NCBI GenBank assembly: GCA_031367385.1
Contig: JANLPS010000055.1
Coordinates: forward strand, 20,098 to 84,097
DNA length: 64,000 nt
Reading direction: 5' to 3'
DNA from: Archangium sp.
GTDB lineage: Bacteria; Myxococcota; Myxococcia; Myxococcales; Myxococcaceae
Of this stretch, positions 1-64,000 are shown piece by piece (position 1 is the stretch's first letter; every line of letters begins with the position of its first letter). The position numbers and the translations under genes are program-made. The notes beneath the pieces are model-generated. The model was not told the origin of the DNA. It saw only the letters and a program-made list of their open reading frames with translations, and did not search any database.

Positions 1-1
1 G

Positions 2-241
2 AAAGCCGGCGCCGAAGGCGCACGGTTCAAAATTCACGCGCCGCTCTCGGGCATGACCAAGGGTGAAATCATTCGCGCCGGCATCGCCGCTGGGGTCGAC
101 TACTCGATGACCCACTCCTGCTACGACCCGTCACCCGACGGCGCGGCCTGTGGGCAGTGCGACTCGTGCCTGCTGCGAAAGAAAGGCTTCGACGAAGCGG
201 GCATCGCCGACCCGACCCGCTACGCCCCCCTCATCACATAG
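2..241 (+). CDS. queC: 7-cyano-7-deazaguanine synthase, C-terminal part (truncated by window start)
   Basis: Zn motif THSCY...CGQCDSC..R..GF and DPTRY tail typical of QueC. Confidence 0.92.
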
Positions 242-956
242 CGGGCACTGCGGGCTCGGCACCCGCGGCTGACGCCCTGAACCCCGTCAGCCCGACCGCG
301 ACGAGCGCGAGCGCCAGCAACCCGATACCCGGGCCAATCAGCGGCGCCACCGGCACCCCGTGCAAGAAGCCGGTCGTCGCGAACACGCCAATCACTCCTG
401 CCCCGCGCATCAGCCACAACGAAGGCCACGACCGAAACTCCGGCCATCGCTTCGACCACGCTGCGGCCAGCGCCCCTACTGCGGTCGCCCACGCGCCGAT
501 CGCGAAGAGCACGTCGAACAGCGCCCGCACCGCGAGATACCCATCGCCTGCCGCGGCCGCCGGCGGCAGCACGAAGGCCACCATCGCGTCGATGATGATG
601 AACAGGGCTCCGGCGATCGCCATCGAAAGCCAGCCCGCGACGGCCACGCCCGCTCCGGAGCCGCGCTTGGTCATCGCCATCATCAACGCACCCACGCCGA
701 GCATCACGTCACTCGGCATGCCCACCAACCCAGCCAATCGCATCCACTGCCAGGCGCCTGGCGTCGAGGCCCGCGCAGCCTCGACCGTGCTCCACCCACC
801 CGGCAACGCCGCCTGGGGCCCCGCCAGCGCGTAAAATGCGCAGGTCATCACCAAGCCCACGGCTCCCACGCCGAGCAGGAACGACGCAATGCGGCCGAAG
901 TGGAGGTCTTCACGGGTCACAGCAGGTGACGCATTGAGAGTTATCATTGTTAACAT
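234..956 (-). CDS. hypothetical multi-pass membrane protein
   Basis: About 7 hydrophobic segments; divergent from TetR; start ATG 956 or 947. Confidence 0.7.
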
Positions 957-990
957 CACCCTATCGTGAGAATGTAATCAACGTCAACAT
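940..990. promoter_or_regulatory. two candidate TetR operators
   Basis: Related imperfect palindromes GTTATCATTGTTAAC (940-954) and GTAATCAACGTCAAC (974-988), at the starts of the two divergent genes. Confidence 0.6.
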
Positions 991-1633
991 GCCTACCAAC
1001 AAGCCCCCCTACCATCATGGAGACTTGGCCCGCGCCCTGGTCGAGGCGGCCGAGCGGTCGATCGAAGCGGGCGGGTATTCGCGGCTCACCCTTCGACAAA
1101 CGGCGCGTGACGCAGGCGTCAGCGTGGCCGCGCCGTACCGGCACTTCACTGACCGCGAAGCCCTGTTGGCGGCGGTACTGACCAAAGGCTTTCGCGAGCT
1201 GACCCGGCGAACCGAAGCCGCTCGGCTCAAGGCGGCCGACCCGAAGCGGGCGCTGCTCGCCGTGGGCCTCGCCTACGTGAGGTTCGCGGCGCAGCACCCA
1301 GCCATCTACCGTCTGATGTTCGGCCCAGAATGCGACAAGGCAACACACCCCGAGTTGATGACCGCAGGGCACGAGGCGCTCTGTGTGCTGGTGACCGCAG
1401 TCGCCGACTGCAAGCGCGCTGGCCTCATCGGCGGGGCCAATGTTCAACGCGTGGCGCTCGCAGGCTGGTCACTCTCGCACGGCCTCGCGTCGCTTCACGT
1501 CGACGGTCTGCTGGCCTCGATACCGGGGCCCGGTCTCGAGCGCAGCGCCAAGGCGTTGATGCACATGCTCCTCGCCGGAGTGACTGCGAGTGCACGCCCG
1601 GCCCCTCGTCGTGAACCGCCCAAGGGCCTATGA
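989..1633 (+). CDS. TetR/AcrR family regulator (WHG-type C-terminus)
   Basis: YHHGDL start, HTH LTLRQTARDAGVSVAAPYRHF, W..SHG motif. Confidence 0.92.
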   Translation: MPTNKPPYHHGDLARALVEAAERSIEAGGYSRLTLRQTARDAGVSVAAPYRHFTDREALLAAVLTKGFRELTRRTEAARLKAADPKRALLAVGLAYVRFAAQHPAIYRLMFGPECDKATHPELMTAGHEALCVLVTAVADCKRAGLIGGANVQRVALAGWSLSHGLASLHVDGLLASIPGPGLERSAKALMHMLLAGVTASARPAPRREPPKGL

Positions 1634-2229
1634 TCCTCCGCGTGCTCGCCTCTGTGGTCGCCCTCCTGCTCGCCGCTGCCCCCGAGCCGCTGGTCGACGT
1701 CACCACCGTCATCCCCGACCTGATCGTCGACCTCCGCTACGCCACAGCCGACAACTTCATGAAGAAGGCGGTCTACCCGCCTGATGCCCGCTGTCTTTTG
1801 CTCGCCCGCGCGGCCAAGCAGCTCGTCAGCGCCGCCGATGCACTGCGGCCCAAGGGCTTTCGCCTCAAGGTCTACGACTGCTACCGCCCCCACGCCGTGC
1901 AGTACGAGCTGTGGAAAATCATGCCGAAAATCGGCTACGTGGCCGACCCCAAGACCGGTTCGAACCACAACCGCGGAGGCGCCGTCGACGTGACCCTCGC
2001 CACCCTCGACGGCACCGCGGTCGAAATGCCCTCTGACTACGACTATTTCGGCCCCGCCGCGCACCACAGCTTCACCAAGGGCACCGCCGCCTCACTCGCC
2101 AACCGCACGACCCTCAGGGCCGCCCTCGAGCACGCCGGTTTCATCAAGAACGCGATGGAGTGGTGGCACTACGAATTGCCCGACGCCGTGAAATCACCGC
2201 TGCGCGACGACCCGTTCACCCCGCCATAA
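1630..2229 (+). CDS. D-alanyl-D-alanine dipeptidase (M15D, VanX/DdpX-like), exported
   Basis: DLRYAT.DNF, YDCYRP, SNHNRGGAVDVTL, EWWHY; N-terminal signal peptide. Confidence 0.9.
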   Translation: MILRVLASVVALLLAAAPEPLVDVTTVIPDLIVDLRYATADNFMKKAVYPPDARCLLLARAAKQLVSAADALRPKGFRLKVYDCYRPHAVQYELWKIMPKIGYVADPKTGSNHNRGGAVDVTLATLDGTAVEMPSDYDYFGPAAHHSFTKGTAASLANRTTLRAALEHAGFIKNAMEWWHYELPDAVKSPLRDDPFTPP

Positions 2230-2242
2230 AAAAACACCGACC

Positions 2243-2286
2243 CCACCGCGAGGTGGAGCCGGCTTTCACATCACCCCAAGGTGATG
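2243..2286. terminator. two short hairpins between convergent genes
   Basis: CCACC-GCGA-GGTGG and CATCACC-CCAA-GGTGATG; A-tract just upstream gives a U-tract on the minus strand. Confidence 0.5.
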
Positions 2287-2288
2287 AA

Positions 2289-2828
2289 TTACGGCGTCGG
2301 CAGGTTGACCAACGCGCCGTTGATCGAGCGCAGGTTGCGAACCTTGTCCGCGCGCTCCTGCGAGACTTCGCCGATCGGGCGCAGCGAGAATGACTTGCCG
2401 CGAACGTGGGCCGTGCGGTGGCTGTACACGAAGATGTTGAACGAGTCGGTGTCATGCGCCACGACGAAGATGCCGTCGGCCTTCGGAGTGCTCGAAACCG
2501 CGACTGCAGCGGCTGCGCGCACCAACGGGTCGCTCACTTCTTTCGGGCCATTGCCGCCGCCCAGAATCGAGCCCAAGACGCCGGTCACGCCGTCGAGAAT
2601 CGACCCGTCTTCGTAACCCCAGCAGATCACGCCGAGAATGCAGGTGCGGCTGACTTCGCCGGTGATCTCAGCGCCCCAATCGAAGCCCACTTCCTGCGGG
2701 CGATTCCACACGGTGGCCGCTTCTGAGCGGTTCGCCAAGGCCGTGTCCATGTACGCGCGGGCGCCCGTCGCGCAACCGGTCAAACCCAATGCAGAAACGA
2801 GAACGACCATCGAGACGATACGATTCAT
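2289..2828 (-). CDS. hypothetical lipoprotein (TRL-like)
   Basis: MNRIVSMVVLVSALGLTG-C lipobox, GGAGGGG RBS upstream of 2828. Confidence 0.7.
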   Translation of the reverse strand: MNRIVSMVVLVSALGLTGCATGARAYMDTALANRSEAATVWNRPQEVGFDWGAEITGEVSRTCILGVICWGYEDGSILDGVTGVLGSILGGGNGPKEVSDPLVRAAAAVAVSSTPKADGIFVVAHDTDSFNIFVYSHRTAHVRGKSFSLRPIGEVSQERADKVRNLRSINGALVNLPTP

Positions 2829-2992
2829 TGATTCCCCTCCGGGAAAAGTTACAAGGGTGAGGGTGCCGCTTTTGGCGCGACCAGGGTCAAAAGCAAAGAA
2901 CTTTGCACCAACGCACGCTGATCGAACGCACGGGGAGACCCGCTCGCACGGCCCCAACGTGTTGCTCCAATTCATCGCTCCAGCGCGCGTGC

Positions 2993-3526
2993 CTATCGAA
3001 CGTACCGATAGACCCGCGTTCGATACACATCGCTCAGGGTGATTTCGCGCTCCGCCGCCCACCCCCGCAGCCCGAATGTGTTGCTGACGATCAATGCCCC
3101 CGGCGTCAGCTCTGCCTCGAAGCGAGCCCCCAGCAAGGTCATCGCGCCAGGCCACAGGTAGCACACCACCACCTTCGCCTCGCCCAGCGGCACGGTTGCA
3201 AAATCGCCGAAGCGCAGCCGCACGTTCGAAACGCCCCGCGAGAGCTTCTGCCGCACCCACATCACCGCGAACGGCACGGGTGACGACTCGTACGCCACCA
3301 CCGTCGCTCCCGGCGCGTGCCTGGCCAACGCAAAGGCCAACGTGCCGAAGCCGGCCCCCAGCTCGAGCACCTCACCGGTGGTCTGGCTCGGCACCAGCTG
3401 CAGCACCGCCTCGGCCGCGCGCGAAGAGCTCGGCATCGGCGAGATGCCCACCCGCAGGGTGTGCACGACGATCGACGCCAGCGCGCCAATCACCACCACC
3501 AGGGCTGCCCCGCCGAGCCACTCCAT
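2993..3526 (-). CDS. class I SAM-dependent methyltransferase with N-terminal TM
   Basis: GISPMPSS, ELGAGFG motif I, VVCYL, VSNTF. Confidence 0.85.
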   Translation of the reverse strand: MEWLGGAALVVVIGALASIVVHTLRVGISPMPSSSRAAEAVLQLVPSQTTGEVLELGAGFGTLAFALARHAPGATVVAYESSPVPFAVMWVRQKLSRGVSNVRLRFGDFATVPLGEAKVVVCYLWPGAMTLLGARFEAELTPGALIVSNTFGLRGWAAEREITLSDVYRTRVYRYVR

Positions 3527-3574
3527 TTGATTCGTCTTCCATGTGCCTGCCGCGCACGCAAAACCCCGTGGGCG

Positions 3575-5350
3575 TCAGAGGCCCAAACGAACGCCGTTCG
3601 CTGACTGAACCCAGACCGCGTCTTGGAGCAAGGTCACCTGCGCCTCACCCTCGAGCGAGGCGTGCGCAGGCAAGGCCACCGGGCCGACCTTGGGCCGAAA
3701 CGAGAGCCCATAGCGAATGTCGCCCTGGGCACCGTCGCCAGTCACCTTCAGCTGCCCCGAAGCGCCGCCCTCCTCGAGCTTGAAGGTCAACGGGCCCTTT
3801 TTCGCGAGGCCGGTGGCAGTCACTGAGAACCCGGCAGACGCGTGTTCGACGCGCAAGTCGTCTCCCACGGTCGAGAGCCCCGTCGCGCTCAGGGTCACCG
3901 CAGAGCCCTTGCCCAGCTCGACCTCGAGGCTGTCGGTGCGTGCCTTGGCTCCCGCGAGGTCGATGGTGAGCTTCACCGCGCCCTCTTCGATCATCACACC
4001 GGAGGCGGTTGGTCGAATCAGCGTTGACCCATGCACCATCGCGTCACCGTCGAAGGTGAAGTGCACCGCCTCGGGTACAGCGAAATGAAACCGGTCGGCC
4101 GCCGCTCGAACCGAGCCGACCAAGGCGCCCCCCGCGAAGACCTGCATCGCTCCGTCGACCGAAGCAACCCGCATCGGCCCGACCTCGGCTCCGGGCGCAC
4201 CGGCCTCGGAGAACTTTACGCTCGCCGAGAGCGGGTGTGTGATCGTGCCTTGGGTTTGAACCGCCAACGCACCGTCTCGCACTTCGAAGTCGCCGGTCAG
4301 CGTGGCCGAGAGCTGTTTGTTCGCTCCGACCACCTTCATCTGGCGATCGCCCACCTCCACGAAGCCACTTCGACCCTCGAGGCGAAGGGTGAAGGCGCCT
4401 TTTTCGACCAAGGCACCCAGGCTCTTGAGCAAGGCGTCGACCTCGAAGTGCAGAGGCATCTGGGCGTCGGCGAGGGGCGGGCGCTCGCTGAGCAGGTCGC
4501 CTCGGGCGAGGGCCTCGAGCGAGGTACGAACCCGTGGCTTGCCGGTGAAGGTGACCAGGCCTTCGAGGCTGTGGGTTCTCTTGCCCGTTGAGAAGACGTG
4601 CTTGAGCGGGTTGAGCGAGGGGCGAACCAGTGACCCGCGTGGCGTCACCGAACCGTCAGCCGTCACGCCCACGCCGTCGAGCGTCACCTGAACCAGGCCG
4701 TTGGCCAGCTCGCCAAGTTGGCTGTGTGCCGCAAACGACAGGTCGGCCGGGTTCTTCAGCGCGACCGACCTCGAAAAAGACACATCGGCCGAGCCGAGCT
4801 CGAGGCCCTTGGTGCCAGGCTTCACCACGGCAGACACCCTGACGGTGGTGCCCGCAGGCACGTCGATCAGCACTCGCTTGTCGCCGATGGGTATGGCGTG
4901 CGGCCCAGGCATCAGCGGAGCGCTCACCGACAGCTCGCCGCGGTCAATGGCTCGGGTCACGATGTCGATGAGCGACAGTGCGCCAAGCGAGCCGAGGTTG
5001 TTGGTGACGCTCGGGCGCTCGGTCGACCAGCCCAGTGTCTCGAGCCGGGTGCCCAGAGAACCGATGGGGGTCTCATCGGCCAGGCCTCGGAGCGGGCGCG
5101 CCGAGCCGCCCGAGCTGAAGAAATCGTTCGAAAGGGTCAGCTGCTGGCCTGGGGCCACCACGGCCTCGGCGGAGAGGTGATTTTCACGAGCGAGCTTCGC
5201 CGCAACCGACGCGACCTCCGGCTCGGCGACACCCAGTTGCCGAACCAAGCTCGGCAACGTCGACGCGTTGGTGACTTTGAGCCACGCCGGTCGGTTGATC
5301 TTGAAGAGCACTGGGAGCCACTCGTACCAGCCCGCTTTGCCACGAAGCAA
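3575..5350 (-). CDS. hypothetical protein, possible LysM-like N-terminus, beta-rich body
   Basis: 591-aa ORF with genome-typical codon usage; LARENHL..EAVVAPGQQLTL resembles a LysM C-terminal half; start uncertain. Confidence 0.6.
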   Translation of the reverse strand: MLRGKAGWYEWLPVLFKINRPAWLKVTNASTLPSLVRQLGVAEPEVASVAAKLARENHLSAEAVVAPGQQLTLSNDFFSSGGSARPLRGLADETPIGSLGTRLETLGWSTERPSVTNNLGSLGALSLIDIVTRAIDRGELSVSAPLMPGPHAIPIGDKRVLIDVPAGTTVRVSAVVKPGTKGLELGSADVSFSRSVALKNPADLSFAAHSQLGELANGLVQVTLDGVGVTADGSVTPRGSLVRPSLNPLKHVFSTGKRTHSLEGLVTFTGKPRVRTSLEALARGDLLSERPPLADAQMPLHFEVDALLKSLGALVEKGAFTLRLEGRSGFVEVGDRQMKVVGANKQLSATLTGDFEVRDGALAVQTQGTITHPLSASVKFSEAGAPGAEVGPMRVASVDGAMQVFAGGALVGSVRAAADRFHFAVPEAVHFTFDGDAMVHGSTLIRPTASGVMIEEGAVKLTIDLAGAKARTDSLEVELGKGSAVTLSATGLSTVGDDLRVEHASAGFSVTATGLAKKGPLTFKLEEGGASGQLKVTGDGAQGDIRYGLSFRPKVGPVALPAHASLEGEAQVTLLQDAVWVQSANGVRLGL

Positions 5351-5371
5351 GGCGGGGGCGGCGGCTTGGCT

Positions 5372-5797
5372 TCAGTGCTTCAACGCGCGCAAGACCATCA
5401 TCGTGATGGGTACCGCAGCGACGATGTGCATCAGCCCGAGCACGGCCTTCGTCGCGTTGTCGGAGCCACCCACGTTCACGGGCCCCATCATGCTCACCAC
5501 GCTGAAAACGACTGAAATCACCAGAAAAATGACCGCTGCCTTGCTGCTGAACTTGGCCAGAACGAACGCCAAAAGACCCGCGACGATGCTCGGCACGAAG
5601 CTCGCCACCGCGGGCAGAAACGCCGGCAACGCCCCAGCCTTTCCGGGCCCTTCGAACTCACCCACGTACGAGACGCCCGCGGCCCGCGTCGCGCCGTAGA
5701 GCACCATGTTCGCAACCGCGGCGATGGCTCCCCCCTTCATCGCGGCAACGAGAATCGGCCCGAGCTTCACGGCTTGTGTAGAAGGTTCTTTGCGCAT
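5372..5797 (-). CDS. small 4-TM membrane protein (DUF6069-like)
   Basis: AAVAN, S...P, LGLMHIVAA pattern; divergent from LysR. Confidence 0.65.
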   Translation of the reverse strand: MRKEPSTQAVKLGPILVAAMKGGAIAAVANMVLYGATRAAGVSYVGEFEGPGKAGALPAFLPAVASFVPSIVAGLLAFVLAKFSSKAAVIFLVISVVFSVVSMMGPVNVGGSDNATKAVLGLMHIVAAVPITMMVLRALKH

Positions 5798-5824
5798 GGC
5801 GCCTCTTTGGTACGAGCACACACC

Positions 5825-6787
5825 ATGGACAAGAGGGGTCGGGGAGACAGATTGTCCCACCTGTGGGACAGCGCGAGCCGCCTCGAGCGCCTCCCGCACT
5901 TCGTCGCGGTCGCGACGCTCAAGAGCTTTCGCGGTGCAGCGTTGGCGCTCAATGTGCCCAAGTCGACAGTGAGTCGGCGGGTGGGCGCCCTCGAGCACGA
6001 GCTGAACGTGCGGTTGCTGAATCGAACGACCCGCTCGGTGACCCTGACGGCCGCGGGTGAGGCCTTGATTGAAAAGGCCGCGCCAGCCCTCGAGATCATC
6101 TCTGATGCCGAGCGCGCCCTGACCACGGTCGGCAGAGAGCCTCAAGGCCCGCTTCGCGTCAGCGTGCCGTTGAACGTCGCCGAGCGCGTCTTGGGCCCGC
6201 TCGTGCCTGATTTTTTGAAGGCGTACCCCAAGGTCTCCCTCACGCTCGATGCCAGCGACCGCTTCGTCGACCTGGTCGCCGAGGGCTTCGACGTCGCCCT
6301 GCGAGCGGGGCACCTCGCCGATTCGTCACTCAAAGTGCGCCAGCTCGGCATGAGCACCGCGGGTGTCTTCGCTTCACCCAGCTACCTCGCGGCCCGCGGC
6401 ACCCCGAGTCACCCGCGCGACTTGGCCGCACACGACGCCATCGTTTTTTCGGGTTCACCGCGCGGTCGACTGTGGCGGTTCGGTCAGCACAAGACCTTCA
6501 CGGTCGAAGTGCGCGGGCGATTCACCGCGAACAACTTGGAGCTCGTTTGTGGCAGCTGTGTCGCCGGCCTGGGCCTCGCCTGGTTGCCGTTGCCGATCGC
6601 GCACGAGCACCTGCGCACCAACCGGCTGGTCGAAGTGCTCAGCGACTTCGCCGCCCCCCCGGCGCCGTTGAGCCTGCTCTACCCTTCGAATCGACAGCTC
6701 TCGCCCGCCGTGCGGGCATTCATCGACTTCATCGCCAAGCACGTGACCTTGCAGGTGCCACCGCCCAAGCCCCGCCGTCGTCGCTGA
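5825..6787 (+). CDS. LysR family regulator (CrgA-like)
   Basis: SFRGAALALNVPKSTVSRRVGALE...LLNRTTRSVTLT; VDLVAEGFDVALR. Confidence 0.95.
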   Translation: MDKRGRGDRLSHLWDSASRLERLPHFVAVATLKSFRGAALALNVPKSTVSRRVGALEHELNVRLLNRTTRSVTLTAAGEALIEKAAPALEIISDAERALTTVGREPQGPLRVSVPLNVAERVLGPLVPDFLKAYPKVSLTLDASDRFVDLVAEGFDVALRAGHLADSSLKVRQLGMSTAGVFASPSYLAARGTPSHPRDLAAHDAIVFSGSPRGRLWRFGQHKTFTVEVRGRFTANNLELVCGSCVAGLGLAWLPLPIAHEHLRTNRLVEVLSDFAAPPAPLSLLYPSNRQLSPAVRAFIDFIAKHVTLQVPPPKPRRRR

Positions 6788-6993
6788 AGCCACTCGCCCC
6801 TGATCGCCGTCGAGCCGGTCACCGCCTCGCCGGTGGTACACAAACAGGGTTCACGACCCGACGTTCCGCGTCGATGTCGATGACCGTCGCGCCGGGCAAA
6901 GGCCTCGAAGTGCACCCGAGGTCTCATTGAGGGGCTGCCACCGGCGCACCTCCATGAGCGCGCCAGGGAGCCTCGGTGTATGAAATACGCTCC

Positions 6994-7923
6994 ATGACGA
7001 CTCTTGCTTCAATTGGAACTCCTGGAACCCCCTGGGGGGCCGCCGAGCGAACGAAGTGGCGCGCATCGCAGCTGCGACGGCGCAGCTACGCCGATGAAGT
7101 GGTGCGAGCGCTCGAACCGCTCAAAGCCGACTTCGACGTCAGCTCGTATGGGCACCTCGACTACCCACCCGACGGCAGCTACCCGCTCTTCGTGCTCAAG
7201 AGCCGCGGGTGGCATGACGGGCTGCCGGTTGGCCTGGTGACCGGGGGCGTGCACGGCTACGAAACGAGCGGCGTGTTCGGGGCGCTGCGTTTCGCCGCGC
7301 AAGACGCCCCGCGCTTGGCCGGGCGCTTGAACCTGCTGATCGCGCCGTGCGTCAGCCCCTGGGGGTTCGAGCGCATTCATCGGTGGAACCCCGACGCAAT
7401 CGACCCCAACCGTTCATTCAAGCCGGACGGTGCTGCGGCCGAGGCCCGCCGATTGATCGACCTCGTGGCCCCCTACCGCGGCCGCTTCATCGCGCACGTC
7501 GACCTGCACGAGACGACCGATTCAGACGAGACGGAGTTTCGGCCCGCACTCGCGGCGCGCGACGGCAAGACCTTCGAACCCGGCGAGATACCCGACGGGT
7601 TCTATCTGGTCGGTGACGCTGAAAACCGACAGCTCGGCTTTCAGGCCGCCATCATCGACGCCGTCGCCCAAGTCACCCACATCGCCGAGCCCGATGCTCG
7701 CGGGCGGTTGATCGGTGAGCCCATTCTGAGCCAAGGCGTCATCGAGTACCCGGTGCGTTCGCTCGGCCTGTGCGCCAATCTCACCGGAGCACGCTTCACC
7801 ACCACGACCGAGGTCTACCCCGACAGCCCACGCAGCACCCCCGAGCAATGCAACGCAGCGCAGGCCACGGCCGCGCGCGCTGCCTTCGAGTTCGCCCTCG
7901 AGCACATGACGGCCTCCAGCTGA
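6994..7923 (+). CDS. M14 family metallocarboxypeptidase
   Basis: GGVHGYETSG, RWN...DPNRSF, DLHET, TTTEVYPD. Confidence 0.88.
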   Translation: MTTLASIGTPGTPWGAAERTKWRASQLRRRSYADEVVRALEPLKADFDVSSYGHLDYPPDGSYPLFVLKSRGWHDGLPVGLVTGGVHGYETSGVFGALRFAAQDAPRLAGRLNLLIAPCVSPWGFERIHRWNPDAIDPNRSFKPDGAAAEARRLIDLVAPYRGRFIAHVDLHETTDSDETEFRPALAARDGKTFEPGEIPDGFYLVGDAENRQLGFQAAIIDAVAQVTHIAEPDARGRLIGEPILSQGVIEYPVRSLGLCANLTGARFTTTTEVYPDSPRSTPEQCNAAQATAARAAFEFALEHMTASS

Positions 7924-8073
7924 CCGCGCCCGGGCGAGGGCAACGACCGCTCGTGCCAGGCGTCGTCGACCACGGTGGGCACCTTCTTCGTCTTACACGC
8001 GCCTACCCAAGCCCGCGAAACCTGCCGTCATCATCGCCGCCTTCGGTACAGTCTCACCCGAGGGGACCACCAC

Positions 8074-8865
8074 ATGCTGATGCACCTGCTGATCGTCGCG
8101 GCGACGCTGGGCGCCGACAAACCGAAGCTGGCCGTGCTCGACTTTCAAGCCCAGGGCGTCGCGGTTGAGACCGCCCAGGCCCTGACCACGTCGGCCACGC
8201 TCGAGCTGACCTCCCGCGGCTTCTTCGATGTCGTCACCTCCGCCGACATTCAGACCATGCTCGGCGTCGAGCGGCAGAAACAGCTCGTCGGGTGCTCCGA
8301 ATCGGCCTCGAGCTGCACCGCCGAGCTCGCCGGAGCCATGGGCAGCCGCTTCGTGCTCAGCGGCAGCGTCACCAAATTGGGCGATGCGCTGCAGCTCTCG
8401 ATGCAAATGCTCGACACCGTGAAGTCAGCCACCGTCGCACGCAGCGTTCGCCTCGCCAGCAACGAGCGCGACCTCGCCGCGCAAATACCCTGGGCGCTCG
8501 CCGAGGCCACCGCGACGCCGTTGCCCCCCGCGCCCTCGAAGGTACTGCCGATTTCACTCATCAGCGTCGGCAGCGCCGCCCTCGTCGCCGGAGTCGTGCT
8601 CGGCATCAACGCCTTCACCCGCGACTTCTCGCTGCACGACGAGCTCGCGCAGCCCGACAGCGGCATCTTCAAGCCGAACACCTTCTACCAAAACGAAGCC
8701 AAGACTATCGGCACCTTCAAGACCGTCTCGCTCATCACCCTGCTCTCGGGCGCCGCCCTCCTCGCGACCGGGTTTCTGCTCTTTCCCTCCGATGGCCGCG
8801 CCGCCGTCGCGCTGGTGCCGATGCCCTCAGGCCTTGCGTTCGCCTTCGCTGGAGCGCTGCCATGA
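8074..8865 (+). CDS. exported protein with CsgG/TolB-N-like domain and C-terminal TM segments
   Basis: Signal peptide, KLAVLDF, ERQKQLVGC...C.AELAGA, GSVTKLG; GAGGGG RBS. Confidence 0.7.
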   Translation: MLMHLLIVAATLGADKPKLAVLDFQAQGVAVETAQALTTSATLELTSRGFFDVVTSADIQTMLGVERQKQLVGCSESASSCTAELAGAMGSRFVLSGSVTKLGDALQLSMQMLDTVKSATVARSVRLASNERDLAAQIPWALAEATATPLPPAPSKVLPISLISVGSAALVAGVVLGINAFTRDFSLHDELAQPDSGIFKPNTFYQNEAKTIGTFKTVSLITLLSGAALLATGFLLFPSDGRAAVALVPMPSGLAFAFAGALP

Positions 8866-11438
8866 AGCGACTCGCATTCGGCGCCCTCTTCGCCCTCACC
8901 GCCTGCCAGAGCTTCACCGACATCGAGCAGAAGCGGCCCTACAGCTGTAACTGGCGCGACGCCGGCGTCGATGAGTGCCCCACCGGCTGGCGCTGCGGGT
9001 ACGACAACCGGTGCTTCAACCCCACCGTGCCGGTCGGCCTGAAGACCTGCAAATTCAACCAAGATTGTTTCGACGGGTTTCGCTGCAGCACCGAAAACGC
9101 CTGCTTCAACCCTGCCATCGAAACGGCGCGCGTCTGCCGCGAGACCGCCGACTGTGCCCCCAACTGGCGGTGCGGCATCAACAATGTCTGTCAAAACCAA
9201 GACGCCGGCGCCGCCTACCCCTGCCGTGCCGACACCGACTGCGAACGCGGCTGGCGCTGCGACGTGCTCGCCAATGTCTGCGCCGACGTCGACGACACGC
9301 TCTTCGGAGAGGCCCGCCCGGTCTCGTTCACCCGCTTGCACCCGCTGCTCGAGAACGACGTGCCGGCGATGGTGGCGATGAGCTTCCCCTCCGATGGGTA
9401 TGCCAACCGGCTGCGGTTGATCGCCGAAGTCTTCGATGGCGGCGTGCGCGTGAGCGGCAAAGACCGCGACGGCCGCGAGCTGCTCAAGTCACTCGCCTTG
9501 CCCGCGCCACTCGGCCAACTCGCAGACGTCATCGCGGTGGGAGACCGGGTCTTGCTCCGCGCCACGAACGGAGATCTCTACGGCGCTCAAGTCGGAGCCG
9601 ACGCCGGCTTCGCCTTGCTCGCGACCCGCATCGACCGAATTCGCCAGGTCGACCCCGACCCGAGCAGCGGCCGCATCAACAATTTCTTCGACCCCGCGGT
9701 TCTCGCCATCAGCCAAAACCAGTACCACCGCTTCGACTTGAGCCTGATGCCCGACGACCTCGACGGGGGGCCCGATGCCAGCATCGATGGGCAGCTGCTC
9801 GACGTGGCCGGCGCGCAAAACGAGGTCTTCGTGCTGAGCACCCGCGGCATCACCCACGCGCCCTCGAACCGCACCGTCGATGGGTGCCAGTCGGCCCTCT
9901 TTCCCCCTGAGTTGCGCACGCCCAGCGCCGATGGAGGCGTGCCCGATTGTTTCTTCAATGGCACCCCCGAACCGCTCGGCTCACTCGTGCGCCTCGACGC
10001 CGGCGTTCGCTTCGAATTGCTCGCGACCGTCAAGCAAGGTCAATTCGGGTACGCAGTCATCAGCCATTTCCCCGATGGGCGCACCTATGCGTCGGTCGGG
10101 TTTCAAGTCGCCAATGACTCCCGCATCGTCTCTGGGGGCGACGTGTGCCCCAAGGGCGGCACGCCGCTGCAGGTCAGCCTCGCGCTCGAGGTGGGTGCCA
10201 TCAACAAAACCGGTGCCAGCCTCGTCAGCCGCTGTGCCGCCACGGCCTTCGATGGCGGGTTCATACCCGCGGGCACCTGGTCGCAACGCGTCGACAACGG
10301 CAAGCCGAAGTTCGAGTTCATCGACGACGACGCGCTTCAATGGCAGCAGGGCGTTCGCGCGCAAACCACCACCAGCAACACCCGAGTTCACGCCGGCCGC
10401 AACGGCACGCTCTGGTACGACGACTTTCTCGTCGGAGGCACGGCGCCCTGGGTGCTCGACCGAATTCCCGGCGCGGTGTTGCGGGCGGTCGAAGGCGATG
10501 GCACCCCTTCGATCTTCGCGCTCACCGATCGCTACATCTACAAACCATCTCCGGGCATCGGGTTCTTGCAAGACAACGACAGCCTGCTCGCCGACTCGGC
10601 TGACTTCGTGCCCGCCGGCGCGGTCTTGGGGCAACCCGCGTGGGAGATCACCCGATCTGGCGTCATCGACCTCGGCAACTTCGTGCTCAGCGACCACCCG
10701 CGCTTCGTCGTGCGGGTCAGCGCTGCCGACGCCCCCCTCGCTTCACCTGCGTCAGGCCAGCTGCAGACCCTGCCCGACGGCAGGCGCGTGCTCGTCGTCT
10801 ACTCAGGAGACCGGCTGTTCTCGGCCGACGTGACCGAGGTCGAGAAGAACCCCTATCTGCCTCCAGTGGCTCTCGAGGTGCGGCTGGTGCCCTCGGCCGG
10901 AGTGCGCCTGCGCGGCCTCGCCATCGACGGTCAGCCTCGCCAACAGGCCGACGGCGGCGTGTTCAACATCGCGACTGGCTTCGTGCTCACCAACTCCGCG
11001 CTCTTCGCCTTCTCGGTCGTCACCCAGGCTCGCTGGAGCCTCATTCAAGTGCCGCTGCCGGAGCGCTTCGGCATCCCGCTCCAGCTGTGGTCTGAAAATG
11101 GCCGCGCCCGCCTCGCGTTCGATCGCGGCACCGTGATGACGCTGCCCGAGCGCGTGCCCATCACCAACGACTTGCCAAGCAACGGCTCGACCGTGAGCGA
11201 CTTCGCCCGCCTCTGCGGCACCACCTACGCCATTCGGGCCGACGGGCTGTACCGCTCGATTCTCGGAGACGGCGGCAGCCGCTGGGCGCCCGTGACCTTG
11301 CCCGAAGTGCCCGACGACGAGCGCGACGGCGCCAGGTTCTTCGCCAGCGAAGGGTCGGTTTTTCTCGCCACCAAGACCGGCCGGCTGATTGAGCTGAGCC
11401 TCGCGAAGAACGACGCCGGAGTACCCGTCTGCCCGTAA
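8862..11438 (+). CDS. large lipoprotein with Cys-rich repeats and probable beta-propeller
   Basis: MKRLAFGALFALTA-C lipobox; four C..C..[GN][WF]RC...N.C repeats; ATGA overlap with upstream gene. Confidence 0.8.
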   Translation: MKRLAFGALFALTACQSFTDIEQKRPYSCNWRDAGVDECPTGWRCGYDNRCFNPTVPVGLKTCKFNQDCFDGFRCSTENACFNPAIETARVCRETADCAPNWRCGINNVCQNQDAGAAYPCRADTDCERGWRCDVLANVCADVDDTLFGEARPVSFTRLHPLLENDVPAMVAMSFPSDGYANRLRLIAEVFDGGVRVSGKDRDGRELLKSLALPAPLGQLADVIAVGDRVLLRATNGDLYGAQVGADAGFALLATRIDRIRQVDPDPSSGRINNFFDPAVLAISQNQYHRFDLSLMPDDLDGGPDASIDGQLLDVAGAQNEVFVLSTRGITHAPSNRTVDGCQSALFPPELRTPSADGGVPDCFFNGTPEPLGSLVRLDAGVRFELLATVKQGQFGYAVISHFPDGRTYASVGFQVANDSRIVSGGDVCPKGGTPLQVSLALEVGAINKTGASLVSRCAATAFDGGFIPAGTWSQRVDNGKPKFEFIDDDALQWQQGVRAQTTTSNTRVHAGRNGTLWYDDFLVGGTAPWVLDRIPGAVLRAVEGDGTPSIFALTDRYIYKPSPGIGFLQDNDSLLADSADFVPAGAVLGQPAWEITRSGVIDLGNFVLSDHPRFVVRVSAADAPLASPASGQLQTLPDGRRVLVVYSGDRLFSADVTEVEKNPYLPPVALEVRLVPSAGVRLRGLAIDGQPRQQADGGVFNIATGFVLTNSALFAFSVVTQARWSLIQVPLPERFGIPLQLWSENGRARLAFDRGTVMTLPERVPITNDLPSNGSTVSDFARLCGTTYAIRADGLYRSILGDGGSRWAPVTLPEVPDDERDGARFFASEGSVFLATKTGRLIELSLAKNDAGVPVCP

Positions 11439-12401
11439 ATGCCGCAGCTGATTGACGATTTCAGCCCGGCGCGCGGTCTCTCCAACGGGCACGCGCAGAC
11501 GGTCTTCGGCTCACTCTGGCCCAAGCGCGCCCTCGCGCTGAAGCGCCGCCGCTTCGAGACCCCCGATGGAGACTTCGTCGACGTCGACATGCTCGACGGA
11601 GCGCCCGGCACCCCCACCGTGCTGCTCTGCCACGGCCTGGAGGGCTCGTCGTCTTCGAAGGCCATCGTCGAGCTGCTGCGACACCTGGCAGCGCTCGAGT
11701 GGGGTGCGTGGGCGCTCAATTTTCGCAGCTGTTCCGGCGAGCCCAATCGGTTGGCCGCGTCGTACTCGTCGGGTGACACCCGAGACGTCACCTGGCTCGT
11801 GCCGCAGATGCCCACCCTGCGCGCCATCGTCGGCGTCTCGCTCGGCGGCAGCGTGGTGCTCAACGCGATGTCGCAGGGCCTCGAGGTCTCGGCCGCTGCG
11901 GCGATCAGCGCGCCGTATCAGCTGCGGGTCTGCGCCCAGAGCCTCGACTCCGGCCGTGGCTTCTCACCCGTGTACCTGCGGCACTTCTTGCCCACCATGA
12001 AGGCCAAGGCCTTGGAAAAAGCCGCCCGCTTCCCCCGCGTGCTCGACGCCGGGCTGATTCGACGCGCTCGCACGCTGCGCGACTTCGACCAGGTGGTCAC
12101 CGCGCCGGCCTTCGGGTTCGCCTCGGCAGAAGAATACTACGAGCGCTCTTCATCAGGCCCGAAGCTGAGTCGAATCAAGACGCCGACCCTGCTGCTCTCG
12201 GCCGAAGACGACCCGCTGGCACCCGCCGCGTTGCTGCCCGTCGACGTGCTCAACAACCCGGCGCTCCACGTGCTTCGAACCCAGCACGGAGGCCACGTCG
12301 GCTGGGTCGCGGGCTCGATTCGCAAGCCGCTCTTCTGGGCAGAGCACCGAGTCGTCAGGTGGTTGGCCCAGCACTTTCAGCAATTGGGTAAGAAGCGTTA
12401 A
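11439..12401 (+). CDS. alpha/beta hydrolase, YheT family
   Basis: NGHAQT, HGLEGSS, GVSLGG nucleophile elbow, DDP, GGHVG. Confidence 0.9.
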   Translation: MPQLIDDFSPARGLSNGHAQTVFGSLWPKRALALKRRRFETPDGDFVDVDMLDGAPGTPTVLLCHGLEGSSSSKAIVELLRHLAALEWGAWALNFRSCSGEPNRLAASYSSGDTRDVTWLVPQMPTLRAIVGVSLGGSVVLNAMSQGLEVSAAAAISAPYQLRVCAQSLDSGRGFSPVYLRHFLPTMKAKALEKAARFPRVLDAGLIRRARTLRDFDQVVTAPAFGFASAEEYYERSSSGPKLSRIKTPTLLLSAEDDPLAPAALLPVDVLNNPALHVLRTQHGGHVGWVAGSIRKPLFWAEHRVVRWLAQHFQQLGKKR

Positions 12402-12407
12402 GCCACC

Positions 12408-12689
12408 ATGACCGTGCGAGTGCAGATACCCGGAGCGTTTCGCGTGCACACGGCCGGGCAGAAGACCGTGTCGGTCGAGGGGCTGACAGTCGGCGAGGTG
12501 CTGCAGGCCCTGGTCTCGGCCCACCCCTCGCTCAAACCCCAGCTCTACGCCCCGAGCGGCGATTTGCGCAGGTACATCAACGTGTTTCGCGGCGACGACG
12601 ACATTCGCGCGCTCGAGCACCTGGCCACCGCGGTTCACGACGGTCAGACGCTGGTCATCATCCCCGCCATCAGCGGTGGCAGCCAGTGA
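12408..12689 (+). CDS. MoaD/ThiS family sulfur carrier (CysO-like)
   Basis: V.IP..R, LRRYINVF, IIPAISGG near the C-terminus followed by SQ. Confidence 0.9.
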   Translation: MTVRVQIPGAFRVHTAGQKTVSVEGLTVGEVLQALVSAHPSLKPQLYAPSGDLRRYINVFRGDDDIRALEHLATAVHDGQTLVIIPAISGGSQ

Positions 12690-13822
12690 GCGGGTTTTCG
12701 AAAGACGAAGTTCGCCGCTACAGCCGCCACTTCATCTTGCCCGAGCTCGGCGCACGCGGGCAGAAGGCCATCAAAGCCAGCAAGGTGCTGTGTATCGGCG
12801 CGGGCGGGTTGGGCTCTCCAGCGGCGATGTACCTGGCGGCGGCGGGCGTCGGCACGCTGGGCCTGGTCGACTTCGATGTGGTTGACGTCAGCAACTTGCA
12901 GCGCCAGGTGCTCCACGCCACCTCTGATGTCGGCCGCCTCAAGCTCGACTCCGCGGTTGACCGACTGGCAGATCTCAACCCCGAGGTGCGCCTCGTTCGC
13001 CACCCGGTTCGGCTCACGTCAACCAACGCGCTCGAGATCATCTCTGCCTACGACGTCGTGCTCGACGGCACCGACACCTACGCGACGCGCTACCTGATCA
13101 ACGACGCCTGCGTGCTCACCGGGGTGCCGAATGTCTCGGCCAGCGTCTTTCGCTTCGAGGGCCAGCTGTCGATCTACGGCACGAAAGAGGGCCCGTGTTA
13201 CCGCTGCGTGTACCCCGAGCCACCTCCCCCGGGCCTGGTGCCCAGCTGCGGAGAAGGCGGCATTCTCGGCGTGGTGCCCGGCGTGGTCGGCACGCTGCAA
13301 GCCACCGAGGTGCTCAAGCGCATCGCCACCATCGGCGAGCCGCTCATCGGCAAGTTGCTGCTCTTCGACGCGCTCGACATGCAGTTTCGCACGGTGACGA
13401 TTCGCAAGAGCCCCAGCTGCCCGGTGTGCGGCCCGAAGCCCACCATCACCGCCCTGATCGACTACGACGCCTTCTGCGGAGTCTCGACGCCCGACCCGGC
13501 CTCAGTGCCCCAGCTCGACCCGCGCGAGCTGCACCGCCGGCGCTTGAGTGGAGAACCGTTTCACCTGCTCGATGTGAGAGAGCCCGGTGAACGCGAGGTG
13601 AACCACCTCGACGGAGCGCTCACCATACCCCTCGGTGAATTGGCCACCCGCTACACCGAGCTGCCCATCGATGAGACCCTGGTCGTCTTCTGCAAAGTCG
13701 GGGAGCGCAGCGCGCAGGCGGTGGCCACCCTGCAGCGCTTCGGGTTCACCAAGCTCTTCAACCTGCGGGGCGGCATCGAGGCCTGGCTCGAAGAGGTCGA
13801 CGATGATCAACCGCGGTATTGA
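12686..13822 (+). CDS. moeB: MoeB/MoeZ-type adenylyltransferase with rhodanese domain
   Basis: RYSRH, GAGGLG, SNLQRQ, CYRC, CPVCG, DVRE..E, CKVGERS. Confidence 0.92.
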   Translation: MSGFSKDEVRRYSRHFILPELGARGQKAIKASKVLCIGAGGLGSPAAMYLAAAGVGTLGLVDFDVVDVSNLQRQVLHATSDVGRLKLDSAVDRLADLNPEVRLVRHPVRLTSTNALEIISAYDVVLDGTDTYATRYLINDACVLTGVPNVSASVFRFEGQLSIYGTKEGPCYRCVYPEPPPPGLVPSCGEGGILGVVPGVVGTLQATEVLKRIATIGEPLIGKLLLFDALDMQFRTVTIRKSPSCPVCGPKPTITALIDYDAFCGVSTPDPASVPQLDPRELHRRRLSGEPFHLLDVREPGEREVNHLDGALTIPLGELATRYTELPIDETLVVFCKVGERSAQAVATLQRFGFTKLFNLRGGIEAWLEEVDDDQPRY

Positions 13823-14905
13823 TCAGAGCGCGCTCGCCGGTACCCACTGCTCGTCGCCCTCCATCGATCGCACCTTGACCTGATCTCCCTTGCGCTCGAG
13901 CTCCTTGAGCTTGGTGCCCACCGCCATCGGAGCCGCGGCGCCAGGCGTCGCCACCGGGGCCTTCAACGCCTTGTTGTAGAGGCCATCGATGCGACCTTGA
14001 TCTTTCTTGCGCTCCACCACGATGTTCGAGGTCATCTGCTGCGCTGCATACGCGCTGCTCAAGTCGCCCGCCTTCACATCGCCGCCGGTCCCCGCGCTCT
14101 CCAAGGCCTTCTTCGTCGACTCGCTGAGCACGGTGTCGCTCTTGATGTAGTCAGACCCCTTCTTGCCCTCGGCCACCGTGCGGGTCTGGTTTTGCTGCAG
14201 GTAGAAGTGGCTGGCGATGTGCAGCACCTGGCCGTCGCCGTAACGAAAGTGCACCGCGATCGGCGAGTCGCCGTACTTCGCCTTCATTTCACGGCTGGTG
14301 ATCAACACGTCGACCTTCTCGGCGTTGAGCACGCGAATCGGGTAGCTCGAGCTCTCGAGCCACCACTTGGGGTCGGTCTTCGACAAGGTCAGGTGCTTGA
14401 GCAGGTTGTCATCGCGCTGAGCCACTTGCACCGCGACGACGTCATTGCCCGTCGGGCGCTGGTTGTACTCGACGAACCCGGGAAAAGCTTTTTGCACCAC
14501 GTTCAGCAGCGCCCAGTCGGTCGTGTACAGGTACCCGCCGGCGTTCACGAACTTTCGCACCCGCTCGATGCCAGCCGCGTTGATGTCACCCGGGCAGTCG
14601 ATGATCAGCAGCTGCTTGGCGTTGAGCTTGAGGTGCGAGACCTGCGACGGCTCCACCACCGTGTGCTTGATCGACAGCGACTTGAGCACGTCTTCGACGC
14701 GGTCGTACGTGCCCGAGACCACCACGATGTCGGCCGATTCGACCTTGTCGAGCATCGCCGCGTCAGCGGGGCGCTCTTCGGCCATTCGGGTTCGAACCAC
14801 CGTCGAGGCCGCTGCGTTCGCCTTCGACATGTTGGCGTCACCCAATTCACCGGCCTGAACGCTCAACGAGATCACCGCTACTGCCGCCAAGAAAATTTTT
14901 CGCAC
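13823..14905 (-). CDS. exported hypothetical protein (GATase-like fold plus SH3-like tail)
   Basis: GTG start with GGAGG RBS, signal peptide, IDCPG, FVNAGGYLYTTDWAL, C-terminal VKVRS..GDEQWVPASAL. Confidence 0.7.
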   Translation of the reverse strand: MRKIFLAAVAVISLSVQAGELGDANMSKANAAASTVVRTRMAEERPADAAMLDKVESADIVVVSGTYDRVEDVLKSLSIKHTVVEPSQVSHLKLNAKQLLIIDCPGDINAAGIERVRKFVNAGGYLYTTDWALLNVVQKAFPGFVEYNQRPTGNDVVAVQVAQRDDNLLKHLTLSKTDPKWWLESSSYPIRVLNAEKVDVLITSREMKAKYGDSPIAVHFRYGDGQVLHIASHFYLQQNQTRTVAEGKKGSDYIKSDTVLSESTKKALESAGTGGDVKAGDLSSAYAAQQMTSNIVVERKKDQGRIDGLYNKALKAPVATPGAAAPMAVGTKLKELERKGDQVKVRSMEGDEQWVPASAL

Positions 14906-15130
14906 GTGAAGCCTCCGTCGGCCTTGCACGGCCCAGCAATTCATTCGATTTATGGCCCCTCGAATTTTCGTGCCCGTGACACCAAATCTTCAATGATTGT
15001 GGTGTGTTCGGTCGATAGTGAGGTCACCGGGCGAGCGGCACCCACTCGCACTCAGAGATGACTTCAGCGGTCGATCTGGCTATCACCCAGCGGGTCTTTC
15101 GTTGCCCCCGGCCCTCAAGGAGAAGTACCG

Positions 15131-16072
15131 ATGCTCCGCTTTCGCGCAGACAGGAAAACCCTGGGAGTGCTCTGCACTTTTGCGGCCCTGTCGATTGGCG
15201 GTTGGTTGCTCGACCCACCCTTGGCCATCGCCGTCCCCTGGGTGATCGTGACCTGCGCCGTCTCCTGGCTCTGCGCGGTCGCGGCCCACAACACCGTGCA
15301 CAGCCCCGTCTTCACCAAGCGGTGGATGAACCGAGTGTTTCAAGTGTGGCTGAGCCTGTCGTACGGGTTTCCCATCTCCGAGTACGTGCCGGGCCACAAC
15401 CTCTCGCATCATCGCTATACCCAGCGACGCGAAGACGTCATGCGCACCACCAAAGTGCGCTTCGGCTCGAACCTGCTCAACTTCTTGCTGTTCTTCTTCT
15501 TCGTCGGCCCGGGCGTCACCGTCGGCAACTACCGCTACTCGAAGGTGATGAAGCAGCGCCTCCCACAGTGGAACCGCCAGCTCACCACCGAGATTTTCTT
15601 CGTCTGGGGCACCAAGGCCGTGCTGCTGTTGCTCGATTGGCGCAAGGCGTTGATGTTCGTGATCATTCCCCACTTCTTTGCGGTCTGGGGCATCACCACC
15701 GTCAATTACCTGCAGCACGACGGCTGTGATGAAGACCACCCGGTCAATCACTCGCGCAACTTCGTCGGCAGGTTCTTCAACTGGGTGACCCTCAACAACG
15801 GGTACCACGGCATGCACCACATTCAGCCGGGGCTGCACTGGAGCCTGCTGCCCCAGGCCCACGCCGAACGCGTCAAACCCACCCTCGACCCACGGCTCGA
15901 CGAGCCCTCGCTCGCGCTCTACATGTTTCGCGCCTTCATCTTCCCGGGCAAACGCCTGCGCTACGACGGTGCCCCGGTCGTCATCGCAAGCGAAGGGCCC
16001 GACCACGATTGGGTCGCCGCGACCCGCGAAGTCGCCGCCAATGAGCTCGGTGCCGTTGGCAGCGGCAGCTAG
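15131..16072 (+). CDS. membrane fatty acid desaturase family protein
   Basis: His boxes HNTVH, HNLSHH, HGMHH plus TM segments. Confidence 0.9.
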   Translation: MLRFRADRKTLGVLCTFAALSIGGWLLDPPLAIAVPWVIVTCAVSWLCAVAAHNTVHSPVFTKRWMNRVFQVWLSLSYGFPISEYVPGHNLSHHRYTQRREDVMRTTKVRFGSNLLNFLLFFFFVGPGVTVGNYRYSKVMKQRLPQWNRQLTTEIFFVWGTKAVLLLLDWRKALMFVIIPHFFAVWGITTVNYLQHDGCDEDHPVNHSRNFVGRFFNWVTLNNGYHGMHHIQPGLHWSLLPQAHAERVKPTLDPRLDEPSLALYMFRAFIFPGKRLRYDGAPVVIASEGPDHDWVAATREVAANELGAVGSGS

Positions 16073-16177
16073 AGCACACATCGCCCTACCCCAGGGCCAG
16101 TGACCCAAAGCGTGGAGGAAGACGCGACGCGGGCTGAGAGTTAGGGTTTTGAAGAGCCAGCGACAGCCGGGGGAGCG

Positions 16178-16735
16178 ATGCAACCAGCAGCCGGACACAT
16201 CTTCGTTCGCACGCTCGCCGAAAAGGTGTTCGTTCGGGTCGAAGGGCGCGCAACCCACCTCCAGGCCGCTCCGTTTCAGACCTTCGCCCGTCAGATGATC
16301 AACCGGGGCCACCAGGCCTTCGAGCTCGACTTAGGCCCCTGCAACTCGATGGACAGCACCTTTCTCGGCGTGCTGGTCGGCCTCTCGATGAAGCTCGAAA
16401 AACTCGGTGGGCCCAAACCGGTCGTCTTTCGTGCCGGCGAGTGCACCCACGAGCTCTTCAAGACCCTTGGCGTCGAGCGCTTCTTCGAGCTCAACGACCC
16501 CCACCACCCCGTCGTCGAGCCGGGTGAGCTCGACGAGCTCGCAGGCGCCTCGTGCAAGGCCGCCGACTGGGCTCCGACCATCATCGGCGCACATCAGTTG
16601 CTGTGCGAAGTCGATGATCGAAACGGCCCCCGGTTTCAAGACCTGCTCGAGTACCTCAAGCGTGACGCGGTCAAGTCGGCCTTGCGCGCCCCGCCCGACA
16701 CCGAAGACTCGACGCCCTCCCGATGGAAACAGTGA
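16178..16735 (+). CDS. STAS domain protein (anti-sigma factor antagonist)
   Basis: LDLGPCNSMDSTFLG phosphoacceptor motif, LFKTLGV. Confidence 0.85.
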   Translation: MQPAAGHIFVRTLAEKVFVRVEGRATHLQAAPFQTFARQMINRGHQAFELDLGPCNSMDSTFLGVLVGLSMKLEKLGGPKPVVFRAGECTHELFKTLGVERFFELNDPHHPVVEPGELDELAGASCKAADWAPTIIGAHQLLCEVDDRNGPRFQDLLEYLKRDAVKSALRAPPDTEDSTPSRWKQ

Positions 16736-17982
16736 CTGAGCCGCTGGTTCGAATCTTGTTGGTTGAAGATTCGAAAGAAGACGCCGATTTGTTGCGACGC
16801 TCGCTCCGCGGCGAGGAGTTCGAGATTACCCGCGTCGAGGCACTCGCTGAGGCCGAGACCAAGCTTCGCGCCGGGCAATATGAGGTCGTGCTCCTCGACT
16901 TGTCGCTGCCCGATGGCAATGGCTTCGAATCGTTCGCCAAGATTCGGCCGCTCGCCATCGATTCGGCCGTCATCGTGCTCACCGGCAACGACGACGAGGC
17001 GCTCGGGCTGAAGACGGTGCAAGCCGGCGCACAAGACTTTCTCGTCAAGGGCACCTTGAAGGGCGCGCACATGGCGCGCGCGATTCGCCATTCGCTCGAA
17101 CGAAAACGCACCGAGACGATCGCGCAGCAGTACGCCCGTGAGCTGGCCGCCCGAAACGAAGAGATGCGCGAAGACCTGCAGTTGGCCCGCGAGGTTCAGC
17201 AGGCCTTCTTGCCGAGCCACTGCCCTCCATTTCCCGTCGGCAGCGCGACGCCGAGCCTTCACTTCATGCATCGCTACGTGCCCGCGGGCGCGGTCGGCGG
17301 AGACTTCTTCGACGTCTTCCCGCTCTCTCCAGAAGTCGCCGGCGTGCTGATGTGCGACGTGATGGGGCACGGCGTGCGGGCCGCGCTGGTGACCGCGATG
17401 CTGCGCGCGCTGGTCAGCCCGCACCACCCGATGGCGCACGACCCGGGCTCGATGCTCGACGACCTCAACAAGCAGCTGCGCACCATTCTGAAGAGCAGCG
17501 ACAACGTGATGTTCGTCACCGCCGTCTACCTGGTGGTGAACGCCGTCACCGGTGAGGTGCGCTCGGCGAATGCGGGGCACCCCAAGCCCCTCTGCGTGCC
17601 GTTTGGCGGCAACGTTCGCACGCTCTGTGAAGGGCGAGCGGTCGGCCCACCTCTGGGCCTGGTCGAGGCGCCAGTGTACCAGACCGTCGTCAGCCAGCTG
17701 TCAGCCGGTGACCGGGTGTTTCTCTTCACCGACGGCCTCTACGAGATGGAGGGCTCCCAGGGCGGCTCGTTCGGTCAGACCCGGCTGCAGCAGGAGCTTC
17801 AGACCTTTGGAGACCTGCAGGTCGAGCCGTTTCTCGATTCGCTGCTGGCCCGGCTGCGCACCTTCGCGAAAGATGGCGTCTTCACCGACGACGCCTGCAT
17901 GCTCGCGATGGATTTTCGCCGCGCGCCCACCACTCCCATCGTGAGCCTGTCGAACCACGGTGGGCCTGTCGAACCACGGTGA
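16723..17982 (+). CDS. response regulator receiver fused to PP2C/SpoIIE phosphatase
   Basis: ILLVED, LLDLSLPD; VGGDFFD, CDVMGHG, NAGH, FTDG, DDAC. Confidence 0.92.
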   Translation: METVTEPLVRILLVEDSKEDADLLRRSLRGEEFEITRVEALAEAETKLRAGQYEVVLLDLSLPDGNGFESFAKIRPLAIDSAVIVLTGNDDEALGLKTVQAGAQDFLVKGTLKGAHMARAIRHSLERKRTETIAQQYARELAARNEEMREDLQLAREVQQAFLPSHCPPFPVGSATPSLHFMHRYVPAGAVGGDFFDVFPLSPEVAGVLMCDVMGHGVRAALVTAMLRALVSPHHPMAHDPGSMLDDLNKQLRTILKSSDNVMFVTAVYLVVNAVTGEVRSANAGHPKPLCVPFGGNVRTLCEGRAVGPPLGLVEAPVYQTVVSQLSAGDRVFLFTDGLYEMEGSQGGSFGQTRLQQELQTFGDLQVEPFLDSLLARLRTFAKDGVFTDDACMLAMDFRRAPTTPIVSLSNHGGPVEPR

Positions 17983-17984
17983 GC
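17941..17984. repeat. 19-bp tandem repeat (REP-like)
   Basis: GTGAGCCTGTCGAACCACG then GTGGGCCTGTCGAACCACG then GTGAGC. Confidence 0.8.
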
Positions 17985-17989
17985 TCACC

Positions 17990-19471
17990 CTACCGGTTGG
18001 TCTTGATGCCCGGAGGGTTCGGCTGAACCGCGGCCCGCGCCTTCTTCTTCAGCACCACGGTCAACGCTGGGTCGGTGCTCTCGCTCAACGTCTGCTGCGA
18101 GGGCTCGTACCCGTCGGCGGTCAGCCGCAACAACGTCGGCAACTTGGCGAGCTCGAGCCGCACTTCGAGCGGCGTCAGCCCCTTCTTGTCACCACCGATT
18201 TCGACCTCAGCGCCGCTCGGCTCGCTCTGCAGCGAGAGCACCATCGTCTCGACCTTGGCCGGCGTCTCGACCTTCGGCACCGTCGCCTTGGCCACTTCGA
18301 CCGGCGGCTGGGTGATGGGCTTGGGCGCCACCTCGGGGCTGCGCAGCGCGTACCAGGCACCTCCACCGATGAGCCCGAGCACGGCCACCGCGGCCAAAAT
18401 CTTCGGCACGCTCAGCCCGCCCTCAGCGGCCGGTGGCGCTGCGCCGGTCTGCCGCTCGACCTTGGTGCGTGAGCCCGTCGCGACCGGGCCCCCTGCGTCC
18501 ATCGCGGTGAGCCCGGAGTCTTCTTCGAGCGTCTTGGGGTCGGCCTCTTTCGCGATGCGCTCGGAATAAATCGACTGCATGAACGACGCGAGGTGCGCGC
18601 TCGAGGCGGGTATCGAGTTGTTCAGCGCGAACTCCTCGAGCGCCATTCGAAACTCACCCGCGTCGGCGTACCGGTCGTTCGCTGACTTGGCCAACGCCTT
18701 GAGCACGATCTCATCGAGCTCAGGAGAGATGTTCGGGTCGATGCTCGACGGCCTGGGCACCACGCACGCCTTCACCAGGCGCTGGGTCTGCAGGTCACTC
18801 TCACCCTTGAACAGCCGCTTGCCGCACAGCTGCTCCCACAACACGATGCCCAGCGCGAACACGTCGCTGCGCGGGTCGAGGTCGAGGCCGTCGGCCTGCT
18901 CCGGCGACATGTAGGGAAATTTGCCCTTCAAGATGCCGGTCGCGGTGTGTTGGGCGCGGCCGATCGCCTTGGCCACACCGAAGTCGATCAACTTCACCGA
19001 GCCATCGAAGCCGATCAAAATGTTCTGCGGAGACACGTCGCGGTGCACCAACCCCAGCGGCGCGCCCTTCGAGTCTTTGGCCTTGTGCGCGAAGTCGAGC
19101 CCCGCCGCGGCGTCGGCGATGACGCGCAGAATCACGCCCAACGGCACCGGCACTTGGGTCTGCGCCGAGACTTTCTCGAGGCGGCGCAGGTCTTCGCCGG
19201 CCACGTACTCCATCTCGATGAAGTGCACGTTCTGCTCGACGCCGAACTCGTTGATGCGCGCGATGTTCGGGTGGTCGAGGCGCATCGTGATCTTCGCCTC
19301 GTCGCGGAACATGGTGAAGAACTCTTCGTCTTCGACCAGGTGCGGCAAGATGCGCTTGATCACCACCAGCTTCTCGAAGCCCTCGGCGCCTTTGCGAGCC
19401 AGCAACACCTGGCCCATGCCACCCGCGGCAATCTTTCGAATCAGCTCGTAACGCCCGAAGGGTATGCCCAT
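17990..19471 (-). CDS. Ser/Thr protein kinase with TM and PEGA domain
   Basis: IAAGGMG, HRDVSPQN, DFG, YMSPEQ; SEPSGAEV...G.TP. Confidence 0.95.
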   Translation of the reverse strand: MGIPFGRYELIRKIAAGGMGQVLLARKGAEGFEKLVVIKRILPHLVEDEEFFTMFRDEAKITMRLDHPNIARINEFGVEQNVHFIEMEYVAGEDLRRLEKVSAQTQVPVPLGVILRVIADAAAGLDFAHKAKDSKGAPLGLVHRDVSPQNILIGFDGSVKLIDFGVAKAIGRAQHTATGILKGKFPYMSPEQADGLDLDPRSDVFALGIVLWEQLCGKRLFKGESDLQTQRLVKACVVPRPSSIDPNISPELDEIVLKALAKSANDRYADAGEFRMALEEFALNNSIPASSAHLASFMQSIYSERIAKEADPKTLEEDSGLTAMDAGGPVATGSRTKVERQTGAAPPAAEGGLSVPKILAAVAVLGLIGGGAWYALRSPEVAPKPITQPPVEVAKATVPKVETPAKVETMVLSLQSEPSGAEVEIGGDKKGLTPLEVRLELAKLPTLLRLTADGYEPSQQTLSESTDPALTVVLKKKARAAVQPNPPGIKTNR

Positions 19472-19504
19472 GATCGTCGTCGCACCCTACTCTGTCGCAG
19501 CGCC

Positions 19505-20263
19505 CTACGTCTTGAGCTTGTAACCCGTGCTGAGCATTCGCCAGGCCACGCCAGTCGCCAGCACCGAGAGCGCCACCAACAGGCCCAACCCCAGCCAAGA
19601 CCCCTCTTCGAGCCCCAACATCCCCGCCCGCAACCCCTCGACCATGTGAACGACCGGGTTGAACAGGCTGATGGTTCGAAACGGTTCCGGCAGGTTTCGA
19701 ACTGAGTAGAAAACTCCGCCCAAGAAGGTCAGCGGCAACATCAAGAACGTGGGGAAGAAGTTGATCTGCTCGAACTTTTCGGCCCACACCCCGGCGATCA
19801 ACCCCAACACCGCGAACACATACGCCGACAGCACCAAGAAGACCAAGGTGCCCAGCGCGTGTGCCAGGTGCGGCCCGGTGAAGAGCATCGCGACGCCCCA
19901 GGTGAGCACCCCGACCAGCAGGCCCCGAACCATCGCGCCGGTGATGAAGCCCACCAGCAGCTCGGCCGCCCCCAGCGGAGCGACCAGCAAATCGACCAAC
20001 GTGCCCTGTATTTTGCAGATGAAGAACGAGCTCGAGGAGTTCAAAAACGCGTTGTTGGCGATGCCTAAGAACACCAGCCCGGGCACGATGTAGGCAGCAT
20101 ACGAGTACCCTTCGATCATCTGCTGGCGGCCACCGAGCGTGTAGCCGAAGACGATGAAGTAGAGCGAGGTGCTGATCAGCGGCTGCAACACGGTCTGGCC
20201 GGGCACCCGCATGAAGCGGCGAATCTCTTTCATCAGCAGCGTCTTGGTGCCGGTGACGTTCAC
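19505..20263 (-). CDS. ABC-2 transporter permease (YadH-like)
   Basis: KEIRRF, LYFIVFG, IVPGL, PLTFLGGVFYS, NP; GTGA overlap with the ATPase gene. Confidence 0.9.
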   Translation of the reverse strand: MNVTGTKTLLMKEIRRFMRVPGQTVLQPLISTSLYFIVFGYTLGGRQQMIEGYSYAAYIVPGLVFLGIANNAFLNSSSSFFICKIQGTLVDLLVAPLGAAELLVGFITGAMVRGLLVGVLTWGVAMLFTGPHLAHALGTLVFLVLSAYVFAVLGLIAGVWAEKFEQINFFPTFLMLPLTFLGGVFYSVRNLPEPFRTISLFNPVVHMVEGLRAGMLGLEEGSWLGLGLLVALSVLATGVAWRMLSTGYKLKT

Positions 20264-21195
20264 GCGACACCTCCGCGCAAGACGCGCAGCATCACTTCTT
20301 CGAGTCGCGAGGGCACCATGTTCACGTCGGCGACTGGCAACCCGGCTGAGATCAAGGCGCTCAGCACCTCTGCCGCGGGCCGGGTCGCGGTCGTCTCGTT
20401 GAAGGTGTAATTCAAGCCGGTCTCGTCGAGGGTCCCCGCCGTCACTGACGCCGGCAGCGCCAGCACTTTCGAGGCGAAGCGCACCTCGAGACGACGCTCG
20501 CCAAGCCGCTTCATCAGCGCGCCCTTCTCTTCGACCAGCAAGAGCTTGCCCTTGTCGATGATGCCCACGCGGTCGGCGAGCTCTTGCGCTTCTTCGAGGT
20601 AGTGGGTGGTCAGCACCACCGTGGTGCCCTCGGCGCGCAGGCGTCGCACGTACGCCCACAGGTCGCGGCGGAGCTCGACGTCGACTCCCGCGGTCGGCTC
20701 ATCGAGAAAGACCAGCTTCGGCCGGTGCACCAGCGCCTTGGCGATCAGCAGCCGCCGCTTCATGCCGCCTGAGAGCGTTCGGGTGGGCTCGTCGGCCTTC
20801 GAGTCGAGCGAGAGCGCTTTGAGCACCTCGAGCACTCGCGCGGGGTCTTGGGGCCGGCCGTAGTAGCCGAGCTGAATCGAGAGCAGCTCGCGCACGGTGA
20901 AGAAGGGGTCGAAGTTGAGCTCTTGCGGCACCAAACCGACCTCGTAGCGAGGCGTCACCGCGTCATGGTCGAGGTCAGTGCCGAAGAGCGAAATCGTGCC
21001 GCTGGTCTTCTTGACCAGGCCGCAAATGGCGCCGATCAGCGTGGTCTTGCCTGCGCCGTTCGGGCCCAGCAACGCGAAGATCTCGCCCGCCTCGATGCGC
21101 AACGAGACATCGGTCAGCGCGTTGAGCGTCGGGTACCGTTTGTTGAGCTTGGTGACTTCGAGAACCGGAGCAGACACGCCCCAGGCTTCGCACAC
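20260..21195 (-). CDS. ABC transporter ATP-binding protein (YadG-like)
   Basis: GPNGAGKTT, LSGGMKRR, LDEPTAGVD, THYLEEA. Confidence 0.95.
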   Translation of the reverse strand: MCEAWGVSAPVLEVTKLNKRYPTLNALTDVSLRIEAGEIFALLGPNGAGKTTLIGAICGLVKKTSGTISLFGTDLDHDAVTPRYEVGLVPQELNFDPFFTVRELLSIQLGYYGRPQDPARVLEVLKALSLDSKADEPTRTLSGGMKRRLLIAKALVHRPKLVFLDEPTAGVDVELRRDLWAYVRRLRAEGTTVVLTTHYLEEAQELADRVGIIDKGKLLLVEEKGALMKRLGERRLEVRFASKVLALPASVTAGTLDETGLNYTFNETTATRPAAEVLSALISAGLPVADVNMVPSRLEEVMLRVLRGGVA

Positions 21196-21235
21196 TTCAT
21201 TCGATTTCGCGTGCCGATTCAGCCACTGCTGAACC

Positions 21236-22402
21236 TCACCAGACGGTGAGCGCGTCGGCGATCAACGCTGATTCGTTGATGGTGCGCAGGCTCCAGGCAC
21301 CCTCTCGCCCCTGGTACCCGAAGGCCCGTAACGCCTTGGGGTTGTCGCCCACGGCATCGGTTCGGCGTGCATCGAAACGCGCGGGAGCGACGAAGCGCTC
21401 GACCCAGGCCGAAGTATCGACCCCTCGGCGGCGCTCCGCGTTCGACCTGGCACGACTGGCCACGTGGCAGCTCGCGCAGTCGATGGTCTTGGGCGACGAG
21501 AGCCCTGGGTTCTCGATGGTCAGCGCGCTCTTGAGCGCCTTGGTCAGGGTGCGGTCATCGGTCAGCCGCATCGAGCTCTCGCTGAGCAGCACCTTGAGCT
21601 GATCTCCAGGCGCGGCGGGCTGCAGATCGCCGTTGCGAAACTCGGTGGTGCCGAACTCCTGAACCCCTTGGGCCGTGAGCTCGCTCGTTCGCGGTATCGT
21701 CGCCTCGACCATCGCGCCGTCGACCAGGTCGAAGGCTCCGAAGCGCCAGGCGTTGCCGCCAGCCGCCACGTGCATGAACGCGACGCGGCGCAGGGTCTGC
21801 GGCGTGCACAACCGGCTGATCATCGCCTTCAGGGCGGTCGCGTAGGGCCCGCTGAGGCCTTCGACGCGCATCACCGGGTGCACCTCGAGCGGCCGGCCAT
21901 CGGTGCGCCCAGCGGCTTGGTCTCGCAGCTGGTGCAGGGCCTGAACGGCGCTGTCGAACTGCTCGGGCGACAGCTCGTAGAAGAGGTGAACCGTCGCGTC
22001 TTCGGTGGTGAGCTCGACACCGCCGTCATCGACCGTGGCCATCGGCTGTGCGACCAGGCGAATCTGTTTGATGCAGGTGGGTGCCGCCGGAGGCGTCGAC
22101 CCGGGGAAGCAGGGGTCGATGCGGGCTGAGACCACGCGAAGCGCGCCGTAGAGCTGATCAGCATCTCGGTCGTCGATCAGCAACGGTACTTGTGAATAGA
22201 GCGCTTGGGGCAGCAGCCCCTCGATGCCGAGCAGCTGCGACTCGACCGCCCTCGTCGCCGGCAGGGGGAAGAGGAACGACACGTCGTTCAAATCGAACCC
22301 GCCGTCGGAGTGGCCCAGGCCCGGCCCGGCATCGACCACCACGGGAGGCGTGAAACCCCCGCATGCGGTGATCAGCAAACACAGCGTGAATACGCGAACC
22401 AT
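21236..22402 (-). CDS. hypothetical lipoprotein with one CxxCH motif
   Basis: LLITA-C lipobox; DCASCH near the C-terminus. Confidence 0.7.
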   Translation of the reverse strand: MVRVFTLCLLITACGGFTPPVVVDAGPGLGHSDGGFDLNDVSFLFPLPATRAVESQLLGIEGLLPQALYSQVPLLIDDRDADQLYGALRVVSARIDPCFPGSTPPAAPTCIKQIRLVAQPMATVDDGGVELTTEDATVHLFYELSPEQFDSAVQALHQLRDQAAGRTDGRPLEVHPVMRVEGLSGPYATALKAMISRLCTPQTLRRVAFMHVAAGGNAWRFGAFDLVDGAMVEATIPRTSELTAQGVQEFGTTEFRNGDLQPAAPGDQLKVLLSESSMRLTDDRTLTKALKSALTIENPGLSSPKTIDCASCHVASRARSNAERRRGVDTSAWVERFVAPARFDARRTDAVGDNPKALRAFGYQGREGAWSLRTINESALIADALTVW

Positions 22403-22500
22403 GACCGCGCCGTGAGCAATCGGCGATCCACCTGTAAGCACCCGAAATAGCTCTGAAACTCGGGTGCTGTCGCCTCAGTTTTCTGCTGCTGGCTGTCGGC

Positions 22501-23007
22501 TCAAAGAAAATTCGCGGTGCCCCGAAAGCCCCCACTGAACCAGGCATACAAGCTGTGGCTCCCGAAGTCGTTCGTGATCACGGCGCTGCCGTAGGCCCCG
22601 ATGCCGAGTTTGTGGTCAACGGCCCACAGTGCGGCAAGGTCAACTTGACCGACCAACCCGTTGCCGGCACCTGTATCGCGTCGATACCCGACCCCCAAAT
22701 CGGCGCTCAGCCTCACGGGCCCCACAAGCGAATCGATGCCAATGAGCCCACCCGCGCGAATGACCTCACCCCTCGAAATGAACCCGTGCGTGACGAACAC
22801 ACCAGCCGAGAGCGGCCCGAAGAAACGATAGCGACCATCGACCCCGAGCTCGAACCCACTCCGGGGCTTTGGTTCTGGCCCGGCCGAGAAACCCGGATCG
22901 ATAGGCTCGGGTGGCAATTGCTGCACGTACCCACCCTGCACGCCCACTTGGAGCCTGGGTTCGCGCTGCGAGACCACCACCGCGATCACGAGCGCGGCGA
23001 GGCTCAT
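22501..23007 (-). CDS. hypothetical exported protein, probable small outer-membrane beta-barrel
   Basis: Signal peptide; alternating Gly/aromatic strands; ends GFRGTANFL. Confidence 0.6.
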   Translation of the reverse strand: MSLAALVIAVVVSQREPRLQVGVQGGYVQQLPPEPIDPGFSAGPEPKPRSGFELGVDGRYRFFGPLSAGVFVTHGFISRGEVIRAGGLIGIDSLVGPVRLSADLGVGYRRDTGAGNGLVGQVDLAALWAVDHKLGIGAYGSAVITNDFGSHSLYAWFSGGFRGTANFL

Positions 23008-23012
23008 GAGCG

Positions 23013-23555
23013 CTAAGCGCTTTGCGTCAGCTTGTTGCCGAGGTCTTGCAGCTGGCGCTTGAGCGAACCATCGAAGGTGCGTGACCCGACCTGCGCGACG
23101 ACGCCGCCGAGAATCGAGGGGTCGACCTTGGTCTCGAGCACCACGTTGCGCTGCGACATCGCCTCGAGCGACTGCTTGATCGCCAGCAACTGATCAGTGC
23201 CGAGCGTGGTCGCGCTGGTGACCTTGCCGCGCACGCGGCCGACGCTCACGTCGACCAGGTCACGGTACTGCTTGGCCAACACCGAAAGCACCGACGTGCG
23301 GTTGCGGTCGGTGAGTAGCTTGAGCAGGTTCACCAACGTCGGCTGCACGTTGCCGACGCTCTTGAAGATGGCCTCGAGTGCCGCGAGCCGCGTTGGGCGC
23401 GTAATCGCCGGGCTCGACACCGCCACCCAGACATCGTGGTTCGCCTCGAAGAAAGTGACCAGCGCCTCGAGCTGCACCAGAACGGCGTCGGCCTGAGGGC
23501 CAGCGGCGTCGAGCAGGGCACGGGCATAACGGCGGGCAATTGAGACGTTCTGCAT
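23013..23555 (-). CDS. atpH: F1 ATP synthase delta subunit
   Basis: IARRYARAL, NLLKLL...R, VTSA, VDPSILGGVVAQVG...DGSL. Confidence 0.93.
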   Translation of the reverse strand: MQNVSIARRYARALLDAAGPQADAVLVQLEALVTFFEANHDVWVAVSSPAITRPTRLAALEAIFKSVGNVQPTLVNLLKLLTDRNRTSVLSVLAKQYRDLVDVSVGRVRGKVTSATTLGTDQLLAIKQSLEAMSQRNVVLETKVDPSILGGVVAQVGSRTFDGSLKRQLQDLGNKLTQSA

Positions 23556-23651
23556 GCCGCGCGCCTAGCACGGCGTTTTCGGCGCGTCCAAGGCCATCGA
23601 GCGCGGTGTTTTTCATACCCATACATCGAAGCGTGTAGAGTTCTGCGCCCC

Positions 23652-25463
23652 ATGGAGCCTGTCATCGGCATCGACCTCGGCACCACCTACAGCGCGGTGG
23701 CGACCGTCGATCAAGGTCGCCCCTTCGTCATCCCCGGGCGGTCTGGCGCGCGGTTGACCCCATCGGTGGTCGGTTTCACGGCCCTGGGCGAGCGGGTGGT
23801 CGGCGAAAAAGCACAGGTCTTGGGCGATGAAGCGCCTGATCGCGTCGCTCCGGCGACCAAGCGGTACATCGGCAAGCGCTGGAGCGCCGAGCTCGCCGCC
23901 GCCGCCAAGCCCGTGGTGCCCTACCCCCTCATTCAAGGGCCCTCGGGCGAAGTGCGCATCAAGGTCGCCGGCCGGGTGATGCCGCTCACCCAGGTCAGCG
24001 CGATGTTGCTGGGCGAATTGAAGCTCGACGCCGAAGCGCACTTCGGTCGCAGCGTCTCGAAGTGCGTCATCACCGTGCCCGCCAACTTCAATGAAGGCCA
24101 GCGCGTCGCCACCCGAGAAGCCGCGCGCATCGCCGGCCTCGACGTGATGCGCATCGTCAACGAGCCGACCGCGGCGGCCATCGCCTACGGGCTCGTCAAC
24201 AGCTTCACCGGCCGCGCCCTCGTGTTCGACCTGGGCGGAGGCACCTTCGACGTCTCGATTCTCGAGATGGACAACGGCGTCTACGAAGTGAAAGCGACTG
24301 GCGGCGACCCCGGCCTGGGCGGCGATGACTTCGACGCGCGCATCGTTCAGTGGCTGGTCGCGCAGGTGCCCGACCTCTACCGCGAGGCAGTGCCAAAAGA
24401 TCGAATCTCGATGCAGCGCCTGCGGTACGCGGCTGAGCGCGCCAAGCGCACCCTCTCAGACAAGAGCGAAGCGTTCATCTCAGTCACCGATCTGGGCGAC
24501 CACGGTGAAGGCGCCGACCGCCACTTCTGCCAACTCGACACCGCGCTCACCCGCGATTTTCTCGAGATGCTCTCAGAGCCGCTCTCTCGCCGGTGTATCG
24601 AAGTGTGCGAGCAGGTGCTCGAGGCCGCCAAGCTCAAGCGCGAAGAGATTGAAGCGGTGATGCTGGTCGGAGGCATGACCCGCATGCCCCTCGTTCGCAA
24701 GCTGGTGCAACAATTCTTCAACCGGCCTCCGGTGATGGGCATCAACCCCGACGAGGCGGTCGCCCTCGGCGCGGCAGTTCATGCCGCCGAGCTCGCCTCG
24801 AAGCAGGGCACCACCGTGCTGATCGACGTCGCGACGCACTCGCTCTCGGTGGGCGTGCTGGGCGGTACCGTTCGCAAGTTGATCGCCAAGAACACCACCG
24901 TGCCCGCGGTGGCCAGAGACACCTTCTTGCCCAACCGCGCTGGCCAGACCTCGGCCCGCATCCCCGTGTTTCAGGGCGAGAGCGAATGGGCCGACGAGTG
25001 CACGCGGCTTGGTGAGCTGGTGCTCACAGACCTCACGGTGACCAACCGCGGCGAGGTGCCGATCGACGTGAGCTTCGAGCTCTCGAACGAGGGCACGCTC
25101 GCGGTGCGGGCGGTCGACCTGACCACTGGCATGGCCGAGGCGATTCGCATCGACGCGCGCACCACGCTGGCGCCGCAAGAGGTCGATACCCTCTCGGCCG
25201 AGCAGGCCGCGTACGCGAAGTCGCAGGGAGAAAAAGACAAGGCGCAGGCGATCGCCACCTTCCCCCGCATTCTCGACAAGGCCGAACGCCTGGTGCGATT
25301 GCTCGAGAAGAGCGCTGAAGAGAACCCCAGCGCCGAGGCCGATGGCGCGGTGGGGCAGGTGAAGTCGCTGCTCGCCCAAGGCCGCATCGCGGTGAGAATC
25401 GGAGACACCGCGCAGATGGCCGAGGTCACCCGATTGCTCGAGCGGCTGATCGCCGTCGTTTAG
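23652..25463 (+). CDS. Hsp70/DnaK family protein (paralog)
   Basis: GIDLGTT, TVPANF, NEPTAAA, DLGGGTFDVS, VGGMTRMP, NPDEAVALGAA. Confidence 0.93.
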   Translation: MEPVIGIDLGTTYSAVATVDQGRPFVIPGRSGARLTPSVVGFTALGERVVGEKAQVLGDEAPDRVAPATKRYIGKRWSAELAAAAKPVVPYPLIQGPSGEVRIKVAGRVMPLTQVSAMLLGELKLDAEAHFGRSVSKCVITVPANFNEGQRVATREAARIAGLDVMRIVNEPTAAAIAYGLVNSFTGRALVFDLGGGTFDVSILEMDNGVYEVKATGGDPGLGGDDFDARIVQWLVAQVPDLYREAVPKDRISMQRLRYAAERAKRTLSDKSEAFISVTDLGDHGEGADRHFCQLDTALTRDFLEMLSEPLSRRCIEVCEQVLEAAKLKREEIEAVMLVGGMTRMPLVRKLVQQFFNRPPVMGINPDEAVALGAAVHAAELASKQGTTVLIDVATHSLSVGVLGGTVRKLIAKNTTVPAVARDTFLPNRAGQTSARIPVFQGESEWADECTRLGELVLTDLTVTNRGEVPIDVSFELSNEGTLAVRAVDLTTGMAEAIRIDARTTLAPQEVDTLSAEQAAYAKSQGEKDKAQAIATFPRILDKAERLVRLLEKSAEENPSAEADGAVGQVKSLLAQGRIAVRIGDTAQMAEVTRLLERLIAVV

Positions 25464-25831
25464 CCGGGCTTGTTCTTTTCGAGCGCCTGAATGCGGTTCT
25501 CATGATCGCGAATCGCGCCCCGAAGGTTGCGGTCGGCAACGATGATCTCTTTCAGCTCGCCAATCGCTCCGACGACGGCGGTGAGCTCGGTCGCGAGTCG
25601 CACTTCGCTCCCTGTGTGTCGGCGCTCGAGGCTCTCGAGCCGAGAGTTGGTACCCCCGAGCCGAGAGTTCGTCTCGTCGATTCGCGAATTCGTCTCGTCG
25701 ATTCGTGAGTTCGTTTGATCGATTCGCGACGAGAGCTCGGTGCGGGTGAGCGTGATCTCGTCACGAATCTGCTGCAGCACTTTGATGGTGAGGTCTGTCA
25801 TCCGCACACCGCTATCATGCACCCCTGACAC
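25460..25831 (-). CDS. hypothetical coiled-coil protein with heptad repeat
   Basis: SRIDQTN/SRIDETN x2/SRLGGTN repeats; start 25831 or 25801. Confidence 0.65.
   Translation of the reverse strand: MSGVHDSGVRMTDLTIKVLQQIRDEITLTRTELSSRIDQTNSRIDETNSRIDETNSRLGGTNSRLESLERRHTGSEVRLATELTAVVGAIGELKEIIVADRNLRGAIRDHENRIQALEKNKPG
25637..25730. repeat. 21-bp in-frame tandem repeat (about 4.5 copies)
   Basis: Degenerate units such as GATTCGCGAATTCGTCTCGTC with period 21. Confidence 0.8.
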
Positions 25832-25855
25832 CTCCCCTTCTACCCCCCGGCGAAG

Positions 25856-26722
25856 TCAGTGCAGTTGCTCGGTCTCCTCGAGCCCCTGGTCATCGAGGGC
25901 TCGGCGAAAGCGCTCCTTCAACCGCTGCTCGATTTGGCGCAGCCGCTCGCGCGAGAGCTTGAAGCGCGCTCCGATGTCAGAGAGCGTCATCTCTTCGTCG
26001 TCGCTCATCAACCGGTCGGTCACCAGCGCCTTTTCGCGAGCATCGAGCGCCTGCCACACGCGCTGCAGCGTTTGGTTCACGATGGTCTCGCGCTCCCTGT
26101 CGCCCACTCGCTCTTCGGGCCCGGCTTGCTTGCAGGCCAGCAGGTCGAGCGCGGTGAAGTCGCCGTCTTCGCCCAGCGGGGCGTCGAGCGACGAGTCGCT
26201 GCTCGCGAGGCGCGCCGAGTGCACGCGAATGACCTCTTCACTGACGCCGAACTGCTCGGCCAGATACGCGTTGATGCCCTCGGCGTTCGCGCCGAACTTG
26301 GTCTCGGCCTTGGCCCTGGCCGAGCGCAGCTTGAAGAAGAACTTCGCACCCAACGCGCCAGTGGCAGCCGTCACGATGCTGGTTTGCCGCTGCGCACACG
26401 CCAACATGTGCGCCCGAACCCAGTACGTGGCGTAGGTCTTGAAACGCACTCCGCGGAGCTCGAACTTCTCGAGCGCCCGAAGCAGCCCGACGTTGCCCTC
26501 GGCCATCAACTCATCACGGGGCACGCCATAGCCGCGCAAGCGCTTCGCCAGCCGCAGCACCAGCGGCAGGTGCGCTTCGACCAGCGCATCACCGGCGCGG
26601 CGGTCGCGCTTGTTCACCCACTTCTTCGCCAGCACCAGCTCCTCGGCTTCACTGAGCTCGGGTTGGCGCTGCAGCTGGGCACAGTGTCGTTCGAAGGGGG
26701 TGTTCTGAGTCGTGTTGGTCAT
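25856..26722 (-). CDS. RNA polymerase sigma factor, RpoH/sigma-32-like
   Basis: EGNVGLLRALEKF, RFKTYATYWVR, RpoH-box-like KFFFKLR, SLDAPL, LSRERLRQIE. Confidence 0.9.
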   Translation of the reverse strand: MTNTTQNTPFERHCAQLQRQPELSEAEELVLAKKWVNKRDRRAGDALVEAHLPLVLRLAKRLRGYGVPRDELMAEGNVGLLRALEKFELRGVRFKTYATYWVRAHMLACAQRQTSIVTAATGALGAKFFFKLRSARAKAETKFGANAEGINAYLAEQFGVSEEVIRVHSARLASSDSSLDAPLGEDGDFTALDLLACKQAGPEERVGDRERETIVNQTLQRVWQALDAREKALVTDRLMSDDEEMTLSDIGARFKLSRERLRQIEQRLKERFRRALDDQGLEETEQLH

Positions 26723-26818
26723 AGGCCTCTCCTTGAGGTGGAGAAGTTCTATTCCCGGGTGATACTAAGAAATATTCGATAATCAACTACGGAACCATTG
26801 ATTAAATCGAACTATCGA

Positions 26819-28168
26819 TCACTCAACCCCCAGTTTTTCGGTCAGCTCACCGAGCTCGAGTTTGAGCTGCGCGTCATCGCCGCGGGCTTGCTCGATTTTT
26901 CGAACGCTCGACAAGACGGTCGAGTGGTCTTTGTTGAACTTCTTGCCGATCTCCGGGAGCGAGGCCTGGGTCAGCGTGCGGCACAGATACATCGCGACCT
27001 GGCGTGCATGGGCGATGTGCTTGACCCGGCGCTCGCCGCGCAGCTCTTCGACTCCGATTTTGAAGTAGCGGGCGACCTCGCGCTGAATGTGCTCGGCGTC
27101 GAGCTCGAGGCTGACGGGGATGATGTCTTTGAGCACCTGCGCGCACAGCTCTTCGGTGAGCGGCTGGCCCGTGAGCGCATGCACCGCGGTCACTTTGATC
27201 AGCGCACCTTCGAGCTCTCGCACGTTGTGCACCACCGAGCGGGCGATGAAGTTGGCGACTTTGTCGGTGAGATTGACGCCATCTCGCTCGGCCTTCTTCT
27301 TCAAGATCGCGACGCGGGCCTCGTAGTTCGGCTCGTGCACGTCGGTGATCAGACCCATCGCGAAGCGGCTGCGCAGTCGATCTTCGAGGCCGGGTATCTC
27401 GGAGACCACCATGTCGGAGGTCATCACCACGGCCTTCGACATCTGGTGCAGTGCATTGAACGTGTAGAAGAACTCGTTCTGGGTCTCTTGCTTCTTACCC
27501 AAGAACTGAATGTCGTCGATCAGCAGCACGTCGCACTCTTCGCGAAACCGGCGCCGAAATTCGGTCATGCGGTGGTCGCGAACCGACTCGATGAAGGCAT
27601 TGGTGAACTCTTCGCTCGACAGGTAAACGACCCGCATCGCCGGGTTGTTGGCCACCACGGTGTTGCCGATGGCGTGGAGCAGATGCGTCTTGCCCAGCCC
27701 CGTGCCCCCGTAGATGAAGAGCGGGTTGTAGGCCTTGCCTGGGTTGTCGGCGACCGCAGCAGCGGCGGCGGCGGGCAGCTGGTTCGAATCAGAAACAACG
27801 TAGGTATCGAAGGTGAACTTCTCGTTCAGGCGCCGGAGCTGCCGAACCTGGTTCACTGGGGGTGCAGGTGGCAAAGCCGCCCGCGAGCTGGGCCGCTCGA
27901 GCTTCTGGTAGACCACTTTGGTCGGTTGCCCGATCACCTGGGCCAACGCCGAACCCAGCAGAACCCCATAGTGTTCGTCGACCCAATCGCGAAAAAACAG
28001 GTCATCGACGCCAAGCGTCAACGCGCCCTCGCCGAAGCTCAAAGGGCTCAGTTGCATCAGCTGCGAAACGACGTAGGCCTGCCCCTCGCGCCGAAGCACA
28101 TCGAGCGAGTTCTCCCATATATTTCGGGCATTTAGAGGCACGCCAGCCAGGTCGACGGAAGCGGTCAA
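26819..28168 (-). CDS. dnaA: chromosomal replication initiator DnaA
   Basis: YNPLFIYGGTGLGKTHLL, LLIDDIQF, RLRSRF, NVRELEGAL, LPEIG..F.KDHSTV. Confidence 0.97.
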   Translation of the reverse strand: MTASVDLAGVPLNARNIWENSLDVLRREGQAYVVSQLMQLSPLSFGEGALTLGVDDLFFRDWVDEHYGVLLGSALAQVIGQPTKVVYQKLERPSSRAALPPAPPVNQVRQLRRLNEKFTFDTYVVSDSNQLPAAAAAAVADNPGKAYNPLFIYGGTGLGKTHLLHAIGNTVVANNPAMRVVYLSSEEFTNAFIESVRDHRMTEFRRRFREECDVLLIDDIQFLGKKQETQNEFFYTFNALHQMSKAVVMTSDMVVSEIPGLEDRLRSRFAMGLITDVHEPNYEARVAILKKKAERDGVNLTDKVANFIARSVVHNVRELEGALIKVTAVHALTGQPLTEELCAQVLKDIIPVSLELDAEHIQREVARYFKIGVEELRGERRVKHIAHARQVAMYLCRTLTQASLPEIGKKFNKDHSTVLSSVRKIEQARGDDAQLKLELGELTEKLGVE

Positions 28169-28554
28169 GGACGGTACCAGACGAGGTGAAAGGGGGCGGC
28201 GACGAAGGGGACGGGCCTCTTACAGAGGCATATTTTGAGGATCAATCACTTTTCGCAACCGTACGATACTCAAATGCTTTTTGGCACTTTTCGAGCCTGT
28301 GGAAGATGATCGCAAATGACTTGGTGACGCTTTGCGTGTGACGCCCCTGAGACGTGACTCACAGTACGTGTTTCCGCAAAATGCAAAGGGCCGATGCAGG
28401 GCTGCAATTGTCCACATCTTCCCGCCCGCTGGGGCGGCTTTTCCACATGTCCACAGGGTTTTCCACAGCCTGTGGAGAGGGTTTTCCACAGCCTGTGGAG
28501 AGTGTTTTCCACAGCCACTTCGGGTGCTTGTGGAAGTTCGTTATAGAGCCGCGC
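28169..28554. other. putative replication origin oriC
   Basis: AT-rich tract near 28220-28330; at least 9 DnaA-box-like 9-mers (TTGTCCACA 28408; TTTTCCACA 28439/28459/28482/28505; ATGTCCACA 28447; reverse boxes 28298/28471/28494/28529). Confidence 0.8.
28458..28516. repeat. 23-bp tandem repeat of paired DnaA boxes
   Basis: GTTTTCCACAGCCTGTGGAGAG[G/T], about 2.5 copies. Confidence 0.85.
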
Positions 28555-29667
28555 GTGCAGCTGCTGTCGTTGACCTATGAGCGCTTCAGAAACCTCGAGC
28601 AGGTGACGCTCGAGCCTTCGGCGCGCGCGACGATCGCGGTGGGTGAGAACGGCCAGGGCAAGACCAACCTGCTTGAGGGCCTCTACTTTCTGGCGACGCT
28701 CAAGGCCTTGCGGGCGAACCGGCTGGCCGAATTGATTCGCTTCGGAGCCGAGACAGCGCGGGTGTCAGGGCGGTTTCGATTGCAGGGGGCCGAGCGAGAC
28801 ATCAGCGTCGACATCTTGCCCAAGAGCCGGGCGGCGTTCGTCGATGGCAAGCGCGCCCCTTCGCTCGAGGCCTACTTCGGGGGCGTTTCGGTGGTGGCCT
28901 TCACGCCCGATGACCTGGCAGTGGTGAAGGGCGGGCCCGAGGGTCGCCGGCTGTTTCTCGACCGCACGGTCTTCAACCGTTTTCCGGCCTACTTGCAGGA
29001 GAGCCGCGAGTACGCGCGGGCGCTCAAGAGCCGCAACCGCCTGCTCAAAGAGAACGCGCCGCACGCCCACCTCGCCGCGTGGGACGCGACGCTGGCTCGC
29101 TCTGGCGCCCGGTTGTGGGCCCGGCGGCGCGCGCTGCTGGTCGAGCTCACCGGGCGAGTGCACGCCGCGTTCGAGAAGATCGGCCGCACCGAGATGCCGG
29201 CGGCCTTCGAGTACTCGCCTGCGCACCTCGAAGGCGTCTCGTTTTCGGCCGCGAGTGAAGACGAGCTCGCCCAGGCGCTCGCGGCGCAGCTCGATTCGCG
29301 GCTGCCCCGAGACGCCGAGCGCGGGTTTACCTCGGTTGGCCCACATGCAGACGACCTCGACATCGCCTTGGGTGACCACTCGGCAAGACAGTACGCGTCG
29401 CAAGGCCAGGCCCGGGCCCTGGTGCTCGCGTGGAAGGTGGCGGAGATCGAGAACCTGCACGCCACCAACGGGTTTCTCCCCCTGCTGTTGCTCGACGATG
29501 TCTCGAGCGAGCTCGACCCTGAGCGCAACGCGTTCTTGATGAACTACCTGGCGGAGTCGGGTGCGCAGACCTTCTTGACCACCACCGATGCAGGCCTGGT
29601 GCAGCGTGCGGCTGGCGCCGACACCGTGTGGTACAACGTGCGGCAAGGTCTCGCGTCGAGGCAGTGA
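28555..29667 (+). CDS. recF: DNA replication/repair protein RecF
   Basis: FRN, GENGQGKTNLLE, GGPEGRR.FLD, GPH.DDL, SQGQ, LLLDDVSSELD; GTG start 28555. Confidence 0.96.
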   Translation: MQLLSLTYERFRNLEQVTLEPSARATIAVGENGQGKTNLLEGLYFLATLKALRANRLAELIRFGAETARVSGRFRLQGAERDISVDILPKSRAAFVDGKRAPSLEAYFGGVSVVAFTPDDLAVVKGGPEGRRLFLDRTVFNRFPAYLQESREYARALKSRNRLLKENAPHAHLAAWDATLARSGARLWARRRALLVELTGRVHAAFEKIGRTEMPAAFEYSPAHLEGVSFSAASEDELAQALAAQLDSRLPRDAERGFTSVGPHADDLDIALGDHSARQYASQGQARALVLAWKVAEIENLHATNGFLPLLLLDDVSSELDPERNAFLMNYLAESGAQTFLTTTDAGLVQRAAGADTVWYNVRQGLASRQ

Positions 29668-29700
29668 CTTCGCTGAACGCTTCGGGCGACACTGCGGCCC

Positions 29701-30036
29701 ATGGTTCACAAACGCCGGGTGCCCCGCTTCATCTGCCAAGCCCGCATCTCTGGAGCCGGCGTCGTGGGGATGTTGATTCGCGGCGAAGTGCGCGACGTGT
29801 CGGCGACGGGGTTGTGTCTCTCGACCTCGCTGCCCGTGCAAAAAGGCCAGACGCTGCATCTGCGCTTCGAGCTGCCCACCGGCCTGGTCGAAGCCGTCGG
29901 TGAAGTGCGCTGGGTGGTGAAGAAGAAGGGCAAGCCGAGCGATTTGGGCATTCGCTTCGTTCGAATACCGATCACGGCGACCCGGGTCATCGACGCTGCG
30001 CTCAACGCTGATCAGGCGCTCGAAGCGGCGGTCTAG
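29701..30036 (+). CDS. PilZ domain protein
   Basis: KRRVPR and DVSATG c-di-GMP motifs; GIRF. Confidence 0.88.
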   Translation: MVHKRRVPRFICQARISGAGVVGMLIRGEVRDVSATGLCLSTSLPVQKGQTLHLRFELPTGLVEAVGEVRWVVKKKGKPSDLGIRFVRIPITATRVIDAALNADQALEAAV

Positions 30037-30659
30037 TCGCAGGTGCCGCCGAGCTGGGCGGTGGCCGAGAGCAGCTTGAACGTCAGCTTGAAGCTCGCCT
30101 CGAAGCAGGTGTCGGCGCTGCACGAGCCACGGCCGAACGCGCGCATCACCGTCGGCCTGCAGGTGTTGATCAACCGGCGGAGGTGATCAGTCTCCTGCTG
30201 CTCGACGGCATCGAGGCAGGCGTTGAGCTTGACGAAGACATCGGTGCCGTCGGCGACGTCGATGGTGGGCTGAGGGCAGATGACGAAGAGGCTCTGCTTC
30301 GAGGCGTCGGCGCAGGTGAGCTCGATGTCGAACTGGCTCAAGGTGACCTTGCCGCGCGGCTCGGTGCAGCCTGAGCCTGGGGCGAGGCTCAGCACCTCGG
30401 CGACCAGGTCGATCTTCGCGGTTTTCAAGCACCCGTTCGAGGTGTCGAGGCCGGCCTCTTTGGCCAGCGCGGCGAAGTCGATGCTCGAGCTGCCGAAAGG
30501 CTCATTGGTGCAGACCGAGGTGGTGTCGACCTTGGTGGCGACGGTCGTCGAGACCGCGTGGGGCTTGACGGTGACTTCGACCGCGCCACAGCCGCAGGCG
30601 ACGAGCACGACACTGCTGGCGAGAAGGGCGCGCACCACCCTACAGTTAGACCAGCTCAC
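30033..30659 (-). CDS. hypothetical Cys-rich lipoprotein
   Basis: VVLVA-C-GC signal; many Cys; 4-nt overlap with upstream gene. Confidence 0.65.
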   Translation of the reverse strand: MSWSNCRVVRALLASSVVLVACGCGAVEVTVKPHAVSTTVATKVDTTSVCTNEPFGSSSIDFAALAKEAGLDTSNGCLKTAKIDLVAEVLSLAPGSGCTEPRGKVTLSQFDIELTCADASKQSLFVICPQPTIDVADGTDVFVKLNACLDAVEQQETDHLRRLINTCRPTVMRAFGRGSCSADTCFEASFKLTFKLLSATAQLGGTCD

Positions 30660-31642
30660 TGCGCCCGGTGCCAGTGGCCCTCGAATGAAATCGCATCGGC
30701 GAGCACGAGGGTGGGCACTCCGTTGGCGACGCCGAGGGCCATCACCTGGCCAGCGGAGGCCTCGAGCGTCGACGCGAAGGCCTCGTCACCCTGCGCCCGA
30801 GCCGCCGAGATCGACAGGGCGCTCGCGGCGGTGCCAATGCCCATGATGATCGGCCCCGAGTCGACGTCTGCCTCGCGCTCGACGCCGGGCGGCCACTCGC
30901 GCAGCCCAGTGAAAGGGCCCACCCGCGCGGCCCAGGCATCGCGAAAGGTGAGCCACCAGGCGTGGCTCAACTCGGGCGCGAACTCGGCGGTGTAGCGAGT
31001 GAGAAATGCGGTGGCGCAGCCGCGCGGGTACCTCGAAGTGGGTCCAGCTCCGGTGATTTCAGAGGGCGGCAGCGTCTGTGAGGTACCCACCACGGCTTGC
31101 CAGGCGGCCGAGGGGCGATCATGAAGGTGGGTACGATGCGAGCGGTCGTAGCGCGCGAGGCTGGCGATGGTTGCCGACTGATCAGCCGGCCAGCGCGCCG
31201 ACGCCGTGGCGTACGAAGGTGCGTGAGCGTGCTTGTCGGCCAATGACATCGCGGCGAGGCGCTCACTGAGCTGGCGGTGAATGGCTGGTGAGGGGCAGGC
31301 GCCGAGCTGATCAGCGGCTCCGTAGATCAGGTTGAGGTGCGTGAGCCAGAGGCCATCGCGAACCTCCGAGAGCGATTGAGCGGGCATCGAGCGCTGGGCA
31401 AGGTTGAGTGTGCGCTGAATGCATCGCTGGGCATTTTCACGGCGAGCGGGGTGGGTGAGGCCCTGCCCTGCACACCCATCGGCGAGGTGCGAGAGGGTGA
31501 TGATGCGAAAGCCGGCGGGGGTCGCGTCCCACGTGGCGGTGGTGAGGAGCGTATCGAGGCGCGCGGGGAGCTCGAGCGCGTCTGGGCTTCGAAGCGGAGG
31601 GCTGGTGATGGCCAGCATGACGAGGCAGATCACGATTCGCAT
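30656..31642 (-). CDS. exported hypothetical protein (alpha/alpha barrel, distantly linalool dehydratase-like)
   Basis: WPADQS, PRG, GLREWP.G...DVDSGP..GIG.AASA motifs. Confidence 0.6.
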   Translation of the reverse strand: MRIVICLVMLAITSPPLRSPDALELPARLDTLLTTATWDATPAGFRIITLSHLADGCAGQGLTHPARRENAQRCIQRTLNLAQRSMPAQSLSEVRDGLWLTHLNLIYGAADQLGACPSPAIHRQLSERLAAMSLADKHAHAPSYATASARWPADQSATIASLARYDRSHRTHLHDRPSAAWQAVVGTSQTLPPSEITGAGPTSRYPRGCATAFLTRYTAEFAPELSHAWWLTFRDAWAARVGPFTGLREWPPGVEREADVDSGPIIMGIGTAASALSISAARAQGDEAFASTLEASAGQVMALGVANGVPTLVLADAISFEGHWHRAQ

Positions 31643-31790
31643 GGGCGGCACTGTGTCGGCGGGCGCTCACGAGCGGTGTCGGTCGCGCCCGAACGGTCGC
31701 TCAGCGTGGTTCGACGGTCTGAATCGATAGCCGAATCAGTGGGTTACATTGCTCTTGAAACTTCGGTCGCGGGAGATTCATGTCTGCGCC

Positions 31791-32198
31791 ATGCGACTGA
31801 TCATCGGGCTGGTGCTTGGGATGCTGTGTTCGGGGTGCATGGCGTCGCCGTTGTCAGCGCCTCCGGTGAAGAGAATCGCTCACGAGACGATCAGCGCGTC
31901 GGTGTCGCTCGGTCGCGAGGCCGTCGTGCGCGGGTGCAGCAGGGTCACGCACGCCGCGCCGCTCGACCTGAGCCTCGAGGGCGTCGGTTCACGCTTCGTG
32001 GGAGCGCTGAGCGATCAGACGTCGCTCGATGAGGTCGCGCAGGCCAAGGCGCACGAGGTCACTGCGCTTGTTCGCCACCTGTCGTTCAAGTGGCGCAAGG
32101 CCAAACCGGCGTTGACGCGCGCGATGGCGGCCACTGCTCGGGTCGAGCTCAAGGCCTTGTGCGCGAAGGTCGCGCCGGCCGAGAGCTGCTGGGCCTGA
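31791..32198 (+). CDS. hypothetical lipoprotein
   Basis: MRLIIGLVLGMLCSG-C lipobox. Confidence 0.55.
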   Translation: MRLIIGLVLGMLCSGCMASPLSAPPVKRIAHETISASVSLGREAVVRGCSRVTHAAPLDLSLEGVGSRFVGALSDQTSLDEVAQAKAHEVTALVRHLSFKWRKAKPALTRAMAATARVELKALCAKVAPAESCWA

Positions 32199-32201
32199 CA
32201 G

Positions 32202-32282
32202 AAAAAAGGGGACAGGCTGGTTTTCAGTCACAGGGCGACACGGGCAAGCGGGGTGACCGAAAACCAGCCTGTCCCCTTTTTT
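32202..32282. repeat. 81-bp palindrome (REP/MITE-like), likely bidirectional terminator
   Basis: 30-bp arms AAAAAAGGGGACAGGCTGGTTTTCAGTCAC with 29/30 complementarity, 21-nt loop, between convergent genes. Confidence 0.85.
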
Positions 32283-33932
32283 TTAGGGGCTCAGGTCGCG
32301 CTCGAGCTTCACCAAGGCGACGGTTGCCGCATCTTGGCCGCATTCTGGTTTTCGTGGCTGGGCCTTGAGCGCCTCGAGCGGAGCCACGGCCTGAGCGCTG
32401 CGCAGCTCTCCCAGCCGCTTGGCTGCGACGCTTCGAATCGCGCAGTCTTTGCTGCCCAACGCCTCGATGTAGAGCTGCGGTAACGGCAGCCCCTGACCCG
32501 CAAACTGCAAATCAACGAAGCGCAGCGCGCCCCATTGATCCCAACTCGGGGGCCGGCGGGCGAAGTCTTGGAGCACCGGCAGCACCTGCGCCTTGGGCCA
32601 CTTCTCGAGCAGCTTTCGCGGTCGCGGGTCTTTGAGCTCATTGCGACCGAAATCATCGGCGGCGGCCTGCACCGCTGACGCCTCGAGCTCGACCTCGGCC
32701 GGCACGCTCTCGAACAGCTTGCGCGCGTCTTCCAACCGGCCCACCTGGTACAGCGCGGTCGCCTTCAACATCTTCAGCGGCCACCCAGGCGCCTCGCCAC
32801 CGGCGTCGTCGATGATCTGCAGCGCTTCGCTCCCCCGCCCCGCTTCGACCAGCCGGCGAGCACGTCGCTCGGGCTGGTTCCACACCAGCAGGGCGCTCAC
32901 CGCCCCGACCGCGAGTAAGATCGCAAACGCCAGCAGCCCCGCTTTTTGCGCCTGCCCGAAGGCCGAGCGTGGGGCCTCGTCTGGGGGCGTGAGCGCGTGG
33001 GCCTCCATCAGCGACGAGAGCGTCTTGGCCAGGGGTATCGGCGCGATGGTCAGCCGGTCGATGACCTCTTGCGCCGTCTGCGGCCGCGCCTCTGGCCGCT
33101 TCGCCAGCATCGAGCTCACCAGATCAACCATGCGGGGGAAACTCTCGAGGTGGGGCGCGACCAAAGTCAACGCGCGAGGCTCGGCGTGAATGTGCTGGCT
33201 GACGAACTCGCTGGGCGAAGGGCCGCTGAACGGGTGCGCTCCGGTCAACATGCGATAGGCCAGAACCCCCAGTGAATACACATCACTGCGAGCATCGAGC
33301 GGTTGACCCATCGCCTGCTCGGGCGACATGTACTCGGGCGTACCCAGCACGAACCCCACCTGCGTCACGTGGCTGCCCTCGTCAGGGGCCGCGAGCCGCG
33401 CGATGCCGAAGTCGAGCAGCCGGGCGGTCTCGATGCCCTGGGTGTTCTTCGAAAGCGTCACGTTGTCGGGCTTGAGGTCGCGATGAACGATGCCGCGCTC
33501 GTGAATGGCGCTCAAGCCGTGCGCCAGCTGCAAGATGATCGCCTCGGTGCGCTCGATCGATAGCGGCGCTTCACGCTGCATCACCGACTCGAGCGATTCG
33601 CCCTCGACGAGCTCCATCACAAGGCAGGCCGACAAACCGTGGTGGCCGAAGTCGATGACCCTCACGACTCCCGGGTGCTCGACCGACGACAACAGCAGCG
33701 CCTCGCGACGAAACCGCTCACCGACGTTGGCGGTCAGCGGCAAGTCTTCGCGCAACACTTTGAGCGCGACCTTGCGACCGAGCGACACCTGCTCGGCCAG
33801 ATACACCAGGCCCATGCCGCCACCGCCCAGGAGCTTCTCGACGCGAAAGCGCCCATCGAGCACCAGGGTGCCCGCGGTCAGCCCGGGTTGGGCGGCGAGG
33901 TGGGTGTGTGCCAGGGTGGCCTCGGGCTGCAT
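32283..33932 (-). CDS. Ser/Thr protein kinase with TM and helical-repeat C-terminus
   Basis: LGGGGMG, VALK, HRDLKPDN, DFG, GTPEYMSPEQ; TM; TPR/HEAT-like tail. Confidence 0.94.
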   Translation of the reverse strand: MQPEATLAHTHLAAQPGLTAGTLVLDGRFRVEKLLGGGGMGLVYLAEQVSLGRKVALKVLREDLPLTANVGERFRREALLLSSVEHPGVVRVIDFGHHGLSACLVMELVEGESLESVMQREAPLSIERTEAIILQLAHGLSAIHERGIVHRDLKPDNVTLSKNTQGIETARLLDFGIARLAAPDEGSHVTQVGFVLGTPEYMSPEQAMGQPLDARSDVYSLGVLAYRMLTGAHPFSGPSPSEFVSQHIHAEPRALTLVAPHLESFPRMVDLVSSMLAKRPEARPQTAQEVIDRLTIAPIPLAKTLSSLMEAHALTPPDEAPRSAFGQAQKAGLLAFAILLAVGAVSALLVWNQPERRARRLVEAGRGSEALQIIDDAGGEAPGWPLKMLKATALYQVGRLEDARKLFESVPAEVELEASAVQAAADDFGRNELKDPRPRKLLEKWPKAQVLPVLQDFARRPPSWDQWGALRFVDLQFAGQGLPLPQLYIEALGSKDCAIRSVAAKRLGELRSAQAVAPLEALKAQPRKPECGQDAATVALVKLERDLSP

Positions 33933-33960
33933 TTCGCTCTCTTCTATCTGGTTTGCTTCG

Positions 33961-34413
33961 TCACAATTCAACCCGAATGGCGCACTTCACCGAACGCGCC
34001 AGGAAACACGATTCATGCGCGCGATGGTGCAGCTTCTCGAGCACCTGCCGCTCGGGCATGACCGCCGCGGTCACCTTGGGTCGCAGCACGACTTGCGTCA
34101 TCGACCACCACCCCTGAGGGTCGGCCTCGAGCAGCCCTGAGGCCTCGTCGGCATACGAGTCAAGCTCGAGGCCTTCTTGCGCGGCGAAGGCCAAAAACCA
34201 GAGCATGTGACAGCTCGAGAGCGCCGCGACGAAGCCCTCTTCAGGGTCGACGGCGGCTTCGGTCGAGAGCGGCGTCGGCACCCGCAGTGGAGAAGCTGAG
34301 GCGACGACGGTGGTGCCTCCATCGAATTTCCACACATGCTCGCGGCGATATTGGCTGTCGCGAAAAGACGAATCACCGCGTACCCATTGAATGGTGGCCG
34401 TGTGCGTGCTCAT
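33961..34413 (-). CDS. OsmC/Ohr family protein
   Basis: DPEE.FVAALSSCHML, AHESCF.ARSV. Confidence 0.92.
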   Translation of the reverse strand: MSTHTATIQWVRGDSSFRDSQYRREHVWKFDGGTTVVASASPLRVPTPLSTEAAVDPEEGFVAALSSCHMLWFLAFAAQEGLELDSYADEASGLLEADPQGWWSMTQVVLRPKVTAAVMPERQVLEKLHHRAHESCFLARSVKCAIRVEL

Positions 34414-34496
34414 GGCCTCCTGCGATGCTCTCTTCGGCCGAGCGCGTCAAGCGAGCTGAGTTGCAATTGAGCAGGCAGGTGAGACATGACGTTCTC

Positions 34497-35681
34497 GTGT
34501 CTCGAATCCTCGGTCTTCTGCTGTGTCTGTCGCCCTCACTGGCCTGGTGTTGGGGGTTCACGGGGCACCGCATGCTCGCCAAGCACCTGCAAGACCCGTT
34601 GCCTGCCAATTCGTGTTTGCGCCAGTGGTACCAGGCGCACCAGGCCTTCGTTTGGCAAGACCACGCCTGCGACCCCGACCGGTGGAGAACGGGTGACAGC
34701 GCTGCTGGGCCCTTCGACCCGAACGAAGCCCCGAGGCATTTCTTGGAGATCGACTGGGCGCAACCCGTCTCATCGTACCCGCGCGACTACGCGGCGGCGC
34801 AGGTGCAGTTCGGCCAGTACGTCATTCGCAATGGTCAGGTGCCGTGGCGGGTCGAGCAGATGTACGGCGTGCTGGTGAACGCGTTTCGCTCGGGCGACCA
34901 GAACGCGATCTTGAACAATACGTTTTGGCTCTCGCACTACGTGACCGATTCGTTTTCGCTGCTCCACGACACCGAAAACTTCGACCCGAATAGCGGCCTC
35001 CATTCTCGGTGGGAGTCAGACATGATGGGCGTGTCGTCGAACTTGAATGCGATTCAGGACCTGGCCGCGACGCTGTACGGCACGCCGGGCATTGCTGACG
35101 CGAAGAACAACATCTTCGACTGCGTGATCGTCGGCAACGGCCTGGTGCCGCAGCTGATTGCAGCCGACCGAGCGGCCAGCGGCGATGGCGGTGTGTACGA
35201 CAAAGACACCTACAAGCTGCCGGTGCTCTTCGACTTATCGAAAGATTTTACGGCTCGACGCTGGGCCGATGCAGAGACGGTGTTGGCATCTCTGATCTGG
35301 ACGGCGTGGGCCCAGGCCGGCAGCCCCGAGCTGCTCGGCGCCGACGGCGGGTTCTCGAGCACATGCTCACGCGCGCCGCCCAGCGGTGAAATCGTCATTC
35401 GCGGCTTTCCAGTGCCTGGGGGGTTCACGCACCCAGGCGATGGGGGCGTGGTGTTTCCTCCGCGTGATGCGGGCATGCCGCAGGTGGGCACCGATTCGGG
35501 CGTCGACGTGCCCGACGCAGGCTCGACCGACGGCGGCGCAGGGGGTGGCCAGGGTGGAGGCAGTGGCGGCGGCGGCGGAGATCAACCCCCCGTGGGATGC
35601 GGCTGCTCGCAACTCGAAAGCTCAGCGCTGCTGCTCGGAGCTTTGGCGATGGTGCTTCGTCGCCGACGTCACTTGGCGTGA
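34497..35681 (+). CDS. S1/P1 nuclease / Zn phospholipase C family protein with MYXO-CTERM anchor
   Basis: Signal then WGFTGH, PD.W, HF..D, HYVTD...LH, LHSRWE; GCGCS-TM-RRRR tail. Confidence 0.85.
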   Translation: MSRILGLLLCLSPSLAWCWGFTGHRMLAKHLQDPLPANSCLRQWYQAHQAFVWQDHACDPDRWRTGDSAAGPFDPNEAPRHFLEIDWAQPVSSYPRDYAAAQVQFGQYVIRNGQVPWRVEQMYGVLVNAFRSGDQNAILNNTFWLSHYVTDSFSLLHDTENFDPNSGLHSRWESDMMGVSSNLNAIQDLAATLYGTPGIADAKNNIFDCVIVGNGLVPQLIAADRAASGDGGVYDKDTYKLPVLFDLSKDFTARRWADAETVLASLIWTAWAQAGSPELLGADGGFSSTCSRAPPSGEIVIRGFPVPGGFTHPGDGGVVFPPRDAGMPQVGTDSGVDVPDAGSTDGGAGGGQGGGSGGGGGDQPPVGCGCSQLESSALLLGALAMVLRRRRHLA

Positions 35682-36121
35682 GAGCCTTCGCGCTGGTGAG
35701 TTGTCTGGTGCTCTGTGCCTGCCGCGATGGAGGCGAGCTTCACTACGAGCAGGCGCGACGAATTCACACGCAGTTGGTGTCGAAAGCGGAGCACCCGACC
35801 TCGCCTGCGTTCGACGCCGTGCTCAATGAGCTCAAGCAGGTGCCTGCAGATTCGAAGCGGTTTGCCGATGCGCAGCGGTTGCGAACGGCGATTGAAGCCG
35901 TGCGGTCTCCCGTGAGGCGACCCCTGGCGGTGGCGCACCGCGATGACGCGACGCTGCCTCCAGAAGTGGCGGCACAGGCGAGGGCGTGCGCGGCGCTCGC
36001 GCAAATGATGGGGCGCGATGGCGGAGCGACTGCTTCAGCGATGAAGGCCCTCGATGATTGCAGGGCGAGGGTCGATGCGCTCGACGAGGCCGCGGCGCAC
36101 CGCGAAGAACCGCCGCCGTAA
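35678..36121 (+). CDS. hypothetical lipoprotein
   Basis: GTG start overlapping upstream stop; VLCA-C lipobox. Confidence 0.65.
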   Translation: MRAFALVSCLVLCACRDGGELHYEQARRIHTQLVSKAEHPTSPAFDAVLNELKQVPADSKRFADAQRLRTAIEAVRSPVRRPLAVAHRDDATLPPEVAAQARACAALAQMMGRDGGATASAMKALDDCRARVDALDEAAAHREEPPP

Positions 36122-36129
36122 TCGGGCGC

Positions 36130-36513
36130 TCAGTGCTTGAGCTGCTGGTGGCCTTGAGGGCCCTCGATGCCGTGGCTCATCACGAAGCTGTAGAGTGGAA
36201 AATTGTCATCTCGGGTGCCGCCCACGCACTCGAACAGCCAGGCGTTGCGCTGCGGCTCTTCGAGGTCTGGCGAGGTCTGAACGAAGAGCACGTCTGTGCG
36301 CTCGATGACGATCTCAGCCACCAAGACCTTGCCCAGAATCGCCTGGCACACCGCCCGACCATCGTCTTCCTCGAAAAAATCCCAGTGGAGCGCCTCGTGA
36401 TCGAACACCGACATCTCCCCGGCGCCCGCGCGAATGACGCAATTGCTGTGGTCCTGCAGCCACTTCCAGAACAGGTCGAACGTCAGCGGCGCAGGGGTCG
36501 AGGTGCTCGGCAT
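36130..36513 (-). CDS. hypothetical protein
   Basis: 127-aa ORF with globular composition and strong codon bias. Confidence 0.7.
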   Translation of the reverse strand: MPSTSTPAPLTFDLFWKWLQDHSNCVIRAGAGEMSVFDHEALHWDFFEEDDGRAVCQAILGKVLVAEIVIERTDVLFVQTSPDLEEPQRNAWLFECVGGTRDDNFPLYSFVMSHGIEGPQGHQQLKH

Positions 36514-36853
36514 TCACTGCCCTTACCTGCTCGGTTGATGCTGCGCGAGCGTTCGATGCGCGACGCAAAAGGCTGCGACTGCACCGCGCCCACCCGCGAC
36601 GTGGCGAGCACCGCATCACGCCGTTCGACGAGGCTTGAGTTCGATCGGCGCCCACCGTTCGGAGCCTCACCGCTCGAAGCCTGTGGGCCGCAGCGTCGCA
36701 AGCGCTTGAAATAACGTCATTTCAGAGGGTTTCGAGGCGCTGTGACCTGGGTCGATACAAGCGACGGCCCGGCTGGCTCCTCCCTCTCAAAACCTCTAGT
36801 GTGCCGCCGCCGATGTACGTCGCCCCCGCACACCCTCATGAGAGCCGTTCGCC

Positions 36854-39800
36854 ATGACGTCGCGCGCCGACTCGATGTTGGGGCGAACGCTTGGCGACTT
36901 CATCGTTCGCGAGCGAATCGGCTCGGGCGGCGTCGGAGAAGTATTTCGCGCCGAGCAGGTGACGTTGGGGCGCGAAGCGGTGATCAAAGTGTTGTCGCGC
37001 AACCGCGAGCTGAGCACGCCCGCGGCCGATCGGTTCTTGCGCGAAGCCCGCTTGGCCTCGCGGCTCGATCACCCCTTTGCCGCGCACATCTACGCCTTCG
37101 GTGCAGAGCCCGACGGCATGCTGTGGATCGCGATGGAGCTGGTTCGGGGCATACCCCTCGACCGGTTGATCTCGACCCAAGGCCCCCTGCCGCTCGCCCG
37201 CTTCGTGCCATTCTTCGAGCGCCTCGCCGAGGTGCTCTACGCGGCGCACGAGCAGGGCATCATTCACCGCGACGTGAAGCCGGCCAACGTGATGGTGCTC
37301 AGCCGCACCGGGAGGCTGCTGCCGAAGTTGCTCGACCTGGGCATCGCGCGGGCCGATTCGTCGTCGAGGCCGGCCACCCAGTCAGTCGCGGTCGACATCG
37401 AGACGCTCTCCGACGAGCCGGTCGATGATGGCGCGCTGAGCACCAGCGGTGAGCTGATGATCAGCAAGTCGAGAGACGCAACGCTGGCGGGCATGGTCAT
37501 CGGCACGCCCCACTTCATGGCGCCCGAGCAGTGGAGCGACGCCTCGAGAGCCGACGTTCGCAGCGACGTCTACAGCCTGGCGATTCTCGCGTACCAGGCC
37601 ATCACCGGGCGGCTGCCGTTCAAAGGGCACTCGCTTCGCTCGATGGCGCGGGCGCACGCGAAGCATGCCCTCCCAGAGTTGGGTGAAGGCCTGCCAAACG
37701 CCCTCTACGCGGTGCTGGCGAAGGCGACAGCGAAGCGGCCCGAAGATCGCTACGCGAGCGCGCTGGAGCTCTCGAGCGCGCTGCGGGTGGCCTCGGGGCT
37801 CGAGTTTGAAGCCGCCTCGCTGCCGCAGCTCGATGATGGGCTGCGCGAGACGGTGTTGGCGCAGGCACCTCAGCCGATCGCCGAGGCGGTGGCGATGCTC
37901 GAGGGTGCACGGTCGCCGCGGCAAGCGGTCGACGCGGTGTCGGCGGTGCAGCGGGTGGTCACCCGGCACCTGGCGATGATGGCGTTGGCAGCGCGGGCTC
38001 GCATCGGCGCTGGAGGCGAAGACGACACCGAAGAGGTGCTCGGGTTGATCAAACGCGCCGCGGCCGGTCGCATCGATGACGATGCGTGGCGGGCGCTGAC
38101 CGTTGGGCTGGTGCAGCCCTTCGCCGATCGCCGCGATGCGCACCCGGTGCCCGAGCTGGTCGCGGTGTTCTTCACCGGCGATGGCCGAACAGGCACCGGC
38201 GCGTTGGCGCTCGAGCGGCTGGCGCAGCTGCCATGGCCAGGGCTCGAGGCAGCGCAAGACGAGCTGATTGCCTTCTTGCACCAGGCGATACCCGCGGCGG
38301 GGCAGGTGCTCTCGACGCTGTCGTTCTTGTTCGACTACTCGCTGGTGGTTCGCCGCAACGACGCCGAGCGTTGGATGGGCACTCGCCGCAGCCGCCGGGT
38401 GCCGCAAGACGTGCTCGGGCCGCAGCCGGTCGACGGAGAGGTCGCGCTGCTCAACTCGGCCGGGTCGATGGTGTTGACGTTGTCTCCGTTGGTGCAGCTG
38501 ATCGCACCGAGTGGAGGCGCGATCGAAGAGCTCTTTTACTTCGACGGCCCCGGTCGGCACGGGGCGAGGCTGCTGGCGTTGCCGGGGCCCTTCGAGCGGC
38601 AAGACTCCGAGCTGTGGGGCTGGTTCTCGCAGAACATCACCGACGTGCTGGCCCCGGTGCACCGGGTGGGGCGCGATGAGCACGAGCCGTACAAGGGGTT
38701 GAGCGCGTTCACCGCGCACGACGCCGACAATTATTTCGGCCGCGAGAAAGAAGCCCAGGGCTTCGCGAACCGCATGCGGGCTGAGCCTTTGCTCGCGGTG
38801 GTCGGGCCTTCAGGGGCTGGCAAGTCGTCATTCATTTCGGCGGGCGTGGTGCCGCTGTTGCCCAGGAGCTGGCGCACGGTGGTGATGCGGCCGGGCACCT
38901 CTCCGTTGGCGGCATTGGAGAAGCGGATGATGGCCGAGAAGCTCGGCGCCGAGGGGCTGGCGGCCAGGGTTCGGCGTGACCCGTTGGCGCTGGCCAATCA
39001 CGTCGCAGGGGCGTTGGCGCCGGGTGAGACGCTGCTGTTGGTGCTCGATCAATTCGAAGAGCTGGTGACCCTGTGCGCCGACGTTGAAGAACGTCAGGCC
39101 TTCGCGCGCGCGGTCGCCCATTCGGCCGATCTCGCCGGGAGCCGGGTGCGGGTGGTGATGACCCTGCGCGACGATTTCTTGATTCAAATCACGCAGTTGT
39201 CGGCGTTTCGAGATCGCCTGTCGAGCGCGCTGCAGTTGCTGGCGACTCCGGCGCCAGACGATTTGATGCGCGTGGTGATTGAGCCGGCGCGGCGGGTCGG
39301 GTTCGGGTTCGACGACGAGACGCTGCCAAAGCGAATGGTCGACGCGGTAGCCGAACACTCGGGCGCGTTGGCGCTGCTGTCGTTCACGGCGTCGCAGATG
39401 TGGCTGTTGCGCGACCGGCACCTGCGGCAGATGCGGGCGAAGACGTACGAGGCGATTGGCGGCGTGGGCGGAGCGCTCGCGAACCACGCCGAGCGCACGC
39501 TGGCGCAGCTGGCGATGCCGCAACAGCGGCTGGTGCGAGAGGCGTTTCGCCAGTTGGTGACGGGCCAGGGCACCCGCGCGGTGCTCTCGCGAAAGGAGCT
39601 GCTCGAGGTGCTGGGCAACGACGCGGCCGCCGACGAAGTGCTCGAGACGTTGGTGAGCGCGCGGTTGCTGATTTCGGGCGAGGGCGATGGGCACGAGACG
39701 CGCACCGAGCTGATTCACGAGTCGCTGATTCATTCGTGGCCGCGGTTGGTGGAGTGGCTGCGGGAAGATGCCGAGACGGCGCGGCTGCGAGATGCGCTGC

Positions 39801-42238
39801 GCTCGTCGGCGCGGCACTGGCTCGAGCGCGGCCGACCCCGCGGGTTGCTCTGGCGCGAAGAGACGCTGGCTGAATTTCAGCTGTGGCGCGCGAGGTTCAG
39901 TGGTGGCCTGACCGAGGCAGAGCGTGCGTTCGCTGACGCGAGCGTGCGGGCGCAGGCGAGGGGTCAGCTGATTCGGCGCGCCTTCGCCGCGGCCGCGTTC
40001 GTGGCGTTGGCGGCGGGGCTGGTGGTGGTGGCGCAGGCGTACCGTTCGGCAGAGGCAGCGCTTGGCGAATCACGGGCGAGCGCGACCAAGGCCCAGCAGC
40101 GGCTGGCGAATTTGCGGCAGGAGCAGGGGCGGTTGGCGATGCTCGAGAACAAGCCGCTCGAGGCGCTGGCCTATCTCGACGCAGCGCGCACAGCGGGAGC
40201 GCAGGGGCCGGCGCTCGACCACATGCTGAATTTGGCGACGTGGCTGACGCGGGGTGAGATTCGCAGATTCGGCGAGGCTGACCCGAGCACCGATGATGTG
40301 CTGTCACCCGATGAGAAGACGCTGGCTATTTTTCACGAGGGGCATGTGACCTTGTGGGACGTCGCCAGTGGCGTCATCAGGTCTAAGATCAAGACTGCGG
40401 CCGTCGCCGGGGCGTTCGCGCCTGATGGGCAGCTGGCGCTCATCAACCCGGAGGGCACTCTCGACTTTTTCGACCAGACCTCGGGCGCGCTCAAGTCGAA
40501 GATTGAGATCGGGAAGGGGACGTACTTCAGCGTCGAGTTCGATTCTCAAGGCAAATTCATCGTGCTGTCGGGTGTCGGGGATCAGGTTCGAATTGTGCGA
40601 CGATCGGGTGAGGTTATCGCGACGCCGGCTGCCCCGGGCGCTCTCCGACTCTCCACCAAACTCAACCAAGACGGACGTGTGGTCGCAATCTTCGCCGGTC
40701 CGTCTGTCGCCACACCAACTTCGCTCCGAGATGTGAGGTTGGTGAACGTTGAGACAGGCGCACTCGCCTTCAAGATTCATCTTGATGACCCGGCGAGACA
40801 GGTCGTCTTTGGCCCTCTCGATCGGTTCGCGATCGCCGATTCGAATGGGCAGCTCTCGATGGCAAATGTGGGAACCAAGCGGGTCGAGTGGCAACGCCGT
40901 GAGCACGCAGGCCCGATTCAAAGTGTTTCGTTCAGCCCTGGCGGTGACCGATTGATGTCGTTGGGGTTCGACGGCAAGGTTGTCATCTGGGATGCGACCG
41001 ATGGTCGAAAGCGACAATCGGTGACACTCGCTTCGGGCCCACTACGTGCTGGGTTCTGGTTGGACTCACGATGGATCGTCGTGCAGCTCCCCGACGGCGT
41101 GCTTCAGAAGGTCAATGTCGAGACCGGCGAACGTGATTGGCGATTCGTCGGTGACGCCGCTCGCGCGAGCGTATGGAGAACTTCAGATGGCGCGACCATT
41201 CTCACCAGCGCCCCGAACGGAGTCATTCGCAGCTGGGATGCAAGCACGTCGGGAGGCAAAGCGAGGTTGGCCGGGCATCACGTCAACTCAGTGTTTGGGT
41301 CAGGCGTCGCGACAAACCAGGCCGTAGCTTCGAATGACGGCTGGTTCGTACTCGGCGTCGATGATGATTCGACCACTCTTGTAAGAGCGAAGGGGGCGTT
41401 TGGAGACGGTGACGTTGCAGCGCAGATAAGTACCGACGGAACGCATTTAGTGCGGGCCCTTGAGCGAACAGTTCAGGTGTTGAATGAGAAATCGGGCTTC
41501 GAGCTTACGCAAACGCTCACGGACACGAGTTCGATTTTTTCGATAGCCATCGACGCCGCGGGGTCGCGTATCGCAATGCAAACGGACTCTGGAGAAATTT
41601 CACTTTGGAGTGGGACTCCATTCACCAAGGTGGCGACAATCTCGGCTTTGGGCAGCGACAGACACTCGCCAGGCTTTTTCGTGAACGACGAATTGATAAC
41701 CGGTTCGACGACAGGCGTATTGGAGAGATGGGATGCGAAGTCGGGTCAGTCGGTAAGCCGCAGACAGGCTTTCAACTCGCTCATTCTTCCGCTTCAATCG
41801 TCGGTCCCCGATCGGTTTTTCGCCGTCACACTGAATGGCGCCATTCAGGTTTGGTCGTTGAATGCGAACTCCCTCATCACAGAAGTTCCGGGGCTTGGGG
41901 TTCTGCCGCTCGCGGTCGAAATGGACCCCGCTGGCCACTTGCTCTCGGAATTCACGCCTGATGGATCTTGGTCGACCTGGGATCTGCAGGAACATCGGCT
42001 TTTAAGCCGAGTCATCACAATTGGGCCTTTGCGAGATGCTGTCACTAGCCGAGGAACTGTTGCGCTTGTCAGCCACGAGGGCTCCCTCGTGGCATGGCCC
42101 GCGATCGCGCCTTCTTTCTCTGCGGAGCAGACTGCTCGGGCGGTGCGATGCGGCCCGAGCGAACTTCGCGATGATCGGCTCGAGGAACGGGACGCTGACA
42201 GACTTCTGGCATGCGCGTCGCTGCCGACTCGCGAATAG
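36854..42238 (+). CDS. Ser/Thr kinase - nSTAND1-type NTPase - TM - WD40 repeat protein
   Basis: HRDVKPAN, DLG, GTPHFMAPEQ; PYKGL..F...D...FGR, GPSGAGKSS, LVLDQFEE, TLRDDF, ELIHESLI..WPRL; hydrophobic helix; WD repeats. Confidence 0.92.
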   Translation: MTSRADSMLGRTLGDFIVRERIGSGGVGEVFRAEQVTLGREAVIKVLSRNRELSTPAADRFLREARLASRLDHPFAAHIYAFGAEPDGMLWIAMELVRGIPLDRLISTQGPLPLARFVPFFERLAEVLYAAHEQGIIHRDVKPANVMVLSRTGRLLPKLLDLGIARADSSSRPATQSVAVDIETLSDEPVDDGALSTSGELMISKSRDATLAGMVIGTPHFMAPEQWSDASRADVRSDVYSLAILAYQAITGRLPFKGHSLRSMARAHAKHALPELGEGLPNALYAVLAKATAKRPEDRYASALELSSALRVASGLEFEAASLPQLDDGLRETVLAQAPQPIAEAVAMLEGARSPRQAVDAVSAVQRVVTRHLAMMALAARARIGAGGEDDTEEVLGLIKRAAAGRIDDDAWRALTVGLVQPFADRRDAHPVPELVAVFFTGDGRTGTGALALERLAQLPWPGLEAAQDELIAFLHQAIPAAGQVLSTLSFLFDYSLVVRRNDAERWMGTRRSRRVPQDVLGPQPVDGEVALLNSAGSMVLTLSPLVQLIAPSGGAIEELFYFDGPGRHGARLLALPGPFERQDSELWGWFSQNITDVLAPVHRVGRDEHEPYKGLSAFTAHDADNYFGREKEAQGFANRMRAEPLLAVVGPSGAGKSSFISAGVVPLLPRSWRTVVMRPGTSPLAALEKRMMAEKLGAEGLAARVRRDPLALANHVAGALAPGETLLLVLDQFEELVTLCADVEERQAFARAVAHSADLAGSRVRVVMTLRDDFLIQITQLSAFRDRLSSALQLLATPAPDDLMRVVIEPARRVGFGFDDETLPKRMVDAVAEHSGALALLSFTASQMWLLRDRHLRQMRAKTYEAIGGVGGALANHAERTLAQLAMPQQRLVREAFRQLVTGQGTRAVLSRKELLEVLGNDAAADEVLETLVSARLLISGEGDGHETRTELIHESLIHSWPRLVEWLREDAETARLRDALRSSARHWLERGRPRGLLWREETLAEFQLWRARFSGGLTEAERAFADASVRAQARGQLIRRAFAAAAFVALAAGLVVVAQAYRSAEAALGESRASATKAQQRLANLRQEQGRLAMLENKPLEALAYLDAARTAGAQGPALDHMLNLATWLTRGEIRRFGEADPSTDDVLSPDEKTLAIFHEGHVTLWDVASGVIRSKIKTAAVAGAFAPDGQLALINPEGTLDFFDQTSGALKSKIEIGKGTYFSVEFDSQGKFIVLSGVGDQVRIVRRSGEVIATPAAPGALRLSTKLNQDGRVVAIFAGPSVATPTSLRDVRLVNVETGALAFKIHLDDPARQVVFGPLDRFAIADSNGQLSMANVGTKRVEWQRREHAGPIQSVSFSPGGDRLMSLGFDGKVVIWDATDGRKRQSVTLASGPLRAGFWLDSRWIVVQLPDGVLQKVNVETGERDWRFVGDAARASVWRTSDGATILTSAPNGVIRSWDASTSGGKARLAGHHVNSVFGSGVATNQAVASNDGWFVLGVDDDSTTLVRAKGAFGDGDVAAQISTDGTHLVRALERTVQVLNEKSGFELTQTLTDTSSIFSIAIDAAGSRIAMQTDSGEISLWSGTPFTKVATISALGSDRHSPGFFVNDELITGSTTGVLERWDAKSGQSVSRRQAFNSLILPLQSSVPDRFFAVTLNGAIQVWSLNANSLITEVPGLGVLPLAVEMDPAGHLLSEFTPDGSWSTWDLQEHRLLSRVITIGPLRDAVTSRGTVALVSHEGSLVAWPAIAPSFSAEQTARAVRCGPSELRDDRLEERDADRLLACASLPTRE

Positions 42239-42366
42239 GCGTCAGGTTACCGCCGGCTTTCGAAGCGCCAGAGAGCTGACGTCTCAACCTTTGGTTTTCA
42301 TGCCGCGTCCATCTGGACTGTTTCGTGCTGATACCCCGCGTTCTCAACCACGACGGAGGGTTCGCG

Positions 42367-42507
42367 ATGGCGCCCAAGAAAAAATTACTCACGTTGAACA
42401 TCACCAAACTCAAAGCCCTTAGTGATGACGAAGGCAAAACGGTACAGGGAGGGAGTGGGACGAACTCGACGACTTGCGGAACGACCTACTGCCCCAAAAG
42501 CGGGTAA
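42367..42507 (+). CDS. putative RiPP (lanthipeptide-like) precursor, 46 aa
   Basis: GGAGGG RBS; leader MAPKKKLLTLNITKLKALSDDEGKTVQGG; core SGTNSTTCGTTYCPKSG; hairpin right after stop. Confidence 0.72.
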   Translation: MAPKKKLLTLNITKLKALSDDEGKTVQGGSGTNSTTCGTTYCPKSG

Positions 42508-42510
42508 GCC

Positions 42511-42543
42511 AAAGGCGTGAACGGCTCGCTCGTTCACGCCTTT
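42511..42543. terminator. bidirectional intrinsic terminator
   Basis: Perfect 13-bp stem AAAGGCGTGAACG / CGTTCACGCCTTT, 7-nt loop. Confidence 0.75.
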
Positions 42544-43024
42544 AGTTGCTCAGCGAAATCACACACCCCTCAATCTTCTTGAGCGCCTGTTTGAGCACCA
42601 TCTGGCTCAGCGACTCTCCGTCGATTGAAAAGTCACCCTTCAATGCCTTGCCCGAGTCGCCCTTGACCGACAACCCGTCGGTGAGCGAAATCTGGCTGCC
42701 GTGCACGATCGCGTCGGGGTCGACCTTCGCCGTGCCGCCAATCGCGACGATGCTCTCGGTGACCTCGGCGCCGGCTTCGATCAGCACGTCACCCTTCACC
42801 GCCAGCACCGACTTCACCTTTGCGCCCTTCTTCACCGTCACCTTGCCCTGTAGCGCGATCACATTCTCGACCGTGCGACCGCTCTCGATGACGATGTCTC
42901 CGCGCTTTTGCATCACATCGCCCTTGCCGACGCTGATGTGACAGGTGTCTTTCTTCGCCGCCTCGTCAGCCATCGCCGTGGTGCTGCCCATCGACACGAC
43001 TGCCATCACCAAAAGAGCTCGCAT
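42542..43024 (-). CDS. exported beta-helix protein (bactofilin/polymer-forming-like repeats)
   Basis: Signal peptide; repeats V..V.A..G.V.I..GA.V. Confidence 0.65.
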   Translation of the reverse strand: MRALLVMAVVSMGSTTAMADEAAKKDTCHISVGKGDVMQKRGDIVIESGRTVENVIALQGKVTVKKGAKVKSVLAVKGDVLIEAGAEVTESIVAIGGTAKVDPDAIVHGSQISLTDGLSVKGDSGKALKGDFSIDGESLSQMVLKQALKKIEGCVISLSN

Positions 43025-43040
43025 AGGGCCGCCCCGTACG

Positions 43041-44108
43041 TCACCCTGGGCGAACGATTTCGTCGGCCGCCCAACCAAGCCGCCTCGCCAACGACGGGTC
43101 ATCGCGGGTTCGCCAAATGAACCCGTCGAGCAGGTAGTGCGTCGTCTGCGGGAGCGCCAACAGCGGCACGATCAACGACATCGCCACCGCACCCAGCTCG
43201 AAACCGCCCTCGCCAAAGAACATCGGCCGCTCGTGCCAAACCAGCCTGTCCCAGGCGAGCTCCTCGGCGAAGGCGAGCATCACCAGAAAGCCGCAGAATA
43301 CGGGCACACCAAAGCGGAGCACGACACCGAGCGCTCCATAGCCGCCCTCGTCGCGCCGGCGTTGCATGTACCGAAACAGCATCACCAGGTACGGCACGCC
43401 GTGCAGCACGACGTTCATCACCGTGAACGAAAAATCATCGCGCGCCAGCACGATGCCGCCGACCCAGGCCACCCAGGTCGCCGCGAGCAGCGTCACCTTG
43501 CCCGCATGCACCGAGCGCCGAACGAGGGCCCAGGCCAGCCAGCCCACCAGCACCACCGCGTTGAGGCCGAGCGCCCACGTGCCCACCCACCGGGGCAGTG
43601 ACGGCACGAAGTCACCCTCGCGAAACCACCAGAACGACCGCGGCAGGTTCGCATGCCACCACACCACCGGCCCGAGCGTCGCGGCGTACATCGTCAGCGC
43701 GTCGAAACGCAGCTGCGCCACCGTGCTGCCGGCCCTCCGCCCGTACAGCGTCATCCACCCGGCTTGTTGCCGAACGAAGTGCCAGACCGCGACATAGGCA
43801 AGCACCCGCCAGAAGAGCTCACTCGAGACCTGATGCACGGTGACTCCAAGGGCGTAGGCCAGCAGCGGAGCGCCCGCGTACAGCACCGGCCTGCGGCGCA
43901 GCTCGTCACCATCGAGGTAGACCCGAAACACAGTCGACCACACGTGCGCGACGTCGATGCCGACGACGAAGACGAGCCAGGCCCATGGAGGTGTTTCTCC
44001 GACCACTCCCCACGTTGGCGCCAGGAGCACGACGAGCGTTGAGACGAGCGCGCTGCCGGCGAACATCGCCAGGTCGGTGCGGCGACTGAAGAGCCAGGCG
44101 CTCACCAT
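43041..44108 (-). CDS. conserved multi-pass membrane protein with His motifs
   Basis: DVAHVWST, WHFVRQ, HGVPY, HYLLDGFIW; about 8 TM. Confidence 0.75.
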   Translation of the reverse strand: MVSAWLFSRRTDLAMFAGSALVSTLVVLLAPTWGVVGETPPWAWLVFVVGIDVAHVWSTVFRVYLDGDELRRRPVLYAGAPLLAYALGVTVHQVSSELFWRVLAYVAVWHFVRQQAGWMTLYGRRAGSTVAQLRFDALTMYAATLGPVVWWHANLPRSFWWFREGDFVPSLPRWVGTWALGLNAVVLVGWLAWALVRRSVHAGKVTLLAATWVAWVGGIVLARDDFSFTVMNVVLHGVPYLVMLFRYMQRRRDEGGYGALGVVLRFGVPVFCGFLVMLAFAEELAWDRLVWHERPMFFGEGGFELGAVAMSLIVPLLALPQTTHYLLDGFIWRTRDDPSLARRLGWAADEIVRPG

Positions 44109-44199
44109 GAGGGTCTCGCGGGGTGATGTCGCAGCATTGCGTACACGTTGAAGAACAGCAGCGTCGGTCGAACCCGAATGGTACCGTGCCGCACCATTT

Positions 44200-46328
<2,129 letters not shown>

Positions 46329-46332
<4 letters not shown>

Positions 46333-47396
46333 GCCTCATCGCAATCGCCCTTTCAGCAGCATTGGCCGCCGCACCCGCGGGCTCTGCAGCGAGCCAGGCA
46401 GACAATGGGTTGTCGGCGACCGACAAGGCCAAGGCCAAAGACCTCTTCGGGGTTGGGCAGAAGCTCTACAAGGCCGAGCTCTACCCCGAAGCGATCGAGA
46501 AATTTCAAGCGGCCTACGCGATACGCCCCCACCCGGTCATCTTCTTCAACATCGCCAAGTGCTACGAGCAGCTCCAGGAGACGGGCAAGGCCATGCGCGC
46601 GTATCGCGACTACCTGCGGCTCAGCCCAGAAGCGACCGACAAAGACGCGGTCAACGATTCAATCGCGAACCTCGAGCGGCGCCTGAAAGAAAAAGGGCTG
46701 AATCAAATCATCGTGTTCGCCGACCCCGCGACGGCGAAGATCGAAATCGATGGCAAAGAGGTTGGCGTCTCACCCGCCTCGGCCGAGCTGGTCTCGGGCA
46801 CGCACAAGATCGCGGTGAGGGCCCCGGGCTATGACCCGGTCGAGCGCACGTTCATCATGTCGATCTCGCGTGTGAGCGAGATGACGGTGAACCTGCGCGC
46901 GGGTGCGACGCCTTCGATACCGACCGCGAGCAGCGGCACGACGGGCACGACTGGCACGACGGCGGCGCCTCCTGGCTGGGGCTCGGGCACGGCCGCACCG
47001 GCGAACTCGGGGTGGGGCAGCTCGACGGCGTCTACGACCGGTGACGCACCGAAGAAAGACGACCTCAAGGTCGCGACGTTGACTCCGGCGACGACCGACA
47101 CGGTGAAACCCGCGGCCGAGACGAGCCAGGTGGTCACGGCTGCGCCGGCGAAGAAGGGCCGGGTGTGGACGTGGGTCGCAGGGGGCGTGGCGGTGGCGGC
47201 GCTCGGGGGCGGCATCACGTGTGGCGTGGTCTCGAATGGAGCAGCGAATGACTTGCGCACGGTGCAGCATTCGCGCGCCGACGCGACTGTGCTTGCGAAT
47301 ACCTCGACCCAGTTCGCGACCGGCGCCAACATCGCGTACGGCGTCGCGGCTGGTGCGGCGATTACCGCGGTGATTCTGTTCTTCGTCGAGAAGTGA
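46329..47396 (+). CDS. TPR + PEGA domain exported protein
   Basis: AIEKFQAAY...HP.IFFNIAKCYE; IDG..VG.SP...L..G.H; C-terminal TM; ATGA overlap with the kinase. Confidence 0.85.
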
Positions 47397-47612
47397 GCTC
47401 GCGGCAGAGGGCGAGGAGCTGCGGCGCGGCTTCGGTTCTTCGAGTCGTCTAGATCAGGCACGGGCGATTCGAGAAGCTCGAGGTGGAGCGCGCGGCCTTC
47501 GAGCAACTGAAGACCGAGCGCGTGGAGTTCGCGAAGCGCCAGCTGTGGCACGTGCTTCGAGCAGCCCAGACGCGTGCATGCAGCTCGCGGGGCGATCACG
47601 CTGAAGTGGCGG

Positions 47613-48362
47613 CTATCGATTCGAAGGGAGCGCGACGTGCCAACGCTCGGCCTGACCGGCCTCGTTCAAAATCAGCACGTTGTAGGCAGCGATGCCCTCG
47701 TCCGCGTCTCCTCCGGCGAAGTACACCTCTGGCTCGACGCGATACACGAAGCCGTACTTCCCTGCCCGCTCGGCGACGAACTGCAGTGAGACGCTGGTGG
47801 TTTGAAGGAGCGTCAAGAACGAAGCGGCGCGTGAGACGTGCTCATCGTCTTGACCATCAAGCCCAAACACACTGGCCGAGGGCGCCCAGGTCGCTCCCGC
47901 TGTGACGTAGGGCGAGCCGGCGTGCTCGACGGTGTGGCTCGCCTCAGGCAGGCGAGTCTTCCCTTCGAGCACCGTGTAGATGCTCAGTGACACGTCTTTG
48001 CCGGCGTCGTCGAGCTCGTACTTGAACTGGTTGACGAAGCTGGCCTTGACGTTGTCGGGCAAGTTGAGCCGGGTCTTCAGCTCTTTGCGAAGCCGCTCGC
48101 CATCTTTGACCGCGTACTTGACCCCATTCGCGATCGAGACCGCCTTGCCCGAAGCTACGTCGGCCTGCAGCCTCACCAAGGCAGCCACCAGCACCGGTGA
48201 CTCGTCAATCGTCTCGGTCGCGAGAACTCTCAGTCGTTGAGCGCTGAGCGACGACATCGCCCCGGCTTGATCATCGAGCGTTGCCGGAGCCGTCGACACG
48301 GTGCTTCCACAGCCGGAGATCAGCAACGCAACGAGAGTGCTTGAGACAATTGAAGTTCGCAT
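47613..48362 (-). CDS. hypothetical lipoprotein
   Basis: LVALLISG-C lipobox. Confidence 0.7.
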   Translation of the reverse strand: MRTSIVSSTLVALLISGCGSTVSTAPATLDDQAGAMSSLSAQRLRVLATETIDESPVLVAALVRLQADVASGKAVSIANGVKYAVKDGERLRKELKTRLNLPDNVKASFVNQFKYELDDAGKDVSLSIYTVLEGKTRLPEASHTVEHAGSPYVTAGATWAPSASVFGLDGQDDEHVSRAASFLTLLQTTSVSLQFVAERAGKYGFVYRVEPEVYFAGGDADEGIAAYNVLILNEAGQAERWHVALPSNR

Positions 48363-48439
48363 GAAGTTCGTTTCCTATGGGGTCGTCGAAAGAGCTCGAC
48401 GAATCGACGCGCTCTACCCTCGCGTCGGGAAACGATGTT

Positions 48440-48466
48440 CTGACGATTTGATGACTTCTTCGTCAG
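48440..48466 (-). promoter_or_regulatory. candidate response-regulator box 1
   Basis: CTGACGAAGAAGTCATCAAATCGTCAG on the minus strand; 22/27 identical to the site at 50537-50563. Confidence 0.6.
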
Positions 48467-49140
48467 GCGGGCCGCAACGCCTTGAGGGCCTTGGCGGCGA
48501 GGTCATATCGGCGCTCGACCTCGTCCCAACGCAAGGTATCGAAGAAGGCGTCGACGTATTTGGCTGCCGCCGCTCCGAAATCAATGGCGTAAGCATGCTC
48601 GTACATGTCGAGCACCAGCAACGGGAGCCCGGCGGCGATCGACTGGGTGTGATTACCGCTCCACGAGGTGATCAGCTCACCCGTGACCGTGTGCAGGCTG
48701 AGCGTGACCCACCCGCTGCCACCCGCCAGCGACAAGGCGGCCGAGCGAAACTGATCTTCCCAAGACGCGGGCAGCGCCCGAGCGAGGGCTCCGGTCTTCT
48801 TTCCGTCTCCGCCCAGATTGGCGAAGTACAACTCGTGCAGCGTCATTGAGTTGTGAAACAGCAGCGCTCTCTCGCGCAACCCGCTCACCAGGGCGCCGGG
48901 TGCGTCTGCCCTGAGGGCGGCCAGCTCATCTTCGACCCGAATCAGGTTCTTCACCGCCCCGGCGTAGTTGTTGTCGTGGTGTGAGACGAGCAGCTTCTCA
49001 GACAGCCCCTTGAGCTTCGACGGCTCGAACGGCAGCGGCTTGACCGTTCGCCGCGCGGTCGGAGCAACGCCTGCATCAGGCAGCGCCGCCATGATGAAAG
49101 GACCTACGACGGCACTGCTCAACAGCTCGCGGCGATTCAT
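48463..49140 (-). CDS. Fe/Mn superoxide dismutase, ChrC-like, with twin-arginine N-terminus
   Basis: SHHDNNY.GAV, NS..LHELYF, GGSGW, LDMYEHAY; MNRRELL; coupled to chrA. Confidence 0.88.
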   Translation of the reverse strand: MNRRELLSSAVVGPFIMAALPDAGVAPTARRTVKPLPFEPSKLKGLSEKLLVSHHDNNYAGAVKNLIRVEDELAALRADAPGALVSGLRERALLFHNSMTLHELYFANLGGDGKKTGALARALPASWEDQFRSAALSLAGGSGWVTLSLHTVTGELITSWSGNHTQSIAAGLPLLVLDMYEHAYAIDFGAAAAKYVDAFFDTLRWDEVERRYDLAAKALKALRPA

Positions 49141-50489
49141 GTGAAGCCTTTCAGTGCGACGCCAATGGCGGCGCAAACAACGAGGGTACGGCCGAGGTTT
49201 TGCTTCAACGCGAACAGCATCAGAAAGGCGACACTGCACACGCCCGCTGCCTTCAAATCGAGAGTGCTCCATTGCGGCACCGGCATCGACACGGGGCCGG
49301 TAGCGAGCACGGTGACCTCGCCGAACAGCACGTGCGTGGCGAAGAACACCGAGAGGTTCAGAATCACTCCAACCACCGCGGCGGTGATGGCTGAGAGCGC
49401 TGCCGAGAGCTTGACGTTTTCGCGCATCGCCTCGACCCAGGGCCCGAATAAAAAGACCCAGAGAAAACAAGGCACGAAGGTGACCCAGAGCGTAATCGCC
49501 GCCCCGAGCGTCGCCGCGACCATCGGCTGCAAACCACCGGGCTGCTGGGCAGCGGCGGTGAACCCGACGAATTGCAGCACCAAGATCAGCGGCCCGGGCG
49601 TCGTCTCTGCCAGCCCGAGCCCGTCAACCATCTGCGCCGCAGACAGCCAGTGAAAATGGGTGACCACCTCCTGGGTGACCCACGCGAGCACGGCGTAAGC
49701 GCCTCCGAAGGTCACCGTCGCGGCCTCACTGAAGAGCACCGCTTCGCGAGTCAAGACGTCGTCACCGCCGCGCCAACCCCACACCGCCGCCACCGGAGCT
49801 GCCCACAGCGTCAACCAGATGGCCGCAGTTCGGACGCTTGCACGAAACACCGGCTTGGTGTGCTCGGCCGCGCCTTGCGCGAACAGAAGGTCAACCAGCG
49901 GGAGGTCGGCGAGCTGCCCCTGGCGGGCCGCGGGGGCCGTCGGTTTCGGCACCAGGCCGGCCCAGCCCACTGCGGCACTCAAGGCAATCACCAAGGGGAA
50001 GGGAGCCGAAAAGCAAAAGAGTGCAGTGAACGACAATGCCGCTACGACCAGTGCGCGGCGCGTTTGGAGAGCCCGTTTACCGACGCGAAGGACCGCCTCG
50101 ACCACCACCGCGAGCACTGCGGCTTTGATGCCAAAAAAGAGCGCATCGACGATCGCGACACGGTGAAAGACCCAGTAAATGGTGCTGAGCCCCAACATCA
50201 ACAGTGCACCCGGCACGACGAAACAGGCGCCCGCCACCAAGCCGCCTGGGGTTTTGTGAAGAAGCCAGCCAATGTACGTCGCGAGCTGCGCAGCCTCCGG
50301 CCCGGGGAGCAGGGTGCAGAAGTTGAGCGCATGTAAGAAGCGCTCCTCCGAAATCCACTTCCGGCGCTCCACGAGCTCGCGGTGCATCAGCGCGATTTGA
50401 CCAGCCGGCCCTCCGAAGCTGAGCAGCCCGATGCGCAGCCACACGAAGAACGCCGCTTTGAGCGTGAGCGATACGGGCGGCGAGGTCAT
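49137..50489 (-). CDS. chrA: chromate efflux transporter (long-chain CHR)
   Basis: SFGGPAGQIA, LPGPEA.QL, TFGGAYAVL, ETTPGP, ITAAVVGVI. Confidence 0.95.
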   Translation of the reverse strand: MTSPPVSLTLKAAFFVWLRIGLLSFGGPAGQIALMHRELVERRKWISEERFLHALNFCTLLPGPEAAQLATYIGWLLHKTPGGLVAGACFVVPGALLMLGLSTIYWVFHRVAIVDALFFGIKAAVLAVVVEAVLRVGKRALQTRRALVVAALSFTALFCFSAPFPLVIALSAAVGWAGLVPKPTAPAARQGQLADLPLVDLLFAQGAAEHTKPVFRASVRTAAIWLTLWAAPVAAVWGWRGGDDVLTREAVLFSEAATVTFGGAYAVLAWVTQEVVTHFHWLSAAQMVDGLGLAETTPGPLILVLQFVGFTAAAQQPGGLQPMVAATLGAAITLWVTFVPCFLWVFLFGPWVEAMRENVKLSAALSAITAAVVGVILNLSVFFATHVLFGEVTVLATGPVSMPVPQWSTLDLKAAGVCSVAFLMLFALKQNLGRTLVVCAAIGVALKGFT

Positions 50490-50536
50490 GGCGAGTCAAG
50501 GCAGCGTATCAGCGGCTCTCGAGCCTGATTCGAAGT

Positions 50537-50563
50537 CTGACGAACTCGTCATGAAAACGTCAG
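50537..50563 (+). promoter_or_regulatory. candidate response-regulator box 2 (chrA/DUF5916 divergent region)
   Basis: CTGACGAACTCGTCATGAAAACGTCAG, contains a TGAC-N6-GTCA palindrome. Confidence 0.62.
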
Positions 50564-50575
50564 GAGTCACTGGTC

Positions 50576-53149
50576 ATGACCCCGTGGCATGGCCTTTCGG
50601 TGCGTCTCGTTCAGAAATCAACGTTCGTTTCCGGGGCGGCACTCACGCTGAGCCTCGCGGCCTTGGCATGGTGGAGCTCGGCGTGGGCGCAGACGCCGGT
50701 GCGAGCCAACCGGGTCATTGCGCCCCCGAGCATCGATGGTGACCTCTCCGATGCAGCGTGGCTCGTCGCCGAGCCCTTTTCGGAGCTCACGCAGCAATTC
50801 CCAGAGGAGGCGACGGCTCCCACTCAAAAGACCGAGCTTCGAATCGTTTATGATGCGCATTCGCTGTTCATCTCGGCTCGGTGCGACGATGACCAGCCCG
50901 GCGAGATCATTGCGCGGCTGACGAGGCGAGACCTGACCAACGGCTCCGACGCCATCACTGTCGATCTCGACACACGAGGCGATGGTGCGAGCGCGTACCA
51001 TTTCGAGCTTTCCGCCGCGGGCGTTCGACGCGACGGCATTCGATCGGGCGATACGACGATCGATTTTGATTGGGATGGCGTGTGGCGAGGTGCGGCCCGC
51101 AAGTCTGCTTCGGGTTGGTCGGCGGAGCTGGAGATACCTTTCGCGGCGCTTCGCTTCGACCAGAGCACGACACACCCCTTTCGCATTCAGGTCAGGCGAT
51201 TCATCGGCCGAAGCAACGAAATCGACTCCATCGTCTACGTGCCCCGAATCGAGCACGGCGAGATGCTGCGGTATGCGCCCCTCGAGGGAGTCGCAGACAT
51301 CCCCACTCCGCATGGGCTCTCGGTGACGCCCTTCGCGCTGATGAAGCTTCGGTACCGCACGGCCTCTGTCGGCATTGACGCGCCTCGTGGCACCGATTTC
51401 ATACCCAGCGCCGGCCTTGACGCCCGCTTCGGGTTGACCTCGGGCCTCTCGCTCGACGCGACGGTCTTGCCAGACTTCGGTCAGGTCGAGGCCGACCCCG
51501 CGTTGCTCAACCTGTCGACCTTCGAGACGTATTTCCCAGAGCGAAGATCGTTTTTTCTCGAGGGCGCCGACGTCTTTTCGCTCAAGGGCGCCGACGGTGA
51601 CCCAACAACCTCGCAGCTCTTCTATTCGCGGCGTGTCGGGAGGGGGCTGACCGCACCCGTGGTGCCAGGAGGCGGCGCGCTCGTCTCGCAACCCGATGTT
51701 GGGAGAGTCTGGGGAGCCGCCAAATTGAGTGGCCGTCTCGGAGACCGCATTTCGATTGGTCTGTTCGATGGGTTCACGGCCCGAGAGGAGGCGACGGTCT
51801 CTTCTGCAGATGGGTCACTGACGCAAGAAGGGCTCTCTGCCCTGTCAAACCACGCTGCGGCGAAGGTGAACGTCGCGGTTTCAAGTGGGTTTCAGCTCGG
51901 GGTGGCGCTGACCGACGTTCACCGGCTGGAGCCACCCAACAGCGTCGGGCTTGCCGGGCAATGCCCTGGTCAGGGGTACCCCAACACTTCGGGTCGCTGC
52001 ACTCGAGACCAGACGACCGCTGCCCTCGACGCACGTTGGCGCAGCGCGAGCGGCGAATGGGCCGGCTCCGCGGTTTCGATGATGAGTCTTCAAGGCGATG
52101 GCCCTGCCCTGTTGCTCCGCGATGGTGCCACGGTGCGCGCCGGTGACCTCGGGGTCGGAGGACGCTTCGAATTGGCGAAATCGGCAGGAGCGCTCGTTCT
52201 CGACGCCGTCTTCGAGACCTACAGCCCCAAGCTCGACCTCAACGAGCTGGGGTACCTCCCGGGCCAGAACCTGCATCGACTCTTTCTTCGAGGGGGCTGG
52301 CGGCTCTTAGACGTCGGGCCGTTTCGCGAAGCGATCGTCGCGGGTGAAATCGGTGGCCGCCAGTCATGGGACGGCGTACCGATCGGCCGGGTCGTGCAGA
52401 TCAACGCCTCAGCGACCTTGGCGAACTTCTGGACCACCTGGCTCGAGCTGCAGTGGTGGCCCTCGATTTGGGACAACCGCGAGGCGCATGACGGCACTCG
52501 CGTACAGCGAGCGGCGCAATGGGGCGCTGAATGGTCGATAGCCTCGAACCCCAACCGCACATGGACGGTCGCCGCCTCGGGCACGCTCCACACCACGTGG
52601 CGAGGCCTCGAAGGCGATGCAGAGCTCTCGTTCGCGGTCAGGCCCATTGACCGACTCGAGCTCAGCGTCGCGCCCACTTTTCTTCGCGTCACTGGAGACC
52701 CGCGTTGGCTCGAAACGACGACTGACCGAGAGCTTCAATTTGGGCTGCAAGACGCGCTCGCGGTCGGCGCGACGTTTCGTTCGACCTTCACCTTCGCGCC
52801 GAGCATGACGCTCCAGGTGTACGCGCAGCTGTTCTCGGCCTCGGTCGCCTACGAGCAGCTGTACGTCTCACGCTCGAATTCAGGCGGGTGGGTCGGCCTT
52901 CAGTCGCTGACCGCAGTCGCAACTCCGCCTGCGCAGTTCAACCAACAAGACGTCGTGCTGAACATGAACGTGGTGTTTCGCTGGGAGTACCGGCCCGGTT
53001 CGCTGTTGTACTTCGTCTTCACCCGCACCCAGGGAGCAACCCCGGTTGACTCCACCGCAACGAGCCCCCGAATCGATTTTGGCGCGCTCCGACGCGGCAC
53101 CAGCGAAAACCTCTTCGTGGTCAAAGGCTCATTCAACTACAGCCGCTAA
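50576..53149 (+). CDS. CBM9-like/DUF5916 outer-membrane protein
   Basis: IDG.L.D..W, GWSAELEIPF..LRF, PDFGQVEAD...NL..FE.YFPERR.FF.EG, LFYSRR.G, RWEYRPGS. Confidence 0.85.
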   Translation: MTPWHGLSVRLVQKSTFVSGAALTLSLAALAWWSSAWAQTPVRANRVIAPPSIDGDLSDAAWLVAEPFSELTQQFPEEATAPTQKTELRIVYDAHSLFISARCDDDQPGEIIARLTRRDLTNGSDAITVDLDTRGDGASAYHFELSAAGVRRDGIRSGDTTIDFDWDGVWRGAARKSASGWSAELEIPFAALRFDQSTTHPFRIQVRRFIGRSNEIDSIVYVPRIEHGEMLRYAPLEGVADIPTPHGLSVTPFALMKLRYRTASVGIDAPRGTDFIPSAGLDARFGLTSGLSLDATVLPDFGQVEADPALLNLSTFETYFPERRSFFLEGADVFSLKGADGDPTTSQLFYSRRVGRGLTAPVVPGGGALVSQPDVGRVWGAAKLSGRLGDRISIGLFDGFTAREEATVSSADGSLTQEGLSALSNHAAAKVNVAVSSGFQLGVALTDVHRLEPPNSVGLAGQCPGQGYPNTSGRCTRDQTTAALDARWRSASGEWAGSAVSMMSLQGDGPALLLRDGATVRAGDLGVGGRFELAKSAGALVLDAVFETYSPKLDLNELGYLPGQNLHRLFLRGGWRLLDVGPFREAIVAGEIGGRQSWDGVPIGRVVQINASATLANFWTTWLELQWWPSIWDNREAHDGTRVQRAAQWGAEWSIASNPNRTWTVAASGTLHTTWRGLEGDAELSFAVRPIDRLELSVAPTFLRVTGDPRWLETTTDRELQFGLQDALAVGATFRSTFTFAPSMTLQVYAQLFSASVAYEQLYVSRSNSGGWVGLQSLTAVATPPAQFNQQDVVLNMNVVFRWEYRPGSLLYFVFTRTQGATPVDSTATSPRIDFGALRRGTSENLFVVKGSFNYSR

Positions 53150-54195
53150 GGTCGGCTCGGCCGCATGATTCGCAGCGTGGGTTTGCCCTGCGACCCCGCA
53201 GAGAGCGGAAAAAACACGCGGTGGGTCGCGCTGTCGACGCCGACCGAGTGAGCGTTGTCGCCGATGCGCTGTGAATTGAGGAGCGCGAGGCCGGGCTGGC
53301 TCAAATCGAACACGTTCAAGTCACCGGCCTCGGCCGCGACGTACAGACGCTGCAAACCCGAATCAACCGCGAGAACGTCGGGGCCGTCACCGACCCGTGC
53401 AGTCACGAGGGTGTGCGCCCCCTCGAGCTCGACCCGCGCCAGCAAGGAGTTTCCTTCGCAGGCGATCAGCGCACTGTTGCCATTGGGGTGAAGTCGAAGG
53501 CCATGCGCGCCGTTGCAGCCCGGCAGCTCGAGTTGAGCGGTGATACTGGCCGTGGTGGGGTCGATCGCGACCAAGGCATCGGGGCCTTGAGCTCTGACAA
53601 CGGTGATCCAAAAGAGCGAACGCTTCGAATCGAAGACCACGTTGCCGGTCTCGGTTCCCAGGGGTACCTGCGTGCGAGCACCCTGACCGGAGTCGGTGAG
53701 AATCGAGAGGGCTCCATCGCGCTGGTCAGAGACGCCGACCACTTTGTGAACCGGGTCCCATGCGATGCCGTCGGGGCCTGCTCCCGTGATGACCCGGCTG
53801 ATCTCTTTGAGGGAGTCGCCATCGAGGATCACGACCTGGTTCGGCATACTGGTGACGAAGATACGGTGCGGCTCAGTCGCAACGGCGACCCCTCGAGGGG
53901 TATCGATATTGCCGACTCGTGCGACCACGCTGCCATCGTCGACATTCAAGACGTCAACCGCGTTGTCTCCCATGTGGGCGATGATCAGATGCGCAGCCTT
54001 CGAATCAATGTCTTGATAGTCGAAGCGGCTCGAGCTGCCCGGGAGCGCGACCTCCGCAACCGCTTGGAGCGCGAACGATGAGGCACCACCGTCGAGGTTG
54101 GTGACCGACTTCGTCGCAACGCAGCCAGGGGCCACTGCCATCAAGATGACGATTCGAACGAACGCGCTTGCCGGGGTCTTGGCAGAGAAAGCCAT
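53146..54195 (-). CDS. YncE family beta-propeller protein, exported
   Basis: RFDY, P.GVA, GPDGIA, C...HG, AHSV.VD..THRVF. Confidence 0.82.
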   Translation of the reverse strand: MAFSAKTPASAFVRIVILMAVAPGCVATKSVTNLDGGASSFALQAVAEVALPGSSSRFDYQDIDSKAAHLIIAHMGDNAVDVLNVDDGSVVARVGNIDTPRGVAVATEPHRIFVTSMPNQVVILDGDSLKEISRVITGAGPDGIAWDPVHKVVGVSDQRDGALSILTDSGQGARTQVPLGTETGNVVFDSKRSLFWITVVRAQGPDALVAIDPTTASITAQLELPGCNGAHGLRLHPNGNSALIACEGNSLLARVELEGAHTLVTARVGDGPDVLAVDSGLQRLYVAAEAGDLNVFDLSQPGLALLNSQRIGDNAHSVGVDSATHRVFFPLSAGSQGKPTLRIMRPSRP

Positions 54196-54230
54196 GCGCG
54201 AGATATGCCCTCTTGGCAGCCGGCAAGATT

Positions 54231-54246
54231 CTGAATTTTTCGTCAG
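54231..54246 (-). promoter_or_regulatory. candidate response-regulator box 3
   Basis: CTGACGAAAAATTCAG on the minus strand about 35 bp upstream of the YncE gene. Confidence 0.45.
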
Positions 54247-54257
54247 ACACGGGTGCC

Positions 54258-54872
54258 CTACTTGGGCCCAGCGCTGAAGCAATCGAAGGCGGTCACGCTC
54301 TCGGCCTTGGTCCACACGCCGACTCCGCCGCTGCCGTGAACCTGCGTTTCGCTGGTGTCGATGACTCTTTTGCCGTTGAAATAAACGGTCACTTGTTGGC
54401 CGCTCACTTCGACCCTCAAGGTGTGCCACGTCTTCGCGCTGACCTCGAGATCGATGCTCTTGATGGCGCGTCGCCTCCCCTTGACCACTTCGAAGACCGT
54501 CACGTTGCCCTCGCTCGCGTTGGCTCGAGCGAGCGCGTAGTTGTCGGTGTCTTTGAAGCGCCAAATGACGCCTCCCGCCTGGTCCTCTTGCCCAGAGACG
54601 AGCTTGAGGTGCGTCTCGACGAACCCGTCAGCGAAAGAGGGCCCGCTCATCACGCACCAGGGGAAATCGCCCTCGCCGACCTGTTTGAGCACGTTGGGCT
54701 TGGTGGGCGCCGTCGGGTCGACCTCGATGACCCAACGGGGGTTGCCCGAACCGGTCAACCCGCAGTGCCAACCGTTGATGGTTGCCCCAGGCTTGGCCGC
54801 ATCGAAGGTGTCAGCTCCACCGCGTTGGCTCGGGGCAGCAAGGAGTGCAATCATCAACAGATGCGAGTTCAT
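54258..54872 (-). CDS. DUF1080/concanavalin-like exported protein
   Basis: GW..G.TG.G, SG.EDQAGGVIWR, Y..RAN..E, WHTLRV, G.VGVWTKA. Confidence 0.8.
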   Translation of the reverse strand: MNSHLLMIALLAAPSQRGGADTFDAAKPGATINGWHCGLTGSGNPRWVIEVDPTAPTKPNVLKQVGEGDFPWCVMSGPSFADGFVETHLKLVSGQEDQAGGVIWRFKDTDNYALARANASEGNVTVFEVVKGRRRAIKSIDLEVSAKTWHTLRVEVSGQQVTVYFNGKRVIDTSETQVHGSGGVGVWTKAESVTAFDCFSAGPK

Positions 54873-54909
54873 GGCGAGTGGAGTTGATATTCAACGACCT
54901 GAGCCGGTA

Positions 54910-55611
54910 ATGAAAGCCACCATGCGCATCCTGTTGGTTGAAGACGACCGCAAGATTGCGAAAGCGCTCGAGTCGGGTCTGAGCGCCGAAGGGTATTTCG
55001 TCAGCGTCTCAGCGACGGGCGAAGACGGGTTCTTCGCCGCGAATGAGCAACGCTTCGACCTCATTCTGCTCGACTTGATGCTCCCCGGGCGCGGGGGGCT
55101 GGAGATCTTGAAGGCCCTCCGTGCCAGGGGGGTCGGCGTGCCGGTCTTGATTCTCACGGCGAAAGACGCGCTCGATGACAGGGTGGCCGGGCTCGACGCC
55201 GGAGCCGACGACTATCTGATCAAGCCCTTCGCATTTCCTGAGTTGTTGGCGCGCATTCGAGCCCTCGCCCGGCGTGGGTCAGCTGTCAGCGAGACACCGA
55301 CGGTGCTCTCGATTGCCGACCTCGAGCTCGACTTGCTGGCGCGGAAGGTGACGCGCGGCGGGCGTGTGCTCACCCTCACCGTTCGGGAGTTCGCCGTTTT
55401 GGAATACCTGATTCGCAACCAGGGCCAATTGGTCTCTCGCGAGATGCTGACCCGCGATGTCTGGCAAGAGACCGCTCGCGCGACGAGCCTCGACAACGTC
55501 ATCGATGTGCACATCGCGCGCTTGCGAAAAAAGGTCGACCCCGAGGGCGTTGTCAGGCTGATTCAAACGGTTCGGGGCGTGGGGTTCACTCTGCGCGAAC
55601 ACACCGAGTGA
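54910..55611 (+). CDS. OmpR-family response regulator (CusR/CzcR-like)
   Basis: MRILLVEDD, LDLMLPG, GADDYLIKPFAFPELLARI, NVIDVHIARLR.K.D, TVRGVG. Confidence 0.95.
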   Translation: MKATMRILLVEDDRKIAKALESGLSAEGYFVSVSATGEDGFFAANEQRFDLILLDLMLPGRGGLEILKALRARGVGVPVLILTAKDALDDRVAGLDAGADDYLIKPFAFPELLARIRALARRGSAVSETPTVLSIADLELDLLARKVTRGGRVLTLTVREFAVLEYLIRNQGQLVSREMLTRDVWQETARATSLDNVIDVHIARLRKKVDPEGVVRLIQTVRGVGFTLREHTE

Positions 55612-56999
55612 AGACTCCAGCGTTGAATGTGCGAACGCGTTTGACGCTTTGGTACCTGGCTGCAATCACCGGCGTGCTCCTCGTGTACTGCGGTGGGGTC
55701 TATTCGATGGTGCGGAGCAGCCTGTTCGACGTCATTGATCGACAGCTGCGGCAAGACATTGAAATCGCAGAAGATGACCTTGCGACGATGATCAGCTCTG
55801 ACACCGACGAGGCGCAGGCCGCGGCTGATCGCGACCGCTGGCTGCTCGAGATCTGGCGCAATGACGGCACGCTCGTGCGCGCCTGGCCCTCGAGAGCCCC
55901 GCCGCCGCTCGGGCCTCTCACAGGGGGGTGCAGAACGAAACTCACGAGCTTTACGAACGTCACTTCAGCCGATGGGCTCGAGCTGAGGGTTGCCTGCCGC
56001 GAGGTCGCGAGGAGCGGCATGGTCATTCGGTCAGCTCGTTCAGCTGAGCGAATCTCAGACCAGCTCAAGCAGCTCGGTCTCCCGATGGCGCTGGGCCTGC
56101 CAATGGCTGCGCTCCTGGCTTCGGTCGGAGGCTTCTTTCTGGCGCGGCGGGCATTGCGCCCGATTCAAGAGATGACTGAGCTCGCGCGGGTCATCTCGGT
56201 GAACCACCTCGATCAGCGGCTCCCAGTACCGAACCCCCGCGATGAGCTTGGTCAATTGGCGGCGACCTTCAATCAGACCTTTGAAAGGCTCGAGGTTTCT
56301 TTCGAGCAGATGCGCCGCTTCACCGCAGACGCATCTCACGAGCTCCGAAGCCCTCTGGCTGCGATGCGCACCACCGGCGAGGTGGCGCTGAAGACGGCCA
56401 ATGGAGAACACGCGTACCGCGAAGCACTCTCTAGCATTCTCGAAGAGATCGATTCACTTCGCGAATTGGCCGACGATCTGTTGACGCTGTCGCGGGCAGA
56501 CGGCGGCCAGGTGAAGCCCGACCTCGAGATCATCGACCTGGCGGTGCTAGCGCGTGAGGTGAGTCACCAACTCGAGGTGCTCGCCGAAGAAAAAGGGCAG
56601 GCGTTGACGTTGGACCTCGGCACGAATGCCATGGTCGAAGCAGACCCTCGACTGCTCAGACGGGCAATCAGCAACCTCGTCGACAACGCCATCAAGTACA
56701 GCCCCAAAGGCACCGCGGTGCTGCTGCGCGTGCAACAAGAGGCGGGCCTGGTGACTTTGAGCGTGATCGACCAGGGGCCTGGCATTCGAGCCGAGTTTCA
56801 CGAGCGTATTTTCGATCGTTTTTTCAGGGTCGACGAGGCGCGGTCACGACAGAACCCCGGGGCTGGTCTGGGGTTGGCGATCGCCCGGTGGAGCGTCGAG
56901 GTGAATGGGGGGCGGCTGCGGGTAACGAGCGATGGAGCTCGTGGGTCGAGGTTCAGCATCGAAATGCCCGTGCTTCGCATCAACGTGCGCCACAAATAG
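55608..56999 (+). CDS. heavy-metal-type sensor histidine kinase (CusS-like)
   Basis: RLTLWY, 2 TM, HAMP, FTADASHELRSP, NLVDNAIKY, DQGPGI, GAGLGL. Confidence 0.95.
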   Translation: MKTPALNVRTRLTLWYLAAITGVLLVYCGGVYSMVRSSLFDVIDRQLRQDIEIAEDDLATMISSDTDEAQAAADRDRWLLEIWRNDGTLVRAWPSRAPPPLGPLTGGCRTKLTSFTNVTSADGLELRVACREVARSGMVIRSARSAERISDQLKQLGLPMALGLPMAALLASVGGFFLARRALRPIQEMTELARVISVNHLDQRLPVPNPRDELGQLAATFNQTFERLEVSFEQMRRFTADASHELRSPLAAMRTTGEVALKTANGEHAYREALSSILEEIDSLRELADDLLTLSRADGGQVKPDLEIIDLAVLAREVSHQLEVLAEEKGQALTLDLGTNAMVEADPRLLRRAISNLVDNAIKYSPKGTAVLLRVQQEAGLVTLSVIDQGPGIRAEFHERIFDRFFRVDEARSRQNPGAGLGLAIARWSVEVNGGRLRVTSDGARGSRFSIEMPVLRINVRHK

Positions 57000-57046
57000 C
57001 CGCCGAGGTAGAGGGGCCCTCGCCGAGCGGAGGGCCTCAGCGCGGA

Positions 57047-58498
57047 TCAGTGACACTGCTCGATCTTCTGAGTAGTCGTCTGCGTGAACTGGCAGAGAAT
57101 GCCACTGCAGGACAAAACGAAGCCCTTGTTGCCGCACTGCGTGTCGGGCGCGATGCCCGAGATGCACAGGCTGCGCACGCACGAGTACTGGCCCTCGTAC
57201 TCGATGCTGCCGTTCGAGTTCCAGTCGAAGTTGCCGCACTTGTTCGGTAACGCGAAGTACGTGGTATCTGACACTTTCGGGTTCGTGCCCGGGTCGCCAT
57301 CGCAGGTATCAGCGTTGTTCGTCGCGTACCCCGGCTTGGTCACCGGGCCACCGCAGAAGCCGATCGGCGCGGCGTTGATGTCGCCGTACCCATCGCCGTC
57401 GTTGTCGACGTAGTACAGCGTGCACTGCATCGAGTTGCACTCGCAGGGCGCCTTGCAGCTCAAGTTGTCTGACTTGAGCCCAGCGCACTGACCGCCGATG
57501 CACAGCGCGTTCTTGTTGCAGCTCAGGTTGCCGCACACTGAGCCGCTGCAGACGTTCGAGCACGCGCCCGACTCACCACAGGTGCCGGGCGTGCACTTGT
57601 TCTTGGGGTCGCTGCCGATCGGCGCGTGGGTGCACAGGCCCTGGGTGTTGGCGCATGAGTCGCAATCACCCGTGCAGTCGCTGTTGCAGCACACATTCGC
57701 CGCGCAGTGCCCGGTGCCGCATTCATTGGGCGCGGTGCAGTTGGCACCCGGGTCGGCCTTCTTCACGCACGCGCCCGTCGTCTTCTGGCAATAGTGGGTT
57801 GAATCGCAATCGGTGTCGGCGCTGCACGAGGTCCTGCAGCTGTTGCCATTGCACGCGAAGCCCTGGCACGAGCTCGACACCGCGAGCTGGCACGACCCGT
57901 TTGCATTGCAGGTCGACTGGGGCTGCACCACGCCATCAGTGCACCCTGCCGTGGGGCCACACTTCGTACCGGCCTGGGCCACTCGGTCTGGAGGGCAGGT
58001 CGCGGTGTTGGCGACGCAGGTCTCGACCACGTCGCATTCGCCAACCGGGGGTCGGCAGGCCTGACCTGCGCACTCGCTGTCGGCGCAGTCGGCTTTGCTG
58101 TCGCCATCGTTGTCGATGCCGTCGTAACAAGAGCCCTTGTTGCCTTCGCCAGTGCCGCCGTCGAACACCGGGCCGGCATCACTCGGCATCGAGCCCGCGT
58201 CTTTGGAGCCGCCATCGACCTTGCCGCCTCCGTCGCGGGTGGTACCGCCGCCACCTCCGCCAGAGCCGCCACCCGTGCCACCGCCCGCATCACCTGGAAC
58301 CGTGCCCCCACCGCCTCCGGTTTCACCGCCCACCAATGCGCAATGGCCAGAGACACAGACCTGACCCTCGAGACAATTGGCCTCGGTCATACAGGGAGCT
58401 CCGGTCAACGTCGGAAAGCAGCCCGGCAGAATCAGCGCAAAAGCGAGCGCTAAGCCTCCGGCCGGCACGAAAAAGTGCACAATTCGTCGCGATGTCAT
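57047..58498 (-). CDS. Cys-rich lipoprotein with disintegrin-like and DxDxDG motifs
   Basis: LILPG-C lipobox; Gly-rich linker; CYDGIDNDGD..ADC.D, CR...GECDV.E.C, YVDNDGDGYG. Confidence 0.8.
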   Translation of the reverse strand: MTSRRIVHFFVPAGGLALAFALILPGCFPTLTGAPCMTEANCLEGQVCVSGHCALVGGETGGGGGTVPGDAGGGTGGGSGGGGGGTTRDGGGKVDGGSKDAGSMPSDAGPVFDGGTGEGNKGSCYDGIDNDGDSKADCADSECAGQACRPPVGECDVVETCVANTATCPPDRVAQAGTKCGPTAGCTDGVVQPQSTCNANGSCQLAVSSSCQGFACNGNSCRTSCSADTDCDSTHYCQKTTGACVKKADPGANCTAPNECGTGHCAANVCCNSDCTGDCDSCANTQGLCTHAPIGSDPKNKCTPGTCGESGACSNVCSGSVCGNLSCNKNALCIGGQCAGLKSDNLSCKAPCECNSMQCTLYYVDNDGDGYGDINAAPIGFCGGPVTKPGYATNNADTCDGDPGTNPKVSDTTYFALPNKCGNFDWNSNGSIEYEGQYSCVRSLCISGIAPDTQCGNKGFVLSCSGILCQFTQTTTQKIEQCH

Positions 58499-58608
58499 GG
58501 AGTTTCCCCAACGGGTACAGATGCGGCCCAAGAGTGAACAGTGTGTTCGCTCCGACGCGAACATTCAAGCGCCGCGCGTGCCATGCGCCCGCCGCACCGA
58601 CATGTCTG

Positions 58609-59346
58609 GTGTTGGCGTTGATGGTGGGTCTTGCGCCCGCACTCGCCGAGGCACGCCCGCTGAGGGTGTTCATCGATGCGGGGCACGGGGTCACCGGCAA
58701 CGACGGCAACCACGGCGCCTACTGCCAGCTCGAGAAAGACCACGCGTTGTCGGTGGCGCTGGCCTTGGCGAAGGCGCTGCCGGCCCTGGGAGCAGTCGAG
58801 GTCAAGCTGAGCCGCCAAACCGATTCGGGGCCGTCGTATGCAGCTCGAATTCACGACGCCGAGGTGTGGAGGGCCGACGCCATCATCAGCCTCCACTCCG
58901 ATGCGCGAGGCATGAGCTGGCCATGGTCGCCCTTCGAGGGGCAATCGCTGGTCTGCCAGCGCAACTCGCTCGAGCCAGGCTTCGCGGTGCTGTGGAATGA
59001 TGGAGGCCCGAAGAAGATCAACCAGGCCCGCGAGCGTCTGGGCCGGGCGGTGATCGAAGCGATGGTGAGCGCCGGGTTCACGCCCTATGACGGCCGCAAC
59101 TACGGAGCGCTCTACCGCCCCGACCTGACCGAAGGCGGCTGGGTCGACATTCGGCCCCGCGGCCAAGACGTCTACTTTCTGCGCGGCTCGGCCACGGTAC
59201 CCACGGTCATCATCGAGACCCACCACGCGCTCGACGTCGACGAGGTGGCTCGCTGGCAAGACCCGAAGACGGTGCAGACGTTCGCCGAAGCGCTGTGGGC
59301 GGGGTTGCAAACCGCCCTGAATCAAGACCCAGACCCTGGCCGGTAG
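58609..59346 (+). CDS. N-acetylmuramoyl-L-alanine amidase (Amidase_3)
   Basis: VFIDAGHG, EK, ISLHSD, VIIET; start uncertain (58609 or 58621). Confidence 0.85.
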   Translation: MLALMVGLAPALAEARPLRVFIDAGHGVTGNDGNHGAYCQLEKDHALSVALALAKALPALGAVEVKLSRQTDSGPSYAARIHDAEVWRADAIISLHSDARGMSWPWSPFEGQSLVCQRNSLEPGFAVLWNDGGPKKINQARERLGRAVIEAMVSAGFTPYDGRNYGALYRPDLTEGGWVDIRPRGQDVYFLRGSATVPTVIIETHHALDVDEVARWQDPKTVQTFAEALWAGLQTALNQDPDPGR

Positions 59347-60791
59347 CGCACCACCAGGGTCGACACGTCGTCGCGTTGCTCGAGTGTCCATTCTTTCACC
59401 GAGGCCATGATGCGGTCGCGCAGCGCACTGGGCGAGAGCTCGCCGCCAGCTTCGATGAGCGCACACAGCCGCTCGACGCCGTATTGCTGCTTCTGGCGAT
59501 TGCGCGCCTCGAGCACGCCGTCGGTGTAGAGCACGAGCAGGTCTCCCGGCATCAACTGGAGCTCGGTCTCGGTGGTGAAGGGAGCCACGTCTGCCATGCC
59601 GCCCAGCCAGGTGCCCGGGGTGGCGATGAGCTCGCACTTGCGCGACTGGGCGCGCCAGATGATCAAGTCTTCGTGCGCTCCGGTGAAGACGAAGCGGCCG
59701 TCGTGAAAGTACCGCAAGAGCACCAGGGTGACGTGCTCGTCTTTCTTCATGCGCTTGCGAATGTTGTCGTAGAGCACCGCGTTCATCGCCTGGAGCGCCT
59801 CGCGCGGTGCGATGCGCGGTTGGGCGGCGACGATGCCCGCGAGCGTGCTCTGCGCCATCAGCATCACCAGGCCGCTGGTGAGGCCGTGACCTGCGACGTC
59901 GCCGACTCCGAACCAGGCGCCATCGGGGGTCTTGAGCACGTCGTAATAGTCACCACCGACCGACGCGACCGGGGTCATCGCAGCCGCGATGTCGAGCTGG
60001 GGAATGTCGAAGGTCTCGGGCAGCACCAGCTGCTGAATGCGCGCCGCGATCTGCATCTCTTGTTCGAGGGAGACCTTCTCGAGGGTGGCCAGGTCGCGAG
60101 CGACCACCAGCCGCGCCACCAACACCACACCCAGCGGCACCAGCAGCATCGAGGCGGCGAACATCAGCAACATCAGCAGGCGCTGCGTGGCGCGGGCGGC
60201 CTGGCCGAGCGTGGCCGAGAAGTGCTCTTCGAGTGGCGTCACCTGGGCGTCGATGGTGTCGACCCGCTCGACCAGCGCGGCGATGGCGGCCTGATCACCC
60301 GCCCTGACCCGCGCATGCAGCTCGTCGGCGACTGCTTGGAGCTGAATCACCGACTGGTCACCCTCGCGCCAGGTGTCGATGGCCTCGGCCATGAATGAGA
60401 CCCGGCCGAAGAAGAGAAACAACCGAATCATGCCAGGCACGTCATCGGGGTGATTGCCGCCTTGCAGAAACCCATCGCGCGCGACGCGAAGGTCAGGCGC
60501 TTGGCTCGAGAGGGTCTCGCGGGCGAGGCGATCTCCCATTGGCAAAGCGAGCGATTTCGAAACCGCGGCGAAGGTGGCCTCGTCGTGATTTCGCGCGTAC
60601 TCGAGCAGATAGAAAATGGCGTCTTTCTGACCCTTCGACCACAGGCTCTCGCCGGTGACGTACGAGCGCACCGACGACATGATCTCCATGCTCAGGGTGG
60701 CCATCAGCAGCAGCGCAGCGACGGCGGCCAACAGGGGCCAGAGCGTCGCCAACAAGCCACGCAGGTTGACCTTCAGAATTGAAGGGGTCAC
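59322..60791 (-). CDS. membrane-bound PP2C/SpoIIE phosphatase
   Basis: Two TM with periplasmic domain; VGGDYYD, GDVAGHG, YTDG, DDV. Confidence 0.92.
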   Translation of the reverse strand: MTPSILKVNLRGLLATLWPLLAAVAALLLMATLSMEIMSSVRSYVTGESLWSKGQKDAIFYLLEYARNHDEATFAAVSKSLALPMGDRLARETLSSQAPDLRVARDGFLQGGNHPDDVPGMIRLFLFFGRVSFMAEAIDTWREGDQSVIQLQAVADELHARVRAGDQAAIAALVERVDTIDAQVTPLEEHFSATLGQAARATQRLLMLLMFAASMLLVPLGVVLVARLVVARDLATLEKVSLEQEMQIAARIQQLVLPETFDIPQLDIAAAMTPVASVGGDYYDVLKTPDGAWFGVGDVAGHGLTSGLVMLMAQSTLAGIVAAQPRIAPREALQAMNAVLYDNIRKRMKKDEHVTLVLLRYFHDGRFVFTGAHEDLIIWRAQSRKCELIATPGTWLGGMADVAPFTTETELQLMPGDLLVLYTDGVLEARNRQKQQYGVERLCALIEAGGELSPSALRDRIMASVKEWTLEQRDDVSTLVVRYRPGSGS

Positions 60792-61171
60792 TCGGTCTGT
60801 ATCTCGACCACGTTGGCAGCGAAGCACGAGAGGGCGAACAGACTCGCGCGTTGCCAGCGAATGTCTTTGCTCGAGTGCAAGATCACCCGGTACTGCTCGG
60901 GGTCAGCACGGGTCTTGATCTTCGAGAGCCAGGCGACGAATTCTTTGAAGCACGACGAGCTCATGAACTCGAGCTGTCGAAAGTCGACCTCGACCCGGGT
61001 CGCCTGACGAGACCGGGCGGCATCGTCGGTGGTGCTGAGCACGGTCGGCAGCAGCTCGCGCACGTCGTTCTCGGCCGACCCGATGAGGGTCAAGACCAGG
61101 TCGCTGGGCTCGCGCGCGGTGAGCGAGGCGTTGAAGTCGGGGGCCTGGGTCGAGAAAATGACAGGGTTCAT
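60788..61171 (-). CDS. STAS-like phosphoacceptor (slr1659/SiaC-like)
   Basis: VDFRQLEFMSSS, WQRASL. Confidence 0.7.
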   Translation of the reverse strand: MNPVIFSTQAPDFNASLTAREPSDLVLTLIGSAENDVRELLPTVLSTTDDAARSRQATRVEVDFRQLEFMSSSCFKEFVAWLSKIKTRADPEQYRVILHSSKDIRWQRASLFALSCFAANVVEIQTE

Positions 61172-61173
61172 GG

Positions 61174-61677
61174 TCAGGCCACTTTGGGGAGGTTGCTGAT
61201 GGCTTCGATCGAAAGCTCACCGCTCTCGTCGTACGCGCTGCTCAACGACATCTGGCACTCGGCGACGATGCGCGCCAACCCCAACCCCGACTGCTCGGCG
61301 CTCTTCGCGCTCTCGTGCAGCATCTCTTGATACACCTTCGCGGGTTCACCGCCCTGCAGCCGGCTGATCTGCCCCCTCACCCTCGCGGCCGATTCACGGG
61401 TCGCCTGATTTCGGGTGATCAGCACCACGTGGTGGCTGTGGCACAAGTCGAGCTTGACCTCGAGTGAGGTGGTCGAGTCGGTCGAGTACCTGACCGCGTT
61501 CTCGAGCAGCTCGTGCACGGCGACCACCAACCCCGAGACGAAGTCAGGGTCATCGCGGCCATTCGACTCGACGAAACCCCGAACGAAGCGGCGCACATGG
61601 GGCAGCGTCTTCAAGTTGAGGTGCACGAAGACCGTGGCGAAGTGCTCACTGCCGGCCGGTTTCGTGAGGGGCTGCAT
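61174..61677 (-). CDS. stand-alone HATPase kinase (slr1658/SiaB-like)
   Basis: HELLENAVRY N-box and SGLGLARI G-box, no H-box. Confidence 0.78.
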   Translation of the reverse strand: MQPLTKPAGSEHFATVFVHLNLKTLPHVRRFVRGFVESNGRDDPDFVSGLVVAVHELLENAVRYSTDSTTSLEVKLDLCHSHHVVLITRNQATRESAARVRGQISRLQGGEPAKVYQEMLHESAKSAEQSGLGLARIVAECQMSLSSAYDESGELSIEAISNLPKVA

Positions 61678-61728
61678 GAGGGCGCTATCGTGCGCAATCG
61701 ACCTGGGCCCGTCAACACTTCGGCGACA

Positions 61729-62673
61729 TCAGACCAGCCCCAGCGGTACCGGCATGAACACGAGCACCGTGAGCACCCAGCAGGTGATGCAGGTGATTTT
61801 TCGGCCCACCGAGAGCGGCTGTACCTCATCGGTGGTGGGCGGGTGCTCGAAGCCGAAGACGCGGGTGATCAGAAAGAACCAGATCAACCACGAATAGCTG
61901 AAGAACAAGGCGAGCACGAGCAAGGCCGAGGCGACGGTGTGGCCAATCTGAACCGACTTGGGGCCGAACCACGCATGCACCAGGTGACCGCCATCGAGCT
62001 GACCTGCGGGCATCAGGTTGAGCATGGTGATCAGCATGCCGAACCAAGCGGCGAGGAGCACGGGGTGCGCATTGACGTCGAAGCCGTGCGGTACCGGGCC
62101 GACCAGCCCCCGCTGCGCGAGCAGCATCACCAGGTTGTCGCCGAAGAGGGTGCCGTGCAGCGCGGTGTCTTCAGTGGGGGGCGTGTGGTCGACGACGCTG
62201 CGGGCCCAGTCTCCGAGCGCGCCCGCAGCCGACCAGAGCGACATCTGCGAGGGGAACGTGTCGGGGGGGAGCGGGTTGGGCGAGACCGGCGAGAGCATGA
62301 AGCCGACGACGAGCAGCGGGAGCGCGACGGCGAGCCCGGCGAGAGGCCCGGCGGCACCGATGTCGACGAGCGCATTCTTGTTCGGCACGCGGCCGCGAAG
62401 GCGAATGACGGCGCCCAAGGTGCCAAACCCAAGTGGGAAAGGAATGAAAAACGGGAACGAGGTTTCGACGCCGTGGGCTTTGGCCATCGCCCAGTGGCCC
62501 ATCTCGTGCGAGCCGAGAATCAGCAGCACGCTGACGGTGAAAAAGCCGGTGCCCCACAGCTGATCATCGAGCGCTTCACTCTCGACGCCGCCGTGCCACA
62601 GCCACAAAAAAACGAAGAACACGCTGACCGCGGTGGCAAGGAGCAGCGCCAGGTTCAGCCACCCACGTCGCAT
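61729..62673 (-). CDS. site-2 protease (M50) family
   Basis: HEMGH, GTLGAVI, AGPLAG, NLMPAGQLDGGH. Confidence 0.92.
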   Translation of the reverse strand: MRRGWLNLALLLATAVSVFFVFLWLWHGGVESEALDDQLWGTGFFTVSVLLILGSHEMGHWAMAKAHGVETSFPFFIPFPLGFGTLGAVIRLRGRVPNKNALVDIGAAGPLAGLAVALPLLVVGFMLSPVSPNPLPPDTFPSQMSLWSAAGALGDWARSVVDHTPPTEDTALHGTLFGDNLVMLLAQRGLVGPVPHGFDVNAHPVLLAAWFGMLITMLNLMPAGQLDGGHLVHAWFGPKSVQIGHTVASALLVLALFFSYSWLIWFFLITRVFGFEHPPTTDEVQPLSVGRKITCITCWVLTVLVFMPVPLGLV

Positions 62674-62791
62674 GCGTCGAACGCCTCTCAAGCTTTCTTC
62701 GAAGTGACTGATTGACAGGTTGCGCTCCGTCCATATGCTGCCGCGCCACTTTGGGCGGACATTTCTTTTCTTTCTTTCAAGGAGTAACCAC

Positions 62792-63142
62792 ATGAAGAAC
62801 GTATTTTTCGCGATGGCATTGGCGGTCTCGGTCTCGGCGTGCACCTCGGTTGATTCGGCGACGGTGGCAGGCAACGAAGTGGTCGGCGTCGGCGGCGAAG
62901 CGGTGGCGGTGATTCAGGCCAGCTCGATCGGCTTCACCTTGATCTTTCACATCGTCGACATCGTCTCGTCAGACCTCGATCAGGTCGTGAACAAACTGCT
63001 GGTCACCGAGGCCAAGCAGATGGGCGCCTCGAAGATCGACCTGAAGAGCGCCAACACCACCCCGCGTCACGGCATCTTTGCGCTGTTCGGCGGCATCGTT
63101 GGTTTCCCGACGTCGACCGGCACGGCGATCGCGGTCAAATAA
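62792..63142 (+). CDS. small hypothetical lipoprotein
   Basis: AAGGAG RBS; AVSVSA-C lipobox. Confidence 0.75.
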   Translation: MKNVFFAMALAVSVSACTSVDSATVAGNEVVGVGGEAVAVIQASSIGFTLIFHIVDIVSSDLDQVVNKLLVTEAKQMGASKIDLKSANTTPRHGIFALFGGIVGFPTSTGTAIAVK

Positions 63143-63222
63143 GGCCCGCACGCGCAGAGTGGTCTTCACCGAGGGCTCGTCTGCAGGTGCAGGCGGGCCT
63201 TTGCTGTGTCAGAGGGCGTTCG

Positions 63223-64000
63223 ATGCGCTTCGTCTTTCTCAGCATGAGCCTGGTGCTGCTCGGGTGCCGGTCAGGTTCGACCGAGTCGTTGGTCTCCGAG
63301 GTCAAGCGGGTGCAGCTCGAGCGCGACAAGAAGCTGAACGCGTACCATGTGGTAGTCGAGAGCGAGCAAGGCGAGGCACGGGCGAAGCACGAGTTTTTTT
63401 TTCGCTCGCCGAACCGAAGCCGGGGCGTGATTTCAGCGCCCGAGCCGCTGACCCTGTCGTTCGATGGCGCCCGTTTCTACAAGCTGACTCCGGCCGAGAA
63501 GAAGCTCGAGATCTACGAGCTGGCCTTGACCCAGGAGAACGCGGCCTACTTTCTGGCCAGCACGTTCACCCCCTTCGTGCCCGAGGGGTACCGCACCTTG
63601 CTGTTGCCTTCGAGGGGGGTGACGGTGAAGAAGGTCAGCCATGCCAAGGCGGCCGACGCGGTCGAGGTGACGGTCTCGGTCGACGGGGCGACGGTGGTGT
63701 GGGTGCTGCGCTGGCCCTCGGGTGACGTGCTCTCGAAGCGCGCGGGTGAGATCGAGCTGACGGTCGACCAGGAGCACTGCGATCAAGCCCTTGGCCTGTG
63801 TGTGCCGAAACTGGTCACCCAGCGGCACAATGGGGTGGTTCAAGCGACTACCTCCCTGAACACCATCGAGCTGAACCCTCAGTTACCGAACGATTTCTTT
63901 ACCTTGACCGCTCCAGTAGGCTTTCTTGTGGAGAAGCACGAGTTGGTCGAGACGAAAAGCGACGAACCGGTGCGGCAAAAGGCGGATGCGTCATGGCTGC
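63223..64000 (+). CDS. LolA-like lipoprotein (runs off window end)
   Basis: Translated by hand: MRFVFLSMSLVLLG-C, FRSPNRSR, SFDG..FY, ELNPQLP.DFF...P.G; no stop before 64000, so absent from the ORF track. Confidence 0.7.
   Translation, partial: MRFVFLSMSLVLLGCRSGSTESLVSEVKRVQLERDKKLNAYHVVVESEQGEARAKHEFFFRSPNRSRGVISAPEPLTLSFDGARFYKLTPAEKKLEIYELALTQENAAYFLASTFTPFVPEGYRTLLLPSRGVTVKKVSHAKAADAVEVTVSVDGATVVWVLRWPSGDVLSKRAGEIELTVDQEHCDQALGLCVPKLVTQRHNGVVQATTSLNTIELNPQLPNDFFTLTAPVGFLVEKHELVETKSDEPVRQKADASWL

Follow-up and report, generated by a model that had tools for sequence, protein, structure and literature searches.

A STAND-type receptor-kinase gene of Archangium recurrently followed by an export-type peptide gene: a possible peptide-signaling circuit in myxobacteria

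RESULTS

Architecture of the receptor kinase

The window, the whole 64,000-nt stretch of an Archangium sp. contig that was analyzed and to which all coordinates refer, contains a large gene on the plus strand with the following features.

36854..42238, +, receptor-kinase gene, 1794 aa (ORF call, Pfam, structure model)
36905..37753, +, Ser/Thr kinase domain, aa 18-300 (Pfam and motif check)
37835..38635, +, alpha+beta domain that defines the family, aa ~328-594 (model pLDDT 95.5)
38687..39841, +, nSTAND1 NTPase, aa 612-996 (Pfam and motif check)
39980..40039, +, predicted transmembrane helix, aa 1043-1062 (hydropathy and flanking charge)
40259..42103, +, tandem WD40-like beta-propellers, 60 strands, ~15 blades (model pLDDT 93.1)
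42149..42214, +, Cys1766/Cys1787, with no other cysteines beyond the membrane helix

The encoded protein runs from a Hanks kinase through the alpha+beta domain, the nSTAND1 NTPase, the membrane helix, and a linker to the double propeller, and Pfam together with intact motifs bore out the kinase, NTPase, and WD40 tail that an earlier, sequence-only reading had proposed for this 1794-aa ORF. The Pkinase match (aa 18-269, E 2.5e-32) retains the catalytic motifs GSGGVG, AVIK, HRDVKPAN, DLG, and APE, with a long variable Ser/Thr-rich insert between DLG and APE and an identity dip at aa 150-200 against two of three homologs. The nSTAND1 match (E 1.1e-98; 331.8 bits versus a cut-off of 27.1) has intact Walker A (GPSGAGKS) and Walker B (DQFEE) motifs, and across the family the catalytic motifs are intact in 66 of 67 members for the kinase and in 80 of 81 for Walker A. 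This is the layout of STAND/NLR proteins, with the effector N-terminal and the repeat sensor C-terminal.

The stretch of ~280 aa behind the kinase, previously described as helical, turned out to be a confidently modeled alpha+beta domain. It belongs to a large family (337 clusters at E<=1e-30), for which the Pfam search of the 1794-aa protein found no named family, Foldseek gave no match at E<=0.001, a PDB sequence search gave none under E 0.17, and Atlas gave unnamed clusters only, with low recognition. Its helical half is weakly HEPN/Roquin-like, and the alignments to the Roquin N-terminus (Z 8.5, rmsd 4.4, 131 residues aligned) and to a HEPN toxin (Z 6.4, rmsd 3.5, 113 aligned) both lie below the tool's bar for helical bundles. 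The R-x4-6-H (RxxxxH) motif of HEPN proteins is not conserved, any such pattern occurring in 6 of 90 rows and differing in all of them, while RNxx[AG]H was found in 0 of 149 representatives; an active HEPN nuclease, as in the kinase-nucleases Ire1 and RNase L, was therefore rejected.

The hydrophobic helix is predicted to be transmembrane, as had been suggested, with a mean Kyte-Doolittle value of 2.23 and arginines on its N-terminal side. Among the loci with a peptide gene (see below), the value was at least 1.6 in 45/45 and the N-terminal side was more positive in 42/45. The VAIK, HRD, and DFG-like motifs are intact and the single membrane helix is predicted N-in, a topology called from hydropathy and charge only, which makes the protein a predicted single-pass inner-membrane receptor kinase whose double propeller would face the periplasm. 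Many beta-propeller families in Pfam match aa ~1200-1673, and the Foldseek matches of the propeller are tandem-WD proteins, including Apaf-1. The C-terminal cysteine pair, which likely forms a Cys1766-Cys1787 disulfide, recurs in 37/45 peptide loci, 23/45 peptide-less loci, and 1/41 outgroup proteins.

The peptide gene and its signals

The receptor-kinase gene is followed on the same strand by a small gene with its own ribosome-binding site, as the sequence-only reading had noted.

42314..42329, +, sigma-54-type -24/-12 motif, GG-N10-GC, 53 bp before the peptide start
42355..42359, +, ribosome-binding site GGAGG (sequence inspection)
42367-42507, +, double-glycine (GG) peptide ORF, 46 aa, starting 128 bp past the kinase-gene stop
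42367..42453, +, double-glycine leader, 29 aa, with Leu-12, Glu-8, Val-4, Gly-Gly, and Gly at -7
42454..42507, +, core, 17 aa plus stop codon, hydrophilic, Ser/Thr/Gly-rich, two Cys
42511..42543, no strand, 12-bp perfect inverted repeat, a strong hairpin with a short U run only

Among 73 family leaders, 68 have a GG-like end, 64 Leu-12, 54 Leu-7, and 49 Val-4, fitting the rule for PCAT recognition of a Gly-Gly end and hydrophobic residues at -4, -7, and -12 (PMC6363468, excerpt); the 46-aa peptide fits at Val-4 and Leu-12 and carries Gly at -7, where Leu is usual. Family cores vary from paralog to paralog; they are short (median 22 aa) and mostly hydrophilic (hydrophobic fraction 0.22) and near neutral, most of them being neither cationic nor hydrophobic. 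The gap between the kinase and peptide genes is 30-222 bp in 41/45 loci, and 18 of the 45 carry several peptides.

The terminator formerly assigned to the peptide gene was upheld as a hairpin (z -5.3, 0/200 shuffles) but not by the consensus scan for terminators and sigma-70 promoters, which returned 0 sites; the inverted repeat is likely a terminator common to the peptide gene and the convergent gene.

Lanthipeptide precursors with an L1a leader (NCBIfam NF038153) share the leader type, and many of the cores here are Ser/Thr/Cys-rich; of 47 peptides, 9 score above the cut-off of the leader model for class I lanthipeptides. Unlike a class I lanthipeptide, however, the 46-aa peptide fails the model (no match to NF038153 or NF038158 at E<=0.05 or E<=1), no LanB or LanC adjoins the locus according to Pfam searches of the neighbors, and 15/73 cores lack Cys. 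LanB/LanC are present on other contigs of the genome, where they could act in trans, and the same leader family is used in the YcaO/TfuA and MbnB-type clusters of this genome.

Recurrence of the pairing

In the source genome, a GG-peptide gene lies behind 5 of the 6 paralogs with a complete 3' end and behind 0 of 116 non-STAND kinase genes. Only 8 of 4576 genes longer than 300 aa have such a peptide behind them, five from this family and three others, while 12 of the 17 GG-type peptide genes in the genome have no family gene immediately ahead of them. Elsewhere, with a search range of 500 bp from the gene, a peptide was found at 45 of 90 family loci, that is, at 45 of 82 propeller-tailed members and at none of the 8 members in which the same chassis ends in an FGE/C-lectin tail; 37/82 propeller-tailed members had no peptide within that range. 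Outgroup STAND kinases, mostly from Acidobacteriota, had none (0/41). The peptide loci are scattered over many subclades of the family. Thus, the recurrence of a downstream GG ORF behind homologs, which the sequence-only reading had anticipated, was found, and the pairing is not due to chance.

Sigma-54 motifs, activators, and exporters

The motif at 42314-42329 matches 8 of 12 positions of the sigma-54 consensus (shuffle p 0.06), which is weak taken alone, and it is conserved in the two nearest loci (3/3 aligned loci). Motifs with at least 9/12 matches were found at 33/45 peptide loci, 6/45 peptide-less loci, and 3/41 outgroup loci, against a genome background of 151/4558; they occurred ahead of 1/35 kinase genes and 2/17 exporter or activator genes. 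The peptide gene therefore probably has its own promoter, judging by this motif, and read-through from the kinase gene, with co-transcription across 42238-42367, is not expected.

Sigma-54 activator genes occurred at 19/90 family loci versus 0/37 outgroup loci, and 12 of 14 scanned had an FHA domain. Activators were equally common at peptide-less (9/45) and peptide (10/45) loci, and most outgroup members are Acidobacteriota, so that these two contrasts are confounded by taxonomy. No HisKA/HATPase or receiver domain was matched in the profile search, that is, no histidine kinase or response regulator. PCAT exporters were present in 11/12 genomes with a family member versus 11/54 other relatives, and six of those 11 have one no farther than ~10 kb from a family gene. 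The source genome encodes two full C39-ABC exporters, on contig C365 (adjoining a paralog) and on C277, and the window locus has neither exporter nor activator adjoining. At one locus, L061, all five parts (HlyD, PCAT, receptor, peptide, and FHA activator) are consecutive on one strand. Genes for LanC-like proteins, cupins, and flavoproteins flank several loci.

Variation and recombination of the propeller

The predicted hypervariability of the WD40 region was confirmed: median identity was 29% in the propeller versus 60% in the chassis, with a break at aa 1145-1170 in the identity to the three closest proteins. That sensor and peptide were exchanged together, as had been proposed, was supported in part by recombination tracts over the propeller in two close pairs, one of these tracts ending just beyond the peptide. 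In L061/L161, fourfold sites differ at 2/205 positions in the STAND region and at 60/205 in the propeller (p 7e-18), and the tract starts 1380 bp ahead of the stop and ends 800 bp beyond it, covering the peptide, with flanks 99% identical. In L188/L196 the differences are 21/219 (STAND) versus 97/237 (propeller). Two peptide-less close pairs had no divergence step.

The proposed co-variation of core and propeller across homologs was not borne out: with STAND similarity held fixed, the partial rho over 45 loci was -0.105 (p 0.94), so that nothing beyond descent was seen. For instance, L001 and L057 have similar cores (0.59) and propellers 29% identical, and no clear case of a wholesale swap between distant chassis was present among the pairs listed. 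Regarding peptide/receptor specificity types, there is thus a joint tract in L061/L161, yet no co-variation across the 45 loci.

Base composition and assembly integrity

40541..42540, no strand, low-GC3 block, most of the propeller plus the peptide gene (composition scan)

The lower GC content claimed for the WD40 half and the peptide is real, but the changepoint (aa 1229, window position 40541) sits inside the propeller, away from the membrane helix; GC3 is 0.85 before and 0.62 after it and 0.65 in the peptide gene. Among 131 loci, none shows a larger drop. The idea that low GC characterizes the family was rejected, as only 1/45 peptide loci drop by at least 0.15; the median drop is 0.054 in peptide loci versus 0.051 in the outgroup. 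A foreign donor of the low-GC half was likewise rejected, since the nearest propeller relatives all share the architecture; its three close matches (52, 43, and 38%) are proteins of 1785-1793 aa, followed by a gap to 27%. An assembly chimera was rejected because contigs from run X6, which is not flagged as a possible source, bridge both junctions without a single difference, one spanning 40257-41139 across the change in GC and the other 42061-42569 across the end of the gene and the peptide. Contigs of runs X4 and X5 are interrupted at 40567 and ~42100, and depth dips in the interval, which hints at a second propeller allele beside an unchanged peptide; no alternative propeller branch was seen in these runs at 80% likeness.

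DISCUSSION

A candidate autoinduction circuit

The small gene likely encodes the receptor's own peptide signal, and we would put even odds on the pair being a peptide autoinduction circuit, with a ligand binding that we infer. In such a circuit, PCAT would cut the leader after Gly-Gly and export the core, which in some loci may be modified first; the core would reach the periplasm and bind the double propeller, much as cytochrome c binds Apaf-1. Binding would be passed through the membrane helix to the STAND module, which would oligomerize, and the clustered kinases would phosphorylate each other on Thr. An FHA-domain enhancer-binding protein could then read the phospho-Thr and switch on sigma-54 promoters, including that of the peptide itself, which would complete a positive feedback loop. 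In this scheme every paralog would act as a channel apart, having a propeller and a core to itself. The distal propeller and the peptide are sometimes exchanged in a single tract by homologous recombination, which would create new specificity types.

Work by Jelsbak et al. from 2005 reportedly shows that FHA-domain enhancer-binding proteins of Myxococcus couple Ser/Thr kinases to sigma-54. The window family shares such activators beside Hanks kinases and the sigma-54 target motif, and differs in that a candidate ligand and its receptor are encoded upstream of the activator. The Com and Blp pheromone circuits also combine a GG pre-peptide, a C39-type ABC exporter, a membrane kinase, and an activator, and in ComC/ComAB/ComDE and BlpC/BlpAB/BlpHR the exporter can act in trans (PMC5295010, excerpt); self-induction of the peptide gene is, in the window family, presumed. 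Those circuits are Gram-positive and use a histidine kinase and a response regulator, whereas the window family is Gram-negative, fuses a Hanks kinase to a STAND module and a large double propeller, has an FHA-sigma-54 protein as candidate activator, and would run many parallel channels per genome. Apaf-1 and NLR switches, including bacterial nSTAND1 proteins, have the same order of effector, STAND NTPase, and tandem WD40 propellers, and the excerpts of PMC8195603 and PMC10907252 mention kinases as effectors as well as STAND proteins that are anchored in the membrane and sense in the periplasm. Unlike Apaf-1 and NLRs, the window protein has a membrane helix between NTPase and propeller and an extra alpha+beta domain; its neighboring export-type peptide gene with a sigma-54 motif has no counterpart mentioned in those excerpts. 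TraA kin recognition of myxobacteria likewise involves a polymorphic surface sensor in a social bacterium, but TraA binds TraA on contact, whereas here a diffusible peptide would serve as ligand and a kinase cascade as output.

Alternative explanations

The main rival, which we consider possible though less probable, is that the receptor senses an outside cue (foreign peptides, prey, or competitors) and that the GG peptide serves as no more than an output, a RiPP precursor or antagonistic peptide made through the FHA-sigma-54 activator and kept beside its regulator. Sigma-54 motifs, activators, and exporters fit it equally well. In its favor are the lack of core-propeller co-variation beyond descent, the modifying-enzyme genes adjoining some loci, the leader family shared with the YcaO/TfuA and MbnB-type clusters, the multiple peptides of some loci, and the members that have none; passing the lanthipeptide leader model suits product and signal alike. 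The FGE/C-lectin-tailed members also favor it, FGE/C-lectin having been proposed as an invader sensor (PMC10907252, excerpt). By itself, however, it leaves unexplained why each paralog in one genome has a different peptide, why the gap is so tight, why FGE-tailed members lack peptides (0/8), and why distal propeller and peptide recombine in a joint tract. Bacteriocins that act on membranes are, moreover, unlike most of the cores, which are hydrophilic and near neutral.

A role of the peptide as a toxin or in kin discrimination, with the receptor as an immunity or alarm protein that binds it to neutralize it or to trigger defense, is improbable: polymorphic propellers and cores with joint tracts and strict gene adjacency would suit it, but an 1800-aa kinase-NTPase with nearly always intact catalytic motifs appears built for signaling, and most cores are neither cationic nor hydrophobic. 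An anti-invader NLR with a kinase (perhaps HEPN-like) effector, the peptide being a warning signal or passenger, is slightly less probable still; the definition of nSTAND1 came from counter-invader systems that have kinases as effectors (PMC8195603, excerpt) and the weak HEPN-like fold matches agree, but the RxxxxH motif is absent, the sensor lies beyond the membrane helix, and the neighbors recognized are sigma-54 activators and exporters rather than defense genes. Least probable of all is that common peptide genes merely hitchhike behind a mobile, duplicated gene, since, even with 12/17 such genes elsewhere and half of the family lacking a peptide, the counts of 0/116 non-STAND kinases and three other genes of 4576, and a pairing retained across many subclades, speak against it.

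Implications for myxobacterial signaling

The boldest reading, at a probability of roughly 40%, is that a myxobacterial NLR was turned into a transmembrane hormone receptor: each kinase-STAND-propeller protein would read its own exported peptide in the periplasm and drive that peptide's sigma-54 promoter via an FHA activator, giving Gram-negatives a multichannel peptide quorum-sensing or kin-recognition code, with up to ~10 channels per genome and a specificity that changes when propeller and peptide recombine as a unit. Gram-positive bacteria as a rule use peptides for quorum sensing. In myxobacteria, mixed amino acids and peptides make up the best-studied density signal (PMC12288465, excerpt). 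None of the titles and abstract openings covered, with few subscription journals among the sources, describes the pairing, and this is likely a myxobacterial receptor-peptide circuit of a type for which no matching paper was found. The cores are short enough for synthesis, and natural allele pairs (L061/L161) make tests of cognate and noncognate combinations direct. If true, the circuit would assign to an NLR-type protein of bacteria a defined ligand that the cell itself makes, show a STAND switch operating through a membrane, and name the input to one class of Ser/Thr kinases and FHA-sigma-54 activators in myxobacteria.

Receptor-peptide pairing in Archangium and its relatives

The sequence-only reading had described a 1,794-aa kinase-STAND-WD40 open reading frame (ORF) followed by a 46-aa ORF. 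Both were present as described, and a promoter motif overlooked by that reading of the peptide gene was added:

36854-42238, + strand, receptor ORF, 1,794 aa
42314-42329, GG-N10-GC motif, sigma-54-type, 53 bp upstream of the peptide start
42367-42507, + strand, peptide ORF, 46 aa

The Archangium genome (98% complete) contained six STAND paralogs with complete 3' ends, and GG-leader ORFs lay behind five of them (contigs C158, C485, C178, C365, and C480), 95 to 167 bp from the stop, each with a different core (the part after Gly-Gly); paralogs on C375, C284, C447, and C259 were truncated at contig ends and hence fell outside the six. The sixth (C360) had no peptide and was immediately followed by an IS21 element (L005:9752-12393), with an FHA-sigma-54 activator upstream. 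As a control, peptides were found within 500 bp behind 0 of 116 non-STAND kinase ORFs in this genome and behind 8 of 4,576 ORFs longer than 300 aa, five of the eight being family members. Elsewhere than behind family genes lay 12 of the 17 leader peptides, some within ordinary RiPP clusters (L013, L016, L012, and L015 on C215, C438, C413, and C451; YcaO/TfuA, MbnB-type oxidase plus YcaO, cupin, and methyltransferase genes). On C19, a contig-edge tail matched a family tail at 46.5%, with two GG peptides 1.7 and 3.1 kb beyond, around a LanC-like gene; an opposite-strand ATP-grasp gene follows the tail (L011:5621-10049), and the two peptides are identical and carry strong sigma-54 motifs. Mutually related aldo-keto-reductase-like genes adjoin the C480 and C485 paralogs (L004:5747-6712 and L001:3196-4125).

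To look beyond this genome, loci of it and its relatives were pooled with loci from GTDB contigs (best 80 of 445) and metagenomes (79 loci, best 80 of 423). Among 189 distinct STAND ORFs, 58 were left out (open 3' end, tail <650 aa, or <400 bp downstream), and the 131 kept comprised 90 family loci (79 carrying the marker domain, plus 11 with a truncated 5' end that were placed by at least 48% identity) and 41 outgroup loci, i.e., STAND kinases outside the family, mostly from Acidobacteriota. The anticipated recurrence of a downstream peptide was borne out in these pooled best-matching loci, some of them close kin, with a peptide within 500 bp in 45/90 family versus 0/41 outgroup loci, as counted with a leader profile seeded in the Archangium genome and iterated on the same downstream regions, so that leaders of another type would escape it. 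An FGE tail was present in eight of the 45 members lacking a peptide, and setting them aside gave a rate of 45/82; one further GG peptide (L155) scored under the threshold. Peptide loci occurred across many subclades. In L064, the peptide's place (∼100 to 370 bp past the STAND stop) is occupied by a small ORF that begins like a leader and contains PPPSQ repeats; a kinase-sigma-54 activator fusion follows it.

The window locus is flanked by an FHA-kinase-PEGA gene, its TPR-PEGA partner, and a kinase-TPR gene (44200-47396 and 32283-33971), and a weak MYXO-CTERM-like end was seen at 34287-35681. The two nearest loci (L050 and L156) have a convergent chemoreceptor (MCP) gene past the peptide, where the window instead has an unrelated 186-aa gene.

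Architecture and distribution of the receptor family

The receptor belongs to the nSTAND1 proteins; Pfam assigned Pkinase to aa 18 to 269, nSTAND1 to aa 612 to 996 (331.8 bits), and a large number of propeller families to the tail, with PF00400 at 25.8, slightly below its cut-off of 27. Its catalytic motifs are intact, as were the kinase HRD motif in 66/67 family members and Walker A in 80/81. The region between kinase and NTPase, previously described as helical and unassigned, does contain a helical bundle but also a beta sheet in the structural model (pLDDT 95.5). This marker domain, found in 337 clusters at an E value of ≤1e-30, gave weak HEPN-like matches, with the HEPN catalytic motif absent from it by motif count; a HEPN-like domain beside a kinase would recall Ire1/RNase L. 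The model of aa 1136 to 1794 (78-row alignment; pLDDT 93.1) showed 60 strands and then a short C-terminal cap, the strands being read as ∼15 blades in two predicted propellers, and Foldseek matched it to tandem-WD proteins including Apaf-1 (TM 0.34 to 0.41 in most rows).

Past the STAND module, mean hydropathy reached at least 1.6 over a 19-residue window in all 45 peptide loci, with the N-side the more positive in 42; thus, the kinase and NTPase are predicted to be cytoplasmic and the propellers periplasmic. A C-terminal Cys pair occurred in 37/45 peptide loci and, in the window receptor, represents the sole cysteines downstream of the membrane helix.

Family members were present in 11 of the 401 Myxococcota genomes searched and absent from most; among the GTDB matches listed, the closest named homolog loci were from Myxococcaceae, Archangiaceae, and Kofleriaceae MAGs. 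In L096, L099, L100, L106, L110, L115, L176, and L193 (mostly Acidobacteriota-labelled, low-GC contigs), an FGE/C-lectin tail replaces the propellers on the same kinase-marker-STAND-membrane chassis, and none has a peptide. Premature ends (frameshift or stop) in the propeller or STAND region were seen in L056, L059, L060, L154, L175, L178, and L199; in L060, L175, and L199, the peptide lies 1.1 to 1.8 kb past the early end, approximately where the full-length gene would end.

Promoter motif, activators, and exporter

Within the spacer, no other stretch was as well conserved in the two nearest loci as the GG-N10-GC motif, which we take to be of sigma-54 type from the general consensus. By itself the window motif is weak (8/12; shuffle P = 0.06), although 49/73 peptides attained a score of 8 (7.7 expected), and a score of 9 around the stop codon was reached in 33/45 peptide loci versus 6/45 peptide-less and 3/41 outgroup loci, against a background of 3.3% of Archangium genes and 1/35 kinase genes. 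Sigma-54 requires an enhancer-binding protein, and genes for such proteins were found in 19/90 family versus 0/37 outgroup loci, with an FHA domain in 12 of the 14 activators scanned and a similar frequency in peptide-less (9/45) and peptide (10/45) loci. FHA activators of Myxococcus are reportedly already known; in the Archangium genome, FHA-type activators adjoin the C259 and C360 paralogs and the second exporter (C277). In L061, HlyD, PCAT (the C39-type peptidase-ABC exporter of GG-leader peptides), receptor, peptide, and FHA activator genes form one row.

The pooled leaders (n = 73) had a GG-like end in 68, Leu-12 in 64, Leu-7 in 54, and Val-4 in 49, conforming to the PCAT recognition rule as set out in the excerpted text of PMC6363468; position -7 of the window peptide is Gly. 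In 11/12 family-holding genomes a C39 exporter turned up, versus 11/54 other relatives (kin among them are not independent samples), and the sole exception, in which none was found, was G008 (86% complete). Despite only one to three exporter matches per genome, the exporter lay within ∼10 kb of a family gene in 6/11 genomes. On C365 (L003:477-5846), the peptide is followed by TolC, a C39-ABC exporter, and a C39-like/VKOR fusion protein, which may aid disulfide formation in Cys-rich cores.

Possible joint exchange of propeller and peptide

The propeller diverged much more quickly than STAND (median identity 29% versus 60%) but still followed it (rho 0.62), and the propeller's nearest relatives share the receptor's architecture. 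Identity to the nearest relatives fell at aa 1145 to 1170, the near homolog P0002 being 90% identical before and 51% after. The lower GC of the WD40 half was confirmed (GC3 0.85 to 0.62 at aa 1229); however, this drop was the largest of the 131 loci and median drops were similar in peptide and outgroup loci, and for this reason it neither marks the family nor points to a donor. Both junctions, the GC break and the gene end with the peptide, were bridged, with 0 differences, by contigs of a sequencing run not flagged as source.

The proposal that sensor and peptide were exchanged together is partly supported, by recombination over both in L061/L161, although the core does not track the propeller beyond the chassis. 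Fourfold-site differences in this pair rose from 2/205 in the STAND region to 60/205 in the propeller (P = 7e-18), and an 85% tract began 1,380 bp ahead of the stop and ended 800 bp past it, peptide included, between 99% flanks. L188/L196 showed a similar step (21/219 versus 97/237; P = 6e-15), and the two close peptide-less family pairs showed none; a smaller excess pointing the same way was seen in the other 21 peptide pairs and in 5/7 outgroup pairs. Of nine pairs scanned, four more (L158/L159, L163/L166, L163/L167, and L084/L085) had a low block from propeller through peptide with both sides higher, to which faster spacer evolution can contribute at their distances; the right flank was missing in two of the rest and the block absent in two. 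Co-variation of core and propeller beyond the chassis (the kinase/STAND half) was not detected (partial rho -0.105, P = 0.94), the test being weak because cores are short.

Two runs of one study (X4 and X5) had contig breaks at 40567 and ∼42100, with depths of 11.6-8.2-11.3 and 10.3-7.5-10.7, i.e., a dip of about a quarter over 40567-42124 whose left break lies 26 bp off the GC3 changepoint. This may reflect a second propeller allele in the population with the peptide unchanged; no branch carrying it was seen in the X4/X5 contigs. Short contigs of run X2 were 82 to 85% like the propeller.

Proposed circuit and its significance

We consider an autoinduction circuit, in which the receptor senses its own peptide, to have a probability of roughly one half. 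Genomic evidence supports the circuit well, its ligand-receptor link being putative. Its parts and their linkage are observed, and we infer each physical step: PCAT would cleave the peptide and export the core, which would bind the periplasmic propellers; the STAND module would then oligomerize and the kinases trans-phosphorylate; and an FHA activator would be recruited and, through sigma-54, switch on the peptide gene along with other targets. The main rival, a possible but less favored one, keeps this wiring with the peptide as output only, consistent with LanC-like, cupin, and flavoprotein neighbor genes, lanthipeptide-type leaders in 9/47 peptides, and the numerous peptide-less members. 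Both readings fit better than a receptor acting as immunity protein, which is improbable, an anti-invader NLR, about equally improbable, or a hitchhiking peptide, the least credible.

The inferred working mode of the pair resembles the ComCDE/BlpCHR peptide circuits as presented in the available portion of PMC5295010, but the pair is no member of these, being without histidine kinase and response regulator. The excerpts of PMC8195603 and PMC10907252 on nSTAND1 proteins mention kinase effectors and periplasmic sensors and no peptide partner. In a literature search with thin coverage of subscription journals and supplements outside its scope, no publication on receptor-GG peptide pairing was found, and the cassette is real, specific, and apparently unpublished. 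These proteins are candidates for peptide pheromone signaling through a new receptor class.
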